A DNA stretch of 64,000 bases, taken from NCBI GenBank assembly GCA_037447605.1, contig CM074819.1, positions 372,001 to 436,000 on the forward strand, read 5' to 3'. The notes under the pieces are model-generated. The model was not told where the DNA came from and ran no database searches. It saw nothing but the letters and a program-made list of their open reading frames with translations. Source of the DNA: Zygnema circumcarinatum SAG 698-1b (taxonomy: Eukaryota; Plantae; Zygnematophyceae). The position numbers were made by a program, and so were the translations under genes. Shown piece after piece: positions 1 to 64,000 of this stretch. Position 1 is the first letter of the stretch, and each line of letters starts with the position of its first letter.

Positions 1-73
1 GCGAGCAAAAGGGTTATAATTCTTCTGCAGAGCTATCCTGATTTGTTTTGCTTGTCATGGCTATGGGGAACAG

Positions 74-3000
74 TCAAGAAAGGAAGCCATACATGCTCAT
101 CGATTTTTCAGACTCACTTCAAACCAATGTGTATGTTACAACCAGGCTTTGCACGCTTCCTTGACCCTCTTTTCTCTAATCCATCTGTGGCAAGCGATGA
201 TTCACCTGTTACCTGAGTATATTGTTTGCTAGACATGGAAGAGAGTATGCTTGTTTTTTGTCGAAAGTTGTGCTAGGCTGCCATCTAGTATCCTAAATTC
301 TCTAACAGCCTTCACAGCTGTGTGCATAGTCACATATGCAGTTTTCACTGGGGGAGTGTTTCCAAGGTGAATTACGTATATATGTTTCCACGGCATGAAA
401 ACAAGGAACGTCATGGGCCAAATGGTTGATTTTTGGTTTTGTTATGATTGCAAGGAAATAAGCAACCTGTTTGTACACATTTGGAGAATATACCGAGAAG
501 CAGTCTGATTGATATGCCTCCCTTTTGTTCTTCTCTATGCAGTTACATTCTTGGCGCTGTATTTCTGCAGCTGTGCCGAGTCCTCCGCTTGGAGCAGCAC
601 TCCCTTCTCTCCTCGCCGGTCGACCCGTCTCTGTTCATCCACCGCTTCGCTGACCGTGAGTGCTCGCGAATGCACACCGCCACACTGTCAGCCTCTCGCT
701 TTGCAGGAGAGTTTTTCCTCCAAGGAGAGACCGTGACCGTGACCGTGACCGTGACCGTGACCGTGGTGGTGAGGGCCTCCCGGGGCTCTCTCTGCTGCAG
801 GGCTCAACTTCGGCCGCAAAATGCACACAGTCGCGAACACCGCGCTGCGATTGGTGGCGGCCATGAAACGCGACTGGCTGCAGGTGGGTGGGAGCCTGCA
901 TAACTGCCACGTGGCGCTCTCACATGCCGGCATCCGGCCTGGCACACTTTCCTTTCCGTCTTTTCCCTCTAAGAGAGTTCTCACCTGGTTTCATACTCTG
1001 CTCTTCTTCTTTCTTTTTCTTGCGGGCAACTCATCGATTTGGTATTGTATGTCTTTGTGATTCCTGCATCAATTGGATATTTTGACAGGGAAGGCGATCG
1101 TGCGATTGAGATGGAGACCATAGTCATTGGTGCGAAGAGCCTTTGAACAGCTTGTTGCATGCTGCATTCTCCCTGTTGGCCCTTTTTGTGGTGTGATCCC
1201 ACCCCTAGTGAGCGGGGTCAGTGGTCGTCGCTGTGCGCAGACCGGGCGGCGGCCGAGCGGCATCTGCGGGGCGGCCATTTGGATAGCGTCGCACATCCAT
1301 GGCTTCGAGCGGTCCAAGCAGGAGGTGGTCAGTAGCCCCCTGCCTCCCGCCCTTCCTTCAAAACGTTCCGCCCGTCTGCCTCTTATTTCTATTTTAAAAC
1401 GAAGGAGAGGTGTACCAAAGCCATGTATCAATGATATGAATAAATCTGTAACACAACCTATCATGAATGCTACGATCCTGCTCATATTTGCAGCAGTAGG
1501 AAGGATATATATATCCGTGAGAAATGGCATGATGGCTGTGCTGGGCAGCAGGAATATGCAAAACACGTGGCTGCTTGTAAGCTGCTGACAATGGTGTTAA
1601 TATGGCTCTTTCCTCCTTGCAGGTGCGAGAAGTACACATTTGTGAAGCTACTCTGAAGAAGCGACTTGTGGAGTTCGAAAACACGGAGTCTGGTGGTCTC
1701 ACGGTAAGGCCGAGCACACTCACTCTTTCTCTCTCTGACACACACATTCACACAGACACGCGTTTTCAGCAGAGACTGGGTTGCAGGTTCAGGCATCTCG
1801 GGGGTATCTTGCATAGGCTGGGTTTAGGGCATGCACAACAGTGAACTTGGTGCTTGAACCAAGCAATTACTCTCGATGGCAAATCCTGAATGGAATGCCG
1901 AACCAAAACACGCACAGGTCCATTTTGTTTACGTGCTTAATCGATGCATTGAGATGTGTTTCGGCTTGATCTGAGTAGGATAGAGCACTGAATGACGGGT
2001 GATAGGGGACGAGAGTCGAGTTTCCCAGACTAGAGCTGATTTTTAATGCTTTGCATGTCAGCTTCACATGGCATGCCAGTTATTCTTGTTTTTCGAGCAG
2101 CAAAACTAACATTTTTCAACTGGACTTAAGGACCTCTGCTTTCTCACAAAAAACTCCAGTCCTGCCACTGCTGAAACTCTCTGTTGCCCTCCTTTTCAAA
2201 CTCTCGGATTCCTTCCCTCTCTCTCCTCGTTTCCTAGTTTCTTGTTTTCAGCACTCGCCGTATTTTTTGTGATTTTTTACCTGTCCACGCAGTTCTGGAA
2301 GTTGATGATCCTCTTTTGCTGTTGTCAACTTTATTTTTCCCTCAAGGTTTTATTTCGCTTGTGTCTCCTGGGGGTGGGGGGGTGGTGTTGTTGGTTTTGG
2401 GGGGGGGGGGAAAGGACCCTATGCGTTGCAGGCAGAGGAGTTTGAGGAGCGTGCCCGCGAGGTAGAGCTGCGCGGGCCGCCCTCTCTGCCCTCTCTGCCC
2501 TCTTTGGAGGGCGCAGTAGCTCCAGTCTGTGAGCACGCCGCTCTGGGGGCTCTGCATTTTGCGCATGGCCTTTGCCGCCCCTGCTATGATCAGGTACATG
2601 CTCATTTCCGCATGCACTGCCGACTAACCTCGTACTTGTGTGATATAGAGAAGAAAGTTTGCAGAGAGTTCGTCATCTGTACATTGAACAGTCCCTTCTT
2701 ATTCACTTTTCTTGAGTAGGCGCACAAATGGGCTTTATTTGGTATGCCTGTTCATATTCTATCACATGTTCGGAGCTTTTTTGGTTGAAACTATTATCAA
2801 TCACGTGCTTAATGAATCATTGCGGAGCAAGCAAGTGCTTGACGAGCATGACTTTCTTAAATTCTTTGATGTTACTCAGTTCCATTTGAAGGCCACTTCA
2901 TAGCCTCAGGCTTGGCCATGTTCATGCACTGCGTTGTTTAACAACACATTGAATGCTGATTTGTGGCAGTTCATGCAAGTCTCCGGAGGCCTCATCGGAG

Positions 3001-6000
3001 GCTCTGCCCCCCCCGCCTTTCAGCGGGCGGAGCGGCTCCGCATACAGGCGCTGGAGGCTGCCGAGCTCGCCGCTGAGGGAGAGGGAGAGGGAGAGGGAGA
3101 GGGAGAGGGAGAGGTGGATGAGGACGAGTGGGCAGCTGGCGGGCGAGGAGTGGATGAGATGGGGGCGGCTGCGAGTGGGAGGGAGGAGGGGAGTGGCGTA
3201 GGGCGGGAGAGCAGGGAGCGCTGGAAAGGGGGAGACTTGCGTGTTCGGGACGGAAATAGGAGAGCAGAAGGTGGAAGAGGGAGGGGAATAGGTCGAGGGA
3301 GAGGGAAAACGGCAGGTTGCGATAGTTGGATGGAAGGCGGAGGGGGAGATGCGACGGGTTGTGGAATACTCAGAGAGCATGGCGGTACAAAAAAACTTGG
3401 AGCATCAACACGGATTGAACAGGTATGTTTGCAACTGGTATCTGTGGGGAAGGGTGTTGTACGATTCCTTTTCCCTTCAGCTGATCCCTGAAAGCGATTC
3501 AAGTACTCATGGCTTTCCGCTTGATTGATCTCCGACAACAACTATAGTCGGCAGGCGAGGAAAGATAAAGTAATGCAGACGCTGTTGTATCATTTGCTTA
3601 GAAGGATTGGAAGAGTTTGGACTTGATTCGAATCAATTCGAATAAAGTCGATATATACCTCCCAAAACCATGATTTACGAAACCAAGTATGTCATAAATG
3701 CAGTATAGTCATAGCTGGTGTGAGGAGGGGATGTTTCTGTCGAAACAGGATGCCCGGGGATTCACCGATCCTCTGATGGCCGTGATTCCACTCGGTTACG
3801 TTCCAAAAATATAGGTTTTAACAAAGTACAAATTTTTCTTTTACTTTATGAACCCCCCACTTTATGCTTGTCCTATGGCTGTTGCTACATTTCTCGTGTT
3901 AGTGGGTGCGAAGCTCCATAAACTGTTCTGATAGTTGCGTCGTTGGAAAGGTGCGGTTGGATCTACAGAATGATGTTTTTGGGACTCACAAGCTTTAGCC
4001 ATTCCGTGCCGCTCTGCTTCGCTCGTTTTGCGTGCGAACCATAGCTGTATGAAGCTCGGGGAGGCTTTTTTTCAGAGTATGCAAAAGCTGTGTGTTTCGT
4101 CATATGACGTGCCCGTGCCTGTTCTGAAGGCACAAAATATCAAAGGCATAGAAGAGGAAAAGCGAAAGAAGGAGAAGGGAGGAAACTTCATCCATGCCCG
4201 TTGGATGTTGCGAGGAGCTGACGTTTGTTGCGGATGGGGGTTTGTCCCTGTAGTCTGGCATACGAACATTCTTGCCGCTTTATATAAAATGAGTTGCTTG
4301 TCATGACATGAATTTTGAAGTAAAGTGGTGCTGAAACTTCGTTTGGAAAAAGTATTGGTCGACTACAGCAAGACTGAGACCAGGGGTTTGTGCTTGATTG
4401 ATCACTATGTTAGTTCCTATATGCACACGCTTTGGGTGGCTCTTCTTGGGGTTCAGGAACTGGAGGCTGCCCTCGGATCTGCGGAATTGCGGGAGTTGGC
4501 GGTTGCGCACTCGCTTCAGCCCCCTCCCTTCCCTTCCTATGCGCACATAGGCGCTCGGCCTCCGGCACAGCTCAGAGCAGCAGATGAGACCCACGTCTCG
4601 CACGTGAGCCCAGGGCTAAGGGCGGAGGGGGGTTTGGCGCACAGTGCAGAGGAGGGGGATGGGCGTGGAGGTGCGGAAGGCCCTCCTTGGCTGCCTGCAG
4701 GAGATGCGGATGAAGGACTGAACACCAATAGCGTGCGAGGGCCACACGTGGAGGCGAGGCAAAGCAGGGACGAGCATGCAGATGGGGCAAGGACTTTGGA
4801 TGAGGGGAGACCAATGCACGGCGAGGGAGAAGGGGAGGTGGAAGTGGAGGAGCAAGAAGACAAACGGGAAGAGAACAGTGAGGAGGAAGAAGCAGACGAA
4901 AGGAAGGAGACCCTGTCCGATATTGACGATGAGGAGGTGAGTTTCTAGGCTTCTGGAGTCATGGGACGTATGGGAGATGCCCGTGGTTTCTGAATCTGTT
5001 CTCCTCCCCTCCTCATTTGTACTCCTCCTTTGAAGTAGTCTTGGCACCGCTTGGATTCTGTTGTAGCGCGTGCTTATTGCCAATAGTTTATTCCTAGCAG
5101 ACTCCTCCTGCTTTTTCAGGTTAGTTCTTATGCTTTTCTTCTTTTGGAATATTTTCAGGCCTTGTTTCATGTTTCACACCATAATCCGGTTCTTGGTTTG
5201 GACTACCCAGGTGGAGCACTATCTGCTGAATGAAAGTGAGGTGAAAGCAAAGACACGTGTTTGGATGGAATTGAACAAGGAGTATCTGGAAGAGCAGGCT
5301 GCAAAGGAGGCCGCCATGGAGGCCACCAAGGAAGCAGCCGCAAAGGCTTTGGAGGCCGCCGCCGCCAGTGACGCCGGGGCGGCGGAGATCGCCGCAGCCG
5401 CCGCCCTTGCAGTGGAGAAGATGAAGCTTGTACTGCCTCGCAACTCGGCCCTCGCTTCTGCCATGCCATGGCCGAAGCTCGTCTCGTGCAGTAGGCAGCG
5501 AGTTGCAAGATTGGATCCCAATTTGCAGCCAGTTCAGCTTTGAACCATGAAGCATGCTGGCCTTGCTCCTTTTGGCGCTCTTCCGCCCTAAAGTTCTAAA
5601 AAATTGTGTTTGAGGTTAAGATTCTGCTTAACATTTGAATCTTCAATGGCTACAAGTTAAGGACTTGCAGCTGTGGTCATGTGCTGAGTTACCATTTCTC
5701 GGTGAGGGCCGATCCATCTATATTTATTTATTTTTTATTGACATTTTTTTTCCTGTTCCTGACGTGTGTCTGCTATCTCATGCACTCGTCTCCCATCCAT
5801 TCATGCTGGATATTCGATTTCGGGTTTCGAGGACAGGAGCGCAGGCAGAGGCGAGCTGAAAATGCGCAGGGAGGCACTCAGAGAAGGAAGCCGCGTACAG
5901 CCGCGGAGGCAACACACCTTATGCTCTCAAAAAAGGTAAGACGGTTTTTTGATGCGTGCTATTTGTAATTAAGGGAGTCCCCCTCTGGATAGCTCTCTCC

Positions 6001-6476
6001 TTTTCCTCTCCCGCGAGTCCTGAATTTGTTCCCGTCTTCTCAATCCCTTGCAGAAATTGAGCTCAAAGGTTAACTACACAGCGCTTGCATCACTCTTTTC
6101 AGAGGACGCTTCGCAAGGAGCAGGGCTGGATGGAAATGACGCAGGGGGGAGAGCAGTCGCTTCCACGAGCCACGTGTCCGTTCAAAGGTCGGCCAAGATG
6201 TCGTCTGAGGACGACATGAAGCAAAGCAGCCGAGGACCTGCAGAGGCGCACCTGCCCCGGAAGAGAGAGCAGCCAGACGACGGCATTGCGTCACGCGACA
6301 TGCAAGGAGGCAAGCGAATGCGCTCGCATGACGATGGCCTGGTGGACACGAAAGGCGGCGAAGGGGAGGATTGGGACGGGCATGGGGAATACGGCTACGA
6401 GTTGCCAATGGCTGAGAACATTGAGGCGGGCGCATATGATGACGGGGGATTGGAAACTGATGAGTACCTTTATTGA
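74..6476 (+). CDS. BRF1: TFIIIB subunit BRF1 (TFIIB-related factor), 5'-truncated by the window start; about 11 exons
   Basis: GT-AG spliced exons: 74-130 (ERKPYMLIDFSDSLQTNV), 543-655 (YILGAVFLQLC..VDPSLFIHRFAD), 801-883 (VANTALRLVAAMKRDWLQ), 1241-1327 (TGRRPSGICGAA), 1623-1703 (VHICEATLKKRLVEFENT), ~2433-2593, 2970-~3115, 4457-4937 (ETLSDIDDEE), 5211-~5429 (YLLNESEVKAKTRVWMELNKEYL), 5837-5935, 6054-6476 (KLSSKVNYTALASLF). These match the BRF1 cyclin repeat and C-terminal TBP-binding motifs as I recall them. Extra exons between 3115 and 4457 cannot be excluded. Confidence 0.93.
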
Positions 6477-6773
6477 AAGTACTAAGCAACCTAAAATGTG
6501 TGGGCTTATGTTGGTTTAGCCCAATTAAATAACGATAACCCAAGGCCGAGAACACGTTCGGAGAACGTTCCACCTTTAATCCTTTTAGCCGCGCTGGCGG
6601 TGCCGTTTGTCTGCATGCCGCGCCAGCAGTGGCGCAGCTAAGAAGGATTGGCGATGATCCAGAAAAGGCTAAAATCTCAGCCCTCACTATTGCGGTCTAA
6701 GCCATACCACCCGATTCTGCTGAAATTTCCTGAACACGAGAGCCGACCAAACAAGAAAAAATAGCGAAAACCG

Positions 6774-9700
6774 CTTTTAGGGTTTTGCGAGGTTTTAGGG
6801 TTTTTGGTTTTGAGGTTGCAGGTTAGCAGGGTTATAGGGTTTTCAGGGTTTTAGGGTTTAGGGTTGTGGCAAGGGTTTTAGGGTTTAGGGTTTTGGGGTT
6901 TTACCCAGGGAGTTTTAGGTTTTGGGGTTTTTAAGGGTTTTAGGGTTTCTGGGTTTTAGGGTTTTAGGGTCTTTAGGGTTTTACTAGGGTTTTTAGGGTT
7001 TTAGGGTTTTAGGGTTTAGGGTTTTAGGGTTTTGAGTTTTAGGGTTTTAGGGTTTTAGGGTTTTAAGTTTTTCGGGTTTTGGAGTTTTACAAGGTTTTAG
7101 GGTTTTGGGGTTTTAAGGGTTTTAGGGTTTTAAGTTTTAGGGTTTTAGGGTTTTAGGGTTTTAGGGTTTTTAGGGTTTTAGGGTTTTAGGGTTTTAGGGT
7201 TTTTGGGGTTTTAGGGTTTTACTAGGGTTTTTAGGGTTTTAGGTTTTAGGGTTTTAGGGTTTTAGGGTTTTAGGGTTTTAGGGTTTTTAGGGTTTAGGGT
7301 TTTAAGTTTTAGGGTTTTTAGGGTTTTAGGGTTTTAGGGTTTAGGGTTTAGGGTTTTTAGGGTTTTTAGGGTTTTTAGGGTTTAGGGTTTTTTAGGGTTT
7401 TAGGGTTTTTAGGGTTTTAGGGTTTTAGGGTTTTGAGTTTTTAGGGTTTTAGGGTTTTAGGGTTTAGGGTTTTAGGGGTTTTAGGGTTTTTGGTTTTAGG
7501 GTTTTAAGGGTTTTAGGGTTTTTAGGGTTTTAAGTTTTAGGGTTTTAGGTTTTAGGAGGTTTTTTAGGGTTTTAGGGTTTTAGGGTTTTAGGGTTTTAGG
7601 GTTTTAGGGTTTTTAGGGTTTTTGGGTTTTGCAGGGTTTTAGGGGTTTTAAGGTTTTCAGGGTTTTAAGGAGTTTTAGGGTTTTAGGTTTTAGGGTTTTA
7701 GGGTTTTTGGGTTTTGGGTTTTAAGGTTTTAGGGTTTTAGGGTTTTAGGGTTTTAGGGTTTTAAGGTTTTAGGAGTTTTAGGGTTTTAGGGTTTTAGGGT
7801 TTTAGGGTTTTAGGGTTTTAGGGTTTTAGGGTTTTAAGGGTTTTAAAGTTTTTAGGGTTTTAGGGTTTTAGGGTTTTAGGTTTTAGGGTTTTAGGGTTTT
7901 AAGGGTTTTAGGGTTTTAGGGTTTTGGGAGTTTTAGGGTTTTAGGGTTTTAGGGTTTTAAGATTTTAGGGGTTTTAAGTTTTAGTTTAGTTTTGGGGTTT
8001 TAGAGTTTTCAGGGTTTTAGTTTCAGGGTTTTTGGTTTTAAAGTTTTTCCCAGGGTTTTAGGGTTTGAGGTTCCAAGTTTTAGGGTTTTAGGGTTTCAGG
8101 TTTCTTTGGAGTTTGGGTTTTAGGGTTTTAGGGTTTCGGGTTTCTAGGGTTTTAAAGTTTCCAAGTTTTAGGTTTTAGGGTTTTTAAGATTTCCCAGGTT
8201 TGGGGTTTAGGAGTTTTAAGGTTTAAGGTTTGCGGTTTTAGGGTTTTAAGTTTTAGGGTTTTAGGGTTTTAGGTTTTAGGGTTTTAAGGGTTTGGGGTTT
8301 TAGGGTTTTAGGGTTTTAGGGTTTTAGGGTTTTGGGTTTTACCCAGGTTTTAGGGTTTTAGGGTTTTAGGGTTTTTAGGGTTTTTAGGGTTTTAGGGTTT
8401 TAAGGTTTGCAAGTTTGGAGTTTTAGGTTTTGGGTTTTAGGGTTTTAGGGTTTTTGGGTTTTCGAGGGTTTTGGGGTTTTGGGTTTTAGGGTTTTAGGGT
8501 TTTTAGGGGTTTTAGGGTTTTAGGGTTTTAGGGTTTTAAGGGTTTTAGGGTTTTAGGGTTTTAGGAGTTTTAGGGTTTTAGGGTTTTAGGGTTTTAGGGT
8601 TTTTAGGGTTTTAGGGTTTTAGGGTTTTTAGGGTTTTAAGGGTTTTTAGGGTTTTTTAGGGTTTTTGGGGTTTTTAGGGTTTTTAGGGTTTTTAGGGTTT
8701 TAAGGGTTTTAGGGGTTTTAGGGGTTTTAGGGGTTTTAGGGGTTTTAGGGGTTTTTGGGGGTTTTGGGGTTTTACTAGGGTTTTAGGGTTTTTAGGGTTT
8801 TTAGGGTTTTTAGGGTTTTAGGGTTTTAGGGTTTTAGGGTTTTAGGGTTTTAGGGTTTTAGGGTTTTAGGGTTTTTAGGGTTTTAGAGGTTTTAGGGTTT
8901 TAGGGTTTTTAGGGTTTTTAGGGTTTAGGGTTTGGAGTTTAGGGTTTTAGGGTTTTAGGGTTTTAGGGTTTTGAGTTTTAGGGTTTTAGGGTTTTAGGGT
9001 TTTAGGGTTTTTAGGGTTTTAGGGTTTTAGGGTTTTGGGTTTTAGGTTTTAGGGTTTTAGGGTTTAGGGTTTTAGGGTTTTAAGGTTTTGGTTTTAGGGT
9101 TTTAGGAGTTTAAGGGTTTTCGGTTTTAAGGAGTTTTAGGGTTTTTACAGGGTTTTAGGGTTTTAGGGTTTTTAGGGTTTTTAGGGTTTTTAGGGTTTAG
9201 GGTTTTAGGGTTTTGGGTTTTAGGGTTTTTGGGTTTTAGGGTTTTAGGGTTTTAGGGTTTTAGGGTTTTAGGGTTTTAGGGTTTTAGGGTTTTGGGTTTT
9301 ACCCCCACAGGGTTTTAGGGTTTTAGGGTTTAGGGTTTTTGGGTTTTTTTTTTGGGTTTTTTGGGTTTTTTGGGTTTTTTTTTAGGGTTTTTAGGGTTTT
9401 TGGGTTTTTGGGTTTTTGGGTTTTTTGGGTTTTTGGGTTTTTGGGTTTTTGGGTTTTTAGGTTTTTTTTTTGGGTTTTTTGGGTTTTTGGGTTTTTGGGT
9501 TTTTGGGTTTTGGGTTTTAAGTTTTAGGGTTTTAGGGTTTTTAGGGTTTCCCAAGGTTTAGGGTTTTTGGGTTTTTTGGTTTTTTGGGTTTTTGGGTTTT
9601 TGGGTTTTTTGGGTTTTGGGGTTTTTAGGGTTTAGGGTTTTTAGGGTTTTAGGGTTTTTGGGGTTTTTAGGGTGTAGGGTTTTTAGAGTTTTAGGGTTTT

Positions 9701-10019
9701 TATCGTTTTTAGAGTTTTAGGGTTTTACTAGGGTTTTAGGGTTTTAAGGGTTTTAGGGTTTTTAAGGTTTTTGGGTTTTAGGGTTTTAGGGTTTTTGGGT
9801 TTTAGGGTTTTAGGGTTTAGTTTTAAGTTTTAGGAGTTTAGGGTTTTAGGGTTTTAGAGGTTTTAAGGTTTTGGGGTTTTAGGGTTTTAGGGTTTTAGGG
9901 TTTTAGGGTTTTAGGGTTTTGCAGGGTTTTAAGGTTTTTTGGGGTTTTAGGGTTTTGGGGTTTTGGGTTTTAGAGGTTTTAGTTTTCAGGGTTTTTGGGT
10001 TTTGGGAGTTTCCCAGGTT
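6774..10019 (+). repeat. Telomere-type tandem array, mainly TTTTAGGG with T3/T5 and other variants; G-rich strand on +
   Basis: About 3.2 kb of near-continuous T(3-5)AGGG units directly visible, ending at a 100-N gap. Confidence 0.97.
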
Positions 10020-10119
10020 NNNNNNNNNNNNNNNNNNNNNNNNNNNNNNNNNNNNNNNNNNNNNNNNNNNNNNNNNNNNNNNNNNNNNNNNNNNNNNNNN
10101 NNNNNNNNNNNNNNNNNNN
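10020..10119. other. 100-N scaffold gap (further 10-N gaps at 33021, 35475, 41625, 45659, 47321, 48533, 49552, 57977, 62345)
   Basis: N runs in the sequence. Confidence 0.99.
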
Positions 10120-10693
10120 AACACACCTTCACCAGCCTTCCAGCTGCTGCGGCAGAGGCAAATGGTATCCAGCCTCAGTGGGTAGAAACGACTTGCAGTC
10201 GAATCCATTTGCGATATATCCCGACACTCAGCACTTGAATACCCCAAATTGAGCTATCTAGTTCACTTTAGAGAAGACCACTCGTCCAGATTTCTAGTTC
10301 ATCTGATTAAATGTCAATCTCCCTAAGAGTTTGACCCTGCACAGCCCTTACTATTTACTAACAGACATTTCATCTGCAGGCACTTCTACAAAAGGACCAC
10401 CCCCCCTCCCCTTCCCTTTCTTTCCGTCAACATTCAAGCCTCCCTGCACCCAACACCGCCAACTCCGCCAAGGCCGAAACCAACCACAACAAACCGCAAA
10501 TCACAAGCCGGAAGGTACACTCCGTCGTCTCCTAAACCACTTTCATTTTACACCTCCAGACAGGCCCGGCCAATTTGGCCACCGCTGGTTAATCAATTAC
10601 ATCATTAAACCTTTTTCTTGGAACCAAAAAAGCGCTGACACTAATTTAAACCTAGTTTTTCTCGTGCTCTATGTTACTCTCTACCATTCACGT

Positions 10694-13600
10694 TTAAGCA
10701 GTCACGGAGGCCACGGCCTCATCCAGAGCAGCCACACCCGGCAACACCTTTCCTTCTAGGAGCTCCAAGGAGGCGCCTCCTCCGGTGGAGATGTGGCTCA
10801 TCTGCTCTGCCAGGCCGGCCTTCTCCACCGCCGCCACGGAGTCTCCTCCTCCAATGATTGTGGTCACGCCCTTCCCACTCAACTCGGCCAACTTCTGGGC
10901 AATGGCCTGCACAAGGGAAAGGTCACGTGCAGTTGTTCGTGTCAGCCTCAGTTTGGCAGTTGCAGTATGGAGGAGATGGTTACCTATCCAACGGTCAGCA
11001 TCTCACACGTGTGCATCGAGAGAGTGTGGGGGAGAGGGTGAGAAAGGACAACAGTGAAGGCAATGGCTGCAAGAGGGTGAGAGGAAGAGATAGACGATGG
11101 GTCAGAGTGACAGCTCTAGACTGCGAGCAAGAGAGCCGACGAGAGTGAGAGACCAAGTGAAAATGCAGAGTGAAAGAGGCAGCAAGAGCGCGAAAAACTG
11201 AGCAAATGTGCGTAAAAGGGAGTGAGAGAGGGAGAGGGAGGGAGGGAGTGAGAGAAGAACAGCTAGAGAGCAAACCAAGAGGCACGAGTGCGAAACAGAA
11301 TTAGAGAGCCAGAGTCTAAGAAATGACGGGGAAAGAGAGAAAGTAAAGACTAACGGACGAGAGGTTACAAGAAGCCAGGGAGGAACAGAGCCAAGAAAGA
11401 GTGAGAGATGGCAAGAGCAAAACTCACATCAGTTCCAGCAGCGAACTTGTCGAACTCAAACACTCCCATGGGACCGTTCCAGATGACGGTCTTGGTGGTG
11501 TCCAGGGCAGCGTTGAAGGTCTTCACGGCATCAGGGCCAATGTCAAGTCCCATCCAGCCCTCAGGGATTTCGGTCACTGGCACAATCTGCAAAGCCAAAA
11601 ATACACTTGGACACGTGGTCATGAACGCAATTGCTTAATCGTGTAAGTAAAATAAAAAATATTCAGTATAGCACGCTTGAGATACAGTCACCCTGCCTTC
11701 TCAAACAAGCTTACAGAAATGTGCGTGATCTTGAAAAATGCTATCCAAATTTCTATACATTTTTTGACTGGCAAAAGCCATGGAGACTTGTAAACATAAA
11801 AGTAAAGGTAAAAACAAACTATTGAAGTGCAGCAATCGGGTTACGATCAGTCAAGCAACGAAGAAAAAAACAAAATAAAAAAAATCTCAATAACCCAAAT
11901 CAAAGGGCGGCAAAAACTGCACCTTGCTCTCCGCATCCGGAGCAAACTTGTCGGCGACAACCACATCAGTGGGCAGAAGGAGCTGCACTCCCTTCTCCTC
12001 CGCCACCTTCATGAGAGTGGTGGCAAGCTCCAGCTTGTCAGCCTCCACGAGGGAGGCGCCCACGCTGATGCCCTTGGCCTTGTAGAAGGTGAAGATCATG
12101 CCTCCTCCCAGCAGGAGGATATCAACCTTCGACAGAAGGGACTCAATGACTCCGATCTTGGAGGAGACCTTGGATCCTCCGACAATGGCAGCGAAAGGAC
12201 GGACCGGGCTGGAGACCGCGCCATCCAGGTAGTCCAATTCCTGGAAAAAAGAGGCATCATTTTAGTTAGTAAAATTAGTTTTTTCTGAGTGTGATTCATC
12301 CACATGGACAGACGTCATTTCAGAAATAGGGACCAAAAAGGATCCATGCACTTTCAACTTGACCGTTTCAGAAAAGAAGGAAAAAAAAAGGATTTTCGTA
12401 CACTGGCAAAATAACCATTACAGAGGGAATAACAGAGAATGTTTACAGCGGATTACAGTAAGAATCATACAAGGTCTTCTCAGTGAGGATTAACACAAGA
12501 AGCAACATTTAGAGAAAAAAAGAGCAAAAAGAGCAAAGTAAAGCAAAGCAAAGAACTCGAAACCAAATGCAAACAGAAAAACACAAGAAGGGCGAGAGCT
12601 CACCTTCTGCAGCAAGAAGCCAGCCACTGAAGGCTTCAAAAACTCGGTGACTCCGGCGGTGGAGGAGTGGGCCCTGTGCGCTGTTCCGAAAGCGTCATTC
12701 ACATACAAATCTGCGTTGGCAGCCAGCTTCTTGGAGAACTCGGGGTCGTTCTTCTCCTCCTCAGGGTAGAATCGAACATTCTCGAGAAGGAGAACGCCGC
12801 CATTCGGGAGAGCGGCGACCTTCTCCTCAACCTCAGCGCCGATGCAGTCGTCAGCCTTCACAATCTGCATGCACGCTCCACAAGCAGGTGTTAGAAATCC
12901 TGCACATTATTCTGGGTAAACCAGAAAGAAATGCTACTAAAATGTAGGTATTCAAAACAACCAAAAACATAATAAGAAATCTTTACAGATGTGAGTAGTA
13001 ATGAGCAACAAGAGCGCCCTGAGGGCTGCAAAGCGCATTGACTCACCGGGAAGCCGAGGAGCTCATTGATGCGCCCAACGAGGGGGGTAAGGCGGTACTT
13101 CTCTGTGACTCCCTTGGGGCGACCCTGAGGTTAAAAAAACACGAACGTCAATTTCGGAAGGACTTAAAACTTGATTCGCCGTTGTGCTTTGATCGCCAGA
13201 TCGACAGAACCATTGGAAAAAAATCAATATGCAGAAGCATTACGAAATAAGCAATGCCAGAAGCTCCACAATCTCATTTTTCGCGGCAAAAAAAAAACTG
13301 CGCAGTTTCGAGTTGAGACGTGATTGTGCAGACAACACGAATCGATAGAGTTGGAGCTGCTGCACTTACAAGATGGCTGGACAGGAGCACCTTGGCACCC
13401 TTCTCACAGAGATACTTAATGGTCGGAATAGCAGCGCGAATACGGGTATCATCAGTGATGTTGAAGCTGTCATCCAGAGGCACGTTCAGATCCGCCCTCA
13501 CAAGCACGCGCTTGCCCTTCAAATCCGCCTCGGTCAAGTCTCCCACGCTCTTCTTAGCCATGCAGACCACAGCGCGGTTTCCCTTGCCAGCTCGGCTGAC

Positions 13601-13825
13601 ATGGGCAGCCACTGCAGAGACCAAGTCATGCTCAATGTCGAACATGTTGCTAAACTTCTGCACCTCCTTCCTGCCAGCAACGAAGCCATTGTAAGCCAAA
13701 AGCGACGTCGGGCGGGCAGCCGCCTTCACTCCCACGCGCTGAGCGCTGCTGCCTGAGGCCTTGGTGGAGGTAGCCACTCCCTGAAGGGCGGCGACGCCGG
13801 CGAAGGAGGCGGTGGCGGCAGCCAT
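10694..13825 (-). CDS. PGK: Phosphoglycerate kinase, chloroplast-targeted; 6 exons
   Basis: Exons ~13825-13370 (transit peptide, then [24 protein letters not shown]), ~13124-13047 (GRPKG), ~12864-12604 ([22 protein letters not shown]), ~12241-11924 ([11 protein letters not shown]), ~11586-11428 (WNGPMGVFE), ~10906-10694 ([22 protein letters not shown]). Confidence 0.98.
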
Positions 13826-13829
13826 GGCT

Positions 13830-15500
13830 GCTGCAGGAACAAGCTCTTGAACAAGGAAAAAATTTGCTCGACAGCACTTGGAATGCAGGAAAGCGCTCTC
13901 TCTGCAAGGAGGAGCTCGTGCAGGGCCCTTCTATTTCCACCTGTTGAAATCCGTTCCATGCGCGAAGTTCCGCGTAGCGTCCTATCTAACGGCTAACGGT
14001 TACGTGGAACGGCTGCTTATCCGTTGGAAAGGGAAACCAACCAATGGGAGCGAAGGAGGTGGGCTCGGGGTGGTGCCACGTGGCAGGGTGGTGCCACGAG
14101 GCAGGAGGAGTGGCGGGGCGGGCAGGGGGGGATCTGGCTGGGATCGAACCCGGGCGGCCATTTTTTTGAGGCCCAGAAGGCTGGCGAATCTTGGCCGCAG
14201 AAAGGCCGTATACCCCTATTGTACTCGTCAGTAGTCACATTTTTGAGACGTCATAGGGTTGGAATTTCTCAATGACGTGCGCCAGTCCGAGTTTGCCACG
14301 TGGAGAATGTGTCCTCCATGGAGTAATTTCATTGGTGAAAGGACATATACCCCCTATTGTACCCGTGAGTAGTAGCATTTTTGAGACGTCACAGGTTGGG
14401 GAATCTTGACCAAGTGAACCCGTCGGGGTTTGCTACGTGGCGACCGCGTCCGACGTGGAGTGACTTGATTGGAGGAAAGGATTCACTGTGCAAAGACAGG
14501 ATATGAAAACGTATTGGAATGGAAATGTGGACAATGAAAATATGCCACATAGACATGATAGAATATTCTTGCAGGAATGGGGTGCTGTGATTAGCTGCAT
14601 ATATTTGCGTATTTTTCTAATTGTGTCATTTGACGCGCCACGTCAGAAAAGGAAAATGGTGGTGTCGGACGAAATCCCACGTGGCATGTACTGATTGGAC
14701 CAAATCCTGAACCCATTCTATGCTAAAACTCTGTCCGGATTTGTTGCTAGTCAAGCTCAAAAGTTAGAGTGCCACGTGATGCCGAATGAGTGGATGTTCT
14801 CTGTCAAAACTGGCCGTAAACCTTAGATTACATGTATCTGCCGCTAAAATGACTGAACTAAATTGACGGGACAGCGAGAGATACGTTCACTTATTTATCA
14901 CATAGAGATGCCCGTTAAATCGATCTGGCTCGAGAGAAATCGACGCAGTTCCATGTAGCCGTGAAACAATCCTGACGCCAATCGTATTGGAACTGGTGGG
15001 AAAAATGTCCTTGTGGCAGACTCAGCAGACAACTGGTTCCGTTAAACGCGATAACGTCACCGACCTTTCTAGCTCGAGTCGTAAAACCAGTATCTCGCCA
15101 CGCTGGAAACTTCCGTGCTGCCCGTTTGTATCACGTGGCACCATACAGAGCCCTTTTTCCCCTGCCCGAAAAAAATTGAGCCCCCTAGAAAACGTTTTCC
15201 TTCTGCCCAGCCAATGAAAACTTGCCTTTACACGCATTTCCCAATCGTGAAATGCCACGTGGCTTCCCACAAAAGGACAAGATTTTGCCACGTCAACCCT
15301 GAAATCCGAAGGGGTTTTAAGAAAAGTTTTTTTCTAGGGTTCAGAACTTGGAAGCTGTCCAAATCCCGACCTTCCCCATTCAGTGTTTTGCATGGCCAAG
15401 GAAAAGGGGAATTTCCCAAGGGTTTAGGGTTTCGGAGCCCCCTCTCTGCCTGCGAGCTGGCACACCCCAGGGTTCAGAGCTCCCTGAACCCTAATCCCTA
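13830..15500. promoter_or_regulatory. Divergent promoter region between PGK and PNPase, rich in G-boxes
   Basis: CACGTG at ~14077, 14297, 14678, 14773, 15132 and 15256, plus GCCACGTCA/TACGTGG variants; lies between two ATGs 1.68 kb apart. Confidence 0.6.
14201..14478. repeat. Diverged ~137-bp tandem duplication
   Basis: AAAGG..ATACCCCTATTGTAC..GTAG..CATTTTTGAGACGTCA..GTTTGC(C/T)ACGTGG occurs at ~14201 and ~14338. Confidence 0.85.
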
Positions 15501-15503
15501 CCC

Positions 15504-18500
15504 ATGGCGGCTGCTCTCCGGCTTCTCCCTCTGCCCGCCTCCCTCTCCCCCGTCTCCTGCACATGCATCATTCCCTGCAGCACTTCTGCGGCAGCAGCAG
15601 CAACCCTAAAACTTCAAAACCTTGCAAGTTCCAAGATTAGGGTTTTGGTTCCAGTTGAGATCGGGGAGGAGGGCAGGAGACAGTCGCCAAAGAGGCGCAG
15701 CAGTAGAAGCCGAAAGGGAGCTTGGAGGGTCAGGGTTTTAGGGCGCAGCGGGGAGGATGCTGAACCCTTTGGCAGCAGAATTAGGGTTGAGTTGGATCCG
15801 CCGCCGACGGCGGTGCCTGCTGTGAACGGCAATGCAGGCAGTAGCAGTAACGGTAACAGTAACGGAGGAGCGCTTGCAGAGGAACAGCCATGGCTGACGC
15901 CTTCCGTCCTGTCTATAATGGTCGGCGACCGCGAGGTAATGTAGGAACAATGTCAATTACTTGATGCAAGCCCCTCATCTCCTTCTCCCTCTCCCTCTCC
16001 CTCTTCCTCGTCCTCTCCCTCGTCCTCTCCCTCTCCCTCTCCCTCTTAGCTCACTTCCTACCCTCTCTTTTTCCAGCTCTCTATCTTCCACTCCCCCCAC
16101 TTCCTCTTGCTCTCTTATTCTCTTCCTTCCGTTCTCTCTGTACACATACAACATGTAACGCTCTCTACATAAGTGAGGCACATTCTGTCACATGTGACTG
16201 AAACTGTACTTTCTATGGGGCACATGTGGGAGTGCCACGTGGCAGGTCACCATAGAAACAGGACGAATTGGACGGCAGGCCAACGGAGCCGTAATGATCC
16301 GTGATGGGGACACAGTGAGATATTGCAACAAGACCCTTACAAATATGAATCTTCTCTCAAGAGTGGGAATTCGCAGAGATTTTGTATTTCCCAAATTTGT
16401 TAAATTGAATTTATTCAATCGTTCTGACTTCGTTTTCTTGCTATTTTGAGTTTAGATGGTATACACAACAGCGTGTGTGGGAGAAGCTACCGAAGAGGAT
16501 GCAGATTTTCTTCCGTTATCTGTTAACTATCAGGAAAGGTTCAGCGCCGCCGGGCGTACAAGGTGGGCAGTCAATTTGTTGTCAGAAATAGAAATATCTT
16601 ATTCATGCATTCACTTATTGATTCATGGTAATTCAGAGTGTACAGTCGTCGAAATCTCACAAGGGAGCAGCAGAATGAATGTCATAGTATTAAAGCCAAT
16701 TGGTCAAAATGTCATAATGGAGCAGCAGCATGCAGGTGACAGTGGATAATTATTAAGTTATTCTGGGTGGGTTTCGGGGACCTCGGTTTCTATTTTTTGT
16801 GCATGATTTAGGGTTTTACGGTTTTGGAGTTCAGGTTTTATAGTTTTAGGATTTTTAGGGTTGCGGCTGTTACTAATTTGGAGCATGTGGGGCTGCCCAC
16901 AATGAGGTCAGAACAGCGGAGGCTTTTTCAAAAAGGAGGGGAAAATCCGCGATCATGAGGTATATGAGAAACATAGAAATAGTTACACATAGAACTAGTT
17001 ACACATAGAACTAGTGAAACATAATTAAATATATAAAAAAAAGAATATTATGTCCCGGAAACCCAAAGTTAGACATGTTTATGTTTTGGGTTTATTGTCT
17101 TTAATTTTAGTTTAGTTTAGTTTTGTTCTTGTATATATTAACGTTTCTCAACGGTTTTTTAAATAAACCTGAACTCTTTCACTCCAAAATCCTCATGTTG
17201 CAACGGCATCACGGAAACCGTCAAGTCGGAGTTTTGGCCAAAGTCTGTGACCTTATAAATCGTGATTTTTTAACGGAATCCGTAAAGGACAACGGAACAA
17301 TGGGTGCAGGTGCTGGTGTCTCGACTGATTGACCGGCCCATCAGACCAATGGTAGCCAAGGGATTTTTACGGGAGACTCAACTGCTCCTCTGGGTATTCA
17401 CACCCCTCCAATTGATTAGAAAGTAAAAAGGGCTGCTTCTATATTCGATATTTTACATTTGTAGGCCTTGAGAGCTATTTTCCCGATCATGAACTTTGAA
17501 CTAAACCTTGAAACCGTTCGAAGTACTTGATTTTTCTATGTGCCTTTAATCATTGAAAACTTGCAACCCTAAAAACCCCGAAACCCCACTTTCACATTAC
17601 TTTAGTCGATTATTATGCTTATGAACTCTGTTGCAAAACCATTCTTTTCCCTGACTTCCTCAAAATCCTCGGTCTAATTCATCAAAGGTCGTGAAAGCCT
17701 ACGAACTCTATATTGCCTCACAACTTTTCAGTCATTGCCGTGTTGTCGACCCATAGGAGGCACATTCAGAGAGGAAGGGAAAAAGAAGAATTGAGGGAGA
17801 TAAGGAGAGAGAGTTCCACACATGCCCTAATGTAGCTTTTTATGCTGTTCTACGGCAAACGGAACGGAACGGCATAGATTGCTGACGGGGCCGCTGGCTG
17901 GCAGTGCAGGTGATGAGCTACGATGGGGAGCACAGCGCAGATGCCCTCTCAATTACAGCTGCGGGAGCTGCCCTGTGAGTGCTCAACTCTCTCTCTCTCT
18001 CTCTCTCCCTCCCTTTCTCTCCCACCTTTTCTGCCCGCCTTTCTTTCCATCTCTCATCTCTCCCCCTCCCTCCCTCCCTCCTTCGCTCTGGCCCCTCTCC
18101 GTGTGTCTTAAATAATCCCCTAGACGACTGATGTTTTCTTAGAGAGGAGCAAAACGAGGAAATAGAGAGAGTATGCAGAGAGGAAGGGAAGAGTGGGAGA
18201 GGTGGGAAAGGCGGGATCTTGGGCGGAGGGAATACGGACAAAAAAGTAGAAGTGAGGAGAAGAGATGAGAGTGGAGGAATGCATTTCAGACACGACATAC
18301 TCAACCCAACTTCCTTACTTAGCATTCACAATATTTTCAAAGGATATTGCACCGGTAGAAACCCATGAGTGACAAAAAAAAAGTGCGTTCCTCAAAAAAT
18401 TCAATTTCGCCCTTATTTCTCATCTTGTGGGGGGTTTGGGGCTTTGGGTTTCGGAATTTAGCGCCATTTCAGACATTCCCCTTTTAAAGCCGGTAGCTGG

Positions 18501-20138
18501 AGTACGAATCGGACTGATCAATAGCGAATTTGTGGTTAACCCGACGGTTCAACAAATGAAAGCATCAACTTTGGATATGGTTATTGCAGGGACTAGCAAT
18601 GCCGTGCTAATGATTGAGGTTTGTGCTTGAATCCAGAAGCTTGGAACATGAAAACTATATATGTTTGGATCACCTTTTTTAAAGCTTATAGGGCTCTATC
18701 GAGCTAACAACATTCACGCATGACGTTTTGTTGTCTTGAATATCAGAGCAGAGAGATGCTTGTTTACCAATTCACGAAGTATAGATATTTTTCCTTTTCC
18801 GGCTGAATCAGGGCTATTGTGACTTGCTCTCGGAGGAGCAGCTTCTACAAGCAGTTCAGACAGGGCAGGTAAACCACAGAACGACATAAGCCATGTACCG
18901 CTGCTGAGTCCCCCCTCTCTTCTCTCCTTTTTCCTCTCCACCCACTTCCTTCCCGGCTCTTCCCCACTCACTTCCCTCCCTTATTCCTCCCTCTCTTTCT
19001 CCCCCCTCAACAGCACTCCGTCCCCCCCCCTCCTGCCCCCTTCCTCTCCCCCTCTCCTCCCTCCCCCCTCAGCCAAAGCTCTCCCCTTCCCCCCATGCCT
19101 CCCCCCTCGTCTTCCTCCGTCTCTCTCCCACCTCAACCAGCTCTCTCTCCCCTCTCCTCCAGCCCCTCTCTCTCTTCTTCCTCCAGACTCAGCCATTTTC
19201 TCTCCTTCCCTCCTCCTCCTCTCTCCAGGAGGCTTTGGCGACCATCTGCAACGCCATTGAGAAGTGGAGCTTAGAGGTCGGAAAGCCCAAAGTTCAGACA
19301 AAAGTGGCTTTACTTCCTCCGAATCTTAAGTGTCTCGTGGAGGTTTGTATTGACAAAAACTTTTTCGCACCAGCCCTTCTGTTTGGAAAGCTCTTCGGGA
19401 GCAGAAATCAAATTTAAACTAACAAATGATTTCAATGTGCAATGTGTGCTTACAATGTGATGTCAATTCAATGAAAAATATGCTCATTATGGCTTCTCAA
19501 CGTTTCTAGAATAGAGACTTTAGCCTGATAAGTAAACCGGTACTCGATATAGAGTGAGTCGAGGACAAATGCAAAGCTTAAGTTCAGGTTGCCTGTAATT
19601 TTCTCTCTTTCCTGAAAGGCTTTTTAGGTTTGCAGGAGATGTTGGGAGATGACTTGACTCGAGCACTGAAGGTGAAGTCTAAGAAGGAGAGAGGAGCAGC
19701 CCTCCAATTGTTAGAGCAGCGAGTCATGGAGGGCTTGACAGGAGAAACGTGCGAAATGGACCTTCAAACGGTATACCCAAAAGATTTGCATTCGGAAGCT
19801 CCCTATAGCCCTACATTTTGTAAAAATCCGAAAAGCCTTGCATGTAAACTATTTCAAAATCTCTCCTGTCCATGCAATCCTAACGAGTCAGGAACCCCGA
19901 AAACCGTACTTAAAAAACCCGAGGAACCCTAAAAACCTGAAAATAACCTAAGAATCAATTTTGGCGTGCAGCCATTGGAGGAGCCGCTGAACAGTAAAGA
20001 CGAGCGAGTTGTCGATGAAGATGATGTGAGTGTGGTCGATCCCGAGGTAGTGGAGGAGGGGCTTTTACTGCCATCCGCTTCCCAAAAGTGGAAAAAACCT
20101 GTCCAGGTAAAGTCAGATAAATCAACGAATGTGTTCAA

Positions 20139-20181
<43 letters not shown>

Positions 20182-20815
20182 CTCTCCCGCTGAGTCCCCA
20201 CTCGTTATTAATTGCTCTCCACTTTCTCCCGTTTCTTACTATGCTTGTAACTCACTTCTATTTTCTCCACTCTTCATATTCACATATCTTCTTTTCTTCC
20301 TCTCTGAACCTTTCTTTTCCCTTCGCCGCCCCTCCCCTCTCTCTCTTCCCCTCTCTCCCTCTCTTGGCCTCTCTCCCCCCTGGTTGAATCAGGCCATAGA
20401 TGTCCTTACACTAACCCCTTTCCTTCTCAAATTGCAGTCGTACAGCCGAGCAGATGTGAAGAAGGCCCTCAAAGCCGTATCCTCGCGAGAAATGCGACGA
20501 CTTGTGGTACAGGTATGAACACTCTCCCCCCCTACCTCTCTCACTCTCTCCTCTTCTCTCCCTCTATCTCTCTCTCTCTCTCTCCCTCTTAACTTCCTTC
20601 TCAAATTTGCAACCTATGACTGTTGTGGAAGTGGCTTTTTTTTCTTACAGAAAGATTTTTGGCTAGGCCTTAAGTATTATATACTACTACTGCCAATGTG
20701 ACTCTGATGATTACAGTTAAGAAGAGGGAAGGAAGGGGCCAGTTAACAATGATGTTTTGCGAACTTGCTTATTTTTTACTTGACTTTATGCAGTTTTCTC
20801 TCGTGCGCTCTCGGT

Positions 20816-20861
<46 letters not shown>

Positions 20862-20868
20862 CTTTCTT

Positions 20869-20906
<38 letters not shown>

Positions 20907-21410
20907 ACTCACTGTCGCCCCCCGCTTTTCAGGAGGGCGTTCGAAGCGATGGGAGGGGTCCGAGAGATATTCGGCCAATTAGCAGCTCCTGTGGGCTGCT
21001 GCCACGTGTCCATGGAAGCGTCCTCTTTACAAGGGGAGAGACACAGGTGATGAGAAGAACCCTTTCTTAAATCAAAGAAAACGAAAGAACGGGAAAGGGG
21101 AAGGGAAGGGTGAAGGGAAAAGTTGACCAAGGACTTCCATAAAATCACTTCGTACTTCGAATTTGGGATATCTCTCCTTTCTTCCCCCCTTTTCCTTTTC
21201 CTCTTTTTTTTTTGTTATCTTTATCTATTTATCTTGTTTCTTGAGCAGGCAATAGCTGTGGCCACCCTGGGAAGCGAGAGCATGGCTCAACGACTCGACA
21301 TCTTGACCAGCCAAGAGACGAAACGCTTCTATTTGCAGGTTAGATCTCTATACAAGGGAAAGGAGTTCCATGTTGCAGTTCTGTTCAGCAGCACCCTCCC
21401 TCTCCTTCTC

Positions 21411-21446
<36 letters not shown>

Positions 21447-24400
21447 CCTCTCTCCCTCCCTGCCTGTTTCCATGTGCACAACAAACGTTCCCAAGTAAAC
21501 GAGCCCAACTCTCCGTTGTACGCCTCCGTTCAGTTGGGCGCCGTTCCATGTGACTGTAGCACACACTCTGCCCGTCATAGCTGTACACAAGGCCCGTTAT
21601 GAGAGGGCTGTTCCATGTGACTCACTCAGCACATGTTCCAACTGCTCCTTAGTGACATGAAACTCTACTGCATTGCTTGGGGGTGGGTTGGTGTTCTATG
21701 TGACTCAGTACACGTTTCCGCCGTCATCCGTTGGCGAAACGGGACGGATATTTGGTAGCGGACGACGGGAAATCGGACATGGAATGTTGGCAGAGCGCGC
21801 TTTGCAGCCTGTGCTTCCTAATTTCTCGGACTTTGTCTACACAGTTCGTGTGGAGAGTACCATCACTGAGAGCAACGGGTCCTCCAGGTGAGAGAGAGAG
21901 ACAGGGAGGGAGAGGGGGGAGGGGCGAAGAGAGGGAGAGGGGGAGGAAGGAGGCAGGTGGAAAGACAAGGGAGGGGAGGATGGAGAGGGGGGGGAGAGAC
22001 GGGAGACGGTAGACAGGGGAGAAGGGAAACGGGAGGGAGGACGGGGAAAGCTCGACGAGACGAGTGGGAGTGAGAAAAACGAAAGGGAAGTGGGAGAGAG
22101 CAGAGAGAAGGGGAAGCGGAATGGAGGGAGAGAGGGTTGGACGGATGGGGTAGAGAGGAAGAATGGGCCGGATAGAAGAGAAGGCAGCACGAGGCGGAAA
22201 GCGGGAGAGGGAGAGTGGGAGGGGGGGGCCAAGAAAAGGGGGAAGTGTGAGAAGTGAAACGGAAAGAGCGGGGCGAGGGGGGGGTTGGGGGGCAGCAGAG
22301 AAAGGGGGGAAGGGAGGGGCGGGAGGGGGGAGATGAGGAGAGAGGAGTGGGAGAGAATCTCACACTCCCTTCATTGGTTTTTTGGGGCATGGGAGAGCTT
22401 GTTTTTCAGTATGGCCTCAGTATGTGGAGGATGTCTGGCAATGCAAGACGCGGGAGTGCCTTTGAAGTCAGCTGTTGCGGGGGTTGCTATGGGCTTGATT
22501 TTGAATACTAAGGACTGCGGAGGAGATGGAGAACCCGTGATTTTGAGCGATATTTTGGGTTCAGAAGATGCGCTTGGTGACATGGACTTTAAGGTTTGGC
22601 TATTCCTGAACCTTAATCTTGAGTGAATTGGGGCGTAATTCTGAAGGAGAAGACCCCATGTTTGAATGCATTGCTGCCTGAAGTTGGTGAAGTTTTTTTA
22701 TATTGGGAACTCGGGGTTTAGATTGACGAGCTTTTGGAGGGTGCAGGGTTTTAGGGTTGAAGTGTTTTGTTTGACCGTTTTAGGACTTTGCGGAGGGTTC
22801 AGGTGGCTGGGAATGAAGATGGGGTGACTGCCTTCCAAATGGATATCAAGGTATGGTTCAATGGAGAAGCAGCTTTCTAAAGAAATGTTTATAAAGAACT
22901 GTATGGTGGAGACGGGATTCTGTCTCTCTCTCTCCCTCTGTTGCTCTCTCTCTCTCCTCTCCCTCCTCGTCCACTCTCACTCTCCCTCCCTCTCGCCCTC
23001 TCTACGTCTCCCCCTCTCACTCCCTCCCTCCCCTCCTTGTTTTTTGCAAATATGAATTTCTAAGGAGTTTTGTACGGAGTTCAGGTGGAGGGAATTACCA
23101 TCGACGTGATGGCAAAGGCCCTGCAACAAGCCAAGGAAGGCCGACGTCATATTTTAGGTGCGGGGAATTTGAGGAGGAGAGGAGAGAGAGAAGGGGAGGG
23201 ATATCATGTGTTCACACAAAAGTAATGTACTGTCTTACAATTTTCATTTCTCGGGGCTGTGCAGGAGAAATGGCTAAGTGTTACCCCCCTCCCACTCGCA
23301 AACTATCGATGTACGCACCGCGAATAGTGACCCTTAAGGTGGGCCCCACTCCACTTTGCAAGGGGAGTTTGGGGTTCAGGGTTCAAGTTTCGTCGTTATG
23401 GTTTTTGGCTTTCCATGTCACATTTTGAACAAGTATTTGCGGAGTAGCTGTTTAAGTGAGTAAACTATCTGGATAATCCGAACTTGTTGATTAGTGAAGT
23501 GCGCATTCGTGCAAGTGATTTAATCTCTGACCACCTTTTTTTCGTTCTTCTTTTTTTTGGGGGGGGGGGGGGGGGGGTTGGAATGATGCAGATTGCTCCT
23601 GAGAAAGTGAAAGACATTGTGGGGTCTCAAGGGAAAACGATTCGTTCCATAGTGGAGGAGTCGGGAGTGGATAATATCGATGTCAAGGATGATGGGACTG
23701 TAAGCATACATTTAAAAAAACTAAAAAGTAAAAAGACCAACTAAATTAAAAACTAACCAAAAGACCCACTAATTCTATAAACGAAAAGCGAAAAATCTCT
23801 TGGAATTACTTGGAGAATTGGAAACGTGAACTCCAAAAACCCGCCAAATTTCGAAAATCCAGAAAGAAAAAGAAAAACTGACGTCCTCAAACCCTTTCAT
23901 TTCTTGCAAGTCCTGAAGTCCTCAAAGTTCCCAAACGAACCGCCACATTTAACATTTTTCCTTTCTCCTCTAAGGCAAGGTAATGCTTATGCTACCGGAT
24001 TTGATATTGTGGTTTAGTCTTTTCATGCCCTTTTCTTTTTCCGGACCATTCCCTACGCTGGTGTGAGCTGTGCAGCTCACAATTGTAGCTAAGGATTTGA
24101 CTTCGATGGAAATAGCTCGGAACCGGATCGACTCCATCTGCATGGTGCCGGAAGTTGGAAAAATCTACAGGTTCTACGCTGCCCTTTTCCGTGGATAGCT
24201 TAATTCAGTCAATCGCTTCCTCTCTCCCTCCCTCCCCCTCCTCCTCTCGCCCCCTTCCCCCCCTTCCCCTCTAACCCCCTCCCCTCCCCCCTCCCCCCTC
24301 CCCTTCCCCCTCCCCTCTCCCCCCTCTCCCCCCTTTCCCCCCTTTCCCCCCTTCCCCTCTAACCCCCTCCCCTCCCCCCTCCCCTCTCCCCCCTTTCCCC

Positions 24401-25535
24401 ATTCCCCCCTTCCCCCCTTCCTCCCTTTCCCCCCTCCACCCTCCCCGCTTCCCCTCCCCTCCCTCTCTGTTCAAATTCTTCCCGTCTTGGGCATGCAGAG
24501 AATGCACCGTGAAGAGCCTTATGACGTATGGCATTTTTGTCGAAATCGCTCCTGGCCGGGAGGTGAGTCATCAGCGGTTAGGGCGTGGCTTACAGCACAA
24601 AGGTGACTCGTAAAGTTATGTTTGAAGGCGTACTGCGAGAAAACCAGGCTATAATTCTTCTGAATTCAACTTTTGTTCTGCACTAATTGTGTAGCGCTGG
24701 GAGGCTTCCTGCAGGGTCTCTGCCACATCAGCGAACTCAGCTTGAAACGAGTGAATACCGTCGAAGATGTGAGTTTTAATCCCCAAATCGTTGTGTTCAT
24801 ACTTTTTGGATTTTTTCACTTTCCCTGCAAACTATCGTTCCAGTGCTAGTGGATCATCTTGAAGTTTGTATCTATGGTTTCTTGGTCGAAGGAGGGGTAC
24901 AATTGGGGTAGAGAGCGCGTTTTACAAAGCACGGCCTCAAGGAGTGTCTCCTGCAGGTGGGTAGCGGTAAGAGGAGGAAACCTCAAATTTTGTACTTATC
25001 AATCTGTGTGCCTGTTTGGAGCAGGCCGTGAAAGAGGGCGACAAAATTGACGTGAAGCTGCTAGAGGTGAGAAAGCTGTCTCTCTCTCACTCTCTCTCTC
25101 CCTCGATCTCTGCCCTCCCTCTCTCCCCATGTTTCTCTCTTTCTCTTTCCCCCTACTCCATTTGCTTCCACTACTTCCCCATTCCCCCACTTTTCCTTTC
25201 TACTTCCTCCCATCTCCCTCTCCCCGACCACCTCTTTTCATGAATCGAATCATTTTTTTAATCCCTCCTTCCGTCGCTCTCCCTCACACTTCCACTTTCT
25301 TGTGTCTCTCTCCGCGCCCCTCTCTCCCTCCTCTCACGCATAGCCAACTCCCCTCTCTGACTGCCCTCCTCACTCTCCGCAGATCAACCAGCGCGGGCAG
25401 CTGAGACTTAGCCGCAAGGCGGTCCTTCTGGCAGAGATGCAGGAGAAGAAGGAGCCTGCAGAGGCGGAAGCTCTCACTTCCTCTTCCTCTCCCTCTCCCT
25501 CTCCTCCCTCTCTCGTGGCTGACAACGGTGACTGA
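15504..25535 (+). CDS. PNP1: Polyribonucleotide nucleotidyltransferase (PNPase), probably plastid-targeted; more than 20 exons
   Basis: Exons encode [184 protein letters not shown] ([12 protein letters not shown]) and S1 ([29 protein letters not shown]) motifs. Long N-terminal presequence. Confidence 0.97.
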
Positions 25536-26198
25536 GTGTTCATTCAATAGGAAAATAGTTTATTGCCTCAAATTCTGTTTAAAAGTAGGAACTAACCAGT
25601 TGTGTTCCCCTTAAATTTCATATATTGACGGCTCAAAAACATGAATTTATATATGCATGTTGGCTTTGTTTTTCGTGCTGGGGAGGCGAGTGGCGAGAGA
25701 GGGAGTGGGAGTGGGAAGGAGGGGGAGAGGGAGAGGGAGAGAGTGGAGAGGGAAGGAGGGCGAGAGGCGGAGGGAGAGAGAGTGGGAGAGGGAAGGGGGG
25801 AGAGAGGCAGTGGGAGAGAGAGCGAGTGTGTGGGAAAGGAGGACGAGAGGGTGAGGGAGGAAAAGAAAGATGGCGAAAACTGAGGGTTCATTTCTACATA
25901 TCATCGGTTTGCAACCACATGCCGTGTCGCCGACGTCGTTTCCATTCCCTCTGTGTGCCCGCCTCACACCCTTCAGCCGTACGGTCGCAAAACCCTTCGA
26001 AGGCTCTGAACCCTCAACGGTAGAAAAGCGCAAAGCCCAAATTCTGAACCCGCGCATCCCGAAATCGGAAAAATTGCCGGTCGGCCCTCCGTACGCGGCG
26101 ACTGCATCGCCAGTTTCGCCGGTCTGGCCGGCCGGCAACATGGGATTACATATTCGTACAGTGTATGGCATCCAACAGTCACATATTCTTTGTAATGT

Positions 26199-26400
26199 TG
26201 ACATATCTGTACACATTCGTACAGTATGTTGTTAATCGACAGGGTGGCGTTGATGACATATTCGAAAATATTCGTACGGTATGTTGTAAGTCGACAGGTT
26301 GGCAATGGTGACATATTCGTACATATTCATACGGTACAGTATGTGGTAAATCGGCTGGCGATGATGACATATTCGTACACATTCGTACCGTATGTCGTGA
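26199..26400. repeat. About 3.6 copies of a 55-56-bp tandem repeat rich in (C)GTAC
   Basis: Units start TGACATAT at 26199, 26254, 26309 and 26365. Confidence 0.9.
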
Positions 26401-26861
26401 TTTCCGAGATGGGACTGATGGCCGGCAACCTGGCCGTCAGCCTGCCCCTGCCGGTCGGCTGGTCGGAGGGGTTCAGAGCCTCACTGGTGGCAGGAGCTGT
26501 AGCGGGGACGGCTTTTTGACTTAGATTTTTGGAGCTATTGTTGCTATTTTCTGAAGGGTTTTAGCAGCTCCCTCAGCCGCTGAATGGATCGAGAGGTGTA
26601 GGGTTTTTGTAAAAGCCAGTGTTGGAAGGGGTGAGAGGTACAGGGCTCAGGGTTGATGGTTTGATGGGCTTCAGGATTTAGGGTTGCAGGGCTGATAGTT
26701 TTAAAAGGCTGTATATTTCAGATTTCAGGGTTTAGGGTTTGAGAGTTTACAGTTTAGGGTGTATGTTCAGATTTCAGGGTTCAGGGTTTAAGAGTTCATA
26801 GTTTAGGGTGTAGGTTTTCGATTCCAGTAGGGTTAGCGTTAGGGTTCAGGGCTTTAGCGCG

Positions 26862-27922
26862 ATGTCGCTGCGCATGAAGGAGGTGGTGGAGCGGTTCGTG
26901 GCGGAGCTGCGCGCGGCGACGGAGGCGGACGCGAAGGAGCGCAGTCTGGCGGAGCGCGAGATGCGGCGCTATCTCGAGGAAAGGGAGAGGGAGATGGCCG
27001 AGCGCGAGAGCATCTGGAAGGCCGAGCTCGCCCGCCGGGAGGTGCACGAAACGGGAACTGGAACTGAACAACTGAACTGGAACTGGAACTGAAGAACTGA
27101 GCTGGAACTGGAACTGGAACTGGAACTGGAACTGGAACTGGAGAACTGAACTGGAACTTGGAACAGAACTGAGGAGGGGGACTTTTGATTGAGAACTGCA
27201 AACATACCCTAATACCGGAGCTGCAACCTCGAACTGAACAGAGTAAACAGAAATTTGAAACTGCAACTGAATATGGAACTGACGTGCACCCAGAACTGAA
27301 GTTTGAATTGAGAAGGAAATTGAAACGGAAGCTGGAAGACAAGTGGAGGCTCAGATTAGCGCTGCTTTTGTTCGGTCCTTTTTCAGGGCCTAAAAGTGCA
27401 GGATCTGTGCAGGCTGTGTGATCTAATTGATCAACAAATTGGATGAAAATTGAGATAGCAGGCTATTGATAAGCATCTTGTGGTGAAAGCCTAAGTTTGG
27501 AACCCTAAATTTCTTGAGCCTGCAGGCGGACATATTGAAGCAGGAGGCGCGGCTCCGCTCAGAAAGGGAGGCGCTCGAGAAGGAGAAGCGGATGCTTATG
27601 GGGACCGCATCCAGCCAAGATTCTCAGGTCAAATTTTCATTTACTTTGATTCATTTTGATATTTGCTTTATTTCGGACGAATCTGTAACGCATCTAAGCA
27701 CTGAACCTCTCGAACTTTGGAGACCTCACAACCCTAAACCCAAAACCCTGAAACCTTGAACCCTAAAACCTTCAACCCTAAAGCCGCAAACCCTGGAGCC
27801 GTAAAACTTTAAACCCTAAAATTGCTATGTTTTGATTACCCTTTCAACAGGACGGCGCATTGGAGATATCGGTCAGCGGGGAGAAGTACCGATGTTTGCG
27901 ATTTTCCAAGGCAAAAAAGTAA
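26862..27922 (+). CDS. Small (117 aa) coiled-coil protein of unknown function; 3 exons
   Basis: Exons 26862-27041 (MSLRMKEVVERFVAELR..WKAELARRE), 27526-27627 (ADILKQEARL..LMGTASSQDSQ), 27851-27922 (DGALEISVSGEKYRCLRFSKAKK*), all phase-0 GT-AG. From memory it resembles a conserved land-plant uncharacterised protein; no name assigned. Confidence 0.85.
27053..27170 (+). repeat. (GGAACT)n intronic microsatellite
   Basis: Tandem GGAACT/GAACT units. Confidence 0.9.
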
Positions 27923-29520
27923 CAAAATGTGGTGGGCGATTGTTTTGGTTCCTGGCATTTTTTTCTCTTCTAATGTAAGTTTTGCGTTTCCTGAATGCTC
28001 TCCCTTCCGTTTCTCAACTTCAACTGAGACCCAAGTTGACCTCGTTAGGTTTAGAAGGGGATTTACCGTGTCTCCGCTTCACGCCTCCCTCTCTCTCTCT
28101 CTCTGCCTATCTCTCCCTCTTTCACCCTCTCTCTCTCGCGCCCTCTCTCCCTCTCTCTCCCTCTCCCTCTCTCTCGCTCCCTCTCTATCCCTCTCTCTCC
28201 ATCTCTCGCTCTCTCCCCCTCTATCTCTCTCCCTCCCTCTCCCTCTCTCTCTCTCTCCCTCTTCCTCTCTTTCCCTCTTCCTCTCTTTCCCTCCCTCCCT
28301 CCCTCTCCCTCTCTCTCTCACACGCACCCTTTCTTGTTACGCAGAAAACGGCGTTCCGTATTCCTTTGTTACGGATTTCTGTGGCGGATACCCGTTACTA
28401 ATTTCCCGCGGCATTTCGACCAATGAGGATGGAGGGAGGCTTCGTTCAAAAGTGGAGTTAGTTTTCAGCATTTAGCGATATTCTTTTCTCGGGGGGAGTT
28501 CAGACGCTCCGAGACGTCAAAGTCCAATAAAAGTCCATCCTTGAAATTTTACTTCGGTCCATTCGCCATAAAAAGAGCATCGATTACTTTTTTAAACAAA
28601 TAAAATGCTTCTGAAACCGTGCTTGGGAAATTGGATTTAGTTTGGGTTCAAATCCCCTTTCCCAACTTGCCCCTTTTCCCCTCCTTTTTTTTAGAGTTTT
28701 GAGGGTTTTTGTGAATGCCAAGACTGAAATTAAGTTCAATATGAACTGACCTGCGCAAATGGTGTTGGCGGTGGGGTCAATACTTTTGCTTATCCTAGAA
28801 ACCCTAAAATCCCTAAAACCCTAACTCTATAATACCTGAAACCCCAAAAATCCAAAAAACCAGAAACCAATCTCCGGCACTGTGCCGGTTTCGGTTTGCT
28901 CCGAAAAACCTGCACAACTGGCACTCGCGCGACTCAAGTTACCTGACTTGACTTGACTTGACTTGACCTGACCCGGCTAGAGGCAGGCATGGCCTAGACA
29001 TGAGCCGACTTGAGCTCAAGTTTTAGTCAGACTTGACCACGAGGGAGGTCTATGTGTGTACTTGAAGGTTTGGCCTGCCAATGGTTGGTTTTCCAATGTT
29101 TAGTCTGCCAAGCATTGCCAAGACTAACCAATGGTTGATCTGGCAATGGTTGGCCAATAGACGATCAATGCTTGTGTTTGTGTTTGCGATAAAGTTTTTT
29201 TGACGCCGATGACGTCATCACAGCTCAAGTGGTCCATTTTGGGGTACGTGGCAGCTTCTGAGTCGACCATGTCAACTGATAGTGACGTCATTTCTCCTCG
29301 TTGTCGACTTTTTCCGTCCACCTTCCGATCTCCCCCTTCCCGGATCCACCCTTGCGGAGGCAGCCCAGGTACTGTACAGTACAGTACACTTCTCTTGAAC
29401 CAGGCCGATACACGCCTCGCCGTGGATCCACCTGGACTTACCCCACTTATACCCGATCTCTTTCCCCTTCAAATGCCCAAAAACCACCTTTGCCGCCCTC
29501 CCGGCCCCCCCACCGACACC

Positions 29521-29535
29521 CGAACCTTCTAGAAC
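29521..29535. promoter_or_regulatory. Heat-shock element upstream of mtHSP70 (CCAAT cluster at ~29077-29158)
   Basis: cGAAccTTCtaGAAc is a perfect three-unit nGAAn/nTTCn array ~420 bp upstream of the HSP70 ATG. Confidence 0.65.
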
Positions 29536-29941
29536 CTCCGCAGCGGCCGACCGTCAGCCACTCACAGCGTGCCACGTGGTCAACCTTGAACTGGTCGTAG
29601 CCTATGTTATCATTTCTGCCCGACACTTGTAATCGACGGTTGCGATCTGCCGATTCATTCTGCTAGTGGACATAAATGTTTTGACCCTGCCCGGGGCTTC
29701 GTGTTCTCTTCAGCAGAGGTTTTTTTCTGCTTTGGGGTTCAGAGTTTTTGAGAGGAAAACGGAAGCGCTTCAGCTCTCTCTCTCCCAATCTCCCTTTCCC
29801 TCTTCCTCTCTCCTTCCCCCCCCTTTCTCTCTCTCTGCCGAAACCCTCCGTCGCTGTGTGAACCTGCTTCAGGCGTAGCTCCTTCCAGCCACTGACAGAC
29901 CGCCACGTGGAGCGGCTACGTGACAGCGCCAATCAGAACGC

Positions 29942-36290
<6,349 letters not shown>

Positions 36291-37170
36291 AGAGAGAGAG
36301 ACATAGAGAGAGAGGGAGGGAGGGAGAAGGCAGTGGGAGCAAATGGGAGTGAATGTGAGAGAGGAGAGTGGGGGGAAACGAGAGAGAGAGCGAGCAATGG
36401 GAGCTAATGAGCGAATGCGAGAGAGGGAGAGGGAGGAAAGAAGGGGAAGAGATTGAAGGAGAGAGAGGGAGAGGGAGACGGAGAGGAGGAGAGGTGAGGT
36501 GAGAACGGGTGGGAAACGGTATTTCGGGAGAGGACGAGAGCTGCTCATTTTAAAGTGTGCGGAGGGGCGATTGTCATTGCCATTGATGACGTGGCTCTTT
36601 TTTTGGGGAGGGCAGGAATGGCATTGGGTTTGTATGGGGCGGAGAGAGAGAGAGAGAGTACATAGGTTCGAGCAGGAGAGGAGCAGGCGTAGAACGGAGT
36701 TTCAAATGGAGAAGATTAGATGGCCTACATTGGTATTTTTTTTTGCTGAGAGGAAGGGAGGCGGCAAAAAAATGGGAGGGATTTAGTTGCACTGAGAGCA
36801 GCCATTTCGCCGCATAAAGTGGGCGGTTTGTAGAGTGAGGGACCGTTCCATGTTCAAAGTTTCACGATAAATCAAGCGGAGGTCGGAGCTGCTTCACTTC
36901 TCTCCCTCTCCCTCTCCCTCTCCCCCTCTTTCCCTCACCCGCTTTTCCTCCCTCTGTCCTTCCCTCTCCCTCTCTCCCTTTCCTGCTCTTTCCCTCACCT
37001 TCTCTTCCTCCCCCTCCCTCTCCTTCCCTCTCTCCCTCTTCTTCCCTCTCCCCCTCCCTCGCTCTCTCTCAATCACTCTCTCTGATGTTTGTTGTGGAGT
37101 CACTCTCGCTTCAACATTTTGGCAATGCTCGAGTGCGCGTAAGCACTGGTCGCACAGCCTCCGACGAACA

Positions 37171-37686
37171 TCGTCGGATTTAGCCCTTCACTGTGGACCG
37201 CTGGATGCAGTGTCGACCGATGGGACTGCCACGGTGGACCGTCCGATGCAGGGAGGAAACGTTATCGACCGTTGGGCTGTCTCGATGAAGGACTTTTCTC
37301 TGACCGTCGGATTCTACCGTCACTTGGATGGAGACTCTGTGGACCGTTGGATTTATACTTTTTGACCGTTTTGACCGTTGCAGAATTTTAGACCGTTAGA
37401 TGCATTTCCTCGTACCGTTGGATGCAGCCAAGTGACCGTTGGATGTTTGCACGTGTGACTGTCGGATTCGAACAACCGTTGGATACGACCTCCTTAGACC
37501 CGTCGGATGCGGCTCTTCTACGCCGTTGGATGAGGCCGTGAACTGAACCGTTGGATGCAAACTCTGTCGTTGGATTCTTGTCTTTCTGACCGTTGGATTG
37601 AGATGTAACCTCTCTTGACCGTTGGATGCGGTAATTTTTTACCGTTGGATGCGAACAATTTGACCGTTTTCCACGACCATCCGATG
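37171..37686 (-). promoter_or_regulatory. Array of ~22 co-oriented GACCGTTGGAT(G)-type motifs (reverse strand matches the MSA element TCCAACGGTCA) with unique spacers
   Basis: Copies at ~37196, 37215, 37237, 37267, 37302, 37342, 37364, 37391, 37414, 37434, 37457, 37474, 37497, 37522, 37546, 37566, 37588, 37617, 37640, 37662. The repeat is certain; a regulatory role is inferred. Confidence 0.6.
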
Positions 37687-37959
37687 TCATTTCCGTTTTT
37701 GTCCACGTCGCAGACCGGCCTGTATATCACTCTCCAGGATGGCGAGTAGTAAATGACCCTCTGCGGTTTTGTTCTTAACATCGATAAAAGGAAAAGTAAC
37801 CAGTTCCTTAGCACTATCGTAGTGCAAGTGAATTAAGTGGAAATGATTATGATTTGGCCATTATGCGCATATTTCACCTTCTATGTCAATAGGGATAACA
37901 TTCTTTAAGTTCGTGGATATTGCCAAAGGACCACTGCATCAGTAGAGCAACCTACCACA

Positions 37960-38112
37960 GCCTCGTTGGTTACAGTAAAACAGTTGATCTTCACCTATTT
38001 CGGAGGTAGGGGCTTCATGCTCCACTTGTGCGGTTTTGTTCTTAACATCGATATAAGGAAAGGTGTGGGCACCACACTGGTTGCCCAGGAGCAAGGAATC
38101 ACATTGTGAGAA
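37960..38112 (-). pseudogene. sufB: 51-codon fragment of a bacterial-type Fe-S cluster assembly gene sufB
   Basis: Translates to [51 protein letters not shown], matching the SufB C-terminal motifs QCDS(L/M)[10 protein letters not shown] and EHEATTS.IGEDQ.FY..QRG. No start codon, no splice context, in-frame stops on both sides. Confidence 0.88.
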
Positions 38113-38488
38113 GCTGCTTATGAATAGCTGCTACTGATTGTAGTGGGCGTACCGCTGCAAGCTTGAAAGGGGCTGCTACTGCAGGAATATGCACTCTTTT
38201 TCAATATCCATAATTTAAGAAACTTTAGCATCAACTTAATATTATTCGGCACTGTAAAAGGTGTCCTAGGAACCAAAAAGTCTCTCTGTTCTGATCCATG
38301 TTTTAATGCGCTTAAACTTAAAGAGCCGTGAGGCAGTTCAATCCCATGTTTGCCAGTGCAATCAAAGGTGAAACCACGGTGCATAGATAGTTTATTTCAC
38401 GCTCATTTTTTCTTAACATTGGGTCCTGCCATGTTCAGCATCTTTGCTAGTTTATGAGGTGACTCTGGCTAAAGCATTAGTATGGCTA

Positions 38489-38560
38489 ATCGCCGGCGAA
38501 CGTCTAATATCGGCCAATAACCGCCGGCGATCGTCCAATATCGGCCGATAAGCCGCCAGC
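38489..38560. repeat. Two ~31-bp tandem copies of CGCCGGCGA(A/T)CGTC(T/C)AATATCGGCC(A/G)ATAA
   Basis: Directly visible at ~38490 and ~38522. Confidence 0.75.
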
Positions 38561-38758
38561 TGCCGATACGGCTCAGAGTTGCAAACTGAAGCGAAAGTTT
38601 TCCAACCTCAGAAGCGAAGTTTTTTACAACTGCTGAGCTTCAAGCCCGTCCAAACGTGTGAGATGACATCAGCACAACGGCACAAACTACGTCACCAACA
38701 CTGCGGAATGTGAGCCGCGCGGCCTAGAATTGAAATTAAAAACTTGAGACGGGGAAGG

Positions 38759-41295
<2,537 letters not shown>

Positions 41296-41906
41296 TAGAC
41301 GCGGAGGAGTTCAGCTCACAATTGTAATTTTTTTAGCTCGTTTAAAGTTGTAACATACGTGTCACTCGAGTCAACAAAAAAGCTGGTTTTCGCATCAGTG
41401 TTTTTTATGTTGTTTTTTAAACCAATCAAAAAAATCCAATTTAAAAAAGTTGTTTGTGAATGACCATTTTTGGAACCGATACTCGATTTAGGATGATTTG
41501 CGCTTCAACGAGGAAAAAGAAGAAGGAAAAGTAGAAGCAAAAAAATATGAAATTTCACTCCTCCTTTCAACATGGCCCGTTCTCAGTTTCAGTTTCATCT
41601 AACCTACATCCCCCCCCCCCCCCCNNNNNNNNNNCCCCCCCCCCCCCCCCTCCTCTCCGCCTATCTACACCACTGACATCACCTTACTGCCATGCCAGCA
41701 CAATGGACACCCTCAACATCACATGATGCCTCTTAAATTATATCACAGCATCCTACAACCCCATTCGGTCACGTTACTCATCACACCGCCTCTCTCTCTA
41801 CCCCCTTGTCACATCACATTCGACACCCACTCTTTCACATCTTCGCCACTTCTTTAAAAAAAAAAAAAGCTACCGTTACAGCCCCAATTGACGAAGTCCC
41901 GTCACT

Positions 41907-43215
41907 TCAAGCAGCCACAGGCGACTTCTGCTGGAGGTATCCGTACGTGCTCGCGACGGTCCCATTGGCCGCCTCGCGCGCATTTCCCGCCGCCTCAAGC
42001 GCTTTGCCGGCGAGGAAGTCTGCGTGCTCCTTCGCGCGGAGGGCGGTCGCGCGGGCGGTGGAGTTCAGGGCGTCGGCGGACTCGGCGCCGTACGGACGGC
42101 CGCCGCGGAGGTAGCTGTACAGCCAAGCGACGGCGCCGACAAACAGGGCCGAGCCGCCCGTAATGACCGCCGCGCCACCTGCTTAAACGACAACAATCAA
42201 AACAAAAACGACGGGGGAACTTTCAACAAAAATCAACAACAAAAGGGAATGAATCGCATTGAACTCACGATGGCGAGGCCATCAAATGTAAATGAACAAA
42301 AGCAGCATGTGGAACACACAAGACACAACAACAACAACAACAACAAAGAACAATCACATTCAGATAAGTGAATCTGGATGGGGGTGATTTTTGGAGAATG
42401 TCTGGAATAGAGTTGGAAAGGATCTAAAAGAAATTTAAAGAACATTTGGAGCAGTTTCAAAAAAAAAATTGGAAGGAGATTTGGAGATTTGCAGAAGTCT
42501 AGAGATAACTGAAAATGAGTGAGGTGAATAAGGAGGGATTCTGAAGAATGATTAAAAGATGAGTGAAAATTTAGAAGGTGTTCTGAAGTACGAAATCTTA
42601 GAAGATAGCTCAATTTTCGAAAAGTGTTTGCGGGTTTTGGATTTGATTTGAAGAAGATTTGGAGGCTTGCAACAAAGTCGGAAGCGATTCATAAAAAACA
42701 TGAGATGGAGAGGAGATGAAACTTCAAATGCACTCAAATGTTTCGATTTGGACTTGGATGCAAATTTTCAGAGAGATTTGGAATCTGGAAAATATTTTAT
42801 CAAGATCTAAAGAAGGAAATGAACTAGAAATGAGGATGCAGATTCAACAGCTGAGATGGAGATTTGACGAACCTGCAACCAGCCCGAAGATAATAACAGC
42901 TGGCACGAGGACAGGGCTGAAGAGCAGAAGGAGAGGGCTGAAGAGCAGCAGCAAAGCGCCTCCGCCAATCACGACCGTGCCGCCAACGACAGTTGTCACG
43001 GTTCCTCCAATCAGAAGTGTCCCCAGCAGCAGCAGGATGTCCCTGATTGGTTGGAAGGCAGCCAGGGCAAAGCCAGGTCAGAATGAGTCAAGCCAGACTA
43101 AGTCAACCGGGTCAAGACGAGTCAAGTCAAGTCAAAACAAGTCGAACTCTAGAGGTAGGCTCGTGCTTCACCTCCAACTCCAGACGGTGTGTGCGCTCTC
43201 GCCAGGCTTTGCCAT
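41907..43215 (-). CDS. OLE: Oleosin (lipid-droplet protein), ~161 aa; 3 coding exons, possibly an extra upstream exon
   Basis: Exons 43215-43172 (MAKPGESAHTVWSWR), 43042-42873 (DILLLLGTLLIGG..FS-PLLLLFSPVLVP-AVIIFGLVA), 42178-41907 (GGAAVITGG..VAWLYSYLRGGRPYGAESAD..YGYLQQKSPVAA*). Phases 2 and 1 join in frame. Exact proline knot PX5SPX3P inside a ~79-aa uncharged stretch. Confidence 0.92.
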
Positions 43216-44143
43216 GGTCGCTGTTGGAACTGAACTGAAACTGGAACTGAACCTGAGACTGCAGACGACGAGCTGCGTTGTAACAGAGGACCAAAGGGAG
43301 TTAACAAGCGCAGCAAGCCTGGAAAAAAAGGCACTAGTCAGCTCACCGCTGCAAGAAGCACTCGTGTATGCAGCAAAAGAATGAGAAAACGAAAAATATA
43401 CATCGCATTTGCATAAGATTAATGTATAAAAAATGCAAAAAACACATATAGTACTAAGTACACACAAGGGATAGCATCTATATGCAGAAATCTCAGATAG
43501 ACACCACAGCAGCGAATACATAGAATAAATAGTAAACGTGCATAAACTATATAGCCTTGTAAAGTCGCAGATATGGAACGAAACAAGCTTCGCAGAAGCC
43601 AATGTGCATAAAATATGAAATATTTCCTAAAAATATATAGAAATATGAAAATGTAAGATATGTAAAGGGAACAAACTACTAAAGAAATAAAATTTGCACG
43701 AAAAATAGCCAGTGCGCATAAAAAACGCAAAAAAATGCAGAAGCACACGAACGTCGCAAGTAACACAAGAGGAAAAGGTGTTTGAAAAGAAAAAACGGGA
43801 AATTTCAAGTTTTCAGAAATTTGCAAATCTTCACAGAAGCGCATGTCCACCACACAAAGCAGCACCTTCACTTAAGTAACTTGCATGAATGTACAAAAGC
43901 AAAAAAAATATACGGAAGGAAAGATGGAATCCATCTGAGCTCCTATCCACCATCATCATCTGCAGCCTGCAGGAAGAGCAGCTCTACCTGCAGGGAGGGA
44001 GGGAGGAAGGCAGAAGGGGAAGGAGAAAGCCTGTACGGGAGCGCCGATGCAGGGCTGGCCCCATATATTAAGGGGAATGCCTGACCTAAAGTTTTCTTGA
44101 ACTGCGCCAAATCTGCCCGACCCTTCGGGCAGCACTGAAACGA

Positions 44144-44824
44144 CACGTGTAGGCTAGAGATTGAGTGGAAGCATCTGCTCATTTTTTATCGGTCGAGTAG
44201 CGAGCCAATAGTGATCGACACGTATAAAGATGGTACACGTGTCAACATTTGATTGGCAACAAAGTTCACAGGAACAGCGCGAAAAATTGGTGTCAATTTT
44301 TTTCTGGTTTTTTTTGCGTCAAATTCTGCCACGTGGCACTTTCCTTTGTTTAAGGACCGCATCAACCTATAGTAATCGCCCACGTGTCCTTCAAATTTTT
44401 AAGGTCACGTGTCAGCAAACACTCTGCGACACGTGTATAACCATCCGTCACGTGGCAGACTTTTTACACGACACCGGATCTACTGACGCTACTTGCCAAA
44501 AACAGGATCACAAAACCGTTCTATGCGAACGAAATACGAGAAATCTGTCAGGTTCACGAAGGCAACACATGGAACTGGATTTGAAGGAACTGATTACTGG
44601 ACTGTGACGAGATGTAATTCGGGTTCGGAACTGAGACTGTAACAGAACTAGTTGAACAGGAACTTCAACATGGAACTGCCAGGATGAACAGAACCGATGG
44701 CAGGAGGCAGTCACATGTGCGTTATGGCATGCATGGGATGCACAGATCGTCATACATGAAAATCTCTAAAAGCATCAACATGACATTCGCACGCACATGC
44801 ATGGCATGGCACACATGTCATGCA
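44144..44824 (-). promoter_or_regulatory. G-box/ABRE cluster (7 CACGTG, 44144-44454) and RY motifs (CATGCA, 44728-44824) upstream of the oleosin
   Basis: CACGTG at 44144, 44236, 44330, 44381, 44406, 44430, 44449; CATGCATG at 44728 and 44796; CATGCA at 44819. Confidence 0.6.
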
Positions 44825-45545
44825 CATGCTCCGACATGCCCTATACAATACTGTTGTTGGCACATTCTGGAGTTGGCTAATGTCAAACCTAAAGTTGTCA
44901 CAACTTCTTTTCGTTAGGAGGACAGAGGAGGGCAGCAGACGATGCACTCGCACATTAAAAACCATGTCTGCTAAAACGGTGTGCACACGTGCGAATCACA
45001 GTCACAGTTACAGCACTGTAATAACTGCAACGAGAACCGTCAAAGGAAAGGAAAAATCCGTCAAATTGCAATCATAACAGGACGCTAGTCACACGTGTCC
45101 CTTAAAAGTACGAAATTTCCATTTGTACGATATATTGCGATACAATAAGTTGGACTTTGCCGATAGCCTTTCGTGGTTTCTCTCGCATAAGATTCTCTCC
45201 TTCTCTATCTCTCCCTCTCTCCCAACCCCTCACCCTTATTGCGTGGAAAAAAACTCCAACCCTGAACCCCCAAGGGCCTGAACCCCTCACACCCACTTCA
45301 AATTTCACATTCTTCATCACTCCCTCCTCCCTCCCTCCCCCCTCCTCCAATCCACTCCCTCCACGTCCTCCCTCTATTCGGCCCAATTTCATTTTTACAT
45401 GTCCATGATGTACACATTATACATATACTTTTTCACATTCTCGAGTAGCAAGAACCTCACTTTTCGCCTCCCCGTCATCATATAATGACTTCCCAACGAA
45501 AGAGGAAAGAAAATTGGAGTGAATTTCCACACATATCCATCTCCT

Positions 45546-47262
45546 TCAGACGGTGTACGACTGATGGATGGTGTCCATGTCGATGTTCTTCAGCCTCACC
45601 ACCGACTCCAGGTGGCCTTTCAGGGTGTTGCGCTCCCTCAGCCTGGGGGGGGGGGGGGNNNNNNNNNNGGGAGAGAGAGAGGGAGGGAGGGAGGGAGGGA
45701 TGGAGGGAGAGAGGGAGAGAGATGTGAGGGAGGGGAAGGGGGGCGGGAAAGACGGATAGGGAGAGGGAGAGAGGCCAAGAGAGCGGAAAGAGGGGGAGGG
45801 GGAGGGGGAGGGAAGGGGGGAGAGAAGTTTGGGGGAGGAGGGGCGGAGGGGAAGGAGGCGGGGAAGGGATAGAGGGAGATACTAAGATGGAAGGTGAGAG
45901 GAGGGGAGGTTGTGGTGACGTATTGAACATCATTTTTGGAATAGAAAAGTCGGGCCAGATAAGGACGGAAGAGTGAGAGCGAGGGAGGGAGAGAGAAAGC
46001 GAGCAAAAAGGAAAGAGAGAGAGAGAGAGCTAGAGAGAGAGAGAGAGAGATAGAGCACCTCGCGATCTCGGCTCTCCTGGCCGCCGCCTCCGCTGCGGTA
46101 TGAGCCCCTCCCATAGTAGTGGTAGAGGGTGCGGGAGAGCGTCCTCCTCCTGCGGGAGAGGGTCCCTCTGTGGAGAGGCCGTGAAGGGTCCTCTGTGCGG
46201 TTGCCCACGCAGCCCTCCTCTCGTCGGCTCCGAAATTGGGCTTAGAGGTAAGGGTGGTCTGCAGCGCCCCCCCCCCCAAACCCCACGAAAAAAAAAAATA
46301 TATATATATGAATAGGTAAAGGAACTGAGAGAGGGGAAGGATGATTCCTTACCAATCCTTTTTTTTTAAGGGCGGAAAAAATATATTAGAAGGGAAAGAA
46401 AGTGTTCGTAGATTAATGATTGAATGTAGAAAGGAAGTTAAGGCAAGATAAATGTGAAAGGTTTTTAGGGTTTTTTTAGGGTAAAGGTGGAATCTGAATA
46501 TCTCTTAAACTTTAAAAGCTTATGCAGTTGTGAAAGACGAATTCTTGCGTTTCTTGTTTGATTTTGGAAACGCTGCGATGCCATATAGAGTGAGATAAGG
46601 CGAACCCTAAAAGTTTTTATGGCTTTGTGAGGTAGCTCACGTGGCGGTTGGTAATGAGACTCCACGGGTCTCCGCTGATCACGTAACGGATAGCGAACTT
46701 GATGAGATCGAGTGGAATGAACCACACGATGCTGAAAAAAAAAAAAGAAAAACAAACAAAAAAACCAAAAGAGATTTACATCTGATGAGTAAAACCATGG
46801 CTGGCATTTTTTCGAAGCATTTCGGGGATTTTTTTTTTTTGAAGGGTTTTAAAGAAAGGAAAAGGAAGCACCTGTGTGGGAGTCGACTCGTACAGAACAG
46901 TGATAAGTTCTATATATTGTATGTATATTTTAGTAATTTTTGAGTTTATTAATATTAGGATACGAGCGTATGACCTGTAGAGCCATATGACGCCCGCCCA
47001 GCCCCATCCGATTGGCTGAATTTTGGCGAAACCCCAATTCGCATACACCGCAAGAAATGTCGCAATCTGCAGCACATGGGGATCAGAGGAATGAGATGTG
47101 GGAGGGATAAGGAGGGAGAGAGCAAGAGAGAGGAGGGAAAGAGGGAGAGGAGGAAGGAGGGGTGAGAGAGAAGCGCGAAAGAGGAAGAGAAAGTAAGAGA
47201 GAGCGGGAGCGACAGCGAGAAAGCGAGGGAGATGAAGAGAGAGATAGAGAGAGGGAGAGAGG

Positions 47263-47293
<31 letters not shown>

Positions 47294-50150
47294 GGAGAGA
47301 GAGAGAGAGAGAGAGAGAGANNNNNNNNNNGGAGGGAGGAGAGGAGGTTGGTAGGGGAAGAGTAATAGTGGGGGGTGTAGGGGGAGGGGGAGACGAGCAA
47401 AAGGGATGGCGGGAAAGAGTGAGAGAGAGAGAGGGCAGAGTGGAGAGGGAGAGGGTGAACAAGCAGAGAAAAGAAAGGGTGAAGGAGGGGAAGGAGGAGG
47501 AGAAAAAAATTAAAAGAAAAACGAAGAAGATGAAGAAAAAATGTGACGACAGTGAGAGAGGATGATGGGAGAGAAATTAGGATGAGGAAGGAGAGAAATG
47601 GAGAGAAAGAGGTATATGGAAAGAGTCTGAACGATGTGAAGTTTCATCAAACGAATAGTGCATGCATCCTCCGACGCAATGTAAAGGCGAGAACGGACCC
47701 ACCGTCGTTGAGAACAGCGATAATGAGCGTCATAAAGGGCGAAAAGTCGAATTTCCAAATAAGGGCAATAAGCAGAAATCCGAGCTGCGGAAAATACGAA
47801 ATAAGAGTGAGTCATGCTGGCACTGTATGTATCTCAACACAGCTTGTGGTAGTCTCCCTCTCCCTACATTCACCTCCCGAGCTACAACTATCACACTTCC
47901 AAACGAGCAGCTGAGTGGAGGAGACTCACCACTATCCGAACGGTAATCGAGACGGCGTATATCTGCAAATTCGCAATAAACCCTCCCACAAAAAAAAAAA
48001 TTAACAAAAACAGCAACAGCAAATACCTCTTTCTACTTTTATAGCCTCCGGGGCATCTATCCCCTACGCACAAGCCTTTCCATGCCAGTTAAAGTAAAGC
48101 TGTCCGAAAACCAAGAAAAAAAATTCAAACAGAAAATTGCATCCACTTCAAAACCGAACCCCTTTTCTCGCCAGTCAAACTGGACCTACCCAATATCTCA
48201 TTTTCCTTACGTATGCATTCCCATCCAAATCCTTTGCCCCCCTCCCTCCCTCCATCTCCTGAGCCCTCCCCCTCCCCGCCTTCACCTTCTCCTTCCCTCG
48301 TCTTGGCCCTCCTTCTCCTTCTTCTATCCCCACTCTCTGCCTCGTCTTGCTCGACTCCCCTTTCCCCTCTCCCCTCTCTTCTTCCGCCTCTCCCTCCTCG
48401 CCTTCCGTCTCTCCTTGCCTCGTCTTCCCTCCCCTTCCCCCTCTCCCGCCCCCCCTTTCCCCCACTCCCCCTCCCCCTTCCCCCCACCCCCCTTCTACCT
48501 CGTCCTCCCCCCATTCCTTCCTCTTCCTCCCCNNNNNNNNNNAGGGGGGAGGAAGGGAGGGGAGAGGGAGTGGGAGGAAGGGAGGGGGGAGGGAGTGGGA
48601 GGGAGGAGAGGTAGGGGGAAGGGAGTGGGGGAGGCGGAGAGGAGGAGGGAGGTGGGGGGAAGGAGGGGTGGGGGATCAGGTTAGCCAAAACACCTTATTC
48701 TCTAAGAACAGAAAACGTGCAAACGTCCAACCAGTAAAACTTTCCTCAACGTTTGCTATCCTGAAGATGTAAAATTTCAGGGGAGAAATTGATACGATCC
48801 CTGCCTGAGTGTAGGGAGGCAAGCATTGGGCAGGCAGGGAGAGAAGAAGGAAAGGAAAAACTCCCGTCCCTCCCTCCTCCCTCACTCCCCTCCTCCCCCT
48901 CTCCTCCTTCCCTCTCCTTCCCCCTCATATCTTCACCCACTTGGCCTTCCCTCCCTCCTTCCCTCCCTCCCTCCCTCCCCCCTCTCCCTACCCCCCCCTC
49001 TCTCTCCCCTCCCACCCCCCTTCTCACCTGGAAAGACCCCCGCAAAGCCATCTGCCGACTCTATGAGCTCCTCCACGGGGGCACCCCCCAATGCCGAATC
49101 TCTCCCTCCCCCCAATAGGGCGGAGGAGGGGTACATATTCGTTCCCATTCCCAACCTCCTTCCCGTCTCTTTCGCAATAGCGAGCTGGTCACCTGCCAAG
49201 CAGCCCAAAGGAAACTACTAGCAAATTTGAAACATCTGCTATATAGAATCCAGAATCCATGTCTTATCCCTTCGTTTTCTTTCTTAAATTTCGATGAAAT
49301 TGTGACATTGTGAACGAGTTTGAATTCTTTTTCAAATAGTTTGAGGGGTTTTGAATAGCGTTACCAGTGATCATTTTGACGTTGACTCCCAGGAAGAGAG
49401 CGTTCCGGATGGTTTCCGCACTGTCGTGGCGAGGGGGGTCGAACAGAGGGAGGAGGCCCACCATGTCCCAGGGACCGCCTGGACTGTCCTTGTTGCCCTC
49501 CGGGACCTCCTGAGGGAGAGGGAGAGGGCGAGGGAGAGAGAGAGGGAGAGGNNNNNNNNNNAGGGAGAGGGAGAGGGAGAGGGAGAGGGAGAGGGAAAGG
49601 AAGAGGGAAAGAAAGGAAGGGGGGTGTTAGAAGTGCAGATAGGAGAGGGGAAGGGAGAGTGTGAAGAGTGGGGATAGGAAGAGTGAAGGCAGAGGGGGAT
49701 GGGGGAGGAGAAAAGGGTAGAAGGAGGAGAGGGAGAGAGAGAGAACGTAAGTAAGAGGCTGGGGTAGAGTTCGAGTTGAGCTGGAGTGAGCAAGAAGTGG
49801 AATGGGAGATAGGGAGAGGAAGTGGCAAAAGAGGGAATGGTTGAAGACAGGCAGAGGAGACAACAATTGGGGAAGAAAAACGAAGGAAAAGTAAAAGAAG
49901 AGGAAATCAAGGTGATTTGCGTGAGATATATTTGGTTTCCCATAGGTTACATTCAATATTTTTCCATAGCCATTCGCACCTGTCTGGCCACTCCGAGAGC
50001 GCGGAGGCCTCTCTCTGCGTATTCCGTTATAGTTTGGTGAACTCTCGTTTCCAGCAGAGCCTTGTTCTGAGCTAGTGCCAAAATCTGGACGCAAAACCAC
50101 TTACAATCCATGAAATCTTTGGAACTTCTCATGCAAAAAGCAATAAGAGG

Positions 50151-50226
<76 letters not shown>

Positions 50227-53200
50227 AAGAAAGAGAGAGAACGCGAGAGCGAGGTAGAGAGAGAGAGAGAAATAAAATCAAGATTTCAGCTCGTCCATTT
50301 TGGTCTTTTTCCCACTCTCATTTTGGACAGTCGGACAAGAACCTGCTCGGGAGCTCCTTTGCTCGCGCGGTACATTCGGCCATCTTCCGTTATATATGTG
50401 ATGGCTGTTCTCTTGTCCGTTGGATTGAACGGAAGGAAGTGAACTTCCGTAATACCTGCTCGGGCCTGCAAGGAATTCCCAAAAGGAAAAAAAAATGGAG
50501 AGGGAAAAATGCTTAATTGAGGGGTTTGGTTTGATGCTATCCGATTTCGGAAGAGAGAATCTGAGAGAGGAGGGGAGGGAAGGGGAGGGGGAAGCGAGAG
50601 GACAGTAGAGGGGGAGCAGAGCGGAGGAGAGAGTGCAGAAGAGAGAGAGATGGGGGGGGAGAGAGGGGGAGAGTTAGCGACACACCTCACTCGGGTCTGC
50701 CAACATTCCAACGATGCATGCGTCTATGGCATCCTGATTTTCCATCCGGGATGCGCGCGCAGCCAATAGGAGCACCAACTCCTGTGTGGCGCTATTCGAG
50801 TACACCTGAACTCTCAGCCCATTCAGATGCAGCCCCCATGTTTTTAGAAAGCCTAAACATAGGAGAAGAGATAAGAGGGAGAGAGATAAAGAAAGAGAGT
50901 GAGGGAGAGAGAGAAAGAGACTCGTATTGTTGCAATCTTTCCAACCCCCGTCTCCCTTTTTCTGGCTCGTTTTCTCTCATATGTGCCCTTATACTCCTCT
51001 CTCACTCTCACTCAGCCTTCTGTTAGCTTTTGACAACTCGGAAATGCTCCTTTTCCCCATTCACATCGGTCTCATTCTCGGACTCCCTATTTGCTCCACT
51101 CTCTCCCCCTCACCCCTTCCTCCCTGCCTCAGCCTCCCCGCCCCTCTCCTTTTACCTCTCCCCTCTCTCCCTTTCCTCCTCCCATCCCCACCCCTCTTCT
51201 TTCACCTCTCCCATCTCTCCCTCCCCTCCTCCCCTCCCCGCTCCTCCCCTCCCCCTTTTCATCCAATATCTCCCTCCCCCTCCCCTCCCCTCTCCTCGCC
51301 CCTCCCTCCCTCCCTCTTTCGCTCTCTCAACCCACCCCCCCCCACCCAACTCTCTCTCCCTTCCCTTCCCTCCCTCCCTCCCCACCCTCCCTCCCCCCCC
51401 CATCTCCCTCTCATCTCTCTCTCCCTTCCCTCACCCACATTATCCCTCCCACCCACCCAAATCTCTCTCCCTTCCCTCCTTCCCCTCCCACCCCCCCTCC
51501 TCACCTTTCCCTCCCCCTCTCACCTCAATGATCGACTTGTCGACCGTGAGTTTGTTAAGAGTGAGCGTCCCCGTCTTGTCCGAGCAGAGCACATCCATGG
51601 CGGCCAACTCCTCTATGGCGGTGATGCGTTTGGTGATGGCCCCCTGCTGCGCGAGCTTATGGCTGCCGATGGCCATGGTCACGGAGAGGACGGTCGGCAT
51701 GGCGATGGGGATGCCGCCGATCAAAAGGACGAGGAGGTTGTCGATACCGTCGCGATATCGCCGATGCTGTATCGGGTACATCACGATAATCTCGATACAC
51801 ACGCCCAGAGCGATCGTCACGATGCAGAAGCTGCCGATGGCGGTGAGGACCTGCGGGAGAAAGAGAATTGGGGAGGGGCACGGGGCAAGGGGGAGGGTGG
51901 AGAGAATAAGAGAGAGAGCAAGAGAGGGAGGGGGAGAGAGAGAGAGAGAGAGGGGGAGGGAGGGAGGGAGGGAGGGAGGGAGGGAGAGGAGACGGGTGAA
52001 ACGGTGAGAAGATAAGAGAAGAAGGTTTAGGTGAGGAGCGGCATCGAAAGGGAGATGGATGATATGAGCCCAGAGGAAGGAAGAGAAATTTAGAAAGCGT
52101 GGGAAATGGAAGTGCGTCTGTGAGAGAGGCTGAGAGTGAAGAAGAAGCAGGTGGACGGAACAGAGACGGGGAAGAGAAAAATTAAAAATTGGTGTATGGA
52201 ACGAAGGAGGTAGGATAAATGGGAAAGAGAGAAAGAGAGGAATAGAGAGAGAGAAAGAGAGAGAGAGAGACAGAGAGAGAGACAGAGAAAGAGAGAGAGA
52301 CAGAGAGAAAGAGAGAGCGAGAGACAGAGAGAGAGAGAGAGAGACAGAGAAAAAGAGAGAGAGAGAAAGAGAGAGAGAGAGGGAGAGAGAGAGAGATAGA
52401 GAGAAAGAGAGAGAGAGAGAGGCAGAGAGAGAGAGAGTGAGACAGAGAGAGAAAGAGAGTGACAGAGAGCGAGAGACAGAGAGAGAGAGAGACAGAGGAA
52501 GAGAGAGAGACAGAGAGAGAAAGAGAGAGACGGAAAGAGAAAGAGAGAGAAAGAGAGAGAGAGAGAACCTTCTGGAAGTGGCCCACGTTGTTTGTGGAGT
52601 CCACCAGGTGCGCCGCCTTCCCAAAGAATGTGTGCACCCCCGTGGCGATGACCACCGCCTCGAGTTCGCCCTGCTTGCAGGTCGACCCCGAGAACACCTC
52701 GTCGCCGGCCTTCTTGTTCACGGGGAGGGACTCGCCCGTCAGGGCGGACTGCACCCCTCCCCTCGATAAAGTCACCAAACAGGTCATGACAGTGGGGTGT
52801 ATTCTGATCGTAATATGTCAGAAACTGTGCATCGTAGAAAGAATTGAAAAAGATATATAATACGGAATCAGTGAATAGCAATTAATGGGTTGGTAACGGT
52901 CGCGACATTTGTAGACCTGCCCGTGCCGATTGAAACCCGCTTGATAAAGTCACAAAACGACCACAAGAAAGGGAATAAACTTCAAATGCTGTAAAACCGT
53001 AAGCAAAAAACTGAAAAAAATGTACATAATACAGAGATACATGTAGATGGGTCGGTACGGGGGTTATACTATTACAAAAAAGTATAGAGAGGCTCAGAGC
53101 CTTGCCTGGTCAATTTTGAGGGGGTCCCCCTCCATTAGCCTTGCGTCCGCCGGCACAATATCGCCGAGCTTTATGCTTATAATGTCGCCCGGGACAAGGT

Positions 53201-55432
53201 CCGCCGCCTCTATCTCACTCCATCCGCCGTCTCGGAGGACCTTCAAATACAAGACAAGGGTTTGACTTTTGGGACGTTTTAGTTTTAGCGAAGGACCTTC
53301 AAAGAGAACACAAGGGTTTGACTTTTGGGGAGTTTTAGTTTTAGCGAAGGACCTTCAAAGAGGAGACAAGGGTTTGACTTTTGGGGAGTTTTAGTTTTAT
53401 ATTTGGGCGTCGAGGGCTTTTTCGTCTATGTATAGGTTTAGCTTTTTTGAATTAGGGTTTTTGGTGTTTGGGTTGTCGAGGGTGGAGGGAGAGGAGAGAG
53501 AGTCTGGTGGGGAAGAAATTGGGGAAGTGGGTGTATTTGTGATTACAGGAAAGCGAGGAGCGAGGGGAGAGGGGGGGAAGCGGGAGACAGAGGGGGAGGG
53601 AGGGAGGGATGTTTGGGAGGGAGGGAGGGAGGGGAGGAAGGATAGCCAAAGGGTGAAGGGGAGGGAGGGAGGGAGGGAAGGGGAAGGGAGATTGTTAGAA
53701 GGAGAGGGAGAGAGAGAGTGGGAGGTATAGAGAGAGAGGCGTAGAGGGGAAAGGGAGAGGGAAGGTCACCTTCGCCTTAGGAGCCAGCTTCGCCATGAGG
53801 GCAGCCGCTGCGTTTCCTGCGTTGTTTTCTTCGATGAATGAAATTGTGGAGTTCACAAGAAGTAATAAAACAATTCCTATAAAATCATACCAATCAGGCG
53901 GCTCTCCCTGGGCCAAAACAGAACAAACCATAGGAGGAGAGATTTTAGATACTTCCTTTATAAAGTTTCAGAAAATTTCAAACAGTTCTGTGGCTATAAC
54001 CAAAGTCCCACCGAACTTGGATTTTTCTTTTTTTTTTCTTAAAATTTGAATCCATCCTATTTCGTAATAGTAACCCCAAAATATGTCTCGGGTTCCTTCA
54101 AAGTATCCCCGTCCCTTCCCTTTTTTTTTCCTCTCTATATAGCTCTCTTCCATTTCGTTTTAGAAAAATTGCAGAAGGAAGATGATTCCGACCTGCCCGT
54201 TGGCCAGGACGATGGCCATGAGTGCGGCGGCCTCCATGACCCACGAGAGGGGGTTCCACATGAACCCGAGGAACTTCAAAATCTTGCTCTCCTGCACTCT
54301 CTCTTTTTTCGTTAGTCATCGCTCGCTCTCTCCCTCTCTCTCTCTCTCTCTTTCTCTTTTTTACTCTCTCTGTCGCCTTCTCTCACACACACGCCAACTG
54401 TCTCTCAATTTTTCCTTTAGTCACCTCCCCCAGCTCCCTCTTCTCCTTCCCTCACTTCTCAACTTATCATATGAGGTTTCACCGCCATTTCCCACCCAGC
54501 AGGAAACTCCCTCTCCCTCCCCGCCTCCCTCCGTCACTTTCGTCCTCCTCCCTCGTCCCTTCGACCCCTCTACACTAACTCACCTCTTTCTTCCCTCAGT
54601 TCCCCTCCCATTCACCCCCCTCTCCCCTCCCCTCCCCCACTTCCCTCTTACCTCCCTCCCCTCTCTCCCGCCCCCTCCCTAACCTCCTCCCCACCACCCT
54701 TCCCTCCGATCCTCACCCCTTACCTCCTCTCTCCTCCCCTCCCTCCCTCCTCCCCTCCCTCCCTCCTCCCCTTCCTCCCTCCTCCCATCCCTCCCTCGCT
54801 CCTAACCCCCCCACCCCAACCTCCCTCCGCTCCCCCTCTCTCTCGCCCTCCCTCCCTCCCTTCCTCCCTCCCTCCCTCCCTCCCCTCCCCACCTTCTTCT
54901 CCTCGAGCTTGTTGTGCCCAAAAATGCGCAGGCGCTCCTCCACCTCCCCTTGGGTGAGGCCGCTCCTCGTGCTGCGGAGCTGCGCAAAGACCTCCTCCAT
55001 GGGGGCGCTCTCCTGCATCAGCCCGCCCCTCGATAAAGTCAACACGTCAATAATACGAAGGAAATCAGTCAAAAGAACTTTAAAGCAACCGAAAAACAAA
55101 AACAAAGTCAATAGTATAAATGTTGCATAATAATAATGACAAGAGTAATAATAATAATCATTTGCGTCTTCCAGCTAGGCACAGTCGGACTCTCCCTCTC
55201 CCTCTCCCCCTCTCCCTCTCCCTCTCTCTCTCTCCCTCTCCCTCTCCATATCCCTCTCCCTCTCCCTCTTCTTGCTTAATTCACACAATTCCGCACTCTC
55301 AAACGTTAAAGAACAATTTGATCTGCGCCACGTGACGTGACACTGCAGGCGGCCCCGCCCCTGCGTGTATGGACGTGTACGGACCAGGTCCACCGTCTCC
55401 TGCTGCAGCCCCTTGAAGTCCTCCCCCGCCAT
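45546..55432 (-). CDS. AHA: Plasma-membrane P3A-type H+-ATPase with C-terminal YTV; two conserved segments missing at N gaps
   Basis: Exons encode [230 protein letters not shown]. Confidence 0.97.
53237..53398 (-). repeat. Three 56-bp tandem copies spanning an AHA 3' splice junction
   Basis: GGACCTTCAAA..ACAAGGGTTTGACTTTTGGG..GTTTTAGTTTTA at 53237, 53293 and 53349. Confidence 0.93.
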
Positions 55433-57020
55433 GGCTGCTCGAGACCCCAAGAATCTCCGCTCCCAGAGAGAGTGAGAGAGAGAGAGAGAGGAGGGGGGGG
55501 CCAAGAAAAAGGCGAGAGTGGGAGGCGGAGAGAGGGGGGAGGGAGAAGGGAGGTAGTCCGAACAGTACGATCTTCGTACGAATGACCGCAACGAACAGAT
55601 TTTAGCACCACTTTTAGCATGTAACAACTAAAGTTCCATGCGGTTTCTCAGTCCTGTTTAAAAATACGGGAGATCCATGCTGGTGGAGACCGTTCGTATA
55701 ATGACGTGGAAGTTATGTCGGACGCGTAAAATGTTGTGCCGCGCCTTCAGGTATGTTATGTGGTCTGCCACGTGGCGAGCGCTGAGCGTTCCAGCACTGA
55801 CGTGTCACCGATGAGAGCGATCGCAACTTTTGTCTTTTGTGGGCTTCTCGCGATCTGGGTCCGCGGAAAGCCCAGAGTTCTGCCACGTGGCAGAGATATA
55901 AAAAGCTCACGTCATTATATTTGTCGTTTGTCCACGTGGCGTACTTTAGGACGCCATTGCTCCCAGAATCGCGGAGAGCCGAGTTATTTGACGCGACACG
56001 TGGAATTTACGTCGCGTGACGTAGTGTGATTGGTGGAAAAATCTATCTGTTTGTCGTTTTTCTCTGCCGCCCTGTTGCGCAAAACGGCAAACGCGGCTGC
56101 GGCGGGTCTCTGCAGCCCGGCGGGAAAAAAATTTAGAGGGAAATTTCAGTCAATTGTTTTTTCCTCGTGACAGGTTTTTTCTAGCCTCTGGGCAGCCTTC
56201 TCTATTTTCGTTTTTAGTCCTTTCTAGAGTTTAGGGGCTAAAAAGGACAGAAAATTGAGCGTGGCACCTTGTGCGAGCGACACGTGGACTGCAAATGCGG
56301 AGAAATCAGAGCGAAGCAATTTTAAGGGACTAAGAACGAAAATATTACCGTGCCCGATTTCAAAAAAAATAGGAATTTAATATTTACACACCATTTATTG
56401 CTAGATACACACCGTTTTGGCTAAATACTAAAAACCCTAAATTCCCTAGTGTCCTAAAAACCGTCAAACCCTAAAACGCTTTAAAAGCTGTGTATCTAGC
56501 CAAAAAGGTGTGAAAATAGCCTACCAGAAATAGCCTGGGTTTCCAGCGTTTTTAGGGTTTCAGGGTTTTTTAACCCTAGAAACCCAGCAAATCGGTGTTG
56601 TCCGTACGATTTGGGTTTCAATGTTTGGGTGATTCAACGGCTTAGATCGTTCCACGTGTCCACGATAAAGAGATTTGGCGATTACCGCGATACGATATTT
56701 GACGATACACCGCGAAACGACTTTATATTTACAATGCGATTTGACTTTATTGCGATACGATGCTTAACGATATATCGAGGTATATTTTATAGCTTCAACG
56801 ATATTGTCCGATACGAGTTAGACGGGCGCCGTCGGAAACTTCAAAAACCCGAACTCCCAATCGCAGTTTTCTGTCAGTCAAAACCTATAAAATACCAGCT
56901 GGCGTGGCGTCAGCTGATTGGACGATACCTTTTTTGGTCGTTTTCCTTTGACTTACCAATCAGAGGCGGACTTCTTTTTCTGTTATGGACTTCATTTTTT
57001 TGTTTTCGAACTCTGCCACA

Positions 57021-57153
57021 GTTTGCAACTCGGCCCAAAGTTTGTAACTCGGCCCAAAGTTTGCAACTCGGCCCAAAGTTTGTAACTCGGCCCAAAGTTT
57101 GCAACTCGGCCCAAAGTTTGTAACTCGGCCCAAAGTTTGTAACTCGGCCCAAA
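57021..57153. repeat. 7 x 19-bp minisatellite GTTTG(C/T)AACTCGGCCCAAA
   Basis: Units at 57021, 57040, 57059, 57078, 57097, 57116, 57135; variable base runs C,T,C,T,C,T,T. Confidence 0.95.
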
Positions 57154-57639
57154 GTTTGTGACTTCGCTGACGCCAACCATTGAACAGCAACGGTTGGCAC
57201 GCAGGACCATCCACACCCAAAAAAAACGTTCTTGTTTGAAGGCATTTATTTTTTTGGGCTTGAAGGGGAGATCCCTCACAGGACAAATCATGGCTATCCC
57301 GAGTGCCACTTCCCGAGGAACATCGCTCTCCCTCCACCTCTCTCTCTCTCCCCCACATCTCTCTCTCTCTCCCTCTCCTCTCCCTCCTTCCATCATGCCT
57401 AACCCTAACCTGAAGCCTTCACATTTCTGACCTTTAAAGTTAATAAAATACGCAAGATACCAACTTATTCCAGGCTTCAGCCTTCTTCTTAAGGTTTCCA
57501 AAAAGACATCAATATAAGTCCTATTTAATCTCCACCCCCTTTCCCCCTCTTCGCCTCTCCCTCTCCCTCTCCCTCTCCCTCTCCCTCTTCCTCCTCATCT
57601 CCCTCCCTCCCCTGGCAGGGCGGGTTTAGGGTTTAGGGT

Positions 57640-60316
57640 TCAGCGCATGAACATGAGGAAGGCGGGGTTGTTGCGCTCGTCCTTGTGCTCGTACCCGAGC
57701 GCGGCCGCGCAGAGGGCGAACTCCGCCTCCTCTTCGGGCAGCACTTGCAGCCCCGCCAAGATGTTGGCGCCCATCTCGCCCTGATGGTGGGAGAGGGAGG
57801 GAGGAGAGGGAGAGGGAGAGGGAGAGGGAGAGGGAGAGGAATAAGCAGAAAAGAAAGAGATACAAACGAGAGAGGAGAGATGGACAAGTAAGTAGCAATC
57901 GATTGGGATTGACAAAGAGGGGAGGAGGGAGAGCGAGGGAGTAAGAGAGAGAGGAAGGGAGGGTGGAGGGAGGGAGNNNNNNNNNNGAGGGAGGGAGGGA
58001 GGGAGGGAGGGAGGGAGAGAGGGAGGGAGGGATGGAGAAGAGAGGGAATGGGAGTGAGAGAGGGAGAGGGAGAGGAAGAGGGAGAGGGAAACTGATAGAG
58101 AGGAGGACAGGGAAAGAGAAACGGAGAGAGAGAGAGAGAGCACACCTGTCGGCGGTAGTGGAAGAGAGTGATATTCCACCGGGGGCTCAACATGTCCAAA
58201 AATTTCATTAGCGCTCCGGGCCGCTCCGGAAAAACAAAGCGATAAAGAACCTCGTTTGGAACTTTGGTGCGGCCCCCAACCTGCCTCAAATTCAAAAATA
58301 AAAAAAAGGGGAGGCAGAGAGAGAGAGAGAGAGAGGGAGAGAGGGAGGAGGGAAAGGAAGGGGTGCTGCTAAGTTTCCTACATTGAAATAGTCTTCCGAA
58401 GTAAAAGCTGTTGGCAAGGAAGAGAATTGTGTGCAAAAGTGCCAACCTCTCCTCTCTACTTTCCTTCCCTCTCCCCCCCTAAAAACCCTAAAACCCTAGA
58501 AACCCTTAAAACCCTTTTCCTTCTCCTCTCTCCTCTCCCTCCCCTTTCCCCTCCCACCTCCCCATTCTCCACTCTCCGATGCTCCCTCTTTTCATTTCTC
58601 CCTCCCGCCCTCTTCTCGAACTTAAAACTGACATATTCCTCGCATTCAAACACCACAAGTGAACGAACCCCAACACCCAAAAGAACAACTACTACAAAAC
58701 CTTAAAACCCACCCTAGAAATCCTAAATCCTAAATCCTAAACCCTAAAAACCCTAAACCGTAAACCCTAAACCCTAAACCCTAAGCCCTAAAAATCCTAA
58801 ACCCTAAACCCTAAACCCTAAACCCTAAAAACCCTACACCCTAAACCCTAAAACCCTAAAACGTCTTCATCGGCGGCGTACCAAGTGGCGCAGATGGTCC
58901 TTGGCGAGGTCGTTCCCGGTCATGTCGGTCGTGGCCAGTCCCGCCGCGTCCATTCGGCCAATCAGAGCGCGCAGATCCTGCTCTTCGTGGAGCCCCACAC
59001 TGCGTACAAAATAAAAGTAGGGATTGGCCGGATTTAGGGTTCAGAGAAAGTCCTAAAACTCGATTTTTTTTTTTTTTTTCTGATTTCCTGAATTTCCATA
59101 TGTTTTTTTGTATTCTACACGTGTTTGAAACATACGGATCACTAATGGTAACAAACACGTGAACCATCGGGTGACCAACCATTGCACCCAACCATTGAGA
59201 ACCAACCAACCAGCCAACCAACCATTGGCACAGCCCATGTTTCGGGGAATCGAACACCGTCGGGCTTTTTTGCAGTAGCTACCTGTAGAGCACATGCGCC
59301 GCGGACTCGTCGCTGTAGCGATACTTGAACTCCGTTATGTTCATGTTGTCGAGCTGCCCGCACATGTAACAAAAGTCAAGTCAGGCGACGTGATGTGACG
59401 TGACGTGACAAAAGGGACGTGATCGATATGACGTGACGTGACGTGACATCACGTGTCCAATAGTTCGGGTCACCTATTGCCCACATGATGTGATTTGATG
59501 CAAGTCAACGTGACACGACGTGACGCGACGTGACACGACGTGACTTGACGGTAAACTAAATCAAACCAAACCAAACCAAACCACACCGGACCATGTCTGC
59601 ATGAGTGCATGTGCATGATGTGCATGTGCATGATGTGCATGTGCATGTGCATGTGCATCATGTGCATGTGCATCATGTGCATGTGCATCATGTGCATGTG
59701 CATGTGCATGTGCATGTGCATGTGCATGTGCATGTGCATGCATGTGAGCCGACCAGTTGGCAGAAGCGTTTGAAGGAGCGAGACGCTCGGGGCGGTGGCG
59801 AAACACGACCTCCCAGGAAGCCCGTCCCAGCGAGGTCAGTGACCAATGCATGGCTCGAGAGTTCATGTTGGCGCGCTGGCGACCCGCGCTCTGCCCAGCG
59901 AGGGCCCGTGAGTGCTTCGCAGTAGTATGCCAGCGCGCTGAGCCAGCTGGCGCCCATGAGCTCCAGGAGATCACTGCAGGACCTCCTCGAACACGTCCTG
60001 CAGGAGATATAGGAGGAGATAAAGGAGGAGGAGGAGGAGGAGGAGGCTCAACATGAAGCAAACTTAGACTCAACTAGAGGGCAGGTTTACAGATTCAGAG
60101 ATTCAGATCGGATCAATAGTGGTGGTCGATGACATCGCCCCCTTCTTCTTCTTCTTCTTCTTCTTCTTCTTCTTCTTCTTCTTCTTCTTCTTCTTCTTCT
60201 TCTTCTTCTTCTTCTTCTTCTTCTTCTTCTTCTTCCTTCTTTTCGACCCAAATTCCACCCCAACTGCGGGTGTTTCAGCCAGTCGCTGCGGCTTCCTCTC
60301 TCTCTGTCTCTCTCTG

Positions 60317-60348
<32 letters not shown>

Positions 60349-60385
60349 CCCCTCTCTCTCCCTCCCTCTCTCCCCCTCTCTCTCT

Positions 60386-60416
<31 letters not shown>

Positions 60417-60491
60417 CCCTCTCTCTCCCTCCCTCTCTCCCCTTCTCTCCCTCTCTCTCTCTCACTCTCTCTCTCTCTCTCTCTGCCTCTC

Positions 60492-60546
<55 letters not shown>

Positions 60547-63500
60547 CTCTCACCTTAATGGCTGCGCAAATTGCATCGCGGTTCACGAGCACGATGCCGT
60601 CCACGAGGTCTTTTGAGAGGCGGAAGGTTTCCTCTCCCACCACCTTGACCGCCACTCCGTCTGCAAACCCCCCCGCGTGCTCCAATTGGACCCTCCTCCC
60701 GTGGTGGAGGGAGAGGGCCATCGCGTTCGCATCCGCCGGCTCGACTCCGATCACGCGGACCTGTTCACACCGTGTGAATCAGCTCAAGGGTTTTCTGGGT
60801 TGGGTTGTGGGTAGACGATCATCAGCTTCTGATATTTCTAATTGAGGATATTATTCTTAGTGAAAAGGCTATACAATCTTTTTTCAGTGATTTGGATTTG
60901 AAATGGGCAACCCAAGCTTACTAAGAGTAAAAAGGATTCATAGGGGCGAATAGAGGTTCATAGGGCTCTGTATAGGCGTTGACAGGGGTGGTGGATAATA
61001 AGGCTTTATAGGGGAAAAAAAAGGGAGTTAATAGGGTTATGTAGCCGCATAATGCTCAGTAGTGTTTACTTCGGCTACAAAGGGCTTAATGGTGGTGTGT
61101 TAAAAACTTGACAGAGTGTGGTAGCACATAATAAGGATCAATAAAGGTCAACATAGTTCAGAAAGAGTTCTTCCTCCTGTTGTTCGTTATGATAGGAGGG
61201 AATGAAAAACTCACTTCCGGTCTTAAAGTCTTTATATATGCGGCTATTCCAGCGATGAGTCCGCCGCCTCCAACTGGAACAAAAACTGCATGGAGCGGGC
61301 CGGGATGCTGCCGGAGAATTTCCATTCCTACAGTTCCTTGTCCGGCGATTATGTCAGGATGGTCGAATGGAGGTATAAAAATAAGCCCCTCATCCAGAGC
61401 TCGTTGTTTGGCATAAGCCTGCAGGATCATGAAAACGGTAAATCATCAGTTATCGGGAAAATATTGAACATAGGAAGACCGGAATACTTCCACTTCGAAA
61501 CCCTAGAGAAGGCCACAAACCTGAAAGTCGGAACGCAGAATCTTGAACCCTAAACCTTAAATCCATGACCTAAACCCTCGACCCCTCACCCTAACCGCTA
61601 AACCCCCAAATCTAAATTGTCAACCCATTTACCCCTCACTCATCACTTTTCCTCACCCCTCACCCTCAAACCCATCAACCCATCAGTCATCACCCAGCCT
61701 CACTCCGCGCCCCCCTCCTCCCTTTCTTCACCCCTAAACCCTAACCCTAGCCCTAAACCCTAACTCTTAGACCCTGACCACTAGCCCTTCACCCCAAAGC
61801 CTCACCCCTGAACCCTAAACCCTAAACCCTAACCCTAAACCCTAACCCGAAACCCCGCCCCCTACGCCCTAACCCCTAAACCCCGCCCCCTACGCCCTAA
61901 CCCCTAAACCCCTCACCCCTAAACCCTAACCCTAAACCCTAACCCTAAACCCCAGTCCTAAACTCCAACCCCTACGCCCTAACCCCCTAAACCCCTCACC
62001 CCTAAACCCTAACCCTAACCCTCACCCCCAGCCCTAACCCCTAGTACCAGCCTGGGCCTGGGCCTGGGCCTGACCTGCGCCTCGTCGTAGGCGTCCCCGA
62101 CGAGCACGACCTCGGCCCCGAGGCGCTCCACTTGGCGCCACTTTATGGCGGGCGTGGTCCGCGGCATCGCCACCGCCGCGCGGCAGCCGAGGCGCGCCGC
62201 GGCGAGGGCCACGCCCTGCGCGTGGTTCCCCGCGGAGGAGCACACCACGCCGCGGGCCAACTGCGCGGGGGAGAGCCGGGCCATCATGTTGTACGCGCCG
62301 CGCAGCTTGAAGGAGAACACCTGGGGGGAAGGGGGGGGGGAGGGNNNNNNNNNNGGGAGGGGATGGGGGAGGGGGGAAGGGAGGGCGGGGGGAAGGGAGG
62401 TGAGGGAGGGAGGGAGGGGGTGGGGAAGGTGGGAAGGGAGGGGGGGGAGGGAGGTGAGGGAGGGAGGGAGGGGGCGGGGGAGCGGGGAAGGGAGGGGGGG
62501 TAGGGTGAGGGTAGGGTAGGGAGGAGGGAGGGGGAGAGGGAGGGAGAGAAGGGGATGAGGATGCGAAAGGGATGAAAGTAAAGGGGGAGAGGAGGAAAGG
62601 GGAGAATGAGAGAGAGAAAGAAAGAGCGGGACGGGAACGGAAGGATGAGGATAAGGGAAAGGAGGAAGGAGAAGGGGGAGAAGGAGAGAGAAATGGAGCG
62701 ATGGGAGAGAAAGGGAGGGAGGGGCAGACGAGGAGGGGGAGGGTGGGGAGGAAGGGGTTTCGTGCACAGTAATTGACAGGGTACAAAAATTACCACGTGG
62801 AGATTGTAAAACCATTCAAAAACTAAACTTTGAGTTGGAGTTTTTCGCTTTTGGGCTTTTGCGAGATTAGGGTTCAGGCCTTCTGGTTTCAAGTTAAAAC
62901 CTTGCGGTCTTGAATTGTTGGCTTTCAATTGTTTAGTTTTTAAATTCAGAATAACTATTAAAACTGCGTTTTCTGAAGGATTAAGGTTTAAACATTCCAT
63001 TTCTTAAAACGCAAAAGCATTTCTCCAACCAAAACCCTAAACTTTAAGCCACTTGAATCCAAACACGGAAGCGTAATTCCTTGAACTTTAAACCTAAACC
63101 GTTCAACCGACACCTTCGGAATTCAGACTCGAGGACATTAACCCTAAACCCTAACCCCTGACCCCTAAGCCCTAAATCCTAAACCCCAAACCCCACCTGC
63201 TGCATGTCCTCCCTCTTCAAATAAATATTGTTCCCCATCCGCTCGCTCAGCTTCTCCGCCTTCTCCAGCGGCGACTCCACTGCCACATCATACACCTGCG
63301 AGGTCAAGATCCTCCGCAGGTACTCCACGCAGTCAGCTCCGTTCCCCTCAACGGAGTCCGGAACTGAAACTGCCCCGTTCTCACCCGTTCGATGTCCATA
63401 CCCGCTCCCGTTCGCAGGGTTTCGGTAGGGTTGAGGGACGGCTCCGAGCATGCCCGCCTCATATTGTAACGACTCGGGAGCCACGCGCAGAAGCTCCGGC

Positions 63501-63892
63501 GAGGGTTCAGAGTTTACAGTTTTAGGGTTTAGGGGGGGAGGAAGCGCGCATGGGGAGTCAAGGAGCACTGAACCCTGGCTGGAATGAAGGGCCCGCGGGG
63601 GCGGGGGCGAGGGTTTAGGGTTTAGGGTTCTAGGGGCCGGCGGGCGGGGGGGTCGGGGGATGGAAGAGAGAGCGGTGCCGTTGGAGGAGGAGTCGCAGGC
63701 GGTGACGGAGAGGGAGTGACGGGAGGGGCGGGGGAGGTGGGGAGAAAGAGGGAGAGGGAGAGGGAGAGGGAGGGGGCGGAGGAAGGAAGGAGAGAAGGAT
63801 TGAGGAGGGGGATGGAGAGAGTGAGAGACGGGAGGGAGGGCTTGGCGGAGAGGAGAAGGGCACGCCATCCTGCCGACGGTGGAGGCCGCCAT
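57640..63892 (-). CDS. OMR1: Biosynthetic threonine deaminase (threonine dehydratase), chloroplast; one exon frameshifted as assembled
   Basis: Exons encode a transit peptide plus [138 protein letters not shown]. Confidence 0.95.
58700..58862 (-). repeat. Telomere-like array at the 5' end of a threonine deaminase intron
   Basis: CCCTAAA(A) units on +, so G-rich on the sense strand, starting ~20 nt after the donor. Confidence 0.9.
59380..59745. repeat. Intronic (GTGAC)n and (CATGTG)n microsatellites
   Basis: Tandem units visible; (TTC)n at ~60142-60238 and (CT)n to ~60545 lie in the neighbouring intron. Confidence 0.9.
61540..62042 (-). repeat. Telomere-like array in threonine deaminase intron 2 (another at ~63140-63195 in intron 1)
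   Basis: CCCTAA/CCCTAAA units on +. Confidence 0.88.
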
Positions 63893-63969
63893 AGCTGCTG
63901 TGAGAGGGAGGTATTAAGGAGGCGGGGAACAAGGTAATAAATAATATTAAGCAGCTTATTGCAAAAGCA

Positions 63970-64000
63970 GCTCCCGTAGCTCAGTTGGTTAGAGCGTTGG
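63970..64000 (+). tRNA. tRNA gene, 5' 31 nt only (cut by the window end); probably tRNA-Ile(UAU)
   Basis: GCTCCCG-TA-GCTC-AGTTGGTTA-GAGC-G-TTGG gives the acceptor 5' strand, a D-stem GCTC/GAGC and an A-box. It resembles plant nuclear tRNA-Ile(UAU) from memory; the anticodon is outside the window. Confidence 0.8.

What the first reader, a model, noticed from the sequence alone, without database searches (positions are those of the whole stretch)
37740..38460. Decayed Bacteroidota-like sufB fragment in a scrambled AT-rich patch: candidate bacterium-to-alga DNA transfer
The minus strand 38112-37960 encodes 51 aa of the SufB C-terminus. As I recall the family, CGAHTFPY is the proteobacterial/Bacteroidota form and DSLLLG..FYCNQRG is typical of Bacteroidota, whereas plant/cyanobacterial SufB reads (A)ANT(Y/F)PY..FYFQQRG; streptophyte plastomes generally lack ycf24. 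Conserved EHEATTS(K/R) is changed to EHEAPTSE, homology stops abruptly at both ends, and a 33-bp piece (FP(Y/F)IDVKNKTA) is duplicated at ~37762-37795. This points to integration, rearrangement and decay rather than clean contamination. The rest of the patch looks like further coding fragments I could not identify. The donor lineage is inferred from memory.
Basis: partly seen in the sequence, partly recalled or inferred. Interest (0 to 1): 0.8.

Follow-up and report, generated by a model that had tools for sequence, protein, structure and literature searches.

The report
Dead bacterial sufB scrap in alga
A 157-letter dead piece of a bacterial iron-sulfur-cluster gene (sufB), most like those of Bacteroidota, lies between two normal genes of a green alga related to land plants, a small fossil showing that bacterial DNA gets pasted into this alga's chromosomes.

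Summary
Minus strand 38117-37960 encodes 52 residues of the SufB C-terminal core (Pfam SUFBD_core E 4.5e-15; E. coli SufB residues 401-453, E 3e-22). A 36-37-bp second copy lies at 37762-37798. Homology stops abruptly at both ends. Three residues (S1, P36, E39) are absent or nearly absent in 235 SufB homologues, so the piece is dead.

The nearest relatives are Bacteroidota. GTDB genomes reach 88% amino-acid and 81.6% nucleotide identity. One environmental contig, whose SufB groups with Cytophagales, reaches 90% and 87.3%. Likelihood placement puts 97% of the weight inside Bacteroidota, but the best placement outside is not rejected (AU 0.095).

All 157 sampled 31-mers of 37300-38800, which runs from the patch into the 5' end of the neighbouring kinase gene (dNK), occur in contigs of 15 runs from seven studies, so a one-off assembly chimera is unlikely. 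Read laying itself failed.

The patch is intergenic, between the HSP70 stop (36288) and the dNK start (38771). The rest of the AT-rich patch matched nothing, so "further coding fragments" is unsupported.

Best reading: bacterial DNA captured during chromosome break repair and decaying since, without function. Earlier unchecked notes of this scan list similar scraps elsewhere in this genome on other DNA. Interest is moderate.

The parts
37960..38117 (-). Dead fragment of a bacterial sufB gene, 52 codons equivalent to E. coli SufB residues 401-453. There is no start codon, no upstream or downstream part of the gene, and three substitutions at near-invariant residues.
   Evidence: identity as SufB. 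(88-90% amino-acid and up to 87.3% nucleotide identity to Bacteroidota sufB, with abrupt ends). (S1, P36, E39 aberrant).
37762..37798 (-). Second, 36-37-bp copy of the FP(Y/F)IDVKNKTA stretch of the same sufB, in direct orientation and 267 bp from its counterpart at 38029-38064.
   Evidence: 94% identity, E 7e-10; it keeps ACT like the bacterial relative where the long copy has ACC, and has TTT where both others have TAT, so each copy carries a private change; no further extension.
37740..38460 (.). AT-rich patch that holds both sufB pieces. The remaining roughly 530 bp is of unknown origin, either foreign filler or native intergenic DNA.
   Evidence: GC 0.33-0.51 per 100 bp. No Pfam, Rfam, plasmid, tblastx or Atlas match outside the sufB pieces. 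The 4-mer make-up falls in the bacterial range but so do other AT-rich host stretches.
36288..36290 (+). Context: stop codon of the upstream HSP70 gene, marking the left edge of the intergenic region.
   Evidence: Sequence ...[12 protein letters not shown] read. The HSP70 Pfam match of an upstream exon has E 3.7e-55.
38771..38872 (+). Context: first coding exon of the downstream deoxynucleoside kinase gene (MAAVRGRTVSFEGNIGVGKSTLL...), followed by a GT donor at 38873.
   Evidence: The dNK profile matches positions 2-22 (E 0.0023) here and positions 66-121 (E 1.8e-4) in a later exon at 39999-40208. High-depth contigs of two runs begin at 38653 and 38736.
38877..39199 (+). Context: degenerate plant-type telomere-repeat array (AGGGTTT, about 46 copies) that fills most of dNK intron 1. 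It is not contiguous with the sufB patch.
   Evidence: TRF: period 7, 46.4 copies, 72% matches. Sequence read.

Best explanation
This is a non-functional relic of bacterial DNA in the alga's nuclear genome. A short piece of a bacterial sufB gene (157 bp) and a second 37-bp piece of the same gene became part of the 2.5-kb spacer between the HSP70 gene and the deoxynucleoside kinase gene. The pieces may have arrived with other unrecognisable filler. The long piece lies about 650 bp upstream of the kinase start codon. The donor was most likely a Bacteroidota bacterium related to an environmental lineage whose SufB groups with Cytophagales. The most likely route is capture of free bacterial DNA fragments as filler during end-joining repair of a chromosome break, the route by which organelle DNA (NUMTs, NUPTs) enters nuclei. 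The short second copy would then be either a second donor fragment or a templated copy made during that repair. Since insertion the piece has drifted neutrally and does nothing. Shown here: identity as sufB, bacterial affinity, decay, partial duplication, and presence in many read sets. Inferred: the repair mechanism, the timing and the absence of function.
For: SufB identity. Bacterial, Bacteroidota-like affinity: 66 of the 80 best GTDB loci are Bacteroidota and the 21 best are all Bacteroidota, at 83-88% amino-acid identity. Nucleotide identity is 81.6% at most in GTDB and 87.3% to metagenome contig Ga0316607_1000019 (L083). That contig's SufB nests with Cytophagales rows (SH-aLRT 94.9) and its UvrA falls in Bacteroidota clusters. 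Placing the fragment on every branch of a fixed backbone tree gives likelihood weight 0.974 inside Bacteroidota, 0.022 on its stem and 0.0045 outside, with the best branch sister to L083. Labelled Proteobacteria reach only 63-79% in the plasmid collection. Among 1.84 billion representative proteins, nearly all of the 150 best carry the bacterial CGAHT(F/V/I)PY motif, and the three with FYF(Q/A)QRG reach only 69-77%. Decay: residues S1, P36 and E39 are absent or nearly absent in 235 homologues. Of 19 codons that differ from L083, 14 are synonymous, so most divergence arose in living bacteria and only a few changes after transfer. Integration: homology ends abruptly within a contig that runs on into host genes. 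All 157 sampled 31-mers of 37300-38800 are found in Logan contigs of 15 runs from seven studies, 2019-2025. One 334-nt contig of run X17 bridges the right edge of the AT-rich patch without a mismatch. Rearrangement: the 36-bp direct copy.
Against: Assignment to Bacteroidota is not exclusive. The best placement outside (a Coxiellaceae MAG) is only 5.1 log-likelihood units worse, AU 0.095, and 52 residues carry little signal. A whole-tree AU test said nothing about the fragment. The host's own SUFB and organelle genomes were not available for comparison. Read laying laid almost nothing on the patch, so there is no depth profile and no single read or contig shown to span host DNA, sufB piece and host DNA; integration rests on 31-mer presence. 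No empty site, target-site feature or junction microhomology was examined, so the repair mechanism is inference. About 530 bp of the patch is unexplained.
Confidence: 0.78

Rival explanations
1. Assembly artefact: a read from a contaminating bacterium in the culture was joined by mistake to algal sequence, so the fragment is not in the algal chromosome.
For: Algal cultures commonly carry Bacteroidota (general knowledge). Read laying could not show a spanning read or contig.
Against: Only 157 bp is bacterial, with abrupt ends, invariant residues destroyed and a 36-bp partial duplicate, none of which fits a contaminant read. All sampled 31-mers across both junctions and on into the dNK 5' region are present in 15 runs from seven studies. 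The nearest known bacterium is only 87% identical.
Confidence: 0.03
2. Host-derived pseudogene: a fragment of the alga's own nuclear SUFB, or of an organelle-encoded sufB/ycf24 (a NUPT-like insertion), not bacterial DNA.
For: Organelle and paralogue fragments are the commonest source of such scraps in plant genomes (general knowledge). Other notes of this scan report NUPTs in this genome (unchecked). The host SUFB could not be compared directly.
Against: The best DNA and protein matches are Bacteroidota. The three hits with the FYF(Q/A)QRG motif, which I recall as plant/cyanobacterial, reach only 69-77% against 88-90%. Green-plant SUFB is of cyanobacterial descent and streptophyte plastomes lack ycf24 (from memory, not tested here).
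Confidence: 0.05
3. A real bacterial relic, but the donor was not a Bacteroidota. It could have been, for example, an intracellular gammaproteobacterium of the Legionellales/Coxiellaceae or another phylum with a similar SufB.
For: A Coxiellaceae MAG reaches 85% amino-acid identity and a Verrucomicrobiota-labelled contig 85%. Legionella adelaidensis reaches 77% nucleotide identity. The best outside placement is not rejected (AU 0.095).
Against: The 21 best GTDB hits are all Bacteroidota. The closest sequence by a clear margin (87.3% against 81.6% or less in DNA) is on a contig that is Bacteroidota by both its SufB tree position and its UvrA. Likelihood weight outside is 0.0045.
Confidence: 0.1
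4. The patch has been co-opted, for example as part of the dNK promoter or as a small transcribed ORF.
For: It lies 311-1030 bp upstream of the dNK start codon and about 190 bp or more upstream of where high-depth contigs begin. A run guessed to be RNA holds all its 31-mers. A 92-codon stop-free stretch lies at 38121-38396 on the minus strand.
Against: The sufB frame is closed by stops on both sides and has lost invariant residues. The 92-codon stretch has no homologue and a low protein-likeness score, and one such stretch is not unexpected by chance in 800 bp. RNA libraries can hold DNA, and no strand or splice evidence was obtained.
Confidence: 0.04

Closest known systems
Nuclear insertions of endosymbiont or other bacterial DNA in eukaryotes, such as Wolbachia 'nuwts' in arthropods and nematodes (reviewed in PMC3798261; aphid example PMC2829048)
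   Same: Non-functional pieces of bacterial genes sit in nuclear chromosomes, decay neutrally and are thought to enter through break repair.
   Different: The host is a streptophyte green alga and no symbiont is known. The piece is very short (157 + 37 bp) and the donor looks like a Bacteroidota, not an alphaproteobacterial germline symbiont.
NUMT/NUPT mosaics and filler DNA at repaired double-strand breaks in plants and yeast (overview in PMC5570036; a large NUMT in PMC9071559)
   Same: Short, abruptly ending, sometimes duplicated or scrambled fragments of extrachromosomal DNA are inserted into non-coding nuclear DNA.
   Different: The source sequence is not organellar. Junction microhomology and an empty ancestral site, the usual hallmarks, were not examined here.
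Bacterial SufB, the scaffold subunit of the SUF Fe-S cluster assembly complex (E. coli SufB, PDB 5awf)
   Same: The 52 residues align without gaps to residues 401-453 of E. coli SufB, part of the C-terminal core domain.
   Different: Only about 11% of the protein is present. There is no start, no N-terminal domain and no C-terminal helices, three near-invariant residues are replaced, and it cannot make a SufB protein.
Other bacterial gene scraps noted by this scan in the same genome (infB; thyA+polX; ppa; gpmI; lpdA)
   Same: They are short dead pieces of bacterial housekeeping genes in introns or spacers. One is also called Bacteroidota-like and one is a two-gene mosaic.
   Different: They are unchecked AI notes on other DNA. 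I could not read those sequences, so a common donor or mechanism is untested.

Membership tests
SufB / SUFBD_core (PF01458) | Significant match to the family profile | tested here: met
   E 4.5e-15, 56.2 bits against a cut-off of 27, profile positions 167-219 of 232. E. coli SufB E 3.3e-22.
SufB / SUFBD_core (PF01458) | Complete open reading frame covering the N-terminal domain, the whole core and the C-terminal helices (about 480 aa) | tested here: not met
   Only 52 codons are homologous. Stops and unrelated sequence lie on both sides, and tblastx finds no other sufB part within 2.2 kb apart from the 37-bp copy.
SufB / SUFBD_core (PF01458) | Family-invariant residues kept (N before F/Y-S/T-Q-C-D-S; HEA-T/S-TS-K/R) | tested here: not met
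   S1 is seen in 1 of 215, P36 in 0 of 235 and E39 in 0 of 235 homologues.
Bacteroidota SufB clade (donor lineage) | Highest identity to members of the clade in both protein and DNA | tested here: met
   88% amino-acid and 81.6% nucleotide identity to GTDB Bacteroidota. 90.4% and 87.3% to L083, which groups with Cytophagales. Labelled Proteobacteria reach 85% at most.
Bacteroidota SufB clade (donor lineage) | Phylogenetic placement inside the clade with alternatives rejected | tested here: inconclusive
   Likelihood weight 0.974 inside and 0.0045 outside, but the best outside placement has AU 0.095 (0.21 before L083 was added).
Plant/cyanobacterial-type SUFB (the host's own gene or a plastid ycf24) | Closer to plant or cyanobacterial SufB than to other bacteria | tested here: inconclusive
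   No labelled plant or cyanobacterial sequence could be fetched. Unlabelled hits with FYF(Q/A)QRG reach 69-77%. The fold-based route to Swiss-Prot entries failed.
Foreign-DNA insertion by break repair (NUMT/NUPT/nuwt-like) | Short non-coding fragment with abrupt ends embedded in host DNA, confirmed outside the reference assembly | tested here: met
   Abrupt ends. Host genes on both sides. All sampled 31-mers are present in 15 runs from seven studies. This is k-mer evidence only; no spanning read was shown.
Foreign-DNA insertion by break repair (NUMT/NUPT/nuwt-like) | Empty ancestral site in a relative, or junction microhomology or templated filler traceable to a nearby template | not testable with these tools
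   No sister genome or other strain was available. The 36-bp copy fits templated or multi-fragment filler but does not prove it.

The most novel reading that the evidence does not exclude
The sufB scrap is one of a population of short dead fragments from a single Bacteroidota lineage scattered through this alga's chromosomes (this scan also noted infB, thyA+polX, ppa, gpmI and lpdA pieces). That would record a long and intimate, possibly intracellular, association with that bacterium and a steady trickle of its DNA into the nucleus of a close algal relative of land plants, which would be the raw material for the functional bacterial genes already claimed for this lineage.
Probability: 0.2. Interest if true: 0.7.

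Novelty: new member of a known kind. Interest (0 to 1): 0.45.

Why it matters
Whether bacterial DNA routinely reaches the nuclei of plants and their algal relatives is still argued, largely because claimed transfers are old, functional genes that can also be explained by contamination or differential loss. A dead, truncated, partly duplicated bacterial fragment between two ordinary host genes cannot be explained by selection or by vertical descent. It shows the first step of transfer, physical integration, without the later step of domestication. One such scrap is a curiosity. If the several scraps noted in this genome share a donor, they would give a measurable rate and source of bacterium-to-alga DNA flow in the lineage that gave rise to land plants.

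Tried and rejected
1. Identifying the rest of the patch gave nothing outside the sufB pieces. I tried tblastx and blastn against 80 GTDB sufB loci with 3-kb flanks, against six metagenome loci and against 21 kb around the closest relative's sufB. I also tried Pfam on ten stop-free pieces, Rfam, blastn and tblastn against plasmids and the ESM Atlas on the 92-codon piece.

2. Read laying on 37070-38870 with four runs laid almost nothing because of its filter. It gave no depth profile and no spanning record, and is not evidence of absence.

3. A whole-tree AU test for holding Bacteroidota together without the fragment was uninformative, because the constrained search found a better backbone. I replaced it with placement on every branch of a fixed backbone.

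4. The listing of cluster members, the look-up of encoding contigs on P0139 and the Atlas on the fragment gave no taxon labels.

5. Folding the 52-residue fragment to reach labelled Swiss-Prot SufBs gave pLDDT 52.7 and meaningless matches.

6. The 4-mer likelihood ratio, host against bacterium, puts the patch in the bacterial range. It also flags ordinary AT-rich host DNA, including an HSP70 exon, so I rejected it as evidence.

7. I first thought the neighbouring telomere-like array marked a healed break beside the patch. I rejected this because the array lies inside dNK intron 1, separated from the patch by the dNK 5' region and exon 1, and such arrays are common in this genome.

8. A longer, degenerate second sufB copy around 37699-37797 was hinted by weak tblastx hits, but alignment did not support it.

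Full report
**What is there**

The minus strand of 38130-37948 reads [61 protein letters not shown]. Residues 6-58 match the Pfam SUFBD_core profile at positions 167-219 of 232, with E 4.5e-15 and 56 bits against a cut-off of 27. The same residues align without gaps to residues 401-453 of E. coli SufB (PDB 5awf), E 3.3e-22. This is far beyond chance.

A 36-nt direct repeat at 94% identity links 37762-37797 to 38029-38064 (blastn E 7e-10). The short copy encodes [12 protein letters not shown]. Alignment shows that it does not extend beyond about 37 bp.

**It is dead**

I aligned the fragment to 235 SufB sequences drawn from the 150 best database hits and 86 bacterial loci. Three of its residues are essentially never seen:
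- S1, where 214 of 215 sequences have N.
- P36, where all 235 have T or S.
- E39, where 230 of 235 have K or R.

DNA homology to bacterial sufB begins and ends abruptly at 38117 and 37960/61. Beyond these points the window and the bacterial gene are unrelated. No other part of sufB, sufC, sufD or any neighbouring bacterial gene is detectable within 2.2 kb. Stop codons close the frame on both sides.

**Where it came from**

Of the 80 best, 66 are Bacteroidota. The 21 best are all Bacteroidota, at 83-88% amino-acid identity. The best non-Bacteroidota rows are a Verrucomicrobiota-labelled contig and a Coxiellaceae MAG, both at 85%. DNA identity in this set peaks at 81.6%.

I then scanned metagenome contigs with a degenerate DNA pattern for the peptide [18 protein letters not shown]. 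This found six contigs. One of them, Ga0316607_1000019 (L083), is 87.3% identical in DNA over 157 bp and 90.4% in protein. Its SufB groups with Cytophagales rows (SH-aLRT 94.9). The UvrA on the same contig falls in Bacteroidota clusters. The identical SufB occurs on 18 environmental contigs.

I placed the fragment on each branch of a fixed full-length SufB backbone and compared likelihoods:
- The best position is sister to L083 (weight 0.20).
- Total weight is 0.974 inside Bacteroidota, 0.022 on its stem and 0.0045 outside.
- The best outside placement is 5.1 log-likelihood units worse, with AU 0.095.

The Bacteroidota assignment is therefore clearly favoured but not proven on 52 residues.

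Of the 19 codons that differ from L083, 14 differ only synonymously. Most of that divergence therefore arose between living bacteria, and the true donor is an unsampled relative. Only a handful of changes, including the three aberrant residues, date from after the transfer. The two copies of the 36-bp stretch differ at two sites, one private to each copy when judged against L083. This fits a duplication at or near the time of insertion and a few per cent of neutral decay since. I do not attempt an absolute date.

**Not the host's own gene, as far as could be tested**

In a search of 1.84 billion representative proteins, nearly all of the 150 best hits carry the bacterial CGAHT(F/V/I)PY motif. 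The three with FYF(Q/A)QRG, the form I recall for plants and cyanobacteria, reach only 69-77%. Labelled Proteobacteria in the plasmid collection reach 63-79%, Firmicutes about 40% and Archaea about 35%.

I could not obtain a labelled plant or cyanobacterial SufB, or the host's SUFB, with the tools. The route through a predicted fold failed. This rival is disfavoured, not excluded.

**Integrated, not contamination**

The fragment is 157 bp with broken invariants and a partial duplicate, which is not what a contaminant read looks like. The upstream HSP70 gene ends at a TAG at 36288-36290. The first exon of the deoxynucleoside kinase gene, MAAVRGRTVSFEGNIGVGKSTLL..., runs 38771-38872 and is followed by a GT donor.

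A search of public runs with 37300-38800 spans both sufB junctions and reaches the kinase 5' region. It found 15 runs from seven studies (2019-2025) of one organism holding all 157 sampled 31-mers. At about one sampled word per ten bases, each junction is covered by about three words. That coverage is my inference from the sampling density. This rules out a chimera peculiar to the reference assembly.

Read laying laid almost nothing because of its filter. One 334-nt contig bridges the right edge of the AT-rich patch (38253-38586) without a mismatch. High-depth contigs begin at 38653 and 38736, which looks like the 5' end of the kinase mRNA. No depth profile or spanning molecule was obtained.

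**The rest of the patch**

The roughly 530 bp of 37740-38460 outside the two sufB pieces matched nothing:
- Pfam on ten stop-free pieces.
- Rfam.
- Plasmid DNA and protein searches.
- The Atlas on the 92-codon piece.
- 21 kb around the closest relative's sufB.

Its 4-mer make-up is in the bacterial range. The same score flags ordinary AT-rich host DNA, including an HSP70 exon, so it proves nothing. These bases may be unrecognisable donor DNA or native spacer.

**Context and mechanism**

The patch lies in the 2.5-kb spacer between two co-oriented host genes, 311-1030 bp upstream of the kinase start codon. I first considered that the neighbouring telomere-type array (38877-39199, about 46 degenerate AGGGTTT units) marked a healed break. 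That array is in fact kinase intron 1. Such arrays are frequent in this window and genome, so I dropped the idea.

The best-supported mechanism, by analogy with NUMTs, NUPTs and filler DNA at repaired breaks, is capture of free bacterial DNA fragments during end-joining repair. The short second copy would then be either a second donor fragment or a templated copy. This step is inferred, not shown.

**Relation to earlier notes**

The scan's notebook lists other short bacterial gene scraps in this same genome on other DNA: a Bacteroidota-like infB piece, a thyA+polX mosaic, and ppa, gpmI and lpdA pieces. These are unchecked leads and I could not read those sequences. If they are real and share a donor, the sufB scrap is one trace of a sustained DNA flow from one bacterial associate.

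**Verdict**

This is a real, integrated, decayed fragment of a bacterial sufB gene, most probably from a Bacteroidota, with no function. It is a new example of a known kind of event, the nuclear insertion of non-functional bacterial DNA, in a host group where few such cases are documented. Interest is moderate on its own and higher as part of a genome-wide pattern that remains to be tested.

Noticed in passing
window 6991-9916 (100-N gap at 10020-10119): A roughly 3-kb G-strand array made mostly of TTTTAGGG units, with TTTAGGG and TTTTTGGG variants. GC is 0.35-0.38 and GC skew about +0.9. It ends next to an assembly gap.
   Followed up: no
window 38877-39199: A degenerate TTTAGGG-type telomere-repeat array (about 46 units) fills most of intron 1 of the deoxynucleoside kinase gene, starting 4 bp after the GT donor.
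   Followed up: partly
window 37171-37686: An array of co-oriented ACCGTTGGAT(G) motifs with unique spacers lies just upstream of the sufB patch, in the same spacer upstream of the kinase gene. The scan already noted it as s1-378388.
   Followed up: no
window 38487-38557: A 31-bp tandem repeat (2.3 copies, TAACCGCCGGCGAACGTCCAATATCGGCCAA) lies between the AT-rich patch and the point where high-depth kinase contigs begin.
   Followed up: no
window 58802-58830 and 61813-61949: Short C-strand telomere-like arrays (CCCTAAA/CCCTAA), in the opposite orientation to the arrays at 7-10 kb and 38.9 kb.
   Followed up: no
L083 5941-7386; L088 10001-11446: In the closest bacterial relative, sufB is not next to sufC, sufD or sufS. 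It lies between an RNase R gene and a 1165-aa HD-domain protein gene. The identical SufB is found on 18 environmental contigs.
   Followed up: partly
runs X17 and X21 on window 38653-38870: Two runs labelled 'DNA?' show depth 64-74 on contigs that start at 38653 and 38736, against 3.4 just upstream. They look more like RNA libraries with the kinase mRNA 5' end than like DNA.
   Followed up: no
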